Source: Phoronis australis
Taxonomy: Eukaryota; Animalia; Phoronida
Length of the DNA stretch: 64,000 nucleotides
NCBI GenBank assembly: GCA_002633005.1
Contig: NMRA01000113.1
Coordinates: 464,441-528,440, forward strand
Reading direction: 5' to 3'
Part shown: positions 1-64,000 of the stretch, piece after piece
How the letters are laid out: each line of letters opens with the position of its first letter
Numbering within the stretch: the stretch's first letter is position 1
Translations under genes and position numbers: made by a program
The notes under the pieces: generated by a model
Told to the model about the DNA's origin: nothing
The model's database searches: none
Seen by the model: the letters and a program-made list of their open reading frames with translations, nothing else

Positions 1-398
1 TAAAATCTCGAGTTTTTACTTGAGTTTGAAGTGTGAACTTGAACTAGGAAGTCACATGCGTAAACCATAATGTACTCAAGCAGAGACTAATGGACACAAA
101 ACTAGATGGGAAAATGTCTAAAATAATTTTGATTTCGGTTTTGAGTATCAAATCAGACCCTGGTTAAAGGACTAAGCATGGCATCTAAATGTCATAGACA
201 AGTAATGTTCCAAAAGTTAGAGAGTTAAGTAGAGCTACAGCCTGTGATAAAGGTACATGTCATTTTTACTTCAGAAAAGATTACAGGTTGCTGCCAGATG
301 TTATATTTGAGATAGCACTGTACAAGCAGAATTACAAAAGAAAACTATCAGAAAAGTATTCAAGAGTGATAGCATTTAAGACAACTAACAGTACTTAC

Positions 399-3300
399 TT
401 CTACAGTACATCCAGGTTTGACCGACTCTCTAAAGCCACCCAAAGCACACAAGGTGGCGTTGATCTGCTTTGTGATAGTCAACACATGATCCATGTTAGT
501 TTCCTCTGATGGCAGACTGTCAATGAGGTCACCAAGGTCAGGCAGGCTGGACAAGATAGAGGACAACACCTGCAGCAAGGATGGTCAGATGAATAATACA
601 TAGACTGGGAAAGGAATGTCATATTTATCAAACACGATTTCTGGTAATTTGAAATTTTCAGTAGTCAAACATAATAATGAAAATGGCCCCTAAAAGGCAT
701 AAAATACATCTAATGCGTCCGAAAATAGAAAAGTGTTATCGTCATGGAAATTTTTTAGGAACTTTGAAGATTGACAATAAACATAAAAAAACTAAAACTG
801 CCAATAAAGGGCACAGTATTCATCTGATTCACCTGAAAGTCGTCATTTCTTGTCAGACTTATAGAAAATCACTAGCCAAATTTCACAAAGTTACTGCAAG
901 GGGTTGTGGAAGTGCAAAAACGCAAATTGCCACTAGGGGGCACAGCAGTTGCTGGAATCATCCGAAAGTTGTTGTCATCCATTGTAACATTCATACAAAA
1001 ACACCTACCAAATTTCACAAAGATCATTCAAGGGGTTAAGGAGATATAACTTCAGAAGCAAAAAAACATCAGCTGTAGTCTTCTCGACAAGAACATATCT
1101 TCAAATTTTTATTGTATTCCTTAGAGTACTTTGGCGGATAGAGAGGCGTATGCCAAAAAAAACGGACATGAAAACAAAAAAATGGCCATTAGAAGGCACA
1201 AAATACATCAAATCTGTTTGAAAATGGAAAGGCAGTGTCACTTTGTAAATAGAAACCTAAGTGCCAAATTTCCTGAAAATCCATTATTAAAGAACTTCCA
1301 TGTAGAGGCAAATGTAAAAAACTATTGTCACTAAGGGACGCAGTGATAGTCTCATCAGCTTCAAACTAGTCATCATCTGTCGCCAAATAGAAACACATCC
1401 GCTAAATCTCCTTACAGTCTTGCAAGGGATTTATGAGATGCAGCAGCAGACATCAGATGACCAGACAGACTTGACTGCAATATGCATCCACACATGTGGG
1501 TGCATGAAAAGGGAACACAAAAACAAGTTCCACAGAGCAAACGAATGACAACTTATTCAAGTCAAACGAGTTATCAACATATACCTTGTGTACTGCAGAG
1601 GTCCAGAGTTGAGCTGCGGCAGTCTCAGTGGATGACAGTAGACTGTGCAACAAGCCAATCACTTCTGAGGCCATGCTGTTGGCTACTTGACCACTGATGA
1701 AAGGGCGTACCGGGTCACTCCTAAATAACACAGTTTTATATAGTCAAAACAGTGTACGGTACAAAAAGAAACCATGCTTTATACAACAGTCTACAGAAGG
1801 CAATTTTAAGAGTTCTATCTTACTGTTGATTTCAGCAAAATAAATTAACTAATAACAATACAATAAATTCTACACCCAAAAGCAGGCCCTCGGGTACATA
1901 GTTGGACAGTTTTCACCCATAGGCCGATTTGAGTGTTGCGCCCTCATCTCATACCTGACTAATTCAGAGTTCTTTTCCTTGCAGATCACTTCACTGCCAA
2001 TCTTCTTCTTGTCCATGCCAGACTCTACCGAGTTAGACTCACTGGGGGGTCCGGTGCTGACAACTAGCCCCATCTGTGCCCAGCGAGCAGCACGACGGAG
2101 AGCCGACACTGCGTCTTCAGTGCACACTTCAGCTTTGCCATTCTGCATCAATATTCACCACAAATGACAAGCATTATACATTTATCATACATTTACTATA
2201 CCACAACTTTCGGGAGTTAATAATGCTAACAACAAAAGCGAGATGTCTGAGATTGTTTTTCAGAAGCAGTGAAGGAACATTGTAAAATATTTTAACTATC
2301 AGATTGACTGAACTCGTTCACAGATGTCAAGTGATTAAGACTTGGCAATGAGTGCCAGTGGTGAAGTAAATAACTGTGTTCTCCATTGAACAGTTCCACT
2401 AGCCTACTGCACAGGTCATGATGCCTTCATAGCTCACCTTACTCATTTCTCTGTCCATTCTCACCACCCTCTCCATGTTAGCACCAGCTCCAAGTCGAAA
2501 TGGTCTGTTCTCAGCACTGAAACCAACCAAATACTAAACTGCATCAAACAAAACATTTTCTCTCTATTTCATGATTAACAAACAAATCTTTTCTGTACTA
2601 TCTTAATTATAAAAATGAGCCTACAATGCATTTACCATTGAAATAATATTTAACGAATATAAGAGTCTGACCTTAGCAGTGGCTGAATAACTTCATGAGA
2701 AGACTGGTCCTCCCTCCTGTGTATTACCACAGACAGGCGGCCATCTTGAATGTCCTCATCAACTTTGTCCTTGTCAATACCAGATGCACCTTGTAAGGTT
2801 GTCACATCAGGCGAGATGTCATGATTTATGGTAACAGGAGAACCACCTGCAGTAGTAATAATCCTATTGGTCATGCAATATCAATGATGGAAAACACAAC
2901 GAAATTGCAAAATGTTGATGACTGCATTACATCATTTCATAGGCATACTTTGTTGAAAGTTTGGTCAAAATCCTGAGAAATGTAGGAGAATACATGCACG
3001 TATGAATTTTACACCCTGCATGGATGTACAAACACAAAGACAGAATGAGCTCACCACTACCATATCCATAGGCCTTCAGCAAGGGAAAAACATAGTACAG
3101 TTTCAATTCCGAGGCTAATAGTATTTAAGATAAATAATAACGCACATCAACAGCACCTCTTCAGAATCAACAGAATGCACGGTGCTCCTACCTGGCACTA
3201 GGAAGTCGCCCAGCTTGTAGAGCAGGAGAGAAGCTATCTTGGACTCGGGGTCAGTGAGTTCCACCTGGACGTGTTGGCTCCAGCTGGGTAGACGCACTTT

Positions 3301-6300
3301 GGCACAGTCGGCAGCACTCATCAATGGCAGAGCAACACGGCACAGCTGCAGGATGACTAGTACAAGTTTGGGAGAAGGTCTGTAAGATACCAGGCTTAAG
3401 GTAAATGCAATATTAACTTAACTTTTCATTGTTGCCCCAAAAGATCTTCAGATGCAGTTTTGATGCTTGGGATGACTTCTTTCCATTTCAATTAGGTGTT
3501 TTATTGATTTTCAACAACTTTAAACAGTGAATTAAGATTTTACATTCATTAAGGAAACATATAGCGTTTAAGAGTTGAAAATAGACATTTAAAATGACCT
3601 GAAAACACAACCTATCACAACCAAAACCTTTGAATGTGTTAAAAGACATACAATGCCAACAGTTAGACTTCCTCAAAACAGCCAATGGGTTATCAGTGTA
3701 TGTTCCTAATAGAATCCAACCAAGAAATACTAGTTACAGTGTTGGTTAAATATCAACAGCAGGCAATATCCTGCATGGCAAAGTATGTGATGTGCTACAC
3801 ACCTCTGATCCAGCAGTAGCGACAGCAACTTGGACACACAGTCTGGATGACACAGTATGGCTTTACCTAGTTTACTTCTGAAACACAACACATAAATCGG
3901 TTGACGAAACTCTTGTCATAAGTTGCACCCAATACCTGAGACAGCAAGTCGCATGCTTAAAAATTCATGGTGATAATATCATGCCTTGGTCTGTTCCCAA
4001 CATAAGAACTATGTGTAAAGCAAAGAACATAATAAACCATGTCTCATTGTTACTATACGCTAACCTCCAATTCATAACAGAAAAAAGAACAATTCAAACG
4101 ATAACACTTCAAGAGAACTGATTGTTCTGCTGTTCACTTGTGTGTAGGTAAAAACTCAAAGCTTCAAAATCACTCAGAGTGTCCCCATTAGCTGACCTAC
4201 GTCCACACTAACCTGGACAATTCATTGAGCAGTATGAGAACTTCTTGAAGGGCCTCACTACTTGCAGCTTCACAGCCTGTGTGCTCAGTTGCACGAGCAA
4301 GGTGGTTGGTCAACAGAACAGATACCTGCCGGGCAACGCCAGAGTGTTCAAACTCCTTGGGGTAATGACCTAGAGGAATAAGAATATATGAAATAGTAAA
4401 TGCAAAATTATATGAACAAGACAAATTTTAAGGGTGCAGTATATGCATGTATCAGTGAATGGATAACTTAGCCAATAAAGATAGACTCCCATGGTTTCCA
4501 GAATTCCTATAGTTTATTTTGATTTTTTGTTTTAAAATATACTTCTCAGCCATAAAACATTTAAAGTTAAGGCATTCTTTTTAATTTTTTGTAATGTATA
4601 TGCAATATTTCGAGTGCAATAGAAACCAATAAGTACTTTGTTTTCTTCTATCTGCAATTTTGTACCAAAAAGACAAAGGAATTCATTTCAAACATAAACC
4701 TACGACAGGACTTAACACTAACTTTTTTAACTTTTGTGTAGGGTAAATAAAACAAAAATTTCACTTGAATGCCCTAAGAAAAAATACTTGCTTAACCAAG
4801 TTACTGAGTTATACAGCCTTCAAGTCAACAATCCAACTACTTCCAAGCTATGTTGTATACCATTTGATCCAGATATACAAATTCACTCTTCAAATCATCC
4901 ACTACTTGCAGTAGCCCATCAGGCATGCAACTTTCAAATTTTACTTGCCCAACAGCAAACGTTACTTGTTGTCGGGCTGTCGGGCTACTGTTATTGTCAA
5001 GCCCTGTATGAAAAACAATAGACACCAAAATTTAATAACATTCTCGAATTTCTAAATGCTATTTACCAACGTTGAGGATTGATACCAATATGTCAAGTGT
5101 GACTAGTAAACCACAGATGATGGCATATTCAAATAACTGCAAGTCACACATGACACCAGTACCACAGAATGAGAACTGAGCCAGGACTCACCTTAATCAC
5201 ACCTCCTTATAACACACAACTGTAACAACTCACAGCAGTACCACAGTATGAGAACTATGCTAGGACTCACTTTTGCCACACCTCCACATAACACACAACT
5301 GTCTCATATCACAGCAGTACCACTAGTACCAGAACTGTCCTAGGACTCACCTTAATCACATCTCCATATAACACACAACTGTCTCATATCACAGCAGTAC
5401 CACTAGTACCAGAACTGTCCTAGGACTCACCTTAATCACATCTCCATATAACACACAACTGTCTCGTATCACAGCAGTACCACTAGTACCAGAACTGTCC
5501 TGGGACTCACCTTAGTCACATCTCCATATAACACCAAACTGTAGCGTATAACAGCAGTACCACTAGCACCAGAACTGTCCTGGGACTCACCTTCATCATG
5601 TTCCCACATGACACACCTGTTGGCCAACACTTGGAAGCCTGCCCAGGCCATAGCTGCCACCCTCTGTCTCACACTCTGGTTGTTGGTATTGTCGCCACGG
5701 TAATTACTCAAACTACACAGGCGATCCAACAGATGGACTAAACCGCAGCGCACAAGGCACTTCTCATCTGCTCTGTAATGAAAGCAACTAGCATGTAAAC
5801 TGTTCTCAAGTGCTACAGCAACTAGCATGTAAACTGTTCTCAAGTGCTACAGCAACTAGCATGTAAGCTGTTCTGAAGTGCTACTTGTAAACGATTCACT
5901 GTCTGCTCATCTAATAAAAATAATCTTAAGAGAGTGCTGATGTCAAACTAAACTACTGAACAGTGAGTCACTCAGCGGGGCGTCACTGAAGAGTGCGTCA
6001 CTTGAGGACACAGATGCGAATCAGACAATGTGAGAGAAAAATGATTAGATGAACGTGCCTGATGTGTGGATGAGACAATTCTGTCATTTGAATACTTCAA
6101 CAATGAGTATGAAGACTCCGTGAACAGCGTTCAGGTGACTGGTGTTTAACAATGCAGTTCTACAGTCAACAACTACCCACTAAATCCACTGTTGTCTTCT
6201 TCAAATGTAACAAATCACATGAAAAAATTCCTCCATATTTTAGAATTGGATGATGACACCTAGAGCGATGACAAGCCTAATTCAGATGGAGGACAGATGC

Positions 6301-9300
6301 CCAGACCATAACACAGCCTATTTAAGGACTGGTATTTTGCTCTTGTACTTGTGGTATGAACAAAGGAATGTTAAAACATAGTTATAGTGTTGCAATAAGC
6401 GAGATGCACACAAATCATAAGTCAAGGAGTATACAAATAACTGTAAACATGTTCTCTTAACGGGTTCTGATCATAGTATTCATGGTTATAATAACTGAAA
6501 CAAGTCAACACGTGTGACTATATTCATGTGGTCACAGACATCTGGCAAACAGACAGACTATGATGACAATATACTAGGAGCGTCACCTGGTGTATGGTAT
6601 GATGCAGAGTAGACCTATACTGTTAGCACAAGCTATAGGGTAGCGTGCTGTTAACTGTACAACTGCTGTCATGGTCTCAGAGAAGGCCCCTTGTACCTCG
6701 GCTGTCATACCTCCACAGCTCAGCTCTTCCACTCTACAACAATTCATCAGAATAGGCATAACACAGAAGCAGGTGAAAATGACACAATAATGCACAAAAC
6801 AAAACCACACCAAACAGTGTAGGAATCAAATAACAAGCACAGGCAAAGACACAGACACACTAATACATCAAACTTTCATCCAGTTCACAAGTTACCACAC
6901 AAACACACAAACTAAGGCTCACCAACCAAGGCTAATAGAGGTTTACAATGGCATCAAACAATGGTTTGATAACAGCAGTCAAACTCACATTCATTTTTAT
7001 TAATACAACAAACCAGAAAATATCACTGATCATGGTAGTCTTTGTTACTCCAGCATTATGTTCATTTGCAACAAACTGAGCTGGTATTTATTTCTCAACA
7101 ATACCACACCCACACCCACACCCACACCCACACCCACACACACACACACACACACACAGTATTTATGACCTAAATCCAATGTACCTACCGGGGACCGTGT
7201 TGTAACACCGAAGTCACGGCGCTCACCAGGTGTGTGGCACCTCCAACACGTGATGCAGCCGTCAACAACTCCTTCATGTGAACAAGAGCCTGCTTCCTGG
7301 TATGTCCACGCCTCCAGCGTACCTGAGCAGCCTTCAGGAAGCTTTCACAAGATACCTGTTGGTTACATTTAGTCAGTTACAAGCCAAATGTCATTGCATG
7401 ATTGAGAGTATAATAAAACTGATTACAGAAACCCAACAACACAATAATCTTTCCAAATACAAATCCCGTATTTGCCCTACTAAGCGCACAGATGCTTAGA
7501 AAAATTCATTTCAAGGGGATGCTTAATGTTACCTAAGGTGGTTGAAACCCAGTCATTGGGTGAAACCGCAAGCTAAGATTCATCAAAATTACACTCTGTG
7601 ACGTATCTGTAACCTATGACAGATTTTCTACAGAACTGTGGTGAATAAATGTTTAATTTCAGATCGGTGACTTTTTTCAAAACAGACAATACTGAGAAAG
7701 TCAAAAGACAAACAACCAGTGTTGACTACTGACAGGCTGACCCTTCACTAGAAATATGAACTGCTTTAATCTGTCCAAAGTACTCACGGCCTTCTCAGGA
7801 TTGCTGCCAAAGAAATTGAACAGCTGCTCAATCATGTGAACATGAGGTGGATGATCCTTAGACGACTCACTCATCATGTGTTGAAGGAGGGAGACAGAGC
7901 CCTTCTTCTGGGCATGTCGCTTCCTGTTAAGGCAAGTAAAGAGAGATATGGGATCTAGCACATGGCTGGACATGATGCTAAAAGTTGGATAGTATATATA
8001 AGGTGTTGCGGGAAGACAATGCCATTCTCCTGAGCATGTCGCTTCCTGATAAGACAAGTAAAGAGAAATATGGGATCTAACACATGGATGAACATGATGT
8101 TTAACGTTGGATAGTAAACATGTGTTGTGGGAGAGACAGAGTCCTCCTTCTTAGCATGTCACTTCCTGTTAGACAGTGTATGACACTACAGTACATACCG
8201 TTGTAACTTCATTATGTCAATGATACTGTCATCTTGAGAGGCAAGGTTGTCTGGAGGACTAGAACTACTTCTGAACATCTTTAAAACATCAGTGTCTGAC
8301 CGAATCATCGCACTGGCATCTACAATTAACAACCAGAGCAACGTGGAGTGTTGATATTTGCCAACAGTGTGCAACACATACAGCGCAGATACAGGGTATG
8401 ATCATTATTTTAAACATTCCAGTAGAAGGAGCACTACTTATACATGTTATTATAGCCCCTAGGGGGAGCACAAATCATGCTAGTAAAGCAGTCCTCATCA
8501 GGAAGACACCTGCCACATTTCATCATGATATCTCAATTACTTTCATAGATAAAGGGGCAGGCGATTAAGAACAGGTACAAGAACAATGAAAAGCCCACTA
8601 AGGGCACAACATAGATGAAATCCATCTAAAATATGGGACAGTGGCAATCCTTAGAACTTATTCGGCAAATTTCATGAACATCCAACAACGAACTTGGAAG
8701 TTATTGAAATAAATGTAAACTAAGAAAACCATAATTGCCACCAGGGGCTGCACAATAGTCGGATTTGTAACAAAATCCATGTCATTTGCACGCTCTTCCA
8801 TAGGAAGTTACATTGTTTCATTACAATCCATCTAGGAACTTGGTAGATAGAGTCAGACGAAAATATAAATTGCCACTAGAGGGTGCCATGCTCTTCTCAA
8901 TAGGATTATATAATGCCAATTCTCATAATGATGCTTCAAGCGGTTTGGCTGAGAGAAGCGACTGTGTAAGGGGTTTAGGAGATACAACCACAAACGCTGG
9001 ACAGACGGCAGCAACATGCAACCACATAACTATAAATGTGTGGGTGTATGAAATTCTTGTTGAATGTAAGAAGCTCTCAACAGGATCATCAAAAACACAA
9101 CACTTCCAACCACGAAACCAGTCAACACCATCAAAAATAGCCAAGCGCATCCAATGTGGACACAAATGGTGCTATTTACAAAAATTTCTTGTGCTGTGCG
9201 TGATGCTACGTATGTGGGTGAAATGCCTAGTAATTTTGGCTATTGTCCACAAGAGCATAAAAAAGATGTTGGGGAAGTAGGTGACAAAAGGTCTTTTACT

Positions 9301-12300
9301 ATAGCTGAAAGGAAAGCCTCCGTGTCAGACTGTAATTTGTCACGGATCATGCCAACAACAATGATCACGTGGCTAATTGGTCAAATGTAACCTTGCTTGG
9401 CCGGAAAGCACTGGATTACAAGAGAATAATGTGGGAGTCTATTTGGATGACGCAGACGGCTAACGCTGTGAATAAGGATGAGACTGGTCTACGTCTTAGT
9501 CCAGTATATGGTTCCCATTATCTTCAAAACGGTAAGCAGCCATTGAAAAGTGGAAAATACTAGCGAAGCAGACGCCTGAAAACCAGATGCCAAGATATGA
9601 AATTCCCATTAGGCGACACACCTGTAGTTGGCTTGGCCTAAAAACTTTTGAGTAGAGTTGTCTCCTTGTTAAGAAAGCACCTGGAAAATTTCTTAAAGAC
9701 CAGACGTGTTGGTAAATATGGAAAACTTAAAATTGCCACCTAGTGGCACAGCAATAGTCAGATCCTCCGAAAAGTCATAGTCATTTGACAATAGCTTCAC
9801 AGGAAAAAACCTGATAAATTTGATAATGAGCCAACGAGAGATTGAGGAGATACAGCAGAGGACACACAGACAGAGATGGCAGCAATATAAAAACAGATTT
9901 TTAAGCTTTAAAAGCAGCACAATCATTGAAAACTTAATAATTAATATGCACCTTTTAATTATCACATATTAGCAGACACCATGGACTGAATAGAGCACAA
10001 CAATTATTTCTCTGACTCAGAGTTGATTTATACTCGCATGAAGAAGTTGAGTTTCGGCCTTGTCATTGTAGGAAGTTTCAGGATAACAAGGGTAGGCATC
10101 ATAAGCGATACTTTAATAAGAATTCAGAAAGAAACTAGCCAATCATGCATTGATAGATAATCACGGTAATGTAATTATTATGTGCACCTTTTTGTATGTG
10201 TGACATTGCCGAGGTGGTCCTCAAGAGAGGGGGCTGTGCACCCGGCTCTAGCTCAATGTTCACATGTAGCAGCAGGTTCAGTCGTTCCATTACTCCGGAT
10301 ACCAAGGCCTTGGTCTTGTACATGGACGACTGACCACTTCCACGGCTAGACTCTGTATCAGACTGTAAACACTCCCTGTAGATATAGTAGTTGAATGGAG
10401 AACTAAATAATCAAGAGATGGCTAACAGTAGGCTAGTCTATTAACACCATGTATAAACAAATCACTTTCCACACTTTACTTCTGCCAATGGTATAACATT
10501 TTCCACAATAACCAATTGAACATATACTTCCAGGGCATTCATATACTTACACGCTGAAAAAACAATTAATCTGTCAAGTTAGTTGTAAAAAATAAATTTA
10601 ACCTTAAGGAACTAGGTGTATGTCACAAATAATCTACAACAAATGTAATGTGCCGCGACTTCACAACCTACATCACAAATTTAATGTGCCGCGACATCAC
10701 AACCTACATCACAAATGTAATGTGCCGCGACTTCACAACCTACATCACAAATGTAATGTGCCGCGACATCACAACCTACATCACAAATGTAAGGAGCTGA
10801 GACTTCAAGACATCAATCTCAAATGTAATGAGTTGAAACTTCGCACTCTATACCACAAATGCACAATGTTGAGACTTCAACACATTTCATGACTTCTTAC
10901 CTGAGACTTGAAACAGCTGCTTCAGTGTTGGCCAAGTCAAGCTCAACATCCTTGAGGTAACACAATAAAGCAAGATCCTTCTCTTTGCCCTAAAGTCAAA
11001 CAACACATGTTGTACATAACTTGTTTTGATTTAAGTCAAAATACACTCAAATGTCACATAAAACCTGTTTTACTTTAAGCCAACAACTAAATAAAAGTCC
11101 TTTTCACAAGTTCTGTAGCGTTATAAAATAGCAAATGCCAGCTTAATGGCTCGATGTCATGTGTATGTGGGTGTATAAAAATTATGACGATGAAGCCAGT
11201 ATCCACCAGGTAAACTATTCAAGATTTCGGGTGAAAAAACAATATCAATGGTCAATGAAGAGTTTTGGGTGAAAAATCCATTCTTCATCCAGGGAAACAG
11301 ATGAGGAAGAACTTTGTTGCATTCGCACAGGTAGACATAAAAAATGTTGGCATTTTATCAATAAAAACAGAGAGAATTGGTCATCTTAATACAGTCACTT
11401 TAACATTTTGCCTTTCTTAAAACATTATGAAACAGTAAGAATGAACCAGAAAATTAATAATAGCAAGTTTAAATCACACTGAGGATGACAGACATAACCA
11501 CTGTTGAACAATTGTTTAACAGTGTTTTAAATTAGCCCTCTGCTATCAAGATGTGATTGTTTATTGTAACTTCATTATGTTTAAGGAGGGTAGCTAAAAA
11601 GTTATTAACCAATTAATGTTATCTTTATGATATGCACTCTTGTTAAGGAAGGTTCAGAGATGGCGAGAACATGCATACACATTAAATCCTGGTAAAAAGT
11701 GTTTACATTCCAAACTTTGGTAAACAGTGTTTACATGTCAAAGCCTAGTAAACTTACACGTCAAACCTTGGTAAGCAGTGTTTACATGCCAAACCCTGTT
11801 AGAAAGAGTTTACATGTTGAACACCTGGTAAACAGCGTATACACATCAAACACTCGAGTAAACACGGTTCAAACGTACTTTGAATGAATGCAGTGGACTG
11901 AGATGGCAGACTGCACTAGATTAGAATAATAATTAGGATGACCTGACCTCTATCCTCATGCTAATGTCATACCTCATTGAGATGGAAGTCCATGAAGAAG
12001 GCAGTGGCTACTTGTGACAAGCCTTGTTGGATATCTTCTACTTCAGTCAGCCATCTTTGTTCTAAGTCAGCCAATGCCTAAAATGATTCAACATTTAAAA
12101 ATTATAACCAGATTTTATAAAATGACCAAATATTATTACATCTTTAATCAACTACAATTGAATTTCATACAAAATGCCATTCACAGCAATTCCATAACAA
12201 ACTGTAACAAATTACAGAAAACCTACAAGTGCAACAATGACTTAAGGACAAAACAAAGAAGATGATCACAAGTAACACACAGTCTAACACTTTGTTTACA

Positions 12301-15300
12301 CTTCATTCATGTTAGATGCATGTTGTTTACATGTCACTGTTGCTAGACACATGTTTACACTTCACTGTAGCTAGGCACATGTTCTGTACGAGGAGCATGT
12401 TGTTTACAATTCACTGACGCTTGACACATTTTGTTTACATTTTACTGATACTAGGTGCATGTTGTTCACAATTCACTGATGCAAGACATATTTTGTTTAC
12501 ATTTTACTCATGCCAGGTGCATGTTGTTTACAATTCACTGATTAGAGACATATTTTGTTACATTTTACTGATTGTAGACAAATTTTGTTTACATTTTACT
12601 GATGCTAGATGCGTGTTGTTTACAGTTTACTGGTACTAGATGCTTGTTGTTTCCGTTGTCTTTACCCAACTACTTACAATGCTTCATTTCCTGAACTTAG
12701 TCAGCCTGCTGTCAAATGGCCCTCCATGAGGTTGAACAATAACTTTCCACTCCACAAAAACAACTTGCAACCAGTTTCACAGTACTGAAAATGGGTCCAT
12801 AAGAATACTAGATCTAACCTGAAGTTGTCTTGTGAGCGAGTCAATACGGCGGAACACTTCAGACATAACATCACACAACAGCCAGTATTCATCAGTCTGC
12901 TGGTCTATCAACGTAGTTAGCTGGTGCAGACTAGTGGACAGGGACAGATGTTTAACTGCAGCTGATACAATACTCTCCTCAATCACATCCACTTGAAGCA
13001 CTTCCCTGCAACATACAATGATACACATTACTTAAACTGAGATACAATACTTTCCTCTATCAAATCCACTTCTAGTACCTCCCTGGAACATGTATGATAC
13101 ATATTACTGTAGCTGATGCAACACTTTCCTTAAAGTACGTCTCTCAAACATTTATTACATTACTTAGTAAAACGGCACAGACATGAGAAGAGGCTTGCAT
13201 ATAAATTGAAATTTTGTTATTCAATGCTTTAAGAACATTGTCTTTAACGAACCTACCTTAGTTTCTCAAAGTGTCCGTGAAAATTATTTTTGGTTAAAAA
13301 CAACCCTTGAAAAGCAGTGGTTGGTGAGTTGAGACAACCGTAATCATTTACCGTTAATGTTTTTTTAATATTGACCAGAATACAGAAACACACTTCAACT
13401 TACTTGATACTTGGCCTTAGTTGAGGGGCCACACATCCTGACAATTCTCGTAACTTCACCACAATGTCATTTGGTAGTTTTATTCTCGGCAAACCTTCCT
13501 GAACAATCGGCCCTTTCAATGGCTGAGAAGGCAAGTCTACAGATGGCTTTGTCTTCACAGGACTACCAAGAGGACGGGACTGCCAGACACACCTGATCAG
13601 GGAACATGTCAATACATTAACTTGACACGCCAACAATACTAAGACTGAAAATGAACATTTAGTGGTAACAAATATAGATTTTAAGGTGGGGTTGACTGAT
13701 CTATCGGAAGAAACTATTAGAGGACACCATTTGTACTTTAAACAACAATAAAGTACTCAATCCAAAAATTGTTCTGTCACTTGTTATATGTTCTGAAGTC
13801 ACAATAATATCATGTCCAAATACTATTTGTGCATCCCAAACGTATGATATACAATTTACAATTGAAATGGAGCAATGAGGTATTCATTTTGTTTAGTAGT
13901 CAAGAGATTTAAGTCAGTAACTGTTTCAGAAAGCAGCCACATTGAAAATTGTGACCAAGTTTAGGTTCCCAGCTTCTCAGGTGACCATTTACTTAAAGAA
14001 TCATGTGTTGCGATTACCAGCCTACCTCTGCAGCAACTTTGATTTGAGTAGTTGTGAACACATGATCTCCTCCCGTGAGATGTCAGGGCCTTGGTAGAGT
14101 AGATTCAACATGGTACAGCCCAGAACTGACAAACTGAGAGACAGGTCAGCAAGGAATGGTAGACCACTGGACACGTCTTCACTGGACTCCTGCAAGCAGT
14201 GGAGTGATACACCAGGTAAAACTAAATGACAGGTCAGCAAGATATGACAGAACACTGGACACGTATTCCCTGGACTCCTAATACAGTGGAGTGATACAAG
14301 AGGTAAGACTGAATGACACGTCAGCTAGATATGACAGACCACTGGACACATATTCACCGAATACAACACTGATGTGTATGAGGTCACAACATTCAACAAT
14401 CAGACATTCACCAGGTAGTGAGATCATCTCATTCATGAGCAGGTTCACTTTAGAAATGCCAAAGAATATCTTGTGGAAATCGTCAATATTTCGTACAAGT
14501 CTGATCAAAATAGTTCAGCAAAAGAACAATTTACCAGGAGAAAAGGAAGCAGAATAAGATACCAAAAGTAGAAATAGTTTCTTTGGGTTGCCTTTGATGA
14601 CTGACAAGATAATGTCGTGGTTTTTTCACTTGAAAATACTGCATCTGTATACATGTGGAGATGATCTCACCAGATCTAAGTAAGTTTTGGCTTACGAAGT
14701 AAGTGAACAATCAGATAAATCATGCACATAATTATATTTAGACTTAGCATAAACACAACTCCAGTAACAGCAAATCCATTTGAAACCTAAAATTTCTTGA
14801 TACCTAAAGGAATTGTTTTCACCAAATGTTACTTAGTTGTATCTTTTGCTGCATGCTGATACATGAAAAGCAGCAATTTTTATTGACTTCATCACAAACG
14901 TGGTCAGCCACTTGTTACTGGTCATCTTCAGTATTATCTCTTCTAGCATGCTTTTCATATTTTGTTTGCTTGTTTGTTTGCAAAAATATGCAATAAATTG
15001 TTATCTATGAAAAACAATTAATCAGGTATGGAAATAAAAGGGCATTTTGAATCTGTTACAACATGTGATAAGGTATTTCTCAATACTCAAATCGTAAAGC
15101 TAGATTTAGGCAAGACTTAAGTAAGGAGAAAATGTGAAAGGATACTAGACAAAGAAGTAGGTTATCCTTCATCCTACCTGAGCCCTGACAGTGACTAAGA
15201 ATCCCCACATGGCCTTGTCAGGAGTGTTGTGTTCACGGCCACTCCGCATCTCAAACGACAAGGTGACCGAGTCACCTTCAACTTTGACCAGATCTTTTGG

Positions 15301-18300
15301 CCAACCAGAGCCAAGAACGCTGCGACTACCATAGCCCATGGTGTTACCACCAAACTCTCCAACTTTACGTGAGTTCGCATTAGTTCCAGCATACAGTATG
15401 ACCTGCACATTTAGCAAAAAATAAAAAACAAAGGTCAAACACAAGGCACAATAATGAACTATATTTAGAGTCTGAAAAACAATTATCAACTTCTAAAGTT
15501 ATAATTTAATATCAAGAAAACCTTCATTACTAATAGCATGTTTCCTGTTAACAAGGAAGGCAAAAAGTTAAATATTTATTACAAGCCTCTCTACCTTGTC
15601 ATAGTCATACTGTGAAGAACATCGAGAATCAAAGCGTAGGTAAAGACATCTAGCACCAGGGATGGTGACTGTTTCTTTGAACTTGTAATTATCTCGCACA
15701 GGATGAATAGTTTCCACAGTCCTGCCAGTGGCCCATGGAGTGGGGATCTTCAGTCCAGCCAGGAATCCTTGCTCCTCTGCCTCATTCAGACTAGAATGCA
15801 TATCGAAAAAAGTGAGTTTTTAGGTTTAATGACTGTGTAAAATATACATATATGTACTAGAAAAATAGAATAAGTCCCATAAAATGCATTGCAAATAAGA
15901 ACCTGAGATGAGGTAGTGTAAAATGAAAAAGTTGATTAAAACTTTTGGTATGAGCCAAACACTTACCTGTCAGGATTGAGAGACTGCCTTATCAACTCTA
16001 CAATGTCTTGGTCATCATCCAGTAAAGACTCTTCTCCTATAGCAGTAACTTGGCTCTTTAGTAAGAGTGCAGCCTGCAGTAATACCAACACTATGAGGAC
16101 ACTGTTCCATCCATGACATGAAGAAACAAATGCTGTCATACCAATTACCTTAACAACATGTCTTCACGTACCAGTGCTGGACGTATGATCATGTAATTAA
16201 CTATGCTGCATTTTTCTCAATCTCAGTAAACCTGTTTATAGACAGGTGAAAATCCCTCATGCCACCAAATTATACACGCCTAATTTGTGAGGTCCAGCTT
16301 TCGAAGGAAAGACAATTTTTTAATGGAAACTATCTTGGCTATTCATAACTAGCTATAGGTAAAAAATCTATGACTTGTCGTGTTCACACTTTTGCCCGAC
16401 TTTCTCAAACAAAGACATCTAATATTAGCTACATGAACAGCAGGTGTACCTTACTAAAAGCAGAATGTTTACCATACCTGACTTGTGAGTAAGGTAAGTT
16501 GTACCAGCTGGGGCATGAGACCATGAGCCAGCGCCAGGCACCTCAAGTTAGTGTGTGTCAGAGAAGTGACTAGAACAGGCAACAGGTGGCCCAAGATGGT
16601 GCCCTTAGCAACCTTCTCAATACCCTGTAGTCTGTATTCTGTGTCGTCGGCCTTGCTGGAGATGACGGTATTGCAGGACTCCAGCAGAACTTGTAGCACC
16701 TGAAAAGAAAGATCAAATATCTCAGTGTAACAAATGATGGTAAATGAGTTCCTGTCAAAGTTCAGCACACATAATGAAGGTGCTTACACAACATTTTAAA
16801 ATATTGATTACCACCAGAGATGACAGTTCAGGACACACAAAATATCACCTAGTTCCTGCAAGGATGTTTAGAATATCTGAAGCATGTAGACTTTTTAAAA
16901 ATAATCAAGTATAACATGACTTCATTCAGCCACATAAGACAAGCTTCATGACAAAAGAATGAAAATTTCCAATACAATCACAGATTACGACAACTATTCA
17001 ATACACAAGTCCCTGCGCACCTGAAAGGCTGACGGCAGAATGATAGATGCCAGGTTAACCACTGCTGTCTGTAACCTCTGCAGTTCACTTGAATCTTTAT
17101 CCGCTGCAGTCTCCTTCGTGAACAACACAGCATTCCTCAGCAGGTAAGACTGCAGAGCCGCCAGATATCTGACATATGGAGAGGATACCTGAAATGACAA
17201 CATAAATCAATGTATGTTCACTGAATGACTATGAAAGTAGTAAGTACCATTAACACACAAACAACCTTATTCTGGACTAATAACTGTATGACGCCTTCCA
17301 ACAACTTTAAAGAAGAAGGGACACGCAATTCACAAAAAGAAGTTATGGTAGCAAAATATAAGTAGGGAGAAGCAGGAACAATTAAAGTAACTGAAGTAGG
17401 GGCAGGTGTCCCTAGGCTTCCAGATCTGGGGCAAAATTTACATCCAGCAAAAATGAAAAAAGGAACCCACAGTCACTTCACCAGGAACACACCTTCCATT
17501 TTTCACAATGACAGACTTGAAAATAATAAAAATGGTCATATGCACATATGCTTGTGGTCGGAAAAAAGCAATTGACACAGGTAGCATGGTTATTTTTAAG
17601 TATTACTTTAGGTGATTAAATCCTTTTTAATTCAAGATATGAACTCAGCTAAAAAAGTAGTTACAAAGTGTGAATTTCAGGAAAAAGTAGTAAACGAACG
17701 CAGGAATATCTCTAAAAAATAAGAAAGTGGGAATCTTGGGAAAACATAATGCAGCCATTGTATGGCAACTGCTCATGAAGTCCATCATACAAATAATTAT
17801 TTTCAAAATTGCAAAAAATCAATATTCTTTTATTTAGTTATCATCTACCCAAACATAAGTGTATCTTATACGGCACCAAAGATCACATCAGAAGTTATCT
17901 AACATTGTTTAAAAGCTGTAATAACCGAGATTACACACCAGAAAGAAGCATCATTCCCCTCTCCCTTTCTTGAGAAGACATACAAAAGACTATTGTAAAC
18001 TGACTCACAGGTATGGTGGAGAGAAGCCTCTCTAACTCATCATATTTCAAAGAGTGACATTTCGCCAACAGTACCATGGCCTCCTTCACAGCTAACTTGA
18101 GAATGTATTTCACCATCATGTCGGGTAATCTGTAAATAAACCCAAACTGACAACACACATCCGCAGAAGTGTCACCTCTTTTCATTACATTTTCAACTTT
18201 TCATGATTCACACATGAAGTTAATAACTGATGATAACACATGGTTGTGAACAAGGGCTGTAACACGTGGTTGTGAACATGGGCTGTAACACGTGGTTGTG

Positions 18301-21300
18301 ACATATGATTTCATTCATGGCTACATCCTTTATGTATATTGTTACAAGTGAAAAGACAACAAAAGGATGTGAAGACACTAGACATGTAATGACAGTATAA
18401 AGCACTATTATTACAGAAATCAATTTCACATCAACAGAATTAAAATCTCTTCACTTCATAATACAATAGAAGAATTCATTGTGAGATATATATGTATAAT
18501 TTCCAATCACACAATTAAAGGTATAATTGTATACACTGAAAGTTACCATATGATTGGTTAGAGAGAAACAAGGGCATATTTCTGTGAACTAGCCAATCTC
18601 AGCTTTACATTCAATGAAGGTCAAATAACAATACATGTTGTTGCAGCACCTATTTCACAAGCTTCAAATAGGTATTTTTTCAAGATTGGATCGTGCATAG
18701 CCAAACAACAAGTAGCAATAAATAAACAAATGAAAACAACAGGCAAGGACAACCCACCTGATACTAGTGATGTCAGTCTCCATGGTGCTATGTTTAAGTT
18801 GATCTGAGTAGTCCACAAGTAGTAGCTCCCTCAAGTACTTACTCCCATAGAGGTCACCACCTGTCACACAGACACAAGACATTAATCACAAGCTTGTGTG
18901 AAACCAATGATTTACAACCTGTGCATTATTTCTCAAACTCTTAAAATGGTGGAAGACTCCAACAAAATACTTGATTGTCTTTAATATTCAAACACCATTG
19001 AAACTTGTCCCCGTAACAACATTGCGATGATTGATAGAATAAACTAACATCACCATCTTGTCCACTGACACACACCTTCAGTGATGAGCTGGAACAACAA
19101 GTCATTACACTCCTGATCCTGTCTATAGAACACACTGATCCCCAGGCTCAACGCTTTACAGGCCTTCTCAGTCATGGCCACAGCATCCCGTCCTTCCTTT
19201 GTCTGGAACATGCTTATGGTCTTCCATAGCAACTTTCTGCAGAGACACGGAAACAAGGAGAGTAATATGCAATAGCGTCCTGAATGTAATCAACATTTAA
19301 CAGCACATTAAACCCATGGTCTCTGTTAAAAAAAGCTTTGGTTCTAGCCATTTACCATTATGAAATTGTTATCAAATTGTTCCTTTGTAAATAGGCGTGA
19401 CCTCTGGGCTTGGAAAGAATTGAATTTTTGCATCTTCGGACCAAGATAAAAATTAAGGTTACAGCATGACCTCAATTTTTTTTGAGATTAGTCTGCAGAA
19501 GAAATAGTTCACATTGCTCAGAGACAATGTGGATATTAGTATGAGACTGAGGTATGCTTGATACCAAGTGTTCACAAGTGAGTCTACACACAGCTACACT
19601 TACAATGTATACTACTAAACAATGAGGTATAGTAAACCAGTATTATCCTATAATAAAGTGAACACAAACACTTTCTACCTGAGTCTTATGATCAACTCCT
19701 CATCGTTGTCAGCTTTAAATGAGTTCATCTTGCACACCAGCTGAAAATGTCACAAAGATATGACCATTACTACACAAACTAATAGCAGTTGTACAAACAG
19801 TCATGAGGATTATGGATCAAAACCTAGCAATACTGACCAGACGTGACCAGACACATGCAAACCTCTAGATGTTCCAAGATAAAAACAAAGAAAAGGAGCC
19901 AGTTCTAAGGCTCACTTAGTAAGTGTAATCAACACAATAAAACTTTGTGTCATTATCACAGTTTTGGGATCTGTAAAACAACATAATGACCTCGATTAAA
20001 GTCAATAATTGTGTATTATCGTCAGCCCTTCTTAACAAGCGTCCACTACTCTGGCAGTCAAAGGTACGGCTATCAGTAAGAATGGTATATTACCTGTATC
20101 ACCATCAGTGTACAGTGTATCGTATGCGCATCCTCTTTCACCAAGGCCCACTCTAGTATGTCAGTTACCCTAGCCAGGTAGACCATGTCAGCAGGGCTGT
20201 GTTGAATCAGTAAGTTTCCCAGTGCTGTATGTATCAGGTCAGTGTTCATCTGATGTATGCAGACACAAGCAGCGTGTTGCAGCAGGTACTTAGCTACGTC
20301 ACTTGGTTGCAGGCATGCTGTAACACAGACACATTACTGCTTTACGTTTACTAGAAAAGACTGCTTGTCCAACCATAAACTGACCTGAAATACACTAAGG
20401 CTTCGTAGTACTGTAACAATAATGCAAAAATAACAATCCTTTGTAATACCAGTGATGGTCACCGACTCTGGTAATTTGTATCCTTAAAGTAGACATTGTC
20501 CTTGTAGTTCAAGACAAGAGGACATATCAATGCAGGTCATTGACTCTGGTAATTTGTATACTTAAAGTAGACATTGTCCTTGTAGTTCAAGACAAGAGGA
20601 CATATCAATGCTGGTCATTGACTCTGGTAATTTGTATACTTAAAGTAAACATTGTTCTTGTAACTCAAGACAAGAGGAAATATGAGATAATCACTGACAG
20701 CAGGATGTAAAAACACACTTGGCCACTCACTAGTTCCCAAGTTGAATGCTAGGGCCTAAAATGACTTATAAGTCAACTGGACACCATTTTGTAGAAAATC
20801 AAATTATCCAAATTTGTCAATTTCCGACATCAGAATTTAATGTTGCAATAATTCATCGCTCATCTTTATACTATTTCTGACTGCTGTAAAATCTTCATTT
20901 TCCAACACATATTTAACAACTTCCCGTCAGCAAAATTCTTTTTAGGGACCACTGTACTACTTCATGGCTTCAATCGATGCATCCGTAACTTAGAAATTGA
21001 AAGGCTGGTGTCGCTAACATCATTGAGACTCTGAGAGTACATTTTTCTCATGACTCTGTCACTGAACTTCCTCCAATTTTGCCTGATCACTGTTTGTTCA
21101 ATATTTTTTTTATCAGACTTGTCTTCACATTATCAATGACGCACTGGCAGCTGCACAATCGTTCAATAGCTAAACCATGTCAACACTGGATGAACAAAAA
21201 TGCACAACTGATGGCACGGCTAGTCATATACACCAGATGCCCAGAAGCCAGACAGAGATGACAGCAATATGAGACAACATACCTCTATATGTGTGGGTGC

Positions 21301-24300
21301 ATAAAAATTCATACCTAGCAATTAAATAAATGATTTTAGGCTCAAGTATTTGAAGAAATGTAGAAAAGTCCAGGCATTGCCCTATCTCTGATTTTTGTAG
21401 CCAGTTTCTGCAAGTTTGTTGTTATTGTGGTCACATCTTATCGAGGCCATTTCCTTTATGATTGATACAAAGAAGGATTGAGTCCTTGCTTGCTAAAAAG
21501 TTCTGAATATATTGTGATACTTCAGAGGCCCTTTGCAATACAGTCTAGCGAATCTGCAATGTCCAGTTTGACAACAAAATGTGTTTCACTGAATCCTACA
21601 CACTCACGTGAAGAGCAAAATTTCACAAGTGACTTTTAACCTTTGTTTCACATTGCATTGTAACATATCAGGAAGTCTCTACAACACTTTTGGGCCACTG
21701 ACCTGAAACGGTTTGATGAGTTCCACCATGAATGCCCAACGTGGACAGTACGTGGTGCCTAGCCTGATACCCGGGGTTATAGAACTGGTCCATCCAATCA
21801 CTGCTGCAAGCCCACAACATGTTGTTCCTCAAGTCATAGCAAATACCTGCAACACAAGAGAAAGTTTAAGTTGGCGATACTAACAAAAATATTTCCACTT
21901 TACAAGAAAAATCCCAATGCACATCAGGACAACTAGATTTTGTTTAGCCCAGTAAGCCACACAATTGTGTAGCAAAGTTGGCAATCTCCCTTGACAAATT
22001 ACAGATGTGCACCTGACTGAACCTTCATAAAAGACGGAACACGCTATATTTTGTTTACTACAGATGCCTTGTTCAACAAGTCACTTTACCTAAGCCAAGA
22101 ACTGGTGCCCCTCTTGACAAACCACAAGTCACTGCGTCCATCAATTCTGTGCGAGATGTGTAGTTGCCCGTAGTCACATCAAAGGTAACACATCCAGCCA
22201 GACCTGAAGTACAACAATGGGAGACAATGATCAACTAAGCCACAATGAGCAAGGCAGTAAAGGGATATACACGGTAGAGTGTAAAGCATAAGATTTAGGA
22301 CAATGAATTTTTTCCGAAATAAAAATAATTTGAGTGTGAACCTGAAGTGAATGAAAACATGTAACCAACTATGCATATTAATGGGGTTGACACCTATCAA
22401 ACAGAGGTGGTACATATGACGTCACAAGTTACCATACAAAGTGACATGTCCTGTTGGCAAAGAAAACTAAGGGGAGTACAATATCATATTCCAAAAAGCT
22501 TTAGTCTGACAGAAATATTGTCAATGAATTGAGCTGTATTTGACCAGCAGAGTAAACATTACTGAATTGATTTGTACATGACCTCTCAATTTAGGTCAAA
22601 TTACTTACTTCTGAGAGAGGAGAGTGGAGGCGCACCTCCAAACAGGGATCGACTGACAGCGGCACCACTACTGCCCTGTGTTGGAGTCAACATGACGAGT
22701 GATGTTCCATCACAATACAAAGGGGTCTTCAGTAGGCTGGTGAGGGTCAGTCCGCAACTGGTGCTACCTAGAACAACATTCACCATGTACTAACATCATT
22801 TTCAAAATTTATCAGTCTACTTACATCAAACTTTATCCTGTTTACATTGGCACTAGCACAATGTTTCCTTTAGTCATTTCTTCAGCCATCTTCATGATAC
22901 ACCATTAGTGAAATAAAACATAAGGCCACAAAATCATACTTCTGGTCACTGTTTTTTTTTCTTGAAAATCCAGTCAGTGGTGCGGTATTTCTAATTAGTT
23001 GCTCACTTTTAAAAAATCCACCAGAGACAAGCAAAATTGATACGGGCTTTGTTTTGTTTACTCATCGCTTGGCTATTCAGTGAATTTCAAATTTTGCCTT
23101 TTTGCAGGGTTTTAATAAAAGAACACAAGACCTTGCCTGAAATCGATGCAGGAAGCACTTTTTTCTTGAAATCAATGAACGCAAATCTCAAAATGAGCCG
23201 TGGTAGAAAGCAGAACTAAATACACTTTTTGGCCAGACAGAACACCATAACTAAGAATGTGACAGAGCTAGACTAATCAAAATAATGATGTAACGAGAGA
23301 ATGAAAAAGGAGTTCATCAAAGCCAACACATTTCATCGGAGACAATCGTTTGCTATCAATGCTTGTAGACAGGCATCATGTGTGAGACTGCAAATCAAAG
23401 TATTTAATGACTTCTCATACCTGTTTCCTCTTTTTTGTTAGAGTCTGTAGAAGACAGAGCCACGAGCGTAGCTGCATGGTTAGCAGAGCGATAAGGACGG
23501 AGTCTTGTCAGCAAGGTTTCATTGACTGACTTGGGAGTAGGCTCATCTCTGCGCACTAGTTTCACACTTGAATTCTGGGGCTTGACAATATAGTCCTCAA
23601 CCTCAGTGAGACAACAAAACGACATTACAACAGGTACAAATGGAATGAAAACACAATAACATTAAAATATCTAATACCTTTTCTATAGACAAGGTATTCA
23701 GCTTTTTCAACTTCTGCACAATACAACACATAACCTTGTGAGTAAACTGAAAAAAACACACAGCAAGTATCTAACTTTAACATTTTGACTCTGTGCTCCT
23801 ACCTCAAAAGACTCCACAAACACCTCGAGTCCTTTGGCAGTTTTATCTGTGGTAGTGCCAGCGCACCAGACCCAGTATACACGGGAGTCATCTGAGCACA
23901 GTGACACTGTTGTGACAGGTGCAGGGAATCTATACACTGATGGCCTCAATACTGTCTTTATGACCTGCAGAGGGATATGTTACCAGATGAATTTAATACA
24001 AGTTGCCTAGCACATATAAACTGACAAAGTCAAACTTGCAATGTTTTCTTTCATACTAAACGTCTGTCAGGTACAAAGTGGGAAGCAGCGGCAGCTGTGG
24101 CACAAGTAGAGAGCAGACTGCAGCAAAAGGATACAGTAGGAACAGTGTGCCTGAGAAGACAAGGAAAGGCATTGCTGAGGAAGAGAATAGAGGTGCTACA
24201 GCGATGGGGTTACAGTAGCAAGGGGAATGGACAATGTGGGATAGCTGTTTGAGAAAGAAGATCACTACAAAGGATCTGTTGTCATCAGAAAGTCAGAGAC

Positions 24301-27300
24301 TCAACTGTGTGCTTAGAGCAGTGTATGAGAAACTTCCCATGCCGAGGAATTTGAGTCTGTGGGGGTAGCAGAAGATGACAGATGTGCTAGCTGCGGGGAA
24401 CCAGGAACTTTGCAGCACATACTAACACAGAGGGCAAGTACACCTGGAGGTATAACGAAGTGCTGAAGGCCCTGGCACGCATCCAGAACATTGAAAGAAG
24501 AGCAGAGAAGAAGAGCAGTGGTGGAAGAGGAACTCAACACAAGGGTTTATTCCACAAGTCCATGAACTGGAAGATGACCGTAGATCTGAGAAGTCGAGCA
24601 GTTTTCCTGAAACTCATTGTCACTAGCTACATAGGAACACATCTAACAAATCTCATTAAGATCCTGCTAGAGGTTTAGGACATACAGCACTGGATGCCAG
24701 ACACCAGGAGAAAGATGACGGCAATATACACCCACATATGTACATGTGAACGCTCAAAACTTTGAACAAATACTATACAGACAACTCATTCAGTTGGTGA
24801 AATGGGTGGGTTGACAAACACAGGGGCGTTTCACTGTGGAAAAATTTTGATATGAAATTTGATTTCCCAGATAGGTTGCGTGTAAAAAACCAGGCTATCT
24901 GTGGCAGTCTTTCAAGAAGTGGTAATTGTCAGTACAGTAAAAACAACCATTTGTTTAAATTTGAAAAATTACATTATTTTGCTGCACACACAGCCCATAT
25001 TTTTAAAGCACCACTTTTTCAAATCAGGGAACATGTAAATTTAATTAGGCAGCTAGAACCTGCCACTATGTCAAGTTACCTGAAGGTTATGAGGATCAAT
25101 GGCTTGAAGAAACGCATCACTAGTCTCAGAATCAAACGATACAGGTCTCAGGAAGAGACTGTCATTGGCCCAGGCCAGATAGCCAGGCCCTAGTTTGCTG
25201 TTCCTGCTGTAGACATGACCCCTGAGAGTGCCATGAAGACCACTGCCAATCTTAGCAATGCCTCTCCCCGTACAGCTGGTGCAGTATAAGAAGATGCCAT
25301 CTGTAGTAACACGGCGACCAATGTTGTCACCAGCTGTCAAGGTATAACCAAAGATTAGTTATAGTCAATGCAAAATTCGCAAGCAAAAGTACATCAGAGG
25401 AAATCTACAGCTATTGAGTTTATGCTGATTAGATACCTAAGTTCTAATCTGTTATCAGCAGTAGAAAAACAGACCTCTTTACAGAACATGCTGTCGCTGT
25501 TCCAAAAAGTATCTATTTAGAGTTTATAAACAAAATTAGCTGTGTTCAAAAAAGATATTACACATCTTACAACATGAAATAGGAATTTTGTAGAAAACAC
25601 CAAGGTGCACTCACAAGCAGAAAGATAAACACATCAATTTCTGTTACACTGCCAAACACAAAGATTCAAGTCAAGAAAGTTAAATATAGACTGTCTTCAA
25701 TGACTTCTAAAAAGAACATGCAAAGAACTTTTTTACTAGAGTTGTCTTTTCCATCTTTCTCAGGTGTATCCAACAGATCTTCAAATCCCCAGCAAATAAC
25801 ATGCTTGGGCCCCAACAGTAAACTGTTCTGACTTTGTCCACCATCTGTAAGCAGCAGCTTGTTGATCACTTCTCCAATTTGCAATGGCTGAAGATCGGCA
25901 AGTCTGCTCAACAAATGGGCAGTGTGGATAATGGCTTTTAAGTTACCCCTGTAAATAATTCACAATAATCAATTATTATGTCCAGGTGGCTGATCATTAG
26001 CAAAAAGCATACTAAGCCAATTACATGAAAATTCAACATGAGTGGTTTTCAGCAACTGTAAAATATATTTAAATAAAAGGACAAACCTAACCAACATATC
26101 AGAATGATCTGCTACTATACTAGACAATTTCACGTTTAAATGGCTCAAAAACAAAAATCAAATTAGTTTTTACTTTCATAAAATTGGTCTTATAATATTC
26201 CTTAGTGATAAAAGTATATTTCCATTATGAACAAGAACATCAAAACCATCAGTGACTCAAGAAAATGTTTATTGGGGTTAGCAAACACTAAAATTGCCAA
26301 TTTGAAAATAGTGCTTGTATGCATTGCCTGTGACTTGAGTTGCCAGCTCATTTGGCAATAACTCCAATTCAGATAAGCGTGGCAAAATTTTTAAACCACA
26401 AAGCGCTTTGGCTAAAAATTCATCATTGACGGCTCAAAAAGGGCAAAATGCAGCTTTAACTATTTGTAAAATGGACAGAAATTATTCCCAAGTCACAAGT
26501 GCTCATGCCAGTTGTACAAATTCATCTGCACAAAGGTCAGTGAAAAAGTACAATCATTGCCGGATGATATTAGACTGGTCCCTTATCAGCATTAACTCAC
26601 AGTATCTATCTTATGGAACCCATATATACTGTATCCAATTGACCGTGAGTAGGGCCTATATTAAAAGTAATGAAGGCTCATTATTGAGTTTGATCACCAA
26701 AACTTGTGAGCAATGGTTATCATGGCCCCGAGTTCAATCTCTGAACACGAAAGTCAGTTAGAAAACTGACCAAATGCACAGCATGCATTCAAGTGGCATA
26801 ATTGCTTAAGTTTTGAGTCTAACTCCAGTCCGAGTTTGGAAGTTAGATCCTGGGCGCTGGACTTCATTGAAGGAATTAAATTTTGGTTTAGGTCACTTAC
26901 TGCTATAAACTTGGTCTCAATTTGTTCCTTACTGAGATGAGAAGTGATTTTTGATATAGTTAAGAACTGACAGTCCGTTATTCCTCAAGACTCATCAAAT
27001 AAAATGACTCGCTGTAACAAGTCAACCTGTAGAGCCTGGTCTCACGCAATTCATAAAAAGAACTGTCAGTTTTTTCCAAGCCCAGAAATCACACCTATTT
27101 TGATTAAGGAACAATTAGAGACCAATTCCATAACAGGAAGTTTTCTAAAGAGAAATTGTGTTTTGTCATGGAAGGTGGGTTTATAGATGCTTTAATAGAA
27201 TTGAATGACAATGATTACAGTGACAACTTCTAAAAATTCCCTATACATACACAGGTGAAATACATGTAAGCGTCTTTGATTAATTGTTAAAACAGAAATA

Positions 27301-30300
27301 TTGTTCTTGGTTTACAAGATCGACTAANCGACGGCGGAAATACGACCCTTTACCGACGTCGCGCCAATTCAATTCCGACCACTTATCAACGTCCCACCAC
27401 CCTGCAAGCGATTGTTTACCGACGTCGGACCAACCTAGAGGCGGCTTCTCGCCAACGTTTCGCCAACTAAGAGGCAACTGTTTGCCAACGTCGCACCAAC
27501 TTAGAGGCGACTGTTTGCCAACGTCGCACCGACCTTCAACTTTTCGGCCACCTGGTTTTCCCGCTTGCTCCCATAGAGGACATACATGTACTGATTTAAT
27601 GATTAAATCAGTATGTCATCTATGGGAGCAATCCGAAAACGCACGTGGTTAAAAAGTCGCAGGTAGGTTCCACGTTGGTAAACAGTCGAGAACATGTTAA
27701 GAACAGTCAGGGCCACCCAACCATCTGGTGGCGAAAACAATGCTCCGATTGAACATCAGGATATGCATAGCATGCAGTATGTCATTAAAGGCATTCCTGT
27801 GTTCTTTAAGCATTTTATTAAAGCATATCAATACCAGAAATGATGAATACCCAAAAATGGTAAATGATGAAGTAAATCATAAAAATAAACTATTTGCACA
27901 GAAGACAACTTTCAAAGATGCAAATATCTCATTATGACCTTGAATATGTAAATTTGTGGCAAGCCTCGCCTTATAGTAACTTTCATGAAAACTGTGCTAA
28001 CACTATAATTACACTGTAGGAGAAACAAACACTTCACCCATAAAGCTTAAGACTTAATAAATACTATGCGCGCACCCGGGGGGGGGAGCTAGGGGCTCAA
28101 ATGAGCCCCCTTCCATTTCACAGAGTGGGCAAAAATGTCAGCCATGTAGAAACAACAATATCGAAAAAAGTAGAAAACAAAAAGTCCACTAAAAAGGCAG
28201 GAATAACCAAAATTCCAAGAATGCAAAATTCATAGCTCTGAACGTACCCCTGAATCAAATTCGAGCCCCCCCATTTTTGGCTGGGTGCGTGCATGAATAC
28301 TAGACTAAAAAAATAATGCTCATTACAAAGCCTGAGTTTACATATCAAAGAATACTCAAAACTACGTTTGGAACAAAAAAATAAAATTGATCATTGTTCC
28401 ATTAGGGTAATAGTTGCCAAAGTGAGCTTTCCAGTAATTAAGGTTTCATTGCAGGATATAAAATAGAGAAATAGGAGCAAATCAACAAACTTACTGTCAT
28501 TATGACTACAAGAATTATGAGTATGCTAAACATTTGGTAAAATACAACACAAACATTTTCAAGGATACTTAAACAGGGATCCATGGGGCACTATGAAAAA
28601 CACAGGACATGAGATGTAAATCAATAAACTAAGATACAATTATGTGCCTAAACGAACATCGGAATGGCAAATAATTTATCCTAAACATTTCAGTGAAAAT
28701 CTGAATGTTAATCAAGCTATGGAATATAGAGCACTGGAATTTAAAGCAAGTTTAGCAACTATAACAATGCATTTCTTTCAACTGTCTAAGAATTTAATGT
28801 AAGTTGAAGAAGATGTCTCTAAACACAGAGTCTTCATAAGAACTCGGGCCCAAGCAGTATAAACTTTTAAAAAGACTTAACAGAATGTCAAAATTTGACT
28901 AGACTGAAACATATCAGTACGAAATTAAGATGCCATCTGCAAGTTACATAAAATACGAAATATTTTTAATCAGGTATAAAGAAGTACTCCCATTTAAACC
29001 TTTATACAAGAAGGCCCAAGTTAATATGCACTGCAGAACCAATCTGTATCTTGATCGTCACTACCAAGTTCTTGGACATAATCTAAAACTTGCACAGCTT
29101 TCCCTGCAAATTGCAAAAATACATGAAAGTAAGTTTTAAATTCACTACAAAGCAAGTTCATGAAAAACATAAATTTAGGTATTTGGTTTCATATTCAGAA
29201 CGTTTAATTTTAGGTTTAGCTTGCATGAAAAACTAAAGTCTATATTAAGGAATATTACTATAAAAGTTGAAAAAATCAGTTTTGTTCAAAATGCTAGAAA
29301 GACTAGGTGTTTAAAAGATTTGCCAATTCATCGATTTTGAAAACTATAACATTGTTGTTTACCTGTTTGTTGCCTCCTATCTTCTGTCACCATCTCTGTC
29401 GCCAGCATACTTCAGCTCAGAACTTCAGCCATCATTTCAATTGATCTTCAGTTTCTGCCACCTTTAACTTGCACCTTTAAATTTCAAACAAAAATGTCCT
29501 ATTATATGTAATTACTAAAAAAATGACGTCATTAAAAAGTACAACTTGTTGAACTTTCTCACAGCTATAATTACAGAGGTTGAAACATTTTCACATTTTA
29601 CAACAATGAGGAAACCATTGATGAGCAGGAAATTTACTTACCAGTAGCATATTTAATTTCTGCATTGACCCAGTCCACCTCAGGCTATCTCTTCTGTTCT
29701 GCCACCTTTAAAAGTTACTTCGCTTTCCAAGAGTTGAGGGTGGCAGGTTGCAATCATCTCCCTCCGCACAAATCCAACACTTGGGAACTACTTCTACACT
29801 GCCCTCATCAGTGAAATACACATCAGCATACATTCTGAAACACAATGAGTACCAATCAATAACATGTTAAAATAGTCATAAGCACATCTTTTATTGTTCT
29901 TCCACGAGCAAGTCGAATTGCTATGGCTCTCCTTGGCCTGGGAATGCAAAATTGATAAAGCCTGTATCACCCTCGTAAGCATTACAAGCTTACAAATGTC
30001 ATCGAAAAAGATAAATAAACTATATATTTGTTTAGGATTGTGGTTTTAATGAGGTATGAAAATCAAATTTGCCTTTAAATTTCATTTTAATATACGGCGA
30101 CCAAGTTTGACGTATCATTCAAGCCAAAGACCTGATCTCTATAGTGTCAATGACTTACAAAAATTGTTACACTGTCACTAGAACAGGGGACTCTCATAAA
30201 GACACACAGTAACAGTAAGCAGGTAAGTCCCCCAGAGTACTAGCAGGTTGACACAGTCCATAAGATTCTGTTGACCCAATATCTAACCAGACTTAGCTGT

Positions 30301-33002
30301 GACATGTGAGCTTATATTTCAATCTTCTTGAACACTGCACCTCTAGTATACACCATATTAGTAAGTAGGCTAAAGAAAGGAGTAATGTGTACACTATTAC
30401 ATAGTCATAGATGTCCTGGAACTCAGTCGAGGTTTGTAATGCATTATCTTACCAGTGTGTGACACACATGCCTTTCAATCGGGGTCATTCTAATCCCGAT
30501 CGAAAGTCAAGCTGTAGCCATTCACAACAATCAATCTAACAACTCACTTGTCACGTCCGTAGACTACGGAGTGGCGAGTAGCGAACCTTGCCAAATTTAT
30601 GGCGTATCTATGTAAGCGTCCAGACCTACATAATATCGTATTCAGTACTCCCATTTTCATGGCATATATCAGAGGTATGATCTACAATATCGAGCTCTCA
30701 TGCCATGGGCCATGGCTATGATATTTCGGCTTTACAGTCTCACTGCATAATCACAACACAATCTGGGTACTGGCAGTTAGTAGAATAATTGAATTTAGAA
30801 ATTAATGGTCCTGATTTTGAGAACCAGATAAGCAATAAGTAGCAGACATGTTTTTTGGCGTGGATGAAACTGCTATGATCACCAATATTTTCGACCAGAG
30901 CCATCTGGCTAGGCTGGCTGCTAGCCACTACTGCACTAGCACTACACTGGCTAACACCGAAAATTGATCAGTCAGATCAGGACAGAAGTTTAATTCTTAA
31001 ATCATCAAATCAGCTGTTGATTAAGCACAACAAACAGGCACGTTTTGCAGTTACAAGGATAAACTAGGCATCTACTTACCTCACTGGCTGACGTAAATGT
31101 ATGAAATGGATACTGAAAATGTGAACAGCTTAACGGTTTTGCGCTTAAACTCAGTTTCCGGTTAGCTGGTCAGCGACACCTGTTGAAGAAAAGTTAACTT
31201 ACTGCCCTCAGCCACTCCCGCGTGCCGAGAATAGTTTGAACGGTGGCAAATTCTGTGGAAAATGACACTGTTTGGAAATTAGAGAGTGTTTAACCAATGA
31301 CTACCAATTATTTGATGTGACGAAAACGACTCACGAGCGGCGCAGAGCGAACAAAGACCGACAGCGGCGGGCCGCTGGGCTCGATCCGGCTGGCCGGAAT
31401 GACGGCAGTATATATTTTTCTGATAGACGGATTTTTAATTTTCCTTTTTCAATTTGACTCTATTAAATGGACCTACACTCGGACAACGCCAACACGACGT
31501 TGGACCGACGTCGGACTCAGCACCAACCAGGATTTCTCGCACCCGGCGTCGCATCCGCGTCGGCACAACGTCAAACGTGCCCGACGCTGAGCCAGCGTTG
31601 GTTTGACGTCAAGACTGAACAATACTCAAAGAAGGACAAATAGGTTGACTTATGCACGGCAGTAAATATTTTTCTGAATCACAGACGGATTTTTAATTTT
31701 CCTTTTTCAATTTGACGCTATAGTTAAATGGACCTACACTTTTGACAACGACTCGACGTTGGACCGACGTCGGACTCAGCACCACATATGATTTCTCGCA
31801 CCGCGTCGCACCCGCGTCGGCCCAACGCCAAACGTGCCCGACGCTGAGCCAACGTTGGTCCGACGTCAAGACTGAACAATATTCAAAGTAGGACAAATAG
31901 GTTGACTTATACACTGTGACTATAAAAAAATAATATCGCAAGCGTCGAATTTACTTGGAAGTGCAAAACAGGCTTTTAAAAGCAGTATCTCGTAGACCGC
32001 CGACCAACGTCGGACCAATGTCAAAAAACCGACCGCGACCAATCGACCTCGAGCCAACGAATGGCGACATCGGCCCAACGTAGTGATGCTATCTGGGGAC
32101 TAACGGTATGTTGATTTGCCTCAGCACGCTGTTGCATCACCTGACTTCAGGGCATGGCGTACAATTGAATCAAGTCTCTTCAAATCACTTGCTAATAGGC
32201 AATTGCCTCCTGGTCAAATGGTCCGGACACTTGACTCACACGCTGGAGATACCCAGTTAAAATCTCAATATTTTCATCAACTTCAGCAAAGGCAAAGGCA
32301 CCAACCTACGATGCAATCTGATCTAGCAAGAAATTGAGAATTTTATTACCATGCGCAAACTAATGCAACCAAAGCTGATGCAATATTCTGGTGTTGCTGG
32401 CAGTCTTTGACATCTGATTTTGACTCATCTCCTAGCCAGGAACACAGTAACTTTTCCAGACCATTCAAACAATCAGAGGGTTCCTTATACAAACTTAAAG
32501 GCTGGCATTCTTGCAGGCATCCCAGTAGGACAGATGCTGTTACACCACTCAGGCCATGATCAAAATGACTTTGTGATTGCAGTAAAGGCAGAACAAGTAG
32601 AACACTGAGCCTGGTCGAAAATGAAACTTGTTCACTGTCCTTCCACAGACCCTGTTTTCTTAGAAGGCCAACCGTTTCTTCCTGGTGTCCCTCCGACTCT
32701 TGTTCATTTTGTTCATCAACTGCAATCTGGCGTTGTGTTGACCAGAAACCTTTAAGTGCGTTCAGACGATACTCTAACAACCTTGAAAAAGCATTGTTGT
32801 GTGTCCCACATACAGTTCTCAAACGTTCGCTGAGTTCGTCTGGACTCTTGGAATCAAAAGTAATCACTTGTTCCTGGTTGACTTCACTCACATCTTCAGG
32901 GAGTTCTACAAGATCTGTGACACGAATGAGACCATCATGTAAAAACAAGGTCTCCTCGGTTAAAGATAACCACTGAGAACCATCCTGTTGTGAACCAGAC
33001 AT
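399..33002 (-). CDS. HECTD4: HECT domain E3 ubiquitin ligase 4, N-terminal part; multi-exon, continues beyond the left window edge
   Basis: First exon MSGSQQDGSQWLSLTEETLFLHDGLIRVTDLVELP matches the recalled HECTD4 N-terminus (QWLSVKEETIFLHDGLIRVTDLAELP); internal peptides such as GRTVETIHPVRDNYKFKETVTIPGARCLYLRFDSRCSSQYDYDK and RPFRLGAGANMERVVRMD also fit. Hand-placed GT-AG exons in transcript order (may be off by a few nt): 32350-33002, 25737-25948, 25080-25333, 23803-23964, 23421-23601, 22609-22789, 22090-22203, 21703-21846, 20094-20317, 19679-19740, 19076-19236, 18758-18860, 18009-18129, 17021-17188, 16478-16699, 15967-16073, 15595-15790, 15178-15402, 14026-14189, 13404-13592, 12819-13005, 11973-12077, 10901-10989, 10188-10375, 8199-8319, 7788-7923, 7189-7355, 6587-6733, 5591-5772, 4841-5003, 4201-4369, 3803-3877, 3192-3379, 2672-2846, 2437-2516, 1955-2142, 1585-1720, 399-569. 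The HECT domain is not in the window. Confidence 0.92.
620..1510 (+). mobile_element. Copy of a non-autonomous interspersed repeat family (Helentron-associated/HINE-like)
   Basis: Internal degenerate repeats of GCCACTAGGGGGCAC...AAATTTCAC(A)AAG; ends in the hairpin TGCATCCACACATGTGGGTGCA followed by an A run. The left boundary is approximate. Confidence 0.5.
5160..5590 (-). repeat. 80-bp tandem array (~5.5 units) copying the HECTD4 exon end and 5' splice site
   Basis: GGACTCAC recurs at ~5184, 5263, 5343, 5423, 5503 and 5583. Confidence 0.9.
5783..5885. repeat. 34-bp tandem repeat x3
   Basis: GCAACTAGCATGTAAACTGTTCTCAAGTGCTACA repeated three times. Confidence 0.9.
7103..7158. repeat. (CACACC)n(CA)n microsatellite
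   Basis: Read directly from the sequence. Confidence 0.95.
8326..9053 (+). mobile_element. Near full-length copy of the HINE-like repeat family
   Basis: Starts AACAACCAGAGCAAC; carries GCCCCTAGGGGGAGCAC, GCCACCAGGGGC and GCCACTAGAGGG subunits; ends with the ...GTGTGGGTGTATGAAA terminus shared with copies at 1480, 21280 and 55790. Confidence 0.5.
9055..9600 (+). mobile_element. Decayed Penelope-like retroelement fragment (GIY-YIG endonuclease)
   Basis: Frameshifted translation gives GAIY.KISCAVRDATYVGE...QEHKKDV...DHANNNDHVANWSNVTLL...KRIMWESIWM...NKDETGLRLSPVY, the characteristic C-terminal GIY-YIG region of Penelope-like elements. Confidence 0.8.
10620..10885. repeat. 36-bp minisatellite (~5 good units plus a decayed tail)
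   Basis: Unit AAATGTAATGTGCCGCGAC(T/A)TCACAACCTACATCAC; it explains the spurious KCNVPRLHNLHH ORF. Confidence 0.9.
11690..11880. repeat. Degenerate ~29-bp tandem repeat
   Basis: GGTAAACAGTGTTTACATGTCAAACC-like units. Confidence 0.75.
12290..12650. repeat. Degenerate ~30-bp tandem repeat
   Basis: TGTTGTTTACA(A/T)TTCACTGATGCTAGACACA-like units, roughly 11 copies. Confidence 0.8.
18234..18303. repeat. 26-bp tandem repeat x2.5
   Basis: AACACGTGGTTGTGAACATGGGCTGT units. Confidence 0.85.
20464..20680. repeat. 78-bp tandem repeat x~2.8
   Basis: GACTCTGGTAATTTGTAT... starts at 20464, 20542 and 20620. Confidence 0.9.
24050..24640 (+). mobile_element. Decayed Hero/R2-group non-LTR retrotransposon fragment (zinc-knuckle region before the RLE endonuclease)
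   Basis: Frameshifted translation QGEWTMWD...RKKIT...LRAVYEKLPMPRNLSLWG.AEDDRCASCGEPGTLQHIL..GKYTWRYNEVLKALA...WKMTVDL matches the recalled Hero-clade pattern AVYDVLPSPSNL..WG..C..C...GTLEHIL...GRYRWRHDQVL. Confidence 0.75.
28067..28293. mobile_element. Short MITE nested in the large insertion
   Basis: Terminal inverted repeats ATGCGCGCACCC...GGGTGCGTGCAT with an internal GGGGCTC/GAGCCCC hairpin. Confidence 0.65.
31404..31920. repeat. ~253-bp tandem duplication in the transposon subterminal region
   Basis: CGGCAGTA(T/A)ATATTTTTC...GGACAAATAGGTTGACTTAT begins at 31404 and again at 31657. Confidence 0.9.
32350..33002 (-). CDS. HECTD4: HECTD4 first coding exon
   Basis: ORF 32346..33002; donor TG|gtaat splices in frame to ag|G GGT AAC at 25948 (W-G-N-L-K). 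Confidence 0.92.
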
Positions 33003-33330
33003 GTTTAAACTGCATAGTTGTCGACGATCATTATCGCTGCAGCTTGCAAGTATCGTTGGCCATTTTTGTCAAATTCATCCAATCACGAATCACGGGCGTT
33101 TTGTGGCTGCAGCTCTATTTTACTGGAGCACGTCTTTAATTATTTATAAGTAATTAAACATTAAGATAAAATAATAAAGTTTATAACCACTAACTTAAAA
33201 AATCCATTGAAATGTAATTATTAATGCCAAATATTATCAATGCATTCCAACATAGTGTCATTTTTTGTGAACACCCACAAAGATTTCATTAGCTTATCAA
33301 AATATATTGACTTTTCCTTTTTGTTTAAAA
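33003..33330. promoter_or_regulatory. Probable bidirectional promoter between HECTD4 and the GNAT-PARP gene
   Basis: Divergent ATGs only 328 bp apart. CCAAT box at ~33079; YY1-like GCCATTTT at ~33059 and AAAATGGCG overlapping the ATG at 33331; AT-rich core 33135-33240. Confidence 0.6.
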
Positions 33331-36300
33331 ATGGCGTCACTTGGAGTCGAAAGTGAAATGTCCAGTGCAGATTTCGTGTCGATTGAAAACGATATGGATG
33401 CCAGTGTCGGTTCTAAAACATTAGGCGATAGTATGGACATAATGACAGGTGCACAGGTGTCTGACAGACGTGTTTTCAAGTCGAAAACTGGTCGGTCTGT
33501 TGCCGTTACACCGGTCATTTTGGACATTCGGCGCCTTTTGCAAACAACTGAACCGACAGGATCAGGGAAGAGGACGTTTGATGTTATTGCAGGTAGAAAT
33601 TCCATATGTGTAGATCCTGCTAAACTTGTTACATTGCTGACATGTTATTGTTTTTCTTTGCTTAGAGTGCTACCAAAACTAGTTTTAGTCTGTTGGTGTT
33701 AATTTATCCTTGCTTTTAATTCTAATGCATTGAGTTGCTGATTGAACCATAGGCATAGGCCGAATGGCCCTCATTTCATTTATAAAATTTACCACACTGG
33801 TTTGAAGTTTGTAATTTTATCTTGTACTGCATGACACTTTAATTACTACTCTTTAAAACTAGCCAAGAGTGAGATCCTAAGTGCCTCACTTTGATCAAAA
33901 CAAACAATTCTACACTACAGTGACACAAAAATTTGTTACTGTATCTGAGGTTATAATAAACTTGTCTAAGATGAAACATGTCACACAAGGCCACAGGTAA
34001 GGAAGGAAAAATCTCTTAGTGCACTTAATTAATCAATCATTCAAATTAATTTTTGCAATAAATTCTATAGGCCCTTCGTACAAAAATACCATTTAGATAT
34101 TTAAGCCAACAAAAAGTTCTCACAAAGCTGAAAATCTGAGAAAACATATAATATATACAAAGGTTAACAAATTGTTCATTTTCATTTGATGGTATCACTT
34201 TAATGAATTTACACAGGGAAGGTTGGTTACATGTCAATGCTTGTGTTACTAGAATGTTATGAACCACTGAACTCCCTTTATAAGTCACTCAAAGATAGTT
34301 TAGAATGAATAACAGACAAAAACTAAGCACTTTGTTTTATGCAGTAATATCAAAGTGCTCTATCTGTGGTTTGAAAGTATGCACTAATGATATGGGTGGC
34401 GCAGCACTGAAAAAAGTGGGGGACTATAGCTCCCTGTGGTGCACCATCCATAGACCATAAGTGCCGCAGCACTGAAAAAAGTGGGGGGGCTACAGCCCCC
34501 CAACCCCCTATGGCGTGCCGCCCATTACGAGTGTTGCACAATTTTTGTTACACGATTAGAAACATATGGTTCAAAAGAGGATTCTGTTAATTGGTGTGCA
34601 GTTAATTTTGGTTGTGCTTTATGTCCAGTAGAGATGTGTAGCCATCTCACAGAAAGTACAAGCATTTTTCATTTAGTCTTTGGTTTCAAGTCAAGCATTA
34701 CAAGTGTTTTTGAGGTTATGATTTTGAACTTCATGCAAATGTGAATTGACATGCAGAACATTTCGATGGACTGATACTCCAAATATCCATAGTATTACAT
34801 AATATTTTGTTTTGTGCTAAGTGTTTTTCTTCTTTCATTATAGGTATCCCTAATCAAGACTTGGTGCATGCAGTTGTAGGCTTGTATGATGTTGCATTAC
34901 CAGAAATGACCCCAGATATTCTTTATTCTACTGTTGGAGAAAAGTGGGCCAGGTCCATTCTGTTGGTGCGAGATGTGTCAGATGTACTAAGTGAACTCAA
35001 CCAAAGTAGACAGGCTTTGACAGAAAGTAGCGAAAAATCCACAACAGATATCACTGATAACATTGTTGCTGTGCCCCAAAGTGAGTATAGGTTTAGTTAT
35101 AAAAAGGTCAGTTGTCTTCAAGTGATCTACTGATATTCAAAATATTAAGATTTGTTGCCAGAAAACAAGGTCCATGCAACAGATGCCTCGCTGTCTGTGT
35201 TGAGACCTGTACCAAGCAGAAGTTTAATTTATTGGCTGCATAAAAGTAGTAAGCAAAGCAATAGTTCTGATAGCACTAAAGCATTGTAAGTTTTTGTAAT
35301 TGAGTAACATTTGTTTTTCTCTGGCTTGAAGAATTCGGGCATTTTTTCCTAATGGCAGAACAATGATACAAGATTCGTTATTTTATGTTGTTTTGTGTCT
35401 ACCTTCTTTTTGGTTGCTTTTAGATGATGTTTTTACTGCTGAGGAGAGTGGGCCAAACACATTTGATCTGATATACAGCGACAACGAAGGTGGAAACCCA
35501 GAAGAGTCTGATGATGATGAGGAAGAAGATTTCTCAAAGGGAATTTACAAATTTATCAAATCTGCTCAAGAAAGGAGACTTAAACGTAGAACGTTCAAGG
35601 GTCTACTGACAGCTGACGACATTGGTATTGAGGATAGGCTTGTGGCCTGTGCAACATTTGAAAAGAAATATTGCAAGCCTGGTGAGAAAGTCATCCACTT
35701 GACAGTCATTGCCACTCGCAAGAAGTACAGGCAGATGGGTGTGGGCAAATATCTCTTACAGCAGTTGAAGGACCCTCTTGTAGTAGGACATTATGATGTC
35801 ATTGTTGTACATGCTGACAACTCGGCCATTGACTTTTTTGAACACTATGGCTTCACCAGTGATGTAGTATTAAACAGTCGTTGGAGTGAGCTAGCTGAAC
35901 AGTTCACAAACTGCACCATGATGTGTTACTTGCCTCCCTTCACAGGCCAGACATTGTTGGGAAGCAGTCACCAGGCTATGGACATCCTGGCTATGGAGAG
36001 AGAGATCAAGCAGTGGCAAGAGAAGAGTCTACAGTCCTACCAGTCTCACATTAGTCTGGTCACCAGGCTCAAGCATGAGATCATCCACCTGAGGGCGCTG
36101 GTGCTCTCTCAACAGGACCTCATCACCAATGTATCAGCTGAAAATGAGAAATTGCAACATGAAAAGTTTCTGCTCGAGAAGGAGTTCTTGCAGTATAAAC
36201 TGTCCCAGACTGGCAAGTCAGTGTTCAACGATGATGACGATGATGAGATGAGTGCTGAGGCTAATACTCAATATTTAATCTCGCGCTTGGAAAAACAGCT

Positions 36301-36958
36301 CAATCTGAAAACACGATTTCAGATGGCAAAACGAGAGAGTGTTGATGGCACTGAAGACACAAGTACTTACATGTTTTCACAAAAAGATGAAAGTTCTGAG
36401 GCTTATGACCATGGAAAAGACATGGCCGAATTTTATCAAGTCAATCAAGATTTTAACAGAAGTTGCAGGGAGTCTGATCTTGCTGATATGAAACTAGACA
36501 TTAGTTTGATTTCTAAGGCTCTAGTCAATAGTAGTGTCCTCGAGCGTTATGCAATGACCAAAGAAAAACTTCAAAATCCCAACATGACCATACGTCTATA
36601 TTACTGCGGTACACTTGAACATCCTGAAAGAATTCCTGACATTGTGAAGAATGGTTTCTCTGAGAAAGACTTTTCCCATGGCGAGTATGGTTGTGGTCTT
36701 TACTTCTCCAAGTCGGCCACTAAAGCCATGCCATTCTCAGCTAAGGGTAAGCTGATTATTGCTGATGTTGCTATTGGTAACCCGGAGAGCATCATTAAGA
36801 AGGACAATGGGCGCACTTGTCCTTCTCATGGTTATGATTCTACTGTCACCCCAGGTAGGCTAGTATCTTCCAGGGACGACACCAAGTGTCAGGAGTATGT
36901 CATATTCAACTTCAATCAGGCTCTGCCTTTGTTTTTAATTGATTACTCTTGTTCTTAA
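33331..36958 (+). CDS. Uncharacterised ~677-aa protein: Gcn5-like GNAT acetyltransferase + coiled coil + PARP-like ADP-ribosyltransferase domain
   Basis: Exons 33331-33592, 34844-35080 and 35424-36958 sum to 2034 nt; both introns are GT-AG phase 1 and the frame is continuous. GNAT motif A (IHLTVIATRKKYRQMGVGKYLL) and motif B (VVHADNSAIDFFEHYGF). PARP-type motifs LYYCGT, GEYGCGLYFS, LIIADVAIG, GYDS, QEYVIFNFNQALPLFLIDY. Confidence 0.85.
34392..34524. mobile_element. Short MITE, tandem dimer, in intron 1 of the GNAT-PARP gene
   Basis: TIR ATGGGTGGCGCA...GTGCCGCCCAT with two GCAGCACTGAAAAAAGTGGGGG units; a second copy lies at 41315-41457. Confidence 0.75.
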
Positions 36959-37341
36959 TTCACGGATATTTATAATTCCTACTTAAGTTTATGGCAGGCA
37001 TAGTGGTCTCAGTAGTTAATTGCGTAAAAGTGGACAGAAAAGTACATGAAACATTCCAACTTCATGTGAGTCTCATTGTTAATCTTAAAATTGAGTTCTA
37101 ATGTTACTTTGTCGTAGATTTGATGCACTACTTGTCGTTGTTTTTTTAGGAGTGAAAAGCTTTAATGCTCAGAACTTGCATTTTATTTTAAATAGTTCTA
37201 TGCATGGAAACTCATAGATAATGAAAAAAAAAATACGGGAAAAACGATGTAACATTTCAACTGTTTTTACATTGAATCTCAACTGTAATGTATAAATAAT
37301 TTATTTACACTGTCAATGATAGAAACTGTGTTGTGATAAAT

Positions 37342-38760
37342 CCTTTTTTTTGCACCCACATATATATTTGTGAGCGTATGTTGCCATTATGTTTGTCCTG
37401 CACTTGGCTACTTTATCTTCAAAAATGATGGATAGACATGAAGCGTTCCTGTTATGGCTAGGATGGCACATGCAAATTTTTGGCTGCTTCTGTGCCCTGG
37501 TAGCAATTGTGTTTTTAGGACAATCACTGTATATCCAGAGTCCCATGACAGACTTTTATGAAATTTGGTTTATAGGTTTCTTTCAAGAATATGAAGTCAC
37601 ATTCTTTTTCTCTGGCAGATTCAGAATATTTTGTGCCTCCTAGTGGTCATTTGTATTACTTTCTGGTATCTGTCTCTCTCTACCCCCAAACTGTTGAAGT
37701 TAGTCATTATAAGAATTGGCTGATGTATTACTGCTGAAAAGACATGTACCATGTTTAACGTGGAATTACAAACATGTCCGATGGGTGTTTTTTTGCCTGT
37801 GGCACAATATCTACCAAGTTTTATATAGATCTTCATAAAATTTGGTATACATTTGTGCATATGTTTCTTATGAGGAGAGTTGATTTTGGGATGAGTCTGA
37901 TGCATCAACACTTGCCCAGTTTCAGTGAGATTGAAGCTATGCTGCGCCCCTGACGACCTTTTCATGTGTTTGACCTCCAAAGAAAGGTGTCAGGTGTGTT
38001 CCTATTGAGGAGAGTATGGCTGGTATTGATTTTCGGACTGATCCAACTACTTTGGTACCCTCTAGTGGTAATTTTGTTTTTCTATGTGTCTGGCTCCACC
38101 TACCATTTTCTTTAGTGTTGTATCTTTTAAAAATTTAACGATGAGATTTTATTGAGAGCGTGGCTGCTGTCGATTTCCGTGGAGATCCGACTATTTTGGT
38201 GCCCCCCTGGTAGCAGTCTTAGTTTTCTTTGCCTTTGCCTCAATTTATACCAATTTTTATGTATTTTTATGAAATTTAACAGACTTTGATCCTAGTAAGC
38301 AGAGCACAATAGTCACTGAGTTTTGGATTCTAGTGGACTCTCTCTGGCAGCAATTATAAAGTTTTGACATTGTGGCTCCTATTGAGGAGAGCTTAGTCAG
38401 CATTAATTTATGTACCTAACGAATATAACATCACCGTTTGGCAAGTTTAGTTTTCTTCAATATCTACCACATCCTATGCTAGAACTTTGTAAAATGTGAG
38501 AGATATGTCCGTATCAGATAGATCAGGTGAATGGTGTGTGCCCCTTGTGTCAATTTGTTTTTTCCAGAGGCCTCCATATATGTCAAACTGCTAACAGATG
38601 TTGATGAATATTATTTTTTTGTGAAATTATGTTTGTAAAACATTTAGTCAGATTGAGGCGCAACATGTTAGTTTGATCATATGACAATGACACTCTTCAG
38701 CACAGCCTCTGAACATAAACAGAGGAGAGGATGTAGAGCGTTCTGTGTTGCTCTTATTTG
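37342..38760 (-). mobile_element. Long copy of the HINE-like repeat family in reverse orientation
   Basis: Reverse-complement terminal hairpin TTTTTGCACCCACATATATATTTGTGAGCGTA at ~37345; subunits GTGCCTCCTAGTGG, GTACCCTCTAGTGG and GTGCCCCCTGGTAG; the other end TGTTGCTCTTATTT resembles the start at 8326. Confidence 0.5.
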
Positions 38761-41314
38761 TGTTCTGCTGAAGCATTGTGGTCATAATTGTATGTAAATG
38801 TCCCTCTGTGTAAATGTTATTCATTGTATTTCTAAGTGACTCTATTGCCAGTGATTGGGGTAGTATCTTTCTCGTATGGGCGTGGTTAATTACGAAATCA
38901 AAATCAACTTATGAAAGCTTCTGTGATAAGTTAGGAATGAATAATCTACTTGACAAAGACGAGTAGTAGTTTACAGTTTTTAGAGAAAGTGGGAACTTAA
39001 AAAAATGCTGGTGAACTATTGGCCTATCGTTTCCTCACATCTGTTTTGGGGGAAAGCAACAATGAATTAGCATATATGGCGAAGAAGGCCATGTTCAGTA
39101 ATGAACTAAGTTAAACAAATCATGTATCCTTCAGATGTTTGAGTTTGCAACCTCATAACGCTGTATAAAGAGTTCAAGTTTTATTTTCTGCACTCATTTT
39201 TAATAATAGGTGGTAATACCATTTGGTAACTCCACGTTGTTCAAAGAACTGGTGCGGTGCCCTCTACAAGATCTAAAAATGTTGGCTGAAACTAGGAAAT
39301 GCTGACATTCGGGTGGGCCTATATATGTTTATGATAGGATGAATCAACTACACGGTAGAGCATGGTCTACACAGAACAGTGCTTGCGACACAGTCGGTAT
39401 AGTTTTGGAAAAGTATTTACTGCGAGTCAATTGCACCTTGCAGAAAACGGAATGCAGTGTGTCAAAAACTAAAAATTTGTACTTACAACATAGCGATTTA
39501 CTAAAAGCTGAATTTCGCTCAGTTTACGCGTGATGTTGATTTCTTAACGGAAGCTCATGTGGTTTAATAACCAAACCCTAGTGATCTCACCTTGAGTTGC
39601 TGCCAAGTCATAGACAGTGCGTATACACTCATGCGCCATTTTCGAATTCGCAATTTTAGTGTTGGCCAGATCCAGTAAGCTCTGAATCGCTTTCTTTGGT
39701 CGACATTCTTGCTGGTGGAATCCTATTTTGGCAAGGAGTATTATGAGACCGATTTTATTTTAGCACAAGGCCCATTTCGATTTTTAGCCAGCTGAACAGC
39801 GTGAAATGCAGGTTAAAGAATTTAAAAGTCACTGAATATTTCAAGGTTTTTAGCTCGATTTCAGAAGAAATTTAACTGAAGCTGGGAGTTCACATCGTTG
39901 CCCTGAAACCAAATGTGGGAGAAAATTTGTTGATCGTGAAAACATAATTTGTCTGTAAAAGTGACGTCTTTGAGATAGACGAGGAGTTTCGTTTTAAATT
40001 CGGGTGTTCGATGTTTGATTACGATTGTAAATTTATAGGGGAAATTTGTACATATTCTGATTTCTATAGACTTATGAAGAACCTTCCTCAGTGGAACACT
40101 TGTGTAAATATCGTGTGTTATTTTTCTTTATTTCATTTGCAATGTACTGTTGGACCAGTGGCTCTGTTTGTGCAAATACATTATTTCTGTAAGTGTTCCC
40201 TGATCTACTTATTCTTGCGGGCAAAAAGGACTAGACTCTCGGCCTAGCCGTGATGTCGGCAGTGACATAAAGTAAGAAAGCAAAATGTTTATTTTACATC
40301 GGTGTGGGGTAAAGCAACAAAACAACCATGGCATAAGTGGTAGTTACCGATACAATAAACAGAGAAAGAATATTTACAGAGCGGTGGTTCCTGTATGAAT
40401 CAAAGACATGTAACAGATACAGTTTTAACACTCGTAGTCATTTTAAAGAAGAGTCGTAATTACGTAGTTTTCAGGCCATTCCATAAAAGACACACCTCTA
40501 CTACGAATGGACCAGTAGCCAAGAAATATGGAAACCGATAATATGTTTTGTTAGATTGGTTGTGGAAATGCGAAACATTTAAGAGGAGCTAGGTCTATAT
40601 GGTGGACTTCACTCCATGTGAATTACTAATGCAACAGTGTTTGCCCTGAAGAGTAGACTGGTGATCATGAAACACAAACTTTAGGGCACGAAACTGAATC
40701 TTAAAGCATTTTCTGCCCTGTACTATGCCGCTAGAGTCCCAAACGGTAAGAGTGTGATTTACCAGAAGCATGATATACTTTTTGTTCATTATCAAGCTTG
40801 TTGCAGAGTAGTTATTATTGCTATATGCTTAGAAGCTCTGGCACATAATCAACAAGCTGATGGAAAGTCAGCTTATGGCCAGTAGACCAAGGTGTCTATA
40901 GGAGTTCACACATGGAATGACACCATCACCAACATAACTAAAATTCTCAGCTTGACAGATTTTAATATAAAATATCCATGTTTGCATTCACGTGATCGAT
41001 TTAACCATGTGCTCGTGCCAACTGCAATGCCTCATTCGTTACACTGTTTCAGACTTTTAATGCTTTCATGGTAGTAAACTATGAACAATACCAATGGATT
41101 ATTGGTAGAACTGCGCTTAAATAATGAATTCTTTTTGGATGGAAATTGAAGTAATGTTTGATTTATGTGATCCATTTAATTGACCTCTCCTGTAAAAGCA
41201 GGGTAAACGCCAGCAGTTTACAGTTTACAAAATAAAGTAAGTGTTTAAAGTTAAGTTACAAACAAAATACATCTGAAAGCAATGCGTTCATCAGTATTAT
41301 GTGAGCATACATCT

Positions 41315-41457
41315 TGGGGGGCGCAGCACTGAAAAAAGTGGGAGGATAAAGCCCCCCCCCCCAGCCCCCCTGTGGTGCACCGCTTATAGACCACGGGCGG
41401 CGCAACACTGAAAAAAGTGGGGGCTATAGTCCCAGCCCCCTATGGTGCGCCGCCCAT
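41315..41457. mobile_element. Second copy of the dimeric MITE seen at 34392
   Basis: GGGGGGCGCAGCACTGAAAAAAGTGGG...ATAGACCA...GCAACACTGAAAAAAGTGGGG...GGTGCGCCGCCCAT. Confidence 0.75.
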
Positions 41458-42744
41458 GTAACATCAATTGCAAAATTCTTCACTACATTTCACGAGCCAG
41501 ATAACTTTAAAGTAATAAACGGGGTGCGTCTATATCCGGAGTATCAAGCAGTTTTAGTCAAATGGTTAACGTATGGGTACATCCGCCAAAATCCAGATAT
41601 TGGCGCAGGTTCAAACATTGGCGCATAGGCCTACATATGCGCATGTAACATAATAATGCTACGTTTGAATAAATACGAAACTAGTTCGGGTTAGTAATTT
41701 TATCACACAAACGATTTCATTAAACCCTGAAATCCTCAACAGCATTTCCAATGTGAAAGCATGTATCACGTGTTGACAGGCACTGAAACCAATGGTTAAA
41801 TAGTATTTGTATTTCATACACACAACGATAACTAACTGGCATCGCTGCATCTTATTTTTTTCTTATATACACGTAGCGAGCTAGCTTTCTAATTTCAAAA
41901 GTTTTTCTTTTGCTAGTAGAACAAAACCTTCTGTTCCTGGTTGCATGAAACGGTCGCAAATGGGGACCCAACTAAGGTCTTTAAATTTAATGTGTGCTTG
42001 TGGAATTTTGAAATCACTGAATGTCCTTTCTTATGCTGTTTTAGTTTCATTACATTACGAAACAAACGTGCAAAAGATTTCGGGAACTTAGTTGAATTCC
42101 TATTTGGGACTGTTTCATGCAATCGGTCACTGGTTTTAATTCATTGCTCATCATTGAAAATTAAGTGGGAATTTTGCAGGTGTATGAAGGAGTTCATTCA
42201 TTAACTCGGCAATACATCTCATGGAAATCTAAAGCTGTGGAAATTCAAGGGTCTTGATCAATTGAAATCTTATTAGAAGTCTCTGTTCTTTTCTCAGCAA
42301 CTTTTTTCTGATTGTTTAAAGCTACATTTCACCGCGTTTACTAGCCGGCTAAAAACACGGGCCCTTTTTGATTTGGAGTTTTTTAAGGGTTGACCAATTT
42401 AATTAACACTGAAGCGTTTTTTCGAGTTCTTGATCATTTCGATGTTCTTGTTAGTGACAGAAACAGAATCCTACCACCCTAAGGATTAGTACGAGATGCC
42501 TTATGAGAGTAAAATGGCAAATTCAGTTTCCGTTTTTAACCAACTGAATAGCGCGAAACGCAGCTTTAAAATTTTTGATGCCTTGTTTTTCACAGTTTGA
42601 TTGGATTTTTGAATGGCCTGTTAATGAAAATTAATTTGAATTTAAACTGCCTCGTTCACGCTTAGGCTGACTTCATCACTGATCCGGTAGGATTCTGTAA
42701 GAAGAGAGTTCTAAAAAAACAGAAATAAAGCTAACGTGGCCTGG

Positions 42745-43130
42745 TCATGGTTACTGTCATTTGCCGTGCACAGGCCTCATGGATGGGCCCATTGCACCAA
42801 ACATCTGAGCTAAAAGCACGAGAGCCCCGTTATGGTTCTTCGTGAAGGAAGTTTTCAAGTCTGCCTGTCTCCTTTAAGAAAACGGACAGACGTTTCCATT
42901 TGTTACCATGCACAATATGTTGTAGGCTTGTAACAGTGCCATCCAGTAGGCTGCTCTTTAGCCTGTAGTAAAAAGCTGGGCAAGACTCTACCAGGTGTTC
43001 AATGTCAGTACCACACTTGGGACACACTGGCTTGCTTACAGTGGCCCGTCAAAATTTGAATGACGTGTCTTATGCCCAATCTATCAAATTTCAGATGTTT
43101 TTTTGAACCTACTGGTTAGTATAGAGGGAC
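42745..43130 (-). mobile_element. 3' fragment of a LOA/I-group LINE
   Basis: Minus strand RLGIRHVIQILTGHC../CPKCGTDIEHLVESCPAF...KRLSVFLKETGRL* (C-terminal CCHC region), followed by the 3'UTR GGTGCAATGGGCCC...GGCCTGTGCAC of the type recalled for LOA-like elements. Confidence 0.65.
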
Positions 43131-43569
43131 TCGAATGAAAAAATCATTGGGCTGTAATGTGATTACATGTTCCCTCAGTAATGTACCGGGCATTCAAGGT
43201 CATAGCCCTACCGCTACTGTGGCAATTTGAATCATGTATTATTTTGCTACGTTCTTACCTATTCCAATATGAAAATCAAGCTTGATGTTTGAAATTAGTG
43301 CCCGGTTGATGTTTGATCAAGTGGTGAACCAAACATTCACTAACTGGTTGCAATACATTTTTAATAACTTCAGAACACTTCTGAGCGCATTCGCTTTGTT
43401 TTCTACCCAATTTCAAGTTTAAAGAAGCCACGCCCTTGCGTAAACTTGGAAGAATTCAATTTCTGCTTTACAAAATAATCAAGGTGTGAACCAAAGGTGC
43501 TCTAACTGGTTTCAATACATTGTAAATGCATTCTATAATACTTCTTAGAAAACTTCAGAGCGCATTCAC

Positions 43570-43965
43570 GGGCCTTGGCCAAGCTGCCGAAGGCAGCAAC
43601 GATCGACGGGGACTGACGGCTTGTGGGCGGGCCTCGGTGGCCAAAAGCTACTGAAGGCAGCGCCGACGGGACTGACGGCGAGTGGGCGGGCCTCGGCCAT
43701 GCCGCCGAAGGCAGCGCCGACGTACGTGGACCCGCTGACGGCGGGTGGGCGGGCCGGCCTGATCAGCCAAGCTGCTTGAAGGTAGCGCCGACGGGGACCG
43801 ACGTAGTAGCCAGAACCGAGTAGGCGGGATGGGCCAACTTGAAGCCCAACGCCGGAGGCTGCGCGTGCCCTGTCGGCTTAGTAGCCATGCAGAGCCGCGT
43901 AGGCGGCCGGGACAGGCCAAGCCGCCGTGGAAGGCGGCGCGTGCCCAGTCCCGTAGTAGCCCGGC
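43570..43965. repeat. GC-rich island with ~60-bp degenerate tandem units carrying GCTGCC-GAA-GGCAGC mini-hairpins
   Basis: About 4 units of GGCC..AAGCTGCCGAAGGCAGCGCCGACGGGACTGACGGCG.GTGGGCGGGCC; much richer in GC and CpG than the flanks. Confidence 0.8.
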
Positions 43966-44235
43966 AGTGGTGAGTCTTAGTGAATCACTCAGAAACTCAC
44001 AATTCTCTCTTTGTCAAACCTTAATTTAAGACGATTTCCAAAGCAATCGCGTCATTATTGCCAACACGAAAAACGGATTTGGTCTTTTGGGCAAATGAAG
44101 ACAACAAATTTGTTAAGAACCGATTGCACAAAATATAAAACGTGTACTAAGCATTACAAAAAGAAGTAGGTTTCGCGCGCAAACCCTGTGGACCATAAAC
44201 AAGAACGTTTCGTTGAAACTAAGTAAAATTTAAAT

Positions 44236-44300
44236 CGTGGTGGTGTAGTGGTAAAGCACGCGCGTTCTATCCGCCTGGTCGTGGGTTCAAATCTGTGGAC
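44236..44300 (+). pseudogene. tRNA-derived sequence (Pol III A and B boxes), not a functional tRNA
   Basis: A box TGGTGTAGTGGT and B box GGGTTCAAATC with tRNA-like spacing; no coherent acceptor or anticodon stem. Confidence 0.55.
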
Positions 44301-45024
44301 ACCTTATTCCTTTTTTGTTTTTTCATGCCTTTTTTCTTAGATAATACTTCAGGAATCAAGGAAAATGCTTGATTTTTAGAGGAACAAACAGAAAAATTTC
44401 CTGGGCGGGAGGGGGATTTGCCCGACCTCCCCCCATTCGGTACTATGCGCATCTACAATCGTGCTTCAAGCAAAGTTTGCGCAAATGCTATACTGTACAG
44501 ACAAAATGTTGGCCCCCCTTGTGATACCCTAGATCCGCCTCTGCTCACAATCAAAATCATGACCACTATTCGACTCGCGGCCAAAATTCACTTAAAAGTT
44601 GCACACTAGATGTCTCAAATGCGTGAAATTGAAATAGTTCACTCAAGATTCCAAGTTCACATACCCCGGTAACCGTACTACAACACGGGGGCCTCAAATT
44701 TCCTATGGTCAATACGATTTACCGCCAGGAGGCGTTGTCAAGTCTTTATGATTGGAGGGACAATTGTTATGAAACCAAAGGTGTCGCTTCAACTGAAGCG
44801 TCTTAGTAACGAGTTTAAAAAGCGAGGAAATTTGGGTAAAATAATCATGTTAACTACGACCAACTCCAAAGGGCCGGTAGTAATGACACAGATTTAAAAA
44901 GAACTATTTTTTTGCTGTCAAGGTAAGGTAATCAGTAATAAGAATTTGAATTGAGTTGTTTCTGCGACAGGGTGAATGGCATGTTTCAGCGTCCAGTTCA
45001 TTGACATTGTCTGAACACAGCTTG

Positions 45025-45086
45025 ACAGGCACCTTTAATCAGCCCTCGACGATATATATCGCCGAGGGCTGATTAAAGGTGCCTGT
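45025..45086. repeat. 62-bp near-perfect palindrome
   Basis: ACAGGCACCTTTAATCAGCCCTCG-A-CGATATATATCG-C-CGAGGGCTGATTAAAGGTGCCTGT. Confidence 0.95.
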
Positions 45087-45879
45087 GGTCTTAAAGTATT
45101 CTACTCCGTGTTGAAGGAATTTTTGAATGAATCAACAGTAGGATATCATGAGGGGGCCTCAACATTCTACTTTGTGCCTATCTCAGTGCAACTGATTACT
45201 GATTGTCTCACACCCATCGTAGGCATCGTAGCCAGCAATGGCCCAAGTTGAAACTTCTTGTTTTGAGCCACAAAAAGTGTCTGAAGACTCTGGAAGCATT
45301 ATGTGGAGTCCATAATTATATTAATGAGCTGTAATCACCAAGTCTGAAGACGAAAATTCTAACAAAGTCTGAGTCTGTGGAAGTCATAGACAGTGACCCG
45401 CACCATCTCTAGCTGGCCCGACAATGGACAGTGACCACCGTCTTTACTGGCACCGCTAGTAGAGACAGTGGAGGTCCTATTGGCGCTTCATATGCTGGAA
45501 GCTTTTCGATGAATTATGCCTCACACTGACTTGTACAAAACTGTTGATGCAGCTACACAGTGCCATGAAAACCAGGTCAAGTTTCTAATGATTTGGGTAT
45601 GCAGCCAGGTGATTATCCTGTAATGGCACTGCTCAACAGATTAACTTTTTATTGATAAAATAAAGTATACTGAACAATTTGTAAGGAACCAGTTGCATAT
45701 GAATAATAAATTAAAAATACGTACACTACCATAACTGCAATTATCGCCATTCCATTGTCTTATTTCCAATTGTATGTGCAAGTTATGGTTCTTACTTTAC
45801 TTTCTTGTTCTGTAACATGCAGGTTGGCTCAGGAACAGTGGAATTTTGGAGACTTTGACGCAGTACATGGTCAAATGTG

Positions 45880-48800
45880 ATGGGAAAGCAAAGCAGAACA
45901 GGAAGTGATACAAGTACACCATTAGGTGCAAAGGGGAAAGGTTGAGTTTAAACAGATATGTAAAGGAATAACTACATCAAATACAATATGAATATCAACA
46001 ACAGTCTGATAATACGAGACAATCTATCTGTTTTGAAGACCTGAGAAATATATGCCATGAATGTTGCATCACATTGTATGACTCCGTTTAGAATGGAATG
46101 TACAGAACTGAGTTGTCGACTGCTGAGACATGATTCCATCATTTGAGTGCTTGTACTCTTAGTCAGTCTAAGTAAAGTTAAAAGTGTTGCATAAACAGTT
46201 TGAAGTTCAAATAAATTATGCTATGTAGAACAATCATGCAATGTGACTTTATTTCACCTTACTGTTGTAAATATTTGTTATTTATAATTTGTTTAACCAA
46301 AAACTACAAAGAGGACATTTTCTTCATATTTTAGATGAACCTGTGAAGAAAAAGAAGTGGAGAAAATCTCTTGTGAAAGCAGTGAAGCCATCAAACCTTC
46401 AAGAAGAGCGCCAGACATTTATGAAGAAACAGTTTGAATACAATCCACAATTCACATACGTCCACCCTATAGACACTGAATTTCATCCAAAGTTTGGATA
46501 CGTTTCAAGCAAATACCTTCCAGAAGTATGCAGTTTTTTGTTTCCATTGTGAAAATGTCTCTGTAAGACATGAGATACATGATGGCAAAAACAAACATAG
46601 GATTTTTCATATAGGGTTAACATTGAACATTGATTGCAATGTTTTTTTTTCTAAAGGATGCAGGACATTTGCATAGTACAGGGATATTGTTTTTAGTGTA
46701 CAATAAGCAATGCAAAAATTCTGAAAATGTTTCATCAAAAATTGAAGACAGAGTTAGAGTCAATTTAGGGAATGCAAAATACCTTTGTTTCTCATTTTAT
46801 TACAAAATCATTACATCTGTTATGATTTCAATCAACTTCAGAAATTATTAAGAATTATTTGGTAACTAATTACTATAAGAGATGTTTTTTGTCTTGAATA
46901 GTGATTTCTTACTTCTTACATATGTAGGCATTTTCAGTGAATATTGTGACTTATTTTTTACACTGTTGAGTTAAGAAATTCCTTTTATTGACTTCTGAAG
47001 TGGAAATAATGTCGCAAACTTTTTGAGATTCCTGCACTAGTCCTCTATGTTAGTATAGATGGTGTAATTCATCATTGCTACATTCTTACTGATTAACGGT
47101 ACAGTACACTTTAAAAGCTTATGCAGTGCTGACATATCAACACAGCTCATTACTTGATATTGTCTATTGCTTTCTCATGATTGTCACCTCTGATAAAACA
47201 GGCATGCATTTCAAGTGCAAATCCAGACATTACTGAAGATTGTTCTGTGAGATTTGGAGATATTTAATGTGTCAGACTTACTGTTTACTGTGTTTGCAGG
47301 CTATCCATATTTTAAAAACCACGCTGGCACGGTTTGGAAGTTATGAAGAGTTTGCGCGAGTTTCTGGTGGAAATGTATTGTCTCTTGGTACATTAAAGCA
47401 ACGAATACAGGATTATATAGAAATTGAGGGACTGGAGGAGCAGATTGATGTGGTGGTGTCTGAGCACTGTGTCTCCAGAGGATGTCTGACTAAGATTGGA
47501 AAAGCAAGGCACCGCCTCACAGTGAAACCAGACATCAGAGAAGGATGGATAGATGGATTACTACGTCATGAAGTTGGTAAGGGGTCAAAGATGCTCACCC
47601 ACTACAGATTACGTTATTTATCGAGTTGGTGTCATTTACTAGTTTCTGAACAAATTCCAATTAAATGTGATCAACTGAATTAGTTTTAAAAATACACTTT
47701 TTTTCTAATAATTAACTAAAATGCAAATAATTGTACTTATCTGAATTAATGCCTATGTCTTGTATGCACCTCAAAATCATCACACCCATGCTGACTTATG
47801 TGTATTAGACACAGAACCAAAACCCTACATGTGCTGACCAAGTGAGTTGCACACCAACTTTCATGCAAGCCGATCATGGTTGCAAACATTTCCCATATCA
47901 CACGCTCAACAAATGTACTTTGCAAATCAACCATTCGGGTAAATGCCCACCCCCAGCCTCTCAGAAATTTTTAAAAGATACGCTTGTCCTAACTTACCAA
48001 CCAAGGAGGCAGTGTGGCCTAGTGTGATAGGTGCCTGCCTTCTTTACTCAAGGTCGTGGGTTTGAGTCCAACTGGGCCACACTGTTAAACCCTTGATTCA
48101 GGTTTCTAGCTCCTCAGCTCGGTTTTAACTACATATTAATAAAGCACAGAAATAGTTCCAGGTGACCAATGCAATGGGCCCACATGTGCCGCCTGCGCAT
48201 GTCTGGTACAACATGTACCAAACTGCCTGCAATTATTTTTTATAACTTCCCAACCTGTTGGCATTCTGGGCTTGGCTTTTCATAATCGTAATAAATCAAT
48301 TATCTTCACTACCAGGACCATAAAACAATTGTTAATCTGTGTTCAGTTACACAGTCCAAGTGGGACAGTTGTATGACTAAGAGCAGGGCTTGAAAAAATA
48401 GATAACAGTCTTTTTGAAACATATACATATATGGCCATAGGCCCAAAGTATAACATATACAGGACAGAACATTGTGAAGTGCGTTACAAACTGGATAATA
48501 AATTGTGACGCTTGAGAGCATGGTGGACGAATTTTAGAAGTAGGATATCCGGAGTTCCCATGAGAGATTCAAATTTAGGTGTTGTGGGAGAATGACAGGA
48601 ATGACCTCAGTGTGGAGAGGAGAGATGACGATTACGAATTCGACTACTGTGGTGACTCGTAGTGGTAGTTATGTTTTTTGGGCCCATGGCTGTATCTCCT
48701 AAACCATTTGCAGGATCTTTTCTAAATTTAGCAAGTGTATTTACATGATGTTGGCAACAGATGACAACTTTCGGACAGATCTGACTACCAGTGTGCCCCC

Positions 48801-51800
48801 TCTTAGTGTAAAGAGGACGGTTGACGATAACGAATTCGACTGCTGTGGCCCACCATTTGCGGTGCATTCGTGTGCGCATTTCAACGCTCCACGTTGCCTT
48901 TGTTTACTTTATACAAATTAAGGTAAAAGACAGTAGAGTTTTTACGGAACACTTTAAAAGACCATATTTTTGCTCGTTTGGTTGATGCCAGTTCATGATC
49001 TCACCAGGGTGGTTGCTTTTTTGCCGAGTTACGATTTATTTTAGTCTGGCTATTAGAAGATGTATAAGTTTTCATGGTTGATATGGTAGACTGCCAAGGC
49101 AAATCTGTAAGGGAGCTGACCGCATTATCAGACTCATCAAATTCACCCACAACAAAATCCTCTACTAAATCAAATAGTTGTGTGGATAATAGTAATGCGA
49201 TGATCTACAAGACTACGTCTGCCTCCCTACGGACAGGTAAACTCACCCCTAGTATCACCGGGAAACGACTGTTGACAATATGAATTCAAAGTTCGTGACA
49301 CAACTCAATAGGTCAATTTCAAAGGCCTAATGTGTGAACAACACACATCCACAAAATTCTGAGCCACTGTGGCGACTATTTACCCCCTCCACGCCAAAGA
49401 TGGTTTGCAAGACTCTCAATTTAAATGACTAGGGTGTTAATCCAAATGTGGTATAACTATATAACTTATTCTAATCAAGTTTTTTGCGATTTTAATGTTT
49501 AGATTGTATGTAGGAAGTGTCCGGTTAAGCTCTGGCAAAAAAGGTTCTTTTAAGAACCTTAAAATGTATTAATCCATGGAGTTCATGGCAGCGAGTCCTA
49601 ATGCATAGCATATGTCGTTGCACTCAATACTTCAGATGTTTGTGTTGATTTNCCAGGACCATAAAACAATTGTTAATCTGTGTTCAGTTACACAGTCCAA
49701 GTGGGACAGTTGTATGACTAAGAGCAGGGCTTGAAAAAATAAATAACAGTCTTTTTGAAACATATACATATATGGCCATAGGCCCAAAGTATAACATATA
49801 CAGGACAGAACATTGTCAAGTGCGTTACAAACTGGATAATAAATTGTGACGTTTGAGAGCATGGTGGACGAATTTTAGAAGTAGGATATCCGGAGTTCCC
49901 ATGAGAGATTCAAATTTAGGTGTTGTGGGAGAATGACAGGAATGACCTCAGTGTGGAGAGGACAGATGACGATTACGAATTCGACTACTGTGGTGACTCG
50001 TAGTGGTAGTTATGTTTTTTTTTGGGCCCATGGCTGTATCTCCTAAACCATTTGCAGGATCTTTTCTAAATTTAGCAAGTGTATTTACATGATGTTGGCA
50101 ACAGATGACAACAACTTTCGGACAGATCTGACTACCAGTGTGCCCCCTCTCAGTGTAAAGAGGACGGTTGACGATAACAAATTCGACTGCTGTGGCCCAC
50201 CATTTGCGGTGCATTCGTGTGCACATTTCAACGCTCCACGTTGCCTTTGTTTACTTTATACACATTAAGGTAAAAGACAGTAGGGTTTTTACGGAACACT
50301 TTAAAAGACCATATTTTTGCTCGTTTGGTTGATGCCAGTTCATCATCTCACCAGGGTGGCTGCTTTTTTGCAGAGTTCTGATTTATTTTAGTCTGGCTAT
50401 TAGAAGATGTATAAGTTTTCATGGTTGATATGGTAGACTGCCAAGGCAAATCTGTAAGGGAGCTGACCGCATTATCAGACTCATCAAATTCACCCACAAC
50501 AAAATCCTCTACTAAATCAAATAGTTGTGTGGATAATAGTAATGCGATGATCTACAAGACTACGTCTGCCTCCCGACGGACAGGTAAACTCACCCCTAGT
50601 ATCACCGGGAAACGACTGTTGACAATATGAATTCAAAGTTCGTGACACAACTCAATAGGTCAATTTCAAAGGCCTATTGTGTGAACAACACACATCCACA
50701 AAATTCTGAGCCACTGTGGCGACTATTTACCCCCTCCACGCCAAAGATGGTTTGCAAGACTCTCAATTTAAATGACTAGGGTGTTAATCCAAATGTGGTA
50801 TAACTATATAACTTATTCTAATCAATTTTTTTGCGATTTTAATGTTTAGATTGTACGTAGGAAGTGTCCGGTTAAGCTCTGGCAAAAAAGGTTCTTTTAA
50901 GAACCTTAAAATGTATTAATCCATGGAGTTCATGGCAGCGAGTCCTAATGCATAGCATATGTCGTTGCACTCAATACTTCAGATGTTTGTGTTGATTTTT
51001 TGACTTTTCATATTTAAAAAAATATTGAACAACACTGACATGGTTATAGAACTATCTCAGTGAGCAATATGGGCAAAAGAAATCATAAAATGTGCATAAT
51101 CACATCAGAAACAAGTGTAGTCCGGTATTAAATCAGCCAATGTTCACATTTAGCTATGGAAGGACATGTCTTTAGGTAAGTGGGCATGTAGGCCTATACA
51201 TTCATAGACCTTTTGTGATCTATGCTTCACATTCCAGCTTGTGGAGAAAGCCATGGTTATGTAGTGTGAGCATTTGACCATGCACATGTTAAACATGGTG
51301 CATATTTAAAGCTTTTGTACAATTTATGTGTTTTTAAGGTACACACTATATGAGAAGCTTCAACAACTCGCAGCATCCTTGGAATAGCAAAAGAAAACGT
51401 AAGAGGTTCAAGCTGTTACCTCTCAACCCAACCGAGGAGGGCTTGGCATCGTTGCACACGATTCTCTTCCGCAAGAGTCCATCTTTATGGAGAGCTGCAT
51501 TGCTTTATTATACAGCGTACATGGCATCAAAAATGTCATTTTGTAGACTCTTCCATAATCTGGAGCGATTTGTGTTGGACCCAGAGGTTCGATTTGATTT
51601 CTGTCTGCGATCAAAACGAGGATTAACAGATACATCCAAACCTGGTACGGGCATCGAGTACAGTAAAACTTCTTCAATTTGGGATAAAAATAATGGCTAA
51701 ATGGCCATATTTCTATTTTTCAAAGGCTTAACACATTGCTGCAAATGCTCAACACTTTACCAAATGCTGTTTAGTAACAGCTACACCTTACAAACCATGG

Positions 51801-52870
51801 TAAAAGCAAAGTAAATTTTCTTGAAAAGTTAATTTTATTCAGAAGTTTGTCAGAATGAAATTTCACCCGTCTTCCATATTGTGTCCAAAGCTGAAGACTT
51901 TTTACCATAAATAAATGTTATCCTTCATGTAGAAAGTGGTTACCCTGTGTCTGTTCCTATAAGTATAACGGATAATGTCGACAAATTATGAGTTTGATTT
52001 TGAGTACAACGATTAGACCCAGAGATTAGGTGTTAGTGAAATTTTGCCATAACCTAAATGGAATCTGTGCTCATAAGTGAATGTTTCAGTTACCCAATAG
52101 AACATCAGCTGATGTTACAGCGCCAATTTTAAGAAGGGGTCATCAAATCAGCCAGATCATGATGCTAATATTCTGATCCCACATAAGTTCATTTTTATAA
52201 AACTTCCATTTTCTAACCTAAGAAGAAAATTCAAGGTCTTTGATGCTTAATATTCCACAAACAATCTGGTTACATGTCAATATTTCAAAATATTGACTAG
52301 GGTGTATTGACTGCTGATCAGCTTAAAACACTAAATGTATTACCTAGGTGAGCATTATGATTTGATCATTGAAGTGAAGCACTTGGTGCCTAATTTACAA
52401 ATGAAAACTTTGAATAACTTATGTTATGTATTCTTGATGTTGTGTTGGTGTCTGGTTATTATTACTGGGGGAATCAGTCAGTAATTGTTCCCAGTATATG
52501 GAGCCAGGCACTCTGCAACTTTGGGACAAAATTAAATTACAGTAAGTTTCCATAAGATTTGATTTAAATTATAAGTTACAGGAAACAGATGTGGTTTTCC
52601 ATTAAACTAGAAAAATTGTCTATTTCAGGGGCATTCTGTAAAGACCAGGTGTATCTGCAAGGTGTCTTGGAAATCTTAAAGAATCGCAGCCTAATTGACT
52701 TCCAACAATTGATGAAGCTAGGCAAAATATCATACAGAGACATCACTAAGTTGTCTGGACTTACAGTTACTACAGCAACTATCCTTCCAAGTTTCATGGA
52801 AGATATGCAAACATATCATAAGCGCCTAGAGTATATCATACGATTTAATGGATTAGCAAATTTTGTGTAG
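45880..52870 (+). CDS. MATCAP: Microtubule-associated tyrosine carboxypeptidase (MATCAP / KIAA0895-like) metallopeptidase, ~358 aa
   Basis: Exons 45880-45940, 46335-46525, 47300-47576, 51339-51644 and 52629-52870 sum to 1077 nt with consistent phases. Family motifs: YNPQFTY, REGWIDGLLRHEVG|THY (HExxxH split by an intron), NPTEEGLASLH, LWRAALLYY, RSKRGLTDTSKPG|AFCKDQVYLQG. The first coding exon is the least certain. Confidence 0.88.
48005..48130 (+). mobile_element. Decayed tRNA-derived SINE
   Basis: GAGGCAGTGTGGCCTAGTG (A box)...AAGGTCGTGGGTTTGAGTCC (B box), followed by a ...ACCCTTGATTCAGGTTTC body. Confidence 0.6.
48312..50997. repeat. ~1.34-kb direct duplication joined at a single N (49652); probable assembly artefact
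   Basis: 48312-49651 and 49653-50997 are near-identical with scattered SNPs and small indels; their spurious ORFs are duplicated in the ORF track. Confidence 0.9.
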
Positions 52871-53202
52871 CAGTTGAAGCCAAGCAGTGCTACCTTATTT
52901 GTGTAACTGTATAATACTCATTCAGGCTACCCTAACAACACGACTTGCACAGTTATCAACATAGTTCCCCATATACTAAGACGGCTCACAGGACTGTGAA
53001 CTCAGTTCACCTGACCCGCCAACACATGCCTGGAATGGTAAAACACAGCTCATTAATGACTCACATCCACTCAGGAAGATGGCTCATGAACCGCAAGCAT
53101 GGCACTGATACCTATAAACATGCCCCACTGACAGTGTTCGGTGATAGCTACTTCTTCCACATGAGGGCGTGAACAAATACTACGGACAATATTTAGAATT
53201 AA

Positions 53203-54257
53203 CTTAATTTTGATAAATATTTAGTTGCGACTAGACAACATAGAAACCAGTTTTAATTACATCTTTTCTACACTATTTGAATAGTACTTAAGAAATTTGA
53301 TAAGTTGTAAGAAAAATGTAATCTCAAACACGCAGTACTAAAGTATACATTTTATCCAGATGCCGCATTTGTGGTTTTGAACTGTTTGTTAGTATGTGCG
53401 AGTCTGCGAGCCATGGTTTTTAGGCGCATGAGGCATCTTTTGCTTACAGGCTCTGGGCAGTGTTCACAAGTGGGTGTTCACAAGTGCACAAGCCGTATTG
53501 TTCGGGTAGCAATCAAGCTGGTAGCATAAAAAAGGGGGATACTACAAGTGGTGAAATTGAATTTCAACCCATGTTCATCCTTAATATGGTCTGTGAGGTT
53601 GTGAAGTCTATACTAATGTTTTGCATTTATGTGAACCAAGTTCATCAAAATTCACAAGGAGTCCGTAGGGTCTTTAATGGGAGACTTTCAAGACGTGACA
53701 AGGTGGGGGGCACTGGATATAATTGGCNCTTAATTTTGATAAATATTTAGTTGCGACTAAAGACAACATAGAAACCAGTTTTAATTACATCTTTTCTACA
53801 CTATTTGAATAGTACTTAAGAAATTTGATAAGTTGTAAGAAAAATGTAATCTCAAAGACGCAGTACAAAAGCATACATTTTATCCAGATGCCGCATTTGT
53901 GGTTTTGAACTGTTTGTTAGTATGTGCGAGTCTGCGAGCCATGGTTTTTAGGCGCATGAGGCATCTTTTGCTTACAGGCTCTGGGCAGTGTTCACAAGTG
54001 GGTGTTCACAAGTGCATAAGCCGTATTGTTCGGGTAGCAATCAAGCTGGTAGCATAAAAAAGGGGGATACTACAAGTGGTGAAATTGAATTTCAAACCAT
54101 GTTCACCCTTAACATGGTCTGTGTGGTTGTGAAGTCTATACTAATGTTTTGCATTTATGTGAACCAAGTTCATCAAAATTCGCAAGGAGTTCGTAGGGTC
54201 TTTAATGGGAGACTTTCAAGACGTGACAAGGTGGGGGGCACTGGATATAATTGGCAT
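53203..54257. repeat. ~525-bp direct duplication joined at a single N (53729); probable assembly artefact
   Basis: TTAATTTTGATAAATATTTAG...GGATATAATTGGC is present twice, with a few SNPs. Confidence 0.9.
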
Positions 54258-55890
54258 CATGTGTAACCACCTACACTGTAGAAGACCTTTTCACAACCAG
54301 CTAAAATGAAAAATTAGTACCTTGTGGTATTATCAGGTAGATGCAAGTCACCAGTTCCATGTGATCAGCCCCACATTCGTCTCCTATTAGATGACCTACA
54401 GTGCTGGATTAAGGTTTCTTGAGGCCCCAAATTGCACATCTTTCTCCATTTCTCATTAGTTATAAGCCTTCCAAGTGTTTTCCAGGTGTCCGTAATCTTG
54501 CCGCGTTATTCTTCCATCTCGAAATGAACTTTTTAAAATCATTTTACATACATGTGATGATGGAAACATTTATTTTTATACTTAATATATACAGGAATTT
54601 TATTTTTTAGATTATTTATTATTGAATAAATGTCTTCATGGAATTGTGTGTAAATGTCTAAATGTACATAAATCAGTCCTCACACTAACCCTGATCAACA
54701 AGACACGTGCTAATTTAATTATTTAAAGTGTAACTCGCAGGCTAATTCATTTCTCTATGATGGCTTGGCCAAATTATTTAGAAACACAACATATAGTGAC
54801 GATGTGAATATGAAGTGGGTTTAAAATTTCAAAATGTTTCTAAGAACGAGTTTTGTGACGAAAATGATCTGCCGCAAATCACTGAACAATCGATGTCCAG
54901 TATTGTGACATGGCACTGGCGCATAACACTGGATGATGTGAGCCCGTGAGGTACGTCATTAGTGCAAAGGTCACCTACCGGGTATATGCAGAATTTTTTG
55001 ATTACACATTTATATTGTTGTCAAATACAGCTGCACTTTGTTTAATGTAGATTATGTTAAGAGCATTGCTGTTTAATTCCTGCTAAACATTGGCACACTT
55101 AAAAGCACGCAAATACAAAGTTAAAGATAATACACCACATTGAAATACAAACTCCAATAGGACCTAAGTGCAGCAGTGTTTGATCCACTTTACTTTAAGG
55201 GCAATTTGCTAAACATAATGTTTTGCTGCACTCTCAGGACCTAGAGATTTGAGATTGTTGCTCAATTGCAACAGAACAAAACACTTGACCTAAAGTTGTG
55301 CATGTGATCCACAACTGCCAAGCTGTTCAAACCGTTTTCAAAGCACGAACTATTTCATCACCCTCTACTCTGTTCAATTTGATATGGCTTAGTTCAGCTT
55401 AATAGCATCTCAACTGAAATTCCTTGTCGCAGTAACGGCTAAGCGCAAACAGTAAGCAAGAATTCAAGTGCGCATTCTCAAGGTTACAAGTGACAGGAGT
55501 TGCAGTGGCAATAGTCGGATATAACGTGCCCATATTTTGAGAACCAGTTTGATGCCTGTTATTCAGTGGAAAAAAATGGTTATCAAAACTCGGGCACGTA
55601 ATATCTGACCATTAAAGTTGCAGTTTATGTTGTGAAAAATTATCAAAGTTTTTGCATATTAGTATACTAATGGATGAACATTACCACGTGAAAACCACAA
55701 CCAGCCCATCCTAAGCCGAATTCTTTTACAGAATGGGGACTCAAGAGTTAAATGTTAAGGGAATTCCCAAGACGGACAAATACATAACATGCATCCACAT
55801 ACTATTTGTGGGTGCATAAGATTAAAACTTGTACAACAGCTATGGTCAAATTTTTCTATTTTGTCACATACTTTATACAGGCAATACGCA

Positions 55891-58733
55891 TTATTTGTTG
55901 TCTTCAGCTGCTTCCCGGGCTTTCTTCTTTCTATATCCATCCAGACGTTTGTGAGCACGAGCAACACGAATTGCTGTGAATGCACTGAACTTCCTCTCCT
56001 CGTCTGTGATAGCACGTGCCTTTTCTTTCTTTTGTACGTGAGTAATGGGCATAACATCACCAGACAGTTGTGTGGCCATCTTAAGTTCTTCAGGCTGCGG
56101 GGGAATACTAATATGTTAGCATAACTTTCACTCATCAAAAAATCACTTCAAGAATGAGTAGTTTCAATTGAAATTGAAGAGTACACTGAGGATTCCTTCA
56201 GATTGTCCATCTCTATGAGGGCAGAAAACAAAAACAAGGAAGTAACATGAATCTAGGACAAGACTGACCTTACACGAAGGAAATCTTTACACCACGATCT
56301 CAGGTCTTGAATACTTACACACCAACATTGTGATTGTGACCAAACAATAGTATCTTGTTCACTGACCAAACACAATGCCCGACTACTTGTTGAACACAAT
56401 ACATTACTGTGATCACCAAAGATTTAAAAAAACGTTCAAAATCTTTGGTTGACATCAAGTATTGAAAGAAGTGTGACAGTAAAATTATGGGCAACTAAAT
56501 TGCCCGTTGTTTGATTTCATGACCACCAAAAAGCACAAAACAGTCTACCGTAAACACAAAATATGTACTTACCGAGGCATCTCCCTTGGCTGGCTTACTG
56601 GCTTTCTTCGGGAAGAGGATCAGCTTGGACCTGTATTCCTTCAGTCTCTGCACATTCTGCTGTAAGGACTCCACCGACAAGTTGCGCCTTCGGAAGTCGA
56701 CAGAGATGCCAATAGTGCGTGCATACTTCTTGCCAATGCCAGCAGCCTAAAAAGAATTAACAGATATGCCAACTGAATCATGAATAGAACTATAAATTTG
56801 CCATTTCACAAGCGATAGACATGTCAGTGAACATTCAAATGAAAGTGCCCTCATGGAGCTATACTTGGTGAAATGAGACCGAAAATGAGTACGACGACAA
56901 AAGAAATATCAACACTGACGACAATGCTGCCACTACATTCAAGAACATTGACAAAGAGGACGCATCCAATACTGATGGTAGGGCAACCCTAACAACAATC
57001 ACGAAGCTGCAAATATTGACATAGTCGGCGACATATAGCATTGCCAAACCGACGATGCCAGCAACAGCAACACCATTACTGACAATCATATCACTGAAGG
57101 TAACTGAAAACATCATCACTGCAATTGTCGTCATCATCAAACATTAAAAACAATACTGATAAAGAAAAAAAGGGTTGTACGAGGAGTTCAACTGATAAGA
57201 AAGTGAGGAAAGATCAAGTCAATATAACAACTGTCATCATAAAATCTCAACTCAAGAACAGTTAGTCGTAGAGAGAAATGAATGTCACACTCCATGTCAA
57301 CTTAAGGATGCTGAAACTGTCTTTTCACCGAATTTCAGAAAAATCCTTCTAAGGCCCCAAAGCTAGAGCTCTGCAAAAACTGATTTCGAATAAATGCCAT
57401 CACAGAGCCATCTTGTTTCAGATTTCGTCAAGAAACAATGGGTTATGAGAAATTTCATGTCGATTAGAGAAGAAATGCAACCTGTAAAGTTTGTATGAGC
57501 AAAAAAAACAACAAAGTTCACAACACATGAACATGCTTGACAAAACTTGACTATATTAATTAAGTTGTTCAGTGCTGAAATGTTGACAACTGTTGAGGTG
57601 ACTGCAATAACTGAAAGACAATAATTGTGGCAAGTTTCATAAAGCCAACATAAATAACCTGAAAACTAGTGAAATACCAGTACTGTTAAAGATTAGCAAA
57701 CATAATATGTAGCAATACACTAAAACTTGATGCAAGTTAGATAGTGTTCTTGCATTACTCTTCTTTCTCTTTCCATCCTGGCGTAGGAAGTGAACTCTAC
57801 TCAGGAGCGATTCATAGAGAAAGGTTTATACCCTAAAGTGACATTTCAACCACAACCTATGGTATATAACAGCAGCACAATGTTGACACAAAGAACACTG
57901 CGTCTCATGATTTTACATCAGCTCAAGATAAACAAGCTGAGATGTTCTAAAGCACAACAACAAATCAATATTTTGCTACTAGCTTGGTTCAACTGCATCC
58001 AGTTTAAATAAATGCAACATGTTTCAACTCGTAAGACATTGAAGACATTGGTCATTTTTTCAGCATAACAGGGCACCTTGGATGTTTGACAGTAGTTTAT
58101 TGCACGGATTACTGGCGTTTACCTATACAACAAATCCTTCATGATATAGATATACACAGATTTTTGATCATGTTCATGAGTTTTGTAATTCTCATCAAGT
58201 TTGAATTTTCCGTTGTGGAGAACACTGTACTTTTGGCAACGGCAAACACTAATGGCCCATTACAATGACTAAGTAATGGAATTTGAGCCACGCATTTACT
58301 TACACAATTAAAATATAGAGAGATCATATAGTTGGCACCAAACACAAGAGATATGTTGCATAACCTTGCCAAACTCACAAGACACCCACCTAACTGAAAG
58401 CACCCCGTAATCTTTCTAAAGTGAACGATGATATTCCAGTAAAAATATTTTCATAACGTGCTAGTTTCTCAACACATTAAACTCTACCTTCAGCTCCTGT
58501 AGTGTAAAGCCACGGCCAAGTCTGACTTTAGTGTTGTACTTGAATGTTGGACATCGGACAATTGGCCGGATTGGCCCAGCTACAGGGCGAGGGGCGATAG
58601 TGCGAGCCTTCTTTTGACGTCTCTCGTAGCGACGTTTTTTGCGCATAGGCTGTTCAAACCAGGACTTCACATACCTCTGCCAGTCTTTATGGAAATGCCC
58701 ATTGGGCACCATATTGTTACGTTTTGGGGCCAT
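55891..58733 (-). CDS. RPL13: 60S ribosomal protein L13 (eL13), 207 aa
   Basis: Coding exons 58488-58733 ([35 protein letters not shown]...[10 protein letters not shown]), 56573-56746 ([46 protein letters not shown]...) and 55891-56094 ([16 protein letters not shown]...EAAEDNK*); total 624 nt, GT-AG introns. Confidence 0.97.
56880..57140. repeat. Decayed trinucleotide (GAC/AAC/ATC) low-complexity tract in RPL13 intron 2
   Basis: 3-nt periodicity ending in GTCGTCATCATCA. Confidence 0.6.
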
Positions 58734-59911
58734 CTTTAATTGCTGCAACAAAATCAAAACTATATTACGGTGTTTAACCAAAATGCACCAACATTGGCAA
58801 CATGAAATTCTGGAATCAAATTATATGTTTAGCTCAGTCCGGCAAGCCCATTAAAACTGGATGCGAAACATGGCCCATAGGTCTTCCAGACTGGTGCTTA
58901 AGCGTGAGTATGTGTGGGTTAATTCGCCCACACCCACCTTTTCTCTAAAATGATCCTTGCTTAACCATACAATGGAGACACCACCGGTTAAACACAGTTT
59001 AGTTTCCAAACATGCACTTTCTAGAAATCACCTGCAAGAATACAGCCATCATCAAATTTAACTAGCAGAAACTATTACTCGCAACTTGTCTGTGAACAAG
59101 CATTTACGGACATGCTCATAAGTTAGAACCTTTGAAACACAAATTGACTAAAATGTTGCAAATAACAATTTTACCTGTGATACTTGCAAGGTCTAAATGA
59201 ATCAAAATAGAGTAGTGGTTGCTAAAAATATCAACATGTTTCGGACAAATGTCTTCCCCAAGCCTCTGGAGTAAAGTGGCACTGGTCGGATACTGTGATC
59301 CTTGACTTAAAGAACCAGGCAATCACTGAATAACTGACCTGATGTATTCAGTGGATTGAAATTGGTTCTCAAAATTGGAGACCGCTATATTCAATCAGTG
59401 CTGAGTAAAATTAATGTTGTTGGGTGATTTAAGAAAAGACATCAATATTTAACCTACTGACATAGTTTTTACGTGTATGCCATTTGGAAACGGGTGTGAA
59501 TGTGAGTACCTGAATGGGAATGCGTAAGCATTCCATCAACTGAAGTCTAAACTCAAATATAGCACTGCTCTGATAAAGCAATCACAGTTAAGAGTACCAG
59601 TTTCAGCCGCTGAATAATGAGGCCGTTATTCAACGAGTGCTCTCTACATCAGGCCCGCTAAAGCCGACCAGTGCCATGAAATTATCCGATTTGAGAACCT
59701 GCTTTTGCTGATAATTTGCCCACGAAAATGTTCTGCAACCACTGCAACAAATGACCATTAACTGGCGACACTCACGACAAATGAAATGAAAATCTCATCT
59801 GATCAAAACTAAGGATATTCTTAACTTCACTAAAATCGTTTATCAAAATGTAAAAAAGAGTGATGATATGGATTTTTAGAGACCATTCAGACCAAGAATA
59901 TTCACACTAAC

Positions 59912-59965
59912 CAGACGGCAATATGGCCGACAGGAAAAAGGAAGAATTATGGGATATGTGACGTA
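59912..59965 (-). promoter_or_regulatory. RPL13: RPL13 non-coding first exon with TCT/5'TOP initiator
   Basis: Minus strand reads TTCTTCCTTTTTCCTGTCGGCCATATTGCCGTCTG|gttagt, a polypyrimidine start typical of ribosomal protein genes. It would splice to the ag at 58743-58744, 9 nt before the ATG. A TGACGT site lies just upstream at ~59959. Confidence 0.8.
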
Positions 59966-60167
59966 AAAACTAAGATGTCAGCCCCCAGTCTACATGTATG
60001 GTGACTTTCAACAGAACAAACATTTGATCGCATTTAAACAAAAATCCGGCTTATGCAGGAAAAACGTGGTTCAACAAATGGCAAGTACTTGTCATGTTTC
60101 GGATCACTGACCTTCGGAAACTATCCAACACTTCATTTCGTGTTGTAATAATTGTCGATGCCCGCCC

Positions 60168-60500
60168 AGACCGGCCTCCCGTTCAGTATTTACAGTAACG
60201 CTAGGACCTCGCTAAAAAGCAAGACTTCGCGAGATTACGTGATATATTGCTGTGCCTTTTATATGAGAGCACGTGACTTTGACTAGGATTTAGCTAGGTC
60301 GTAGCGTAGGTCCTAGCGTCTACTGAACGCACGCTGGGGTTGCGTTCAGTAACTCTAGAACCTACGGCACGCTAGTACCAAGCTAAAACCTAGCCAAAGT
60401 CACGTGTTCTCATTTGAACTACATGACAATATCTCACGTAATCTCACGAAGTCTTGCTTTTTAACGAGGTCTGAGTATTACTGAAGGGGAGGCCGGTCTA
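60168..60500. mobile_element. Compound palindromic MITE: two inverted ~165-bp units, PIF/Harbinger-like ends
   Basis: Outer IR AGACCGGCCTCCC/GGGAGGCCGGTCT; each half is itself bounded by GTTCAGTA...TACTGAA; the halves are reverse complements (AAAAAGCAAGACTTCG / CGAAGTCTTGCTTTTT). Confidence 0.8.
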
Positions 60501-63500
60501 GCCTGGCTTACCAGTACTACTAGCTAGTACTTAGTACTAGTAGTAGCCAGCCAGCCAGCTAGTTGAAGACTATACTCAAAATACAGCTAGAAATCACTGT
60601 GTGTTAAGTTCCAATAGATCTCGAAATTGCACACTGCCCGGGTACTTTGGGTAGTTCTTCTCATCACCTCGTTATGTAGACAATGACCATCGTCTCTGCT
60701 GGCGCAGGTCGTGGAGAACACTGTTAAGATGTAGAGCTAACAACCGGCAGAGGTGCATGCAAAAACTGGGAGGCAACGGACACCTTACTCGTTGCAACCA
60801 TTTAAGTGAAAAACAATCTAATAAGCGTCATTTCCTTAAATAATTCTGTGCATATTTTAACAAAGAAAAGTGTGTCGTCGTTTTGAAAACAGTATTTTTG
60901 TGGCACGTGCCATTTCTTAATTTTTTTGCGACATCTCTCGGGAGATGATGATAGCTTCGCAGCAGCAAAATTTCCTCTGAAATTCAGCTTGTTGGTATTA
61001 AACCAGGTACAATCTATTTATTACGACATGTCCGGAAGAACAGTTTATTGATGAATCGGCAAAAAAGAAACTGTCCAATAGGCGTCGCTTTATTTCAGGC
61101 GCTGAAAACCAACACATAAGATCGCTCCACAACTTAAGCAGCAGAATAACAATAGAATGCCAATTTTTCTTACACCAGTAAATAATTAGTTAATTCACGG
61201 AACAGTGTAGCTTTTAATGGCAATAACTTTGTGTCAGACTGTATTTGGCCAGTTGTTTACCGACATCAGATGACCCAACCAGTGTACGCCACGGGTACCT
61301 GACCAGCCAGCTGAGGGTCTATGTGTTGCCCAATCGAACTAGAGTATTGAATAAGCGACCGGAATAAAACCAATCACTGGCATTCGTGTTAATCATTCAG
61401 CTAATAGGTAGTTGCCCGTTACTTTGGTATTATAGTGGTGCTCATACATTGATTTACTGGAAGCAAATCTACAATATTCCCTCCTTTCCTTTGGAAAAAG
61501 CATGCCACCAGGATGGTGAACACCAGATTGTCTCGAATACAGCCCATAGACTTCCCTTGTGCTGCAGACATGCTTCCAGTGAATCATATGAGCCTTTGTT
61601 AGCGTAGTTACTATAGGCAACATGTAGCCCCTCGACTGGCTAGACAGAGGATAGGTTTACTCTCCATCAGTCTCTGTGTTAATTTTATCCCGTGTATTTT
61701 AAATGGATGGTAGGCCAACTCAGGTCACCAAATAAGAGGTTTTCATCTCATCAAAAATACATTGTACTCTTAAAATTGTCAATTAAAACTGTACTTACTT
61801 TCTTTAGTGATCCTTTCTGGTTCTATATATCTTCAACAAAGCTTGTCTAAAGGAATTAAGATGACTTTGCTGAAGAATTCCTACTCCACTTTTTTGGTCA
61901 CCATTTACTTTTTCACCGCTTGGGAAAACTACAAAGTATTTCAGTTAACGTTACGCAAGTTAGTCAAGGACCAGTGTGAAACTGAGCTTAGTAGCATCAT
62001 GCGAAGATATCCAGTGGAATTTGTAAGATTTGTGCCCTTTGCACTTTTCATCGTCAACATTCATGATTTCATGTAACTTCCTCTAAGTTGCGCTCGGTGA
62101 GGGAAGCTCGAGTGAACAGTGACAGATATTCATGGATGTGTTCAAATTATGTCTACTAAATTGTCTCCAGAATCATCTTTTGCGTTTATTCAACTCAATA
62201 TGTATATATGCATGTTTAATTTGATGTTATTCGCTCTGTTGTAAGATGAGTAAATTTTTTGGGGGGTATACTATCGGTGTACAAGGGGATGTAATTGCCG
62301 CTACTTGCTTATGGCAACTGCGTATTAGCTGGTTAGCACACTAAGGTTTAATAAACACGAGTGATGGCAGACTACCGTTATGTTGATTGACATGTCGAGA
62401 ATTTTCACTTGTTTAAAGCAATCCTTGAACTCCATTTGATTCGTGGTGTCATCTTGTGTTTTTAGGAATAGTGTCTGTCCATATTAAAGAAACATGATTT
62501 TACCACAGAACAAACCTAAACAATGATTTTCAAAGATTTCACTGCACTAGTTTGGGGCTTTTAAGATTTTGACCAAAGGAAAAGCAGAATGGTGGGTAAA
62601 CCTGAGTGTTCATGTTCAATATGAAAATGCTCAATGTGACTGTAGTTTGGAGACAAAACAATGGAAACTAGCTATGAAATATAAACTTAGAGTATACTGT
62701 GGTGCCAGCTCTCGAATTTTGATATTCAGATTAGAACTGTATTGTAATGGTATTCTGTATTGGGTGTAATAAAGTCTCTGTTGAGTCTGTTCTCAAGTGC
62801 TAATGTACATGAGAAACAATTGAACTAATGTGTTCTTTACAAAACGACAAAAGTATAATTATATTGATATGTCACCCACAGTTACTGACATTTGCTTTAA
62901 CTCTTAAAAGACTCAATTATTATCTTCATAGCCTCTACTGACGCTACAACATGACAGTTGGCTACAGATTAAAGAAGTCTTTTAACTGGAAATGGTTTGG
63001 TGGTCTGTCGCAGTGCCTGCATGCCAACACGACATGTTCTCAGCACACCCGCCATTTGTACAGCAAGACAGGACACTGGGTGACGACATATTTCTATATT
63101 TTTAGTCTCTAAAGCCACTAAAAACAATCTTGTGTCACAGAACTTTCTTCACAGGCATGTTTGCTTTTTCTGCTCATTGCCAGTGCATAGTTATTCTTTG
63201 AGTATTGGTTGTAAGAAACGACTGCAATTTGCTTAATGGACACATTGTTTTGTTGTAGCAAGCAACTTAAAGTTTTAGTGAGCACTGTGTAGGTAATATC
63301 TTCATGACTTTGGAACAACACATTTCACACAATCACAAAATAATGGCTAATAGTTTGATTTAATTTTGTGTCCCTTTTCAAAACATCATCTTAAGGCTTC
63401 ACTTTTGACAACCAATATCTCTACTGCTGCAGGAATATAAAAATTCAGACAAGGGTTCATTGGTCACAGACCATCAACTAAAGTGTTCAAAATTGGGAAA

Positions 63501-63632
63501 TCGATGTTCAAAACTGCTTATACCGTTGAAGATCAGAAAGCCTGAAAATGGACGATTAAGACTGGCCACATAATTATAATTATATTGGAAGTTGTTCCTT
63601 TGTGCATGGATAATGTGTTGGCAAAGTGATTT

Positions 63633-63763
63633 GAGTAGAATTATATATAAGTAGAATTATATATAAGTAGAATTATATATAAGTAGAATTATATATAAGT
63701 AGAATTATGTATAAGTAGAATTATATATAAGTAGAATTATATATAAGTAGAATTATATATAAG
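63633..63763. repeat. 16-bp minisatellite x8
   Basis: (AAGTAGAATTATATAT)n. Confidence 0.95.
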
Positions 63764-64000
63764 TTTAAACACTATAAACACTTTAGACCACTAGCTTTCG
63801 TTAATAATATTTTAGACCTTTCATTGCCATTCATATTGAATTTGATATTTTGGAAATCCAGCTTGACATCTTCAAACCTAGTTGAAATGAACATGGTTTT
63901 AGAGAATGATATTCTTAATTTGATTGTTATCTTATCTCCCATTCTCACCAATAAAATTTGAAGATGCTACTTATTGGACTGTTTTTACTATTTGTGAATG

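Follow-up and report, generated by a model that had tools for sequence, protein, structure and literature searches.

A Gcn5-like acetyltransferase domain joined to a predicted coiled coil and a PARP-type domain lacking the triad histidine in Phoronis australis and other eukaryotes

A gene in a 64,000-nucleotide stretch of Phoronis australis DNA (hereafter the window) encodes a protein that, according to structure models, combines a fold of the Gcn5 type with a long helix and with a PARP-type fold in which the triad histidine is missing. The protein belongs to an ancient, unstudied family of eukaryotes, which is best read as comprising acyl-CoA-dependent, Gcn5-like enzymes with an accessory pseudo-PARP module.

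The 677-amino acid frame consists of three coding exons on the + strand: 33331..33592, opening with the ATG and supported by the GT-AG model, RNA reads and alignment of homologues; 34844..35080; and 35424..36958, open up to the stop codon. They are separated by GT-AG introns of 1251 nt (33593..34843) and 343 nt (35081..35423). The clean three-exon frame of the preliminary description is confirmed by RNA reads across both junctions in two of four runs. Junction 1 is spanned by two reads in run X2 and three in X3, and junction 2 by four in each of the same runs; X1 covers the exons with no junction listed, and in X4 the exons have no coverage. Read depth is about 1-9x, 18-19% of each raw run having been used, and the RNA strand over the gene is +. 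Arithmetically, 24 GT-AG combinations yield 677 amino acids, which might suggest a chance frame or two adjacent genes artificially joined; consensus at all four splice ends is found in one of the 24. The C-terminal half of the acetyltransferase (GNAT) domain, the coil and the PARP-type domain all lie within the single unbroken exon 3, both junctions occur in RNA, and the GNAT and PARP Pfam domains are found together in 39 of 49 homologues, leaving the artefact reading refuted and practically without probability. Among the read differences listed (40 of 69), 19 of the 25 in the coding sequence are synonymous and six non-synonymous, although synonymous sites make up only 432 of the 2031 (1599 being non-synonymous). 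The gene is therefore under purifying selection, besides being real and expressed. A neighbouring gene is transcribed in the opposite direction from about position 33100, as judged from RNA reads; searches of the Atlas, Pfam and PDB gave no usable name for the upstream gene's exon.

Within the exon-3 frame, Pfam recognises Acetyltransf_1 (E=1.5e-7) and PARP (E=2.3e-10), both passing the curated cut-off. An AlphaFold model of the same frame (pLDDT 86, pTM 0.45) shows half a GNAT domain, a helix of 85 residues and, at the C-terminus, a domain about 180 residues long. The GNAT and ART folds were thus both recovered with Pfam and structure models, as the preliminary description had proposed. The fold of the whole protein is read from the model of the Lingula orthologue (pLDDT 82.5, pTM 0.57), which is 51% identical to the window's exon-3 frame; as pTM is low, these models leave the relative placement of the domains unpredicted. 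Conservation over 63 rows decreases from the C-terminal GNAT half (0.62) to the ART core (0.57) and the coil (0.46).

The C-terminal half of the Gcn5-like domain, at 35636..35941 (+), is identified by Pfam, profile, model and family alignment. Searched against the PDB, the family profile places Tetrahymena Gcn5 on top (E=2e-12). The best GNAT match of Lingula model residues 61-381 is yeast Gcn5 (161/164 aligned, Z 16.7, rmsd 2.7), to which the window's exon-3 model aligns over 96 residues (Z 9.4). The Lingula alignment indicates that exons 1 and 2 supply the N-terminal half of one Gcn5-type domain. In exon 1, the N-terminus is poorly conserved and the first GNAT strand begins at about 33502 in the homologue alignment; in exon 2, where the Gcn5-like half runs to 34974, family profile positions 63-110 match residues 17-64 of Tetrahymena Gcn5, weakly when taken on its own. 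The GNAT domain seen earlier is therefore present, but its extent had to be corrected: its start lies in exons 1-2, and an acidic insert of 106 amino acids splits it. This insert (34975..35635, +; residues 132-237) spans intron 2 and contains 26 Asp or Glu residues against 11 Lys or Arg. Within it lies a conserved F-x4-S-D motif (35462-35482, +), present in 62 of the 70 rows where the region aligns, around which pLDDT rises locally in both the Lingula and the exon-3 models. Conservation of the motif and the locally high model confidence suggest that this region docks somewhere.

Motif A, RQMGVG, lies at 35729-35746 (+), and was rightly taken for the acetyl-CoA loop; the consensus R/Q-x-x-G-x-G/A forms the CoA pyrophosphate loop (PMC8556138). 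Both motif A and the A-D-N motif (35813-35821, +) are almost invariant across family rows, motif A having R/Q in 84/86, the first Gly in 71/86 and the second in 83/87. By profile and alignment, His258 (35696-35698, +) occupies the site of the Gcn5 base glutamate (yeast E173), which in the family as a whole is His in 36, Gln in 29 and Glu in five of 85 rows. A second acidic residue, the Asp 40 residues past the base site (KAT2A D615, KAT2B D610), is kept in 82 of 87 rows. Human KAT2A is dead only when both E575 and D615 are mutated, the second change, in the Asp 40 residues on, being required for inactivity in KAT2A/B, and a Glu base is dispensable in some GNATs (PMC8556138). Conversely, a Glu-to-Gln change in Cryptococcus Gcn5 lowers H3 acetylation to a knockout-like level (PMC10732044). 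Retention of motif A, the A-D-N motif and the second Asp makes it likely, from sequence, that the GNAT domain binds CoA; efficient transfer of acyl groups is less certain. Given the scarcity of the base Glu and the crippling Gln substitution in Cryptococcus, this domain may be dead as well as the PARP domain. Pfam detected no bromodomain in any of the three exon frames, nor in 17 related proteins, and the C-terminus models as coil plus PARP.

The heptad-rich segment of the preliminary description corresponds to an 85-residue helix (35972..36226, +), predicted to be a coiled coil from the model and the heptad pattern. In the best register its core has hydrophobic residues at 75% of a/d positions, versus 36% overall; one Trp, one Glu and two Leu are conserved. 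Two copies of the Lingula GNAT and coil portion (residues 40-480), folded without alignment or control folds, gave a homodimer score of 0.20 against a mark of 0.32. Oligomerisation might occur through the coil.

The PARP-type (ARTD) domain spans 36410..36955 (+) and is supported by Pfam, Foldseek, model and alignments. The earlier assignment to this class stands, with a length of about 180 amino acids in place of 130. Foldseek matches reach E values of about 1e-9; by structural alignment the closest fold is tankyrase-2 (Z 19.4, rmsd 2.7, 171 aligned), followed by PARP10, RCD1, PARP13 and PARP3; a chain of the Toxoplasma pre-conoid ring also matches the fold (Z 11.1, rmsd 3.6, 158 aligned). The triad histidine is absent at positions 392-395 in all 84 aligned rows, in both possible registers. 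In HMMER alignments, residue 393 lies opposite the triad His in tankyrase and PARP10 and opposite Tyr in PARP13; it is Tyr in 39, Phe in 34 and Leu in seven of the 84 rows, and corresponds to Tyr560 (36602-36604, +) in the window. The family motif at this site is L-Y-[YF]-C-G, the Gly site being Cys (Cys561 here), else Gly, Ser or Ala. The spacing to the G-F motif is 14 residues in eight short members, as in PARP10 and PARP13, and 12 or 15-53, mostly 17, in the other 66 rows counted. With the canonical 14-residue spacing of the shortest members and the alignments to tankyrase, PARP10 and PARP13 favouring this register, the triad most likely reads Y/F-Y-E, with Cys mostly at the Gly site. A C-Y-E triad, in which His would be changed to Cys as in plant PARP3, is the alternative register and is disfavoured by the same alignments and spacing.

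Other features of the site are better preserved. The triad Tyr (Tyr593 here) is kept in 76/84 rows, the Glu (Glu657 here, 36893-36895, +, by alignments) in 77/84 and the stacking-site aromatic in 69/83; the site resembling PARP1 K903 is Lys in 39/84 and a pocket-floor Cys is found in 66/84. The window's protein also has Ala601 and Phe604. The Ser of the PARP site contacts nicotinamide; the position that is Ser in PARP4 and tankyrase is occupied by Ala in 80 of 84 rows. Conservation reaches 90% or more at fifteen ART positions, the loop preceding the Glu has a PARP4-like length, and seven of the eight listed read differences in the PARP domain are synonymous. In the human PARP table, PARP13 (Y-Y-V) and TASOR (L-Y-Q) are inactive and the PARPs listed as active all have His, except for the disputed PARP9 (PMC7955679). 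Since the backbone contacts can survive a side chain at the Gly site (PMC7955679), the Cys alone would not be disabling. PARP13, RCD1 and TASOR are each short of two or more NAD+ contacts; all three are inactive and act by binding (PMC7532188; table in PMC7955679). Arabidopsis PARP3 has its Glu but shows neither NAD+ binding nor activity (PMC6701155). In the favoured register, the family has lost at least two such contacts (His absent, Ser to Ala, Gly to Cys), and the domain is probably a pseudo-PARP devoid of catalysis. Hidden activity is possible, since Tyr, Glu and the stacking aromatic are kept beyond what is seen in PARP13 and TASOR.

A first search returned 49 homologues from lophotrochozoans, ambulacrarians and cnidarians, all labelled as uncharacterised, as hypothetical or by automatic domain names. 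A representative library gave 351 matches at E<=0.001, of which the best 150 were examined and 30 looked up by name; a vertebrate profile search yielded 24 matches, and in the Atlas both chordates and rotifers have matching clusters. When distant members made up the profile, the search yielded only three proteins, each of them already part of the query. The three-part architecture occurs in Cyanophora paradoxa, Pigoraptor chileana, the ctenophore Pleurobrachia, Trichoplax, Macrostomum and Symsagittifera, in cnidarians, lophotrochozoans and echinoderms and, among vertebrates, in sharks, Callorhinchus, the coelacanth Latimeria and amphibians. The mapping of phyla proposed at the outset thus takes in a glaucophyte and a filasterean at one end and amphibians at the other. 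GNAT and coil without the PARP domain are found in the ray-finned fish Amia, Polyodon and Lepisosteus, lampreys, the tunicate Styela, the horseshoe crabs Limulus and Tachypleus, the fluke Dicrocoelium, the crinoid Antedon and the sponge Sycon. Named matches mostly represent one locus per species, Macrostomum and Symsagittifera being exceptions; they include no amniote, insect, nematode, fungus or land plant in these word-limited searches, which missed zebrafish too.

The history of the PARP domain was followed on a quick tree of the C-terminal GNAT half and coil (78 rows, 47 with and 31 without PARP; P0126 left out). The tree broadly follows animal groups, with support for molluscs, for ambulacrarians and for vertebrates; it places the window's protein within the lophotrochozoans, without a resolved position. 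At least 14 changes of PARP label are needed, eight of them forced by strongly supported branches. Coherent PARP-less groups are formed by ray-finned fish, by horseshoe crabs together with their relatives, and by the tunicate and fluke rows; a number of rows lacking PARP come from partial models, the Owenia record being labelled as such. From these sequences we infer an ancestral three-part protein from which PARP was lost repeatedly. An early-eukaryote origin would follow from one named alga, one filasterean and further relatives, deep support in the tree being weak.

Among known acetyltransferases, Gcn5/PCAF (KAT2) are closest by profile and fold, sharing motif A, the A-D-N motif and the C-terminal strand. 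In the present family, however, an acidic insert splits the domain, the base Glu is mostly His or Gln, no bromodomain was detected, and a coil and a PARP fold follow; lack of the base Glu and the bromodomain sets the family outside KAT2. Likewise, active ARTD/PARP proteins (tankyrase-1/2, PARP4, PARP10) share the fold (Z 16-19), the triad Tyr and Glu and a G-x-G-x-Y-F motif, whereas the family has Tyr, Phe or Leu for His, mostly Cys for Gly and Ala for Ser, and their accessory domains were not found; without the His it stands outside the active PARPs. PARP13/ZAP, TASOR, RCD1/SRO, Arabidopsis PARP3 and LRRC9-ART also combine a PARP fold with a replaced His, by Tyr in PARP13 and LRRC9, Leu in TASOR and Cys in AtPARP3 (PMC7955679, PMC6701155). 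The family differs from these pseudo-PARPs in keeping both Tyr and Glu, in the fused GNAT domain and in standing apart as a family with its own L-Y-[YF]-C-G motif, its inactivity being deduced from residues. In its workings the protein would resemble Gcn5 with a domain of the PARP13/TASOR type attached. As the preliminary description had it, no characterised GNAT-PARP fusion is described in the literature searched, nor was a description of the family found there, subscription journals lying largely outside the coverage. The excerpts of the main PARP surveys (PMC4245714, PMC2964712) and of PMC7955679 make no mention of an acetyltransferase fusion, and those of PMC10450202, PMC9027952 and bioRxiv 10.64898/2026.07.25.740670 contain nothing on a GNAT-PARP family. 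The architecture already exists in databases as automatic annotation, hence we regard the family as an undescribed variant of known parts and not as a new kind of system.

The expression lead found comes from one gene list in one species, the zebrafish, and concerns si:dkeyp-50b9.1, a name also carried by Callorhinchus, Scyliorhinus and Polyodon records. The window's protein is homologous to records so named over GNAT and coil, with a species-like quick tree, and its membership in the orthogroup is by way of these records. Orthogroup members share the GNAT and coil core and have all three parts in sharks, chimaera, coelacanth and amphibians, but lack the PARP domain in ray-finned fish; the zebrafish protein is probably also without it, by analogy with three other ray-finned fish. 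No function was found described for the orthogroup, that list being the sole full-text mention found. There, si:dkeyp-50b9.1 belongs to the 25 genes with the strongest increase in male-developing juveniles, with higher expression in testis than in ovary, and is listed beside the meiotic genes sycp3, hormad1 and dmc1 and the flagellar genes dnah6, tekt1 and spag16, the same male-up list including ttc29 and tcte1 (bioRxiv 10.1101/650218).

The explanation that we tentatively put first, at a little under even chances, is that the protein acts in germ or flagellated cells as a Gcn5-like lysine acyltransferase whose acidic insert handles basic substrates, whose coil serves as interaction rod and whose dispensable pseudo-PARP is a targeting module. 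Its GNAT domain would bind acetyl-CoA and acylate lysine residues in basic proteins, such as histones or other sperm proteins, presumably more slowly than Gcn5 or by means of a different base. The acidic insert with its F-x4-S-D motif could capture basic substrates or gate the site, and the coil could bind a partner or a second copy of the protein. By analogy with PARP13, TASOR and RCD1, the pseudo-PARP would bind protein, RNA or a nucleotide and so serve to target the enzyme; a non-catalytic docking or binding module on a protein acetyltransferase is the likely role of this domain. Male germ cells are possibly the site of action, and they or flagellated cells the likely setting of the mechanism.

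Rather unlikely, though next in probability, is that both domains are dead or nearly so, leaving a coiled-coil scaffold of germ cells or flagella with CoA as a structural or sensing ligand. The rarity of the base Glu next to a frequent Gln, the substitution that cripples Cryptococcus Gcn5 (PMC10732044), would fit such a scaffold, as would the missing PARP His, the company of dnah6, tekt1, spag16, ttc29 and tcte1 in the zebrafish list and the pre-conoid ring match, a fold-level hint of structural PARP-like domains. The almost invariant CoA loop and second Asp argue for an enzyme instead; not all GNATs need the Glu base (PMC8556138), and His, the commonest residue at that site, could itself act as one. 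The dual writer or metabolite sensor of the preliminary description, in which an atypical Y/F-Y-E mono-ADP-ribosyltransferase or NAD+ binder would work with or regulate the acetyltransferase, has become doubtful and we consider it unlikely, as the PARP His is missing family-wide, the base Glu is mostly replaced and the PARP domain has been dispensed with in several lineages. Speaking for it are the well-kept Tyr and Glu, the K903-like Lys, the pocket-floor Cys, the fifteen conserved ART positions, the fold closest to tankyrase, the PARP4-like loop and the mostly synonymous PARP-domain differences. Against these stand the Cys and Ala replacements and the precedents of PARP13 and RCD1, inactive without two or more NAD+ contacts (PMC7532188), and of Arabidopsis PARP3, inactive with its Glu in place (PMC6701155). 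A narrower version, less probable again, is that the His-less Y/F-Y-E pocket with its conserved Cys controls the Gcn5-like acetyltransferase on the same chain by binding, or turning over, NAD+ or some related nucleotide; if true, one polypeptide of sperm or flagellated cells would link the chemistries of acetyl-CoA and NAD+, by a histidine-free ARTD chemistry.

The suggestion of a PARP acting in antiviral or stress defence, like PARP9-15, found no pointer and appears very improbable. Antiviral PARPs turn over fast, whereas here the tree broadly tracks animal groups, recovering molluscs, ambulacrarians and vertebrates, selection is purifying and named matches mostly amount to a single locus per species. 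Pfam found no WWE, macro or zinc-finger domains; PARP13 and PARP10 are nevertheless among the close folds, and pseudo-PARP status would be compatible with defence, as in PARP13.

On the preferred reading of a Gcn5-like acyltransferase with an accessory module, the family adds an enzyme with an internal acidic insert to the known variety of GNATs. It also represents an overlooked ART-like lineage, with a His-less site in which Tyr and Glu are intact. The natural three-domain version of frogs and two-domain version of fish offer a way to ask what the pseudo-PARP does, and the same contrast bears on whether an ARTD works without His. The family may include an unrecognised spermatogenesis acetyltransferase of aquatic animals.

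Immediately upstream of the GNAT-PARP gene lies a divergently transcribed neighbour, whose first coding exon (218 aa; window 32346-33002, minus strand) is covered by RNA reads on the opposite strand, the two ATGs being separated by 328 bases. Read coverage of this exon is deeper than that of the GNAT-PARP gene. The exon appears to encode the N-terminal part of HECTD4, an E3 ligase; searches of Pfam, Atlas and PDB confirmed no name for it. Within intron 1 of the GNAT-PARP gene, a short GC-rich stretch (34390-34525) is probably a dispersed repeat, because numerous reads from other loci cover it on both strands and diverge from the window sequence beyond it. Further downstream, an exon on the plus strand (47237-47683) matches a KIAA0895-like protein (PDB 7z5g, E=1.5e-10), known as the tubulin carboxypeptidase MATCAP.

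Three protein records carry other domain combinations. One, from Acipenser ruthenus (P0213), joins TINF2_N, an aminotransferase and the family's GNAT domain in a single 1012-aa model, probably through the merging of adjacent genes. Another (P0072) fuses a reverse transcriptase to the family's coil and PARP domain, a probable mis-model. The third, P0179, belongs to the ZNFX1-type helicases and matches PARP twice.

Finally, the PARP fold of the GNAT-PARP protein aligns with chain AB of PDB 9ya0, a Toxoplasma pre-conoid ring chain (Z 11.1, 158 residues aligned). This match suggests that a PARP-like domain has a structural role in the cytoskeleton of one apicomplexan.
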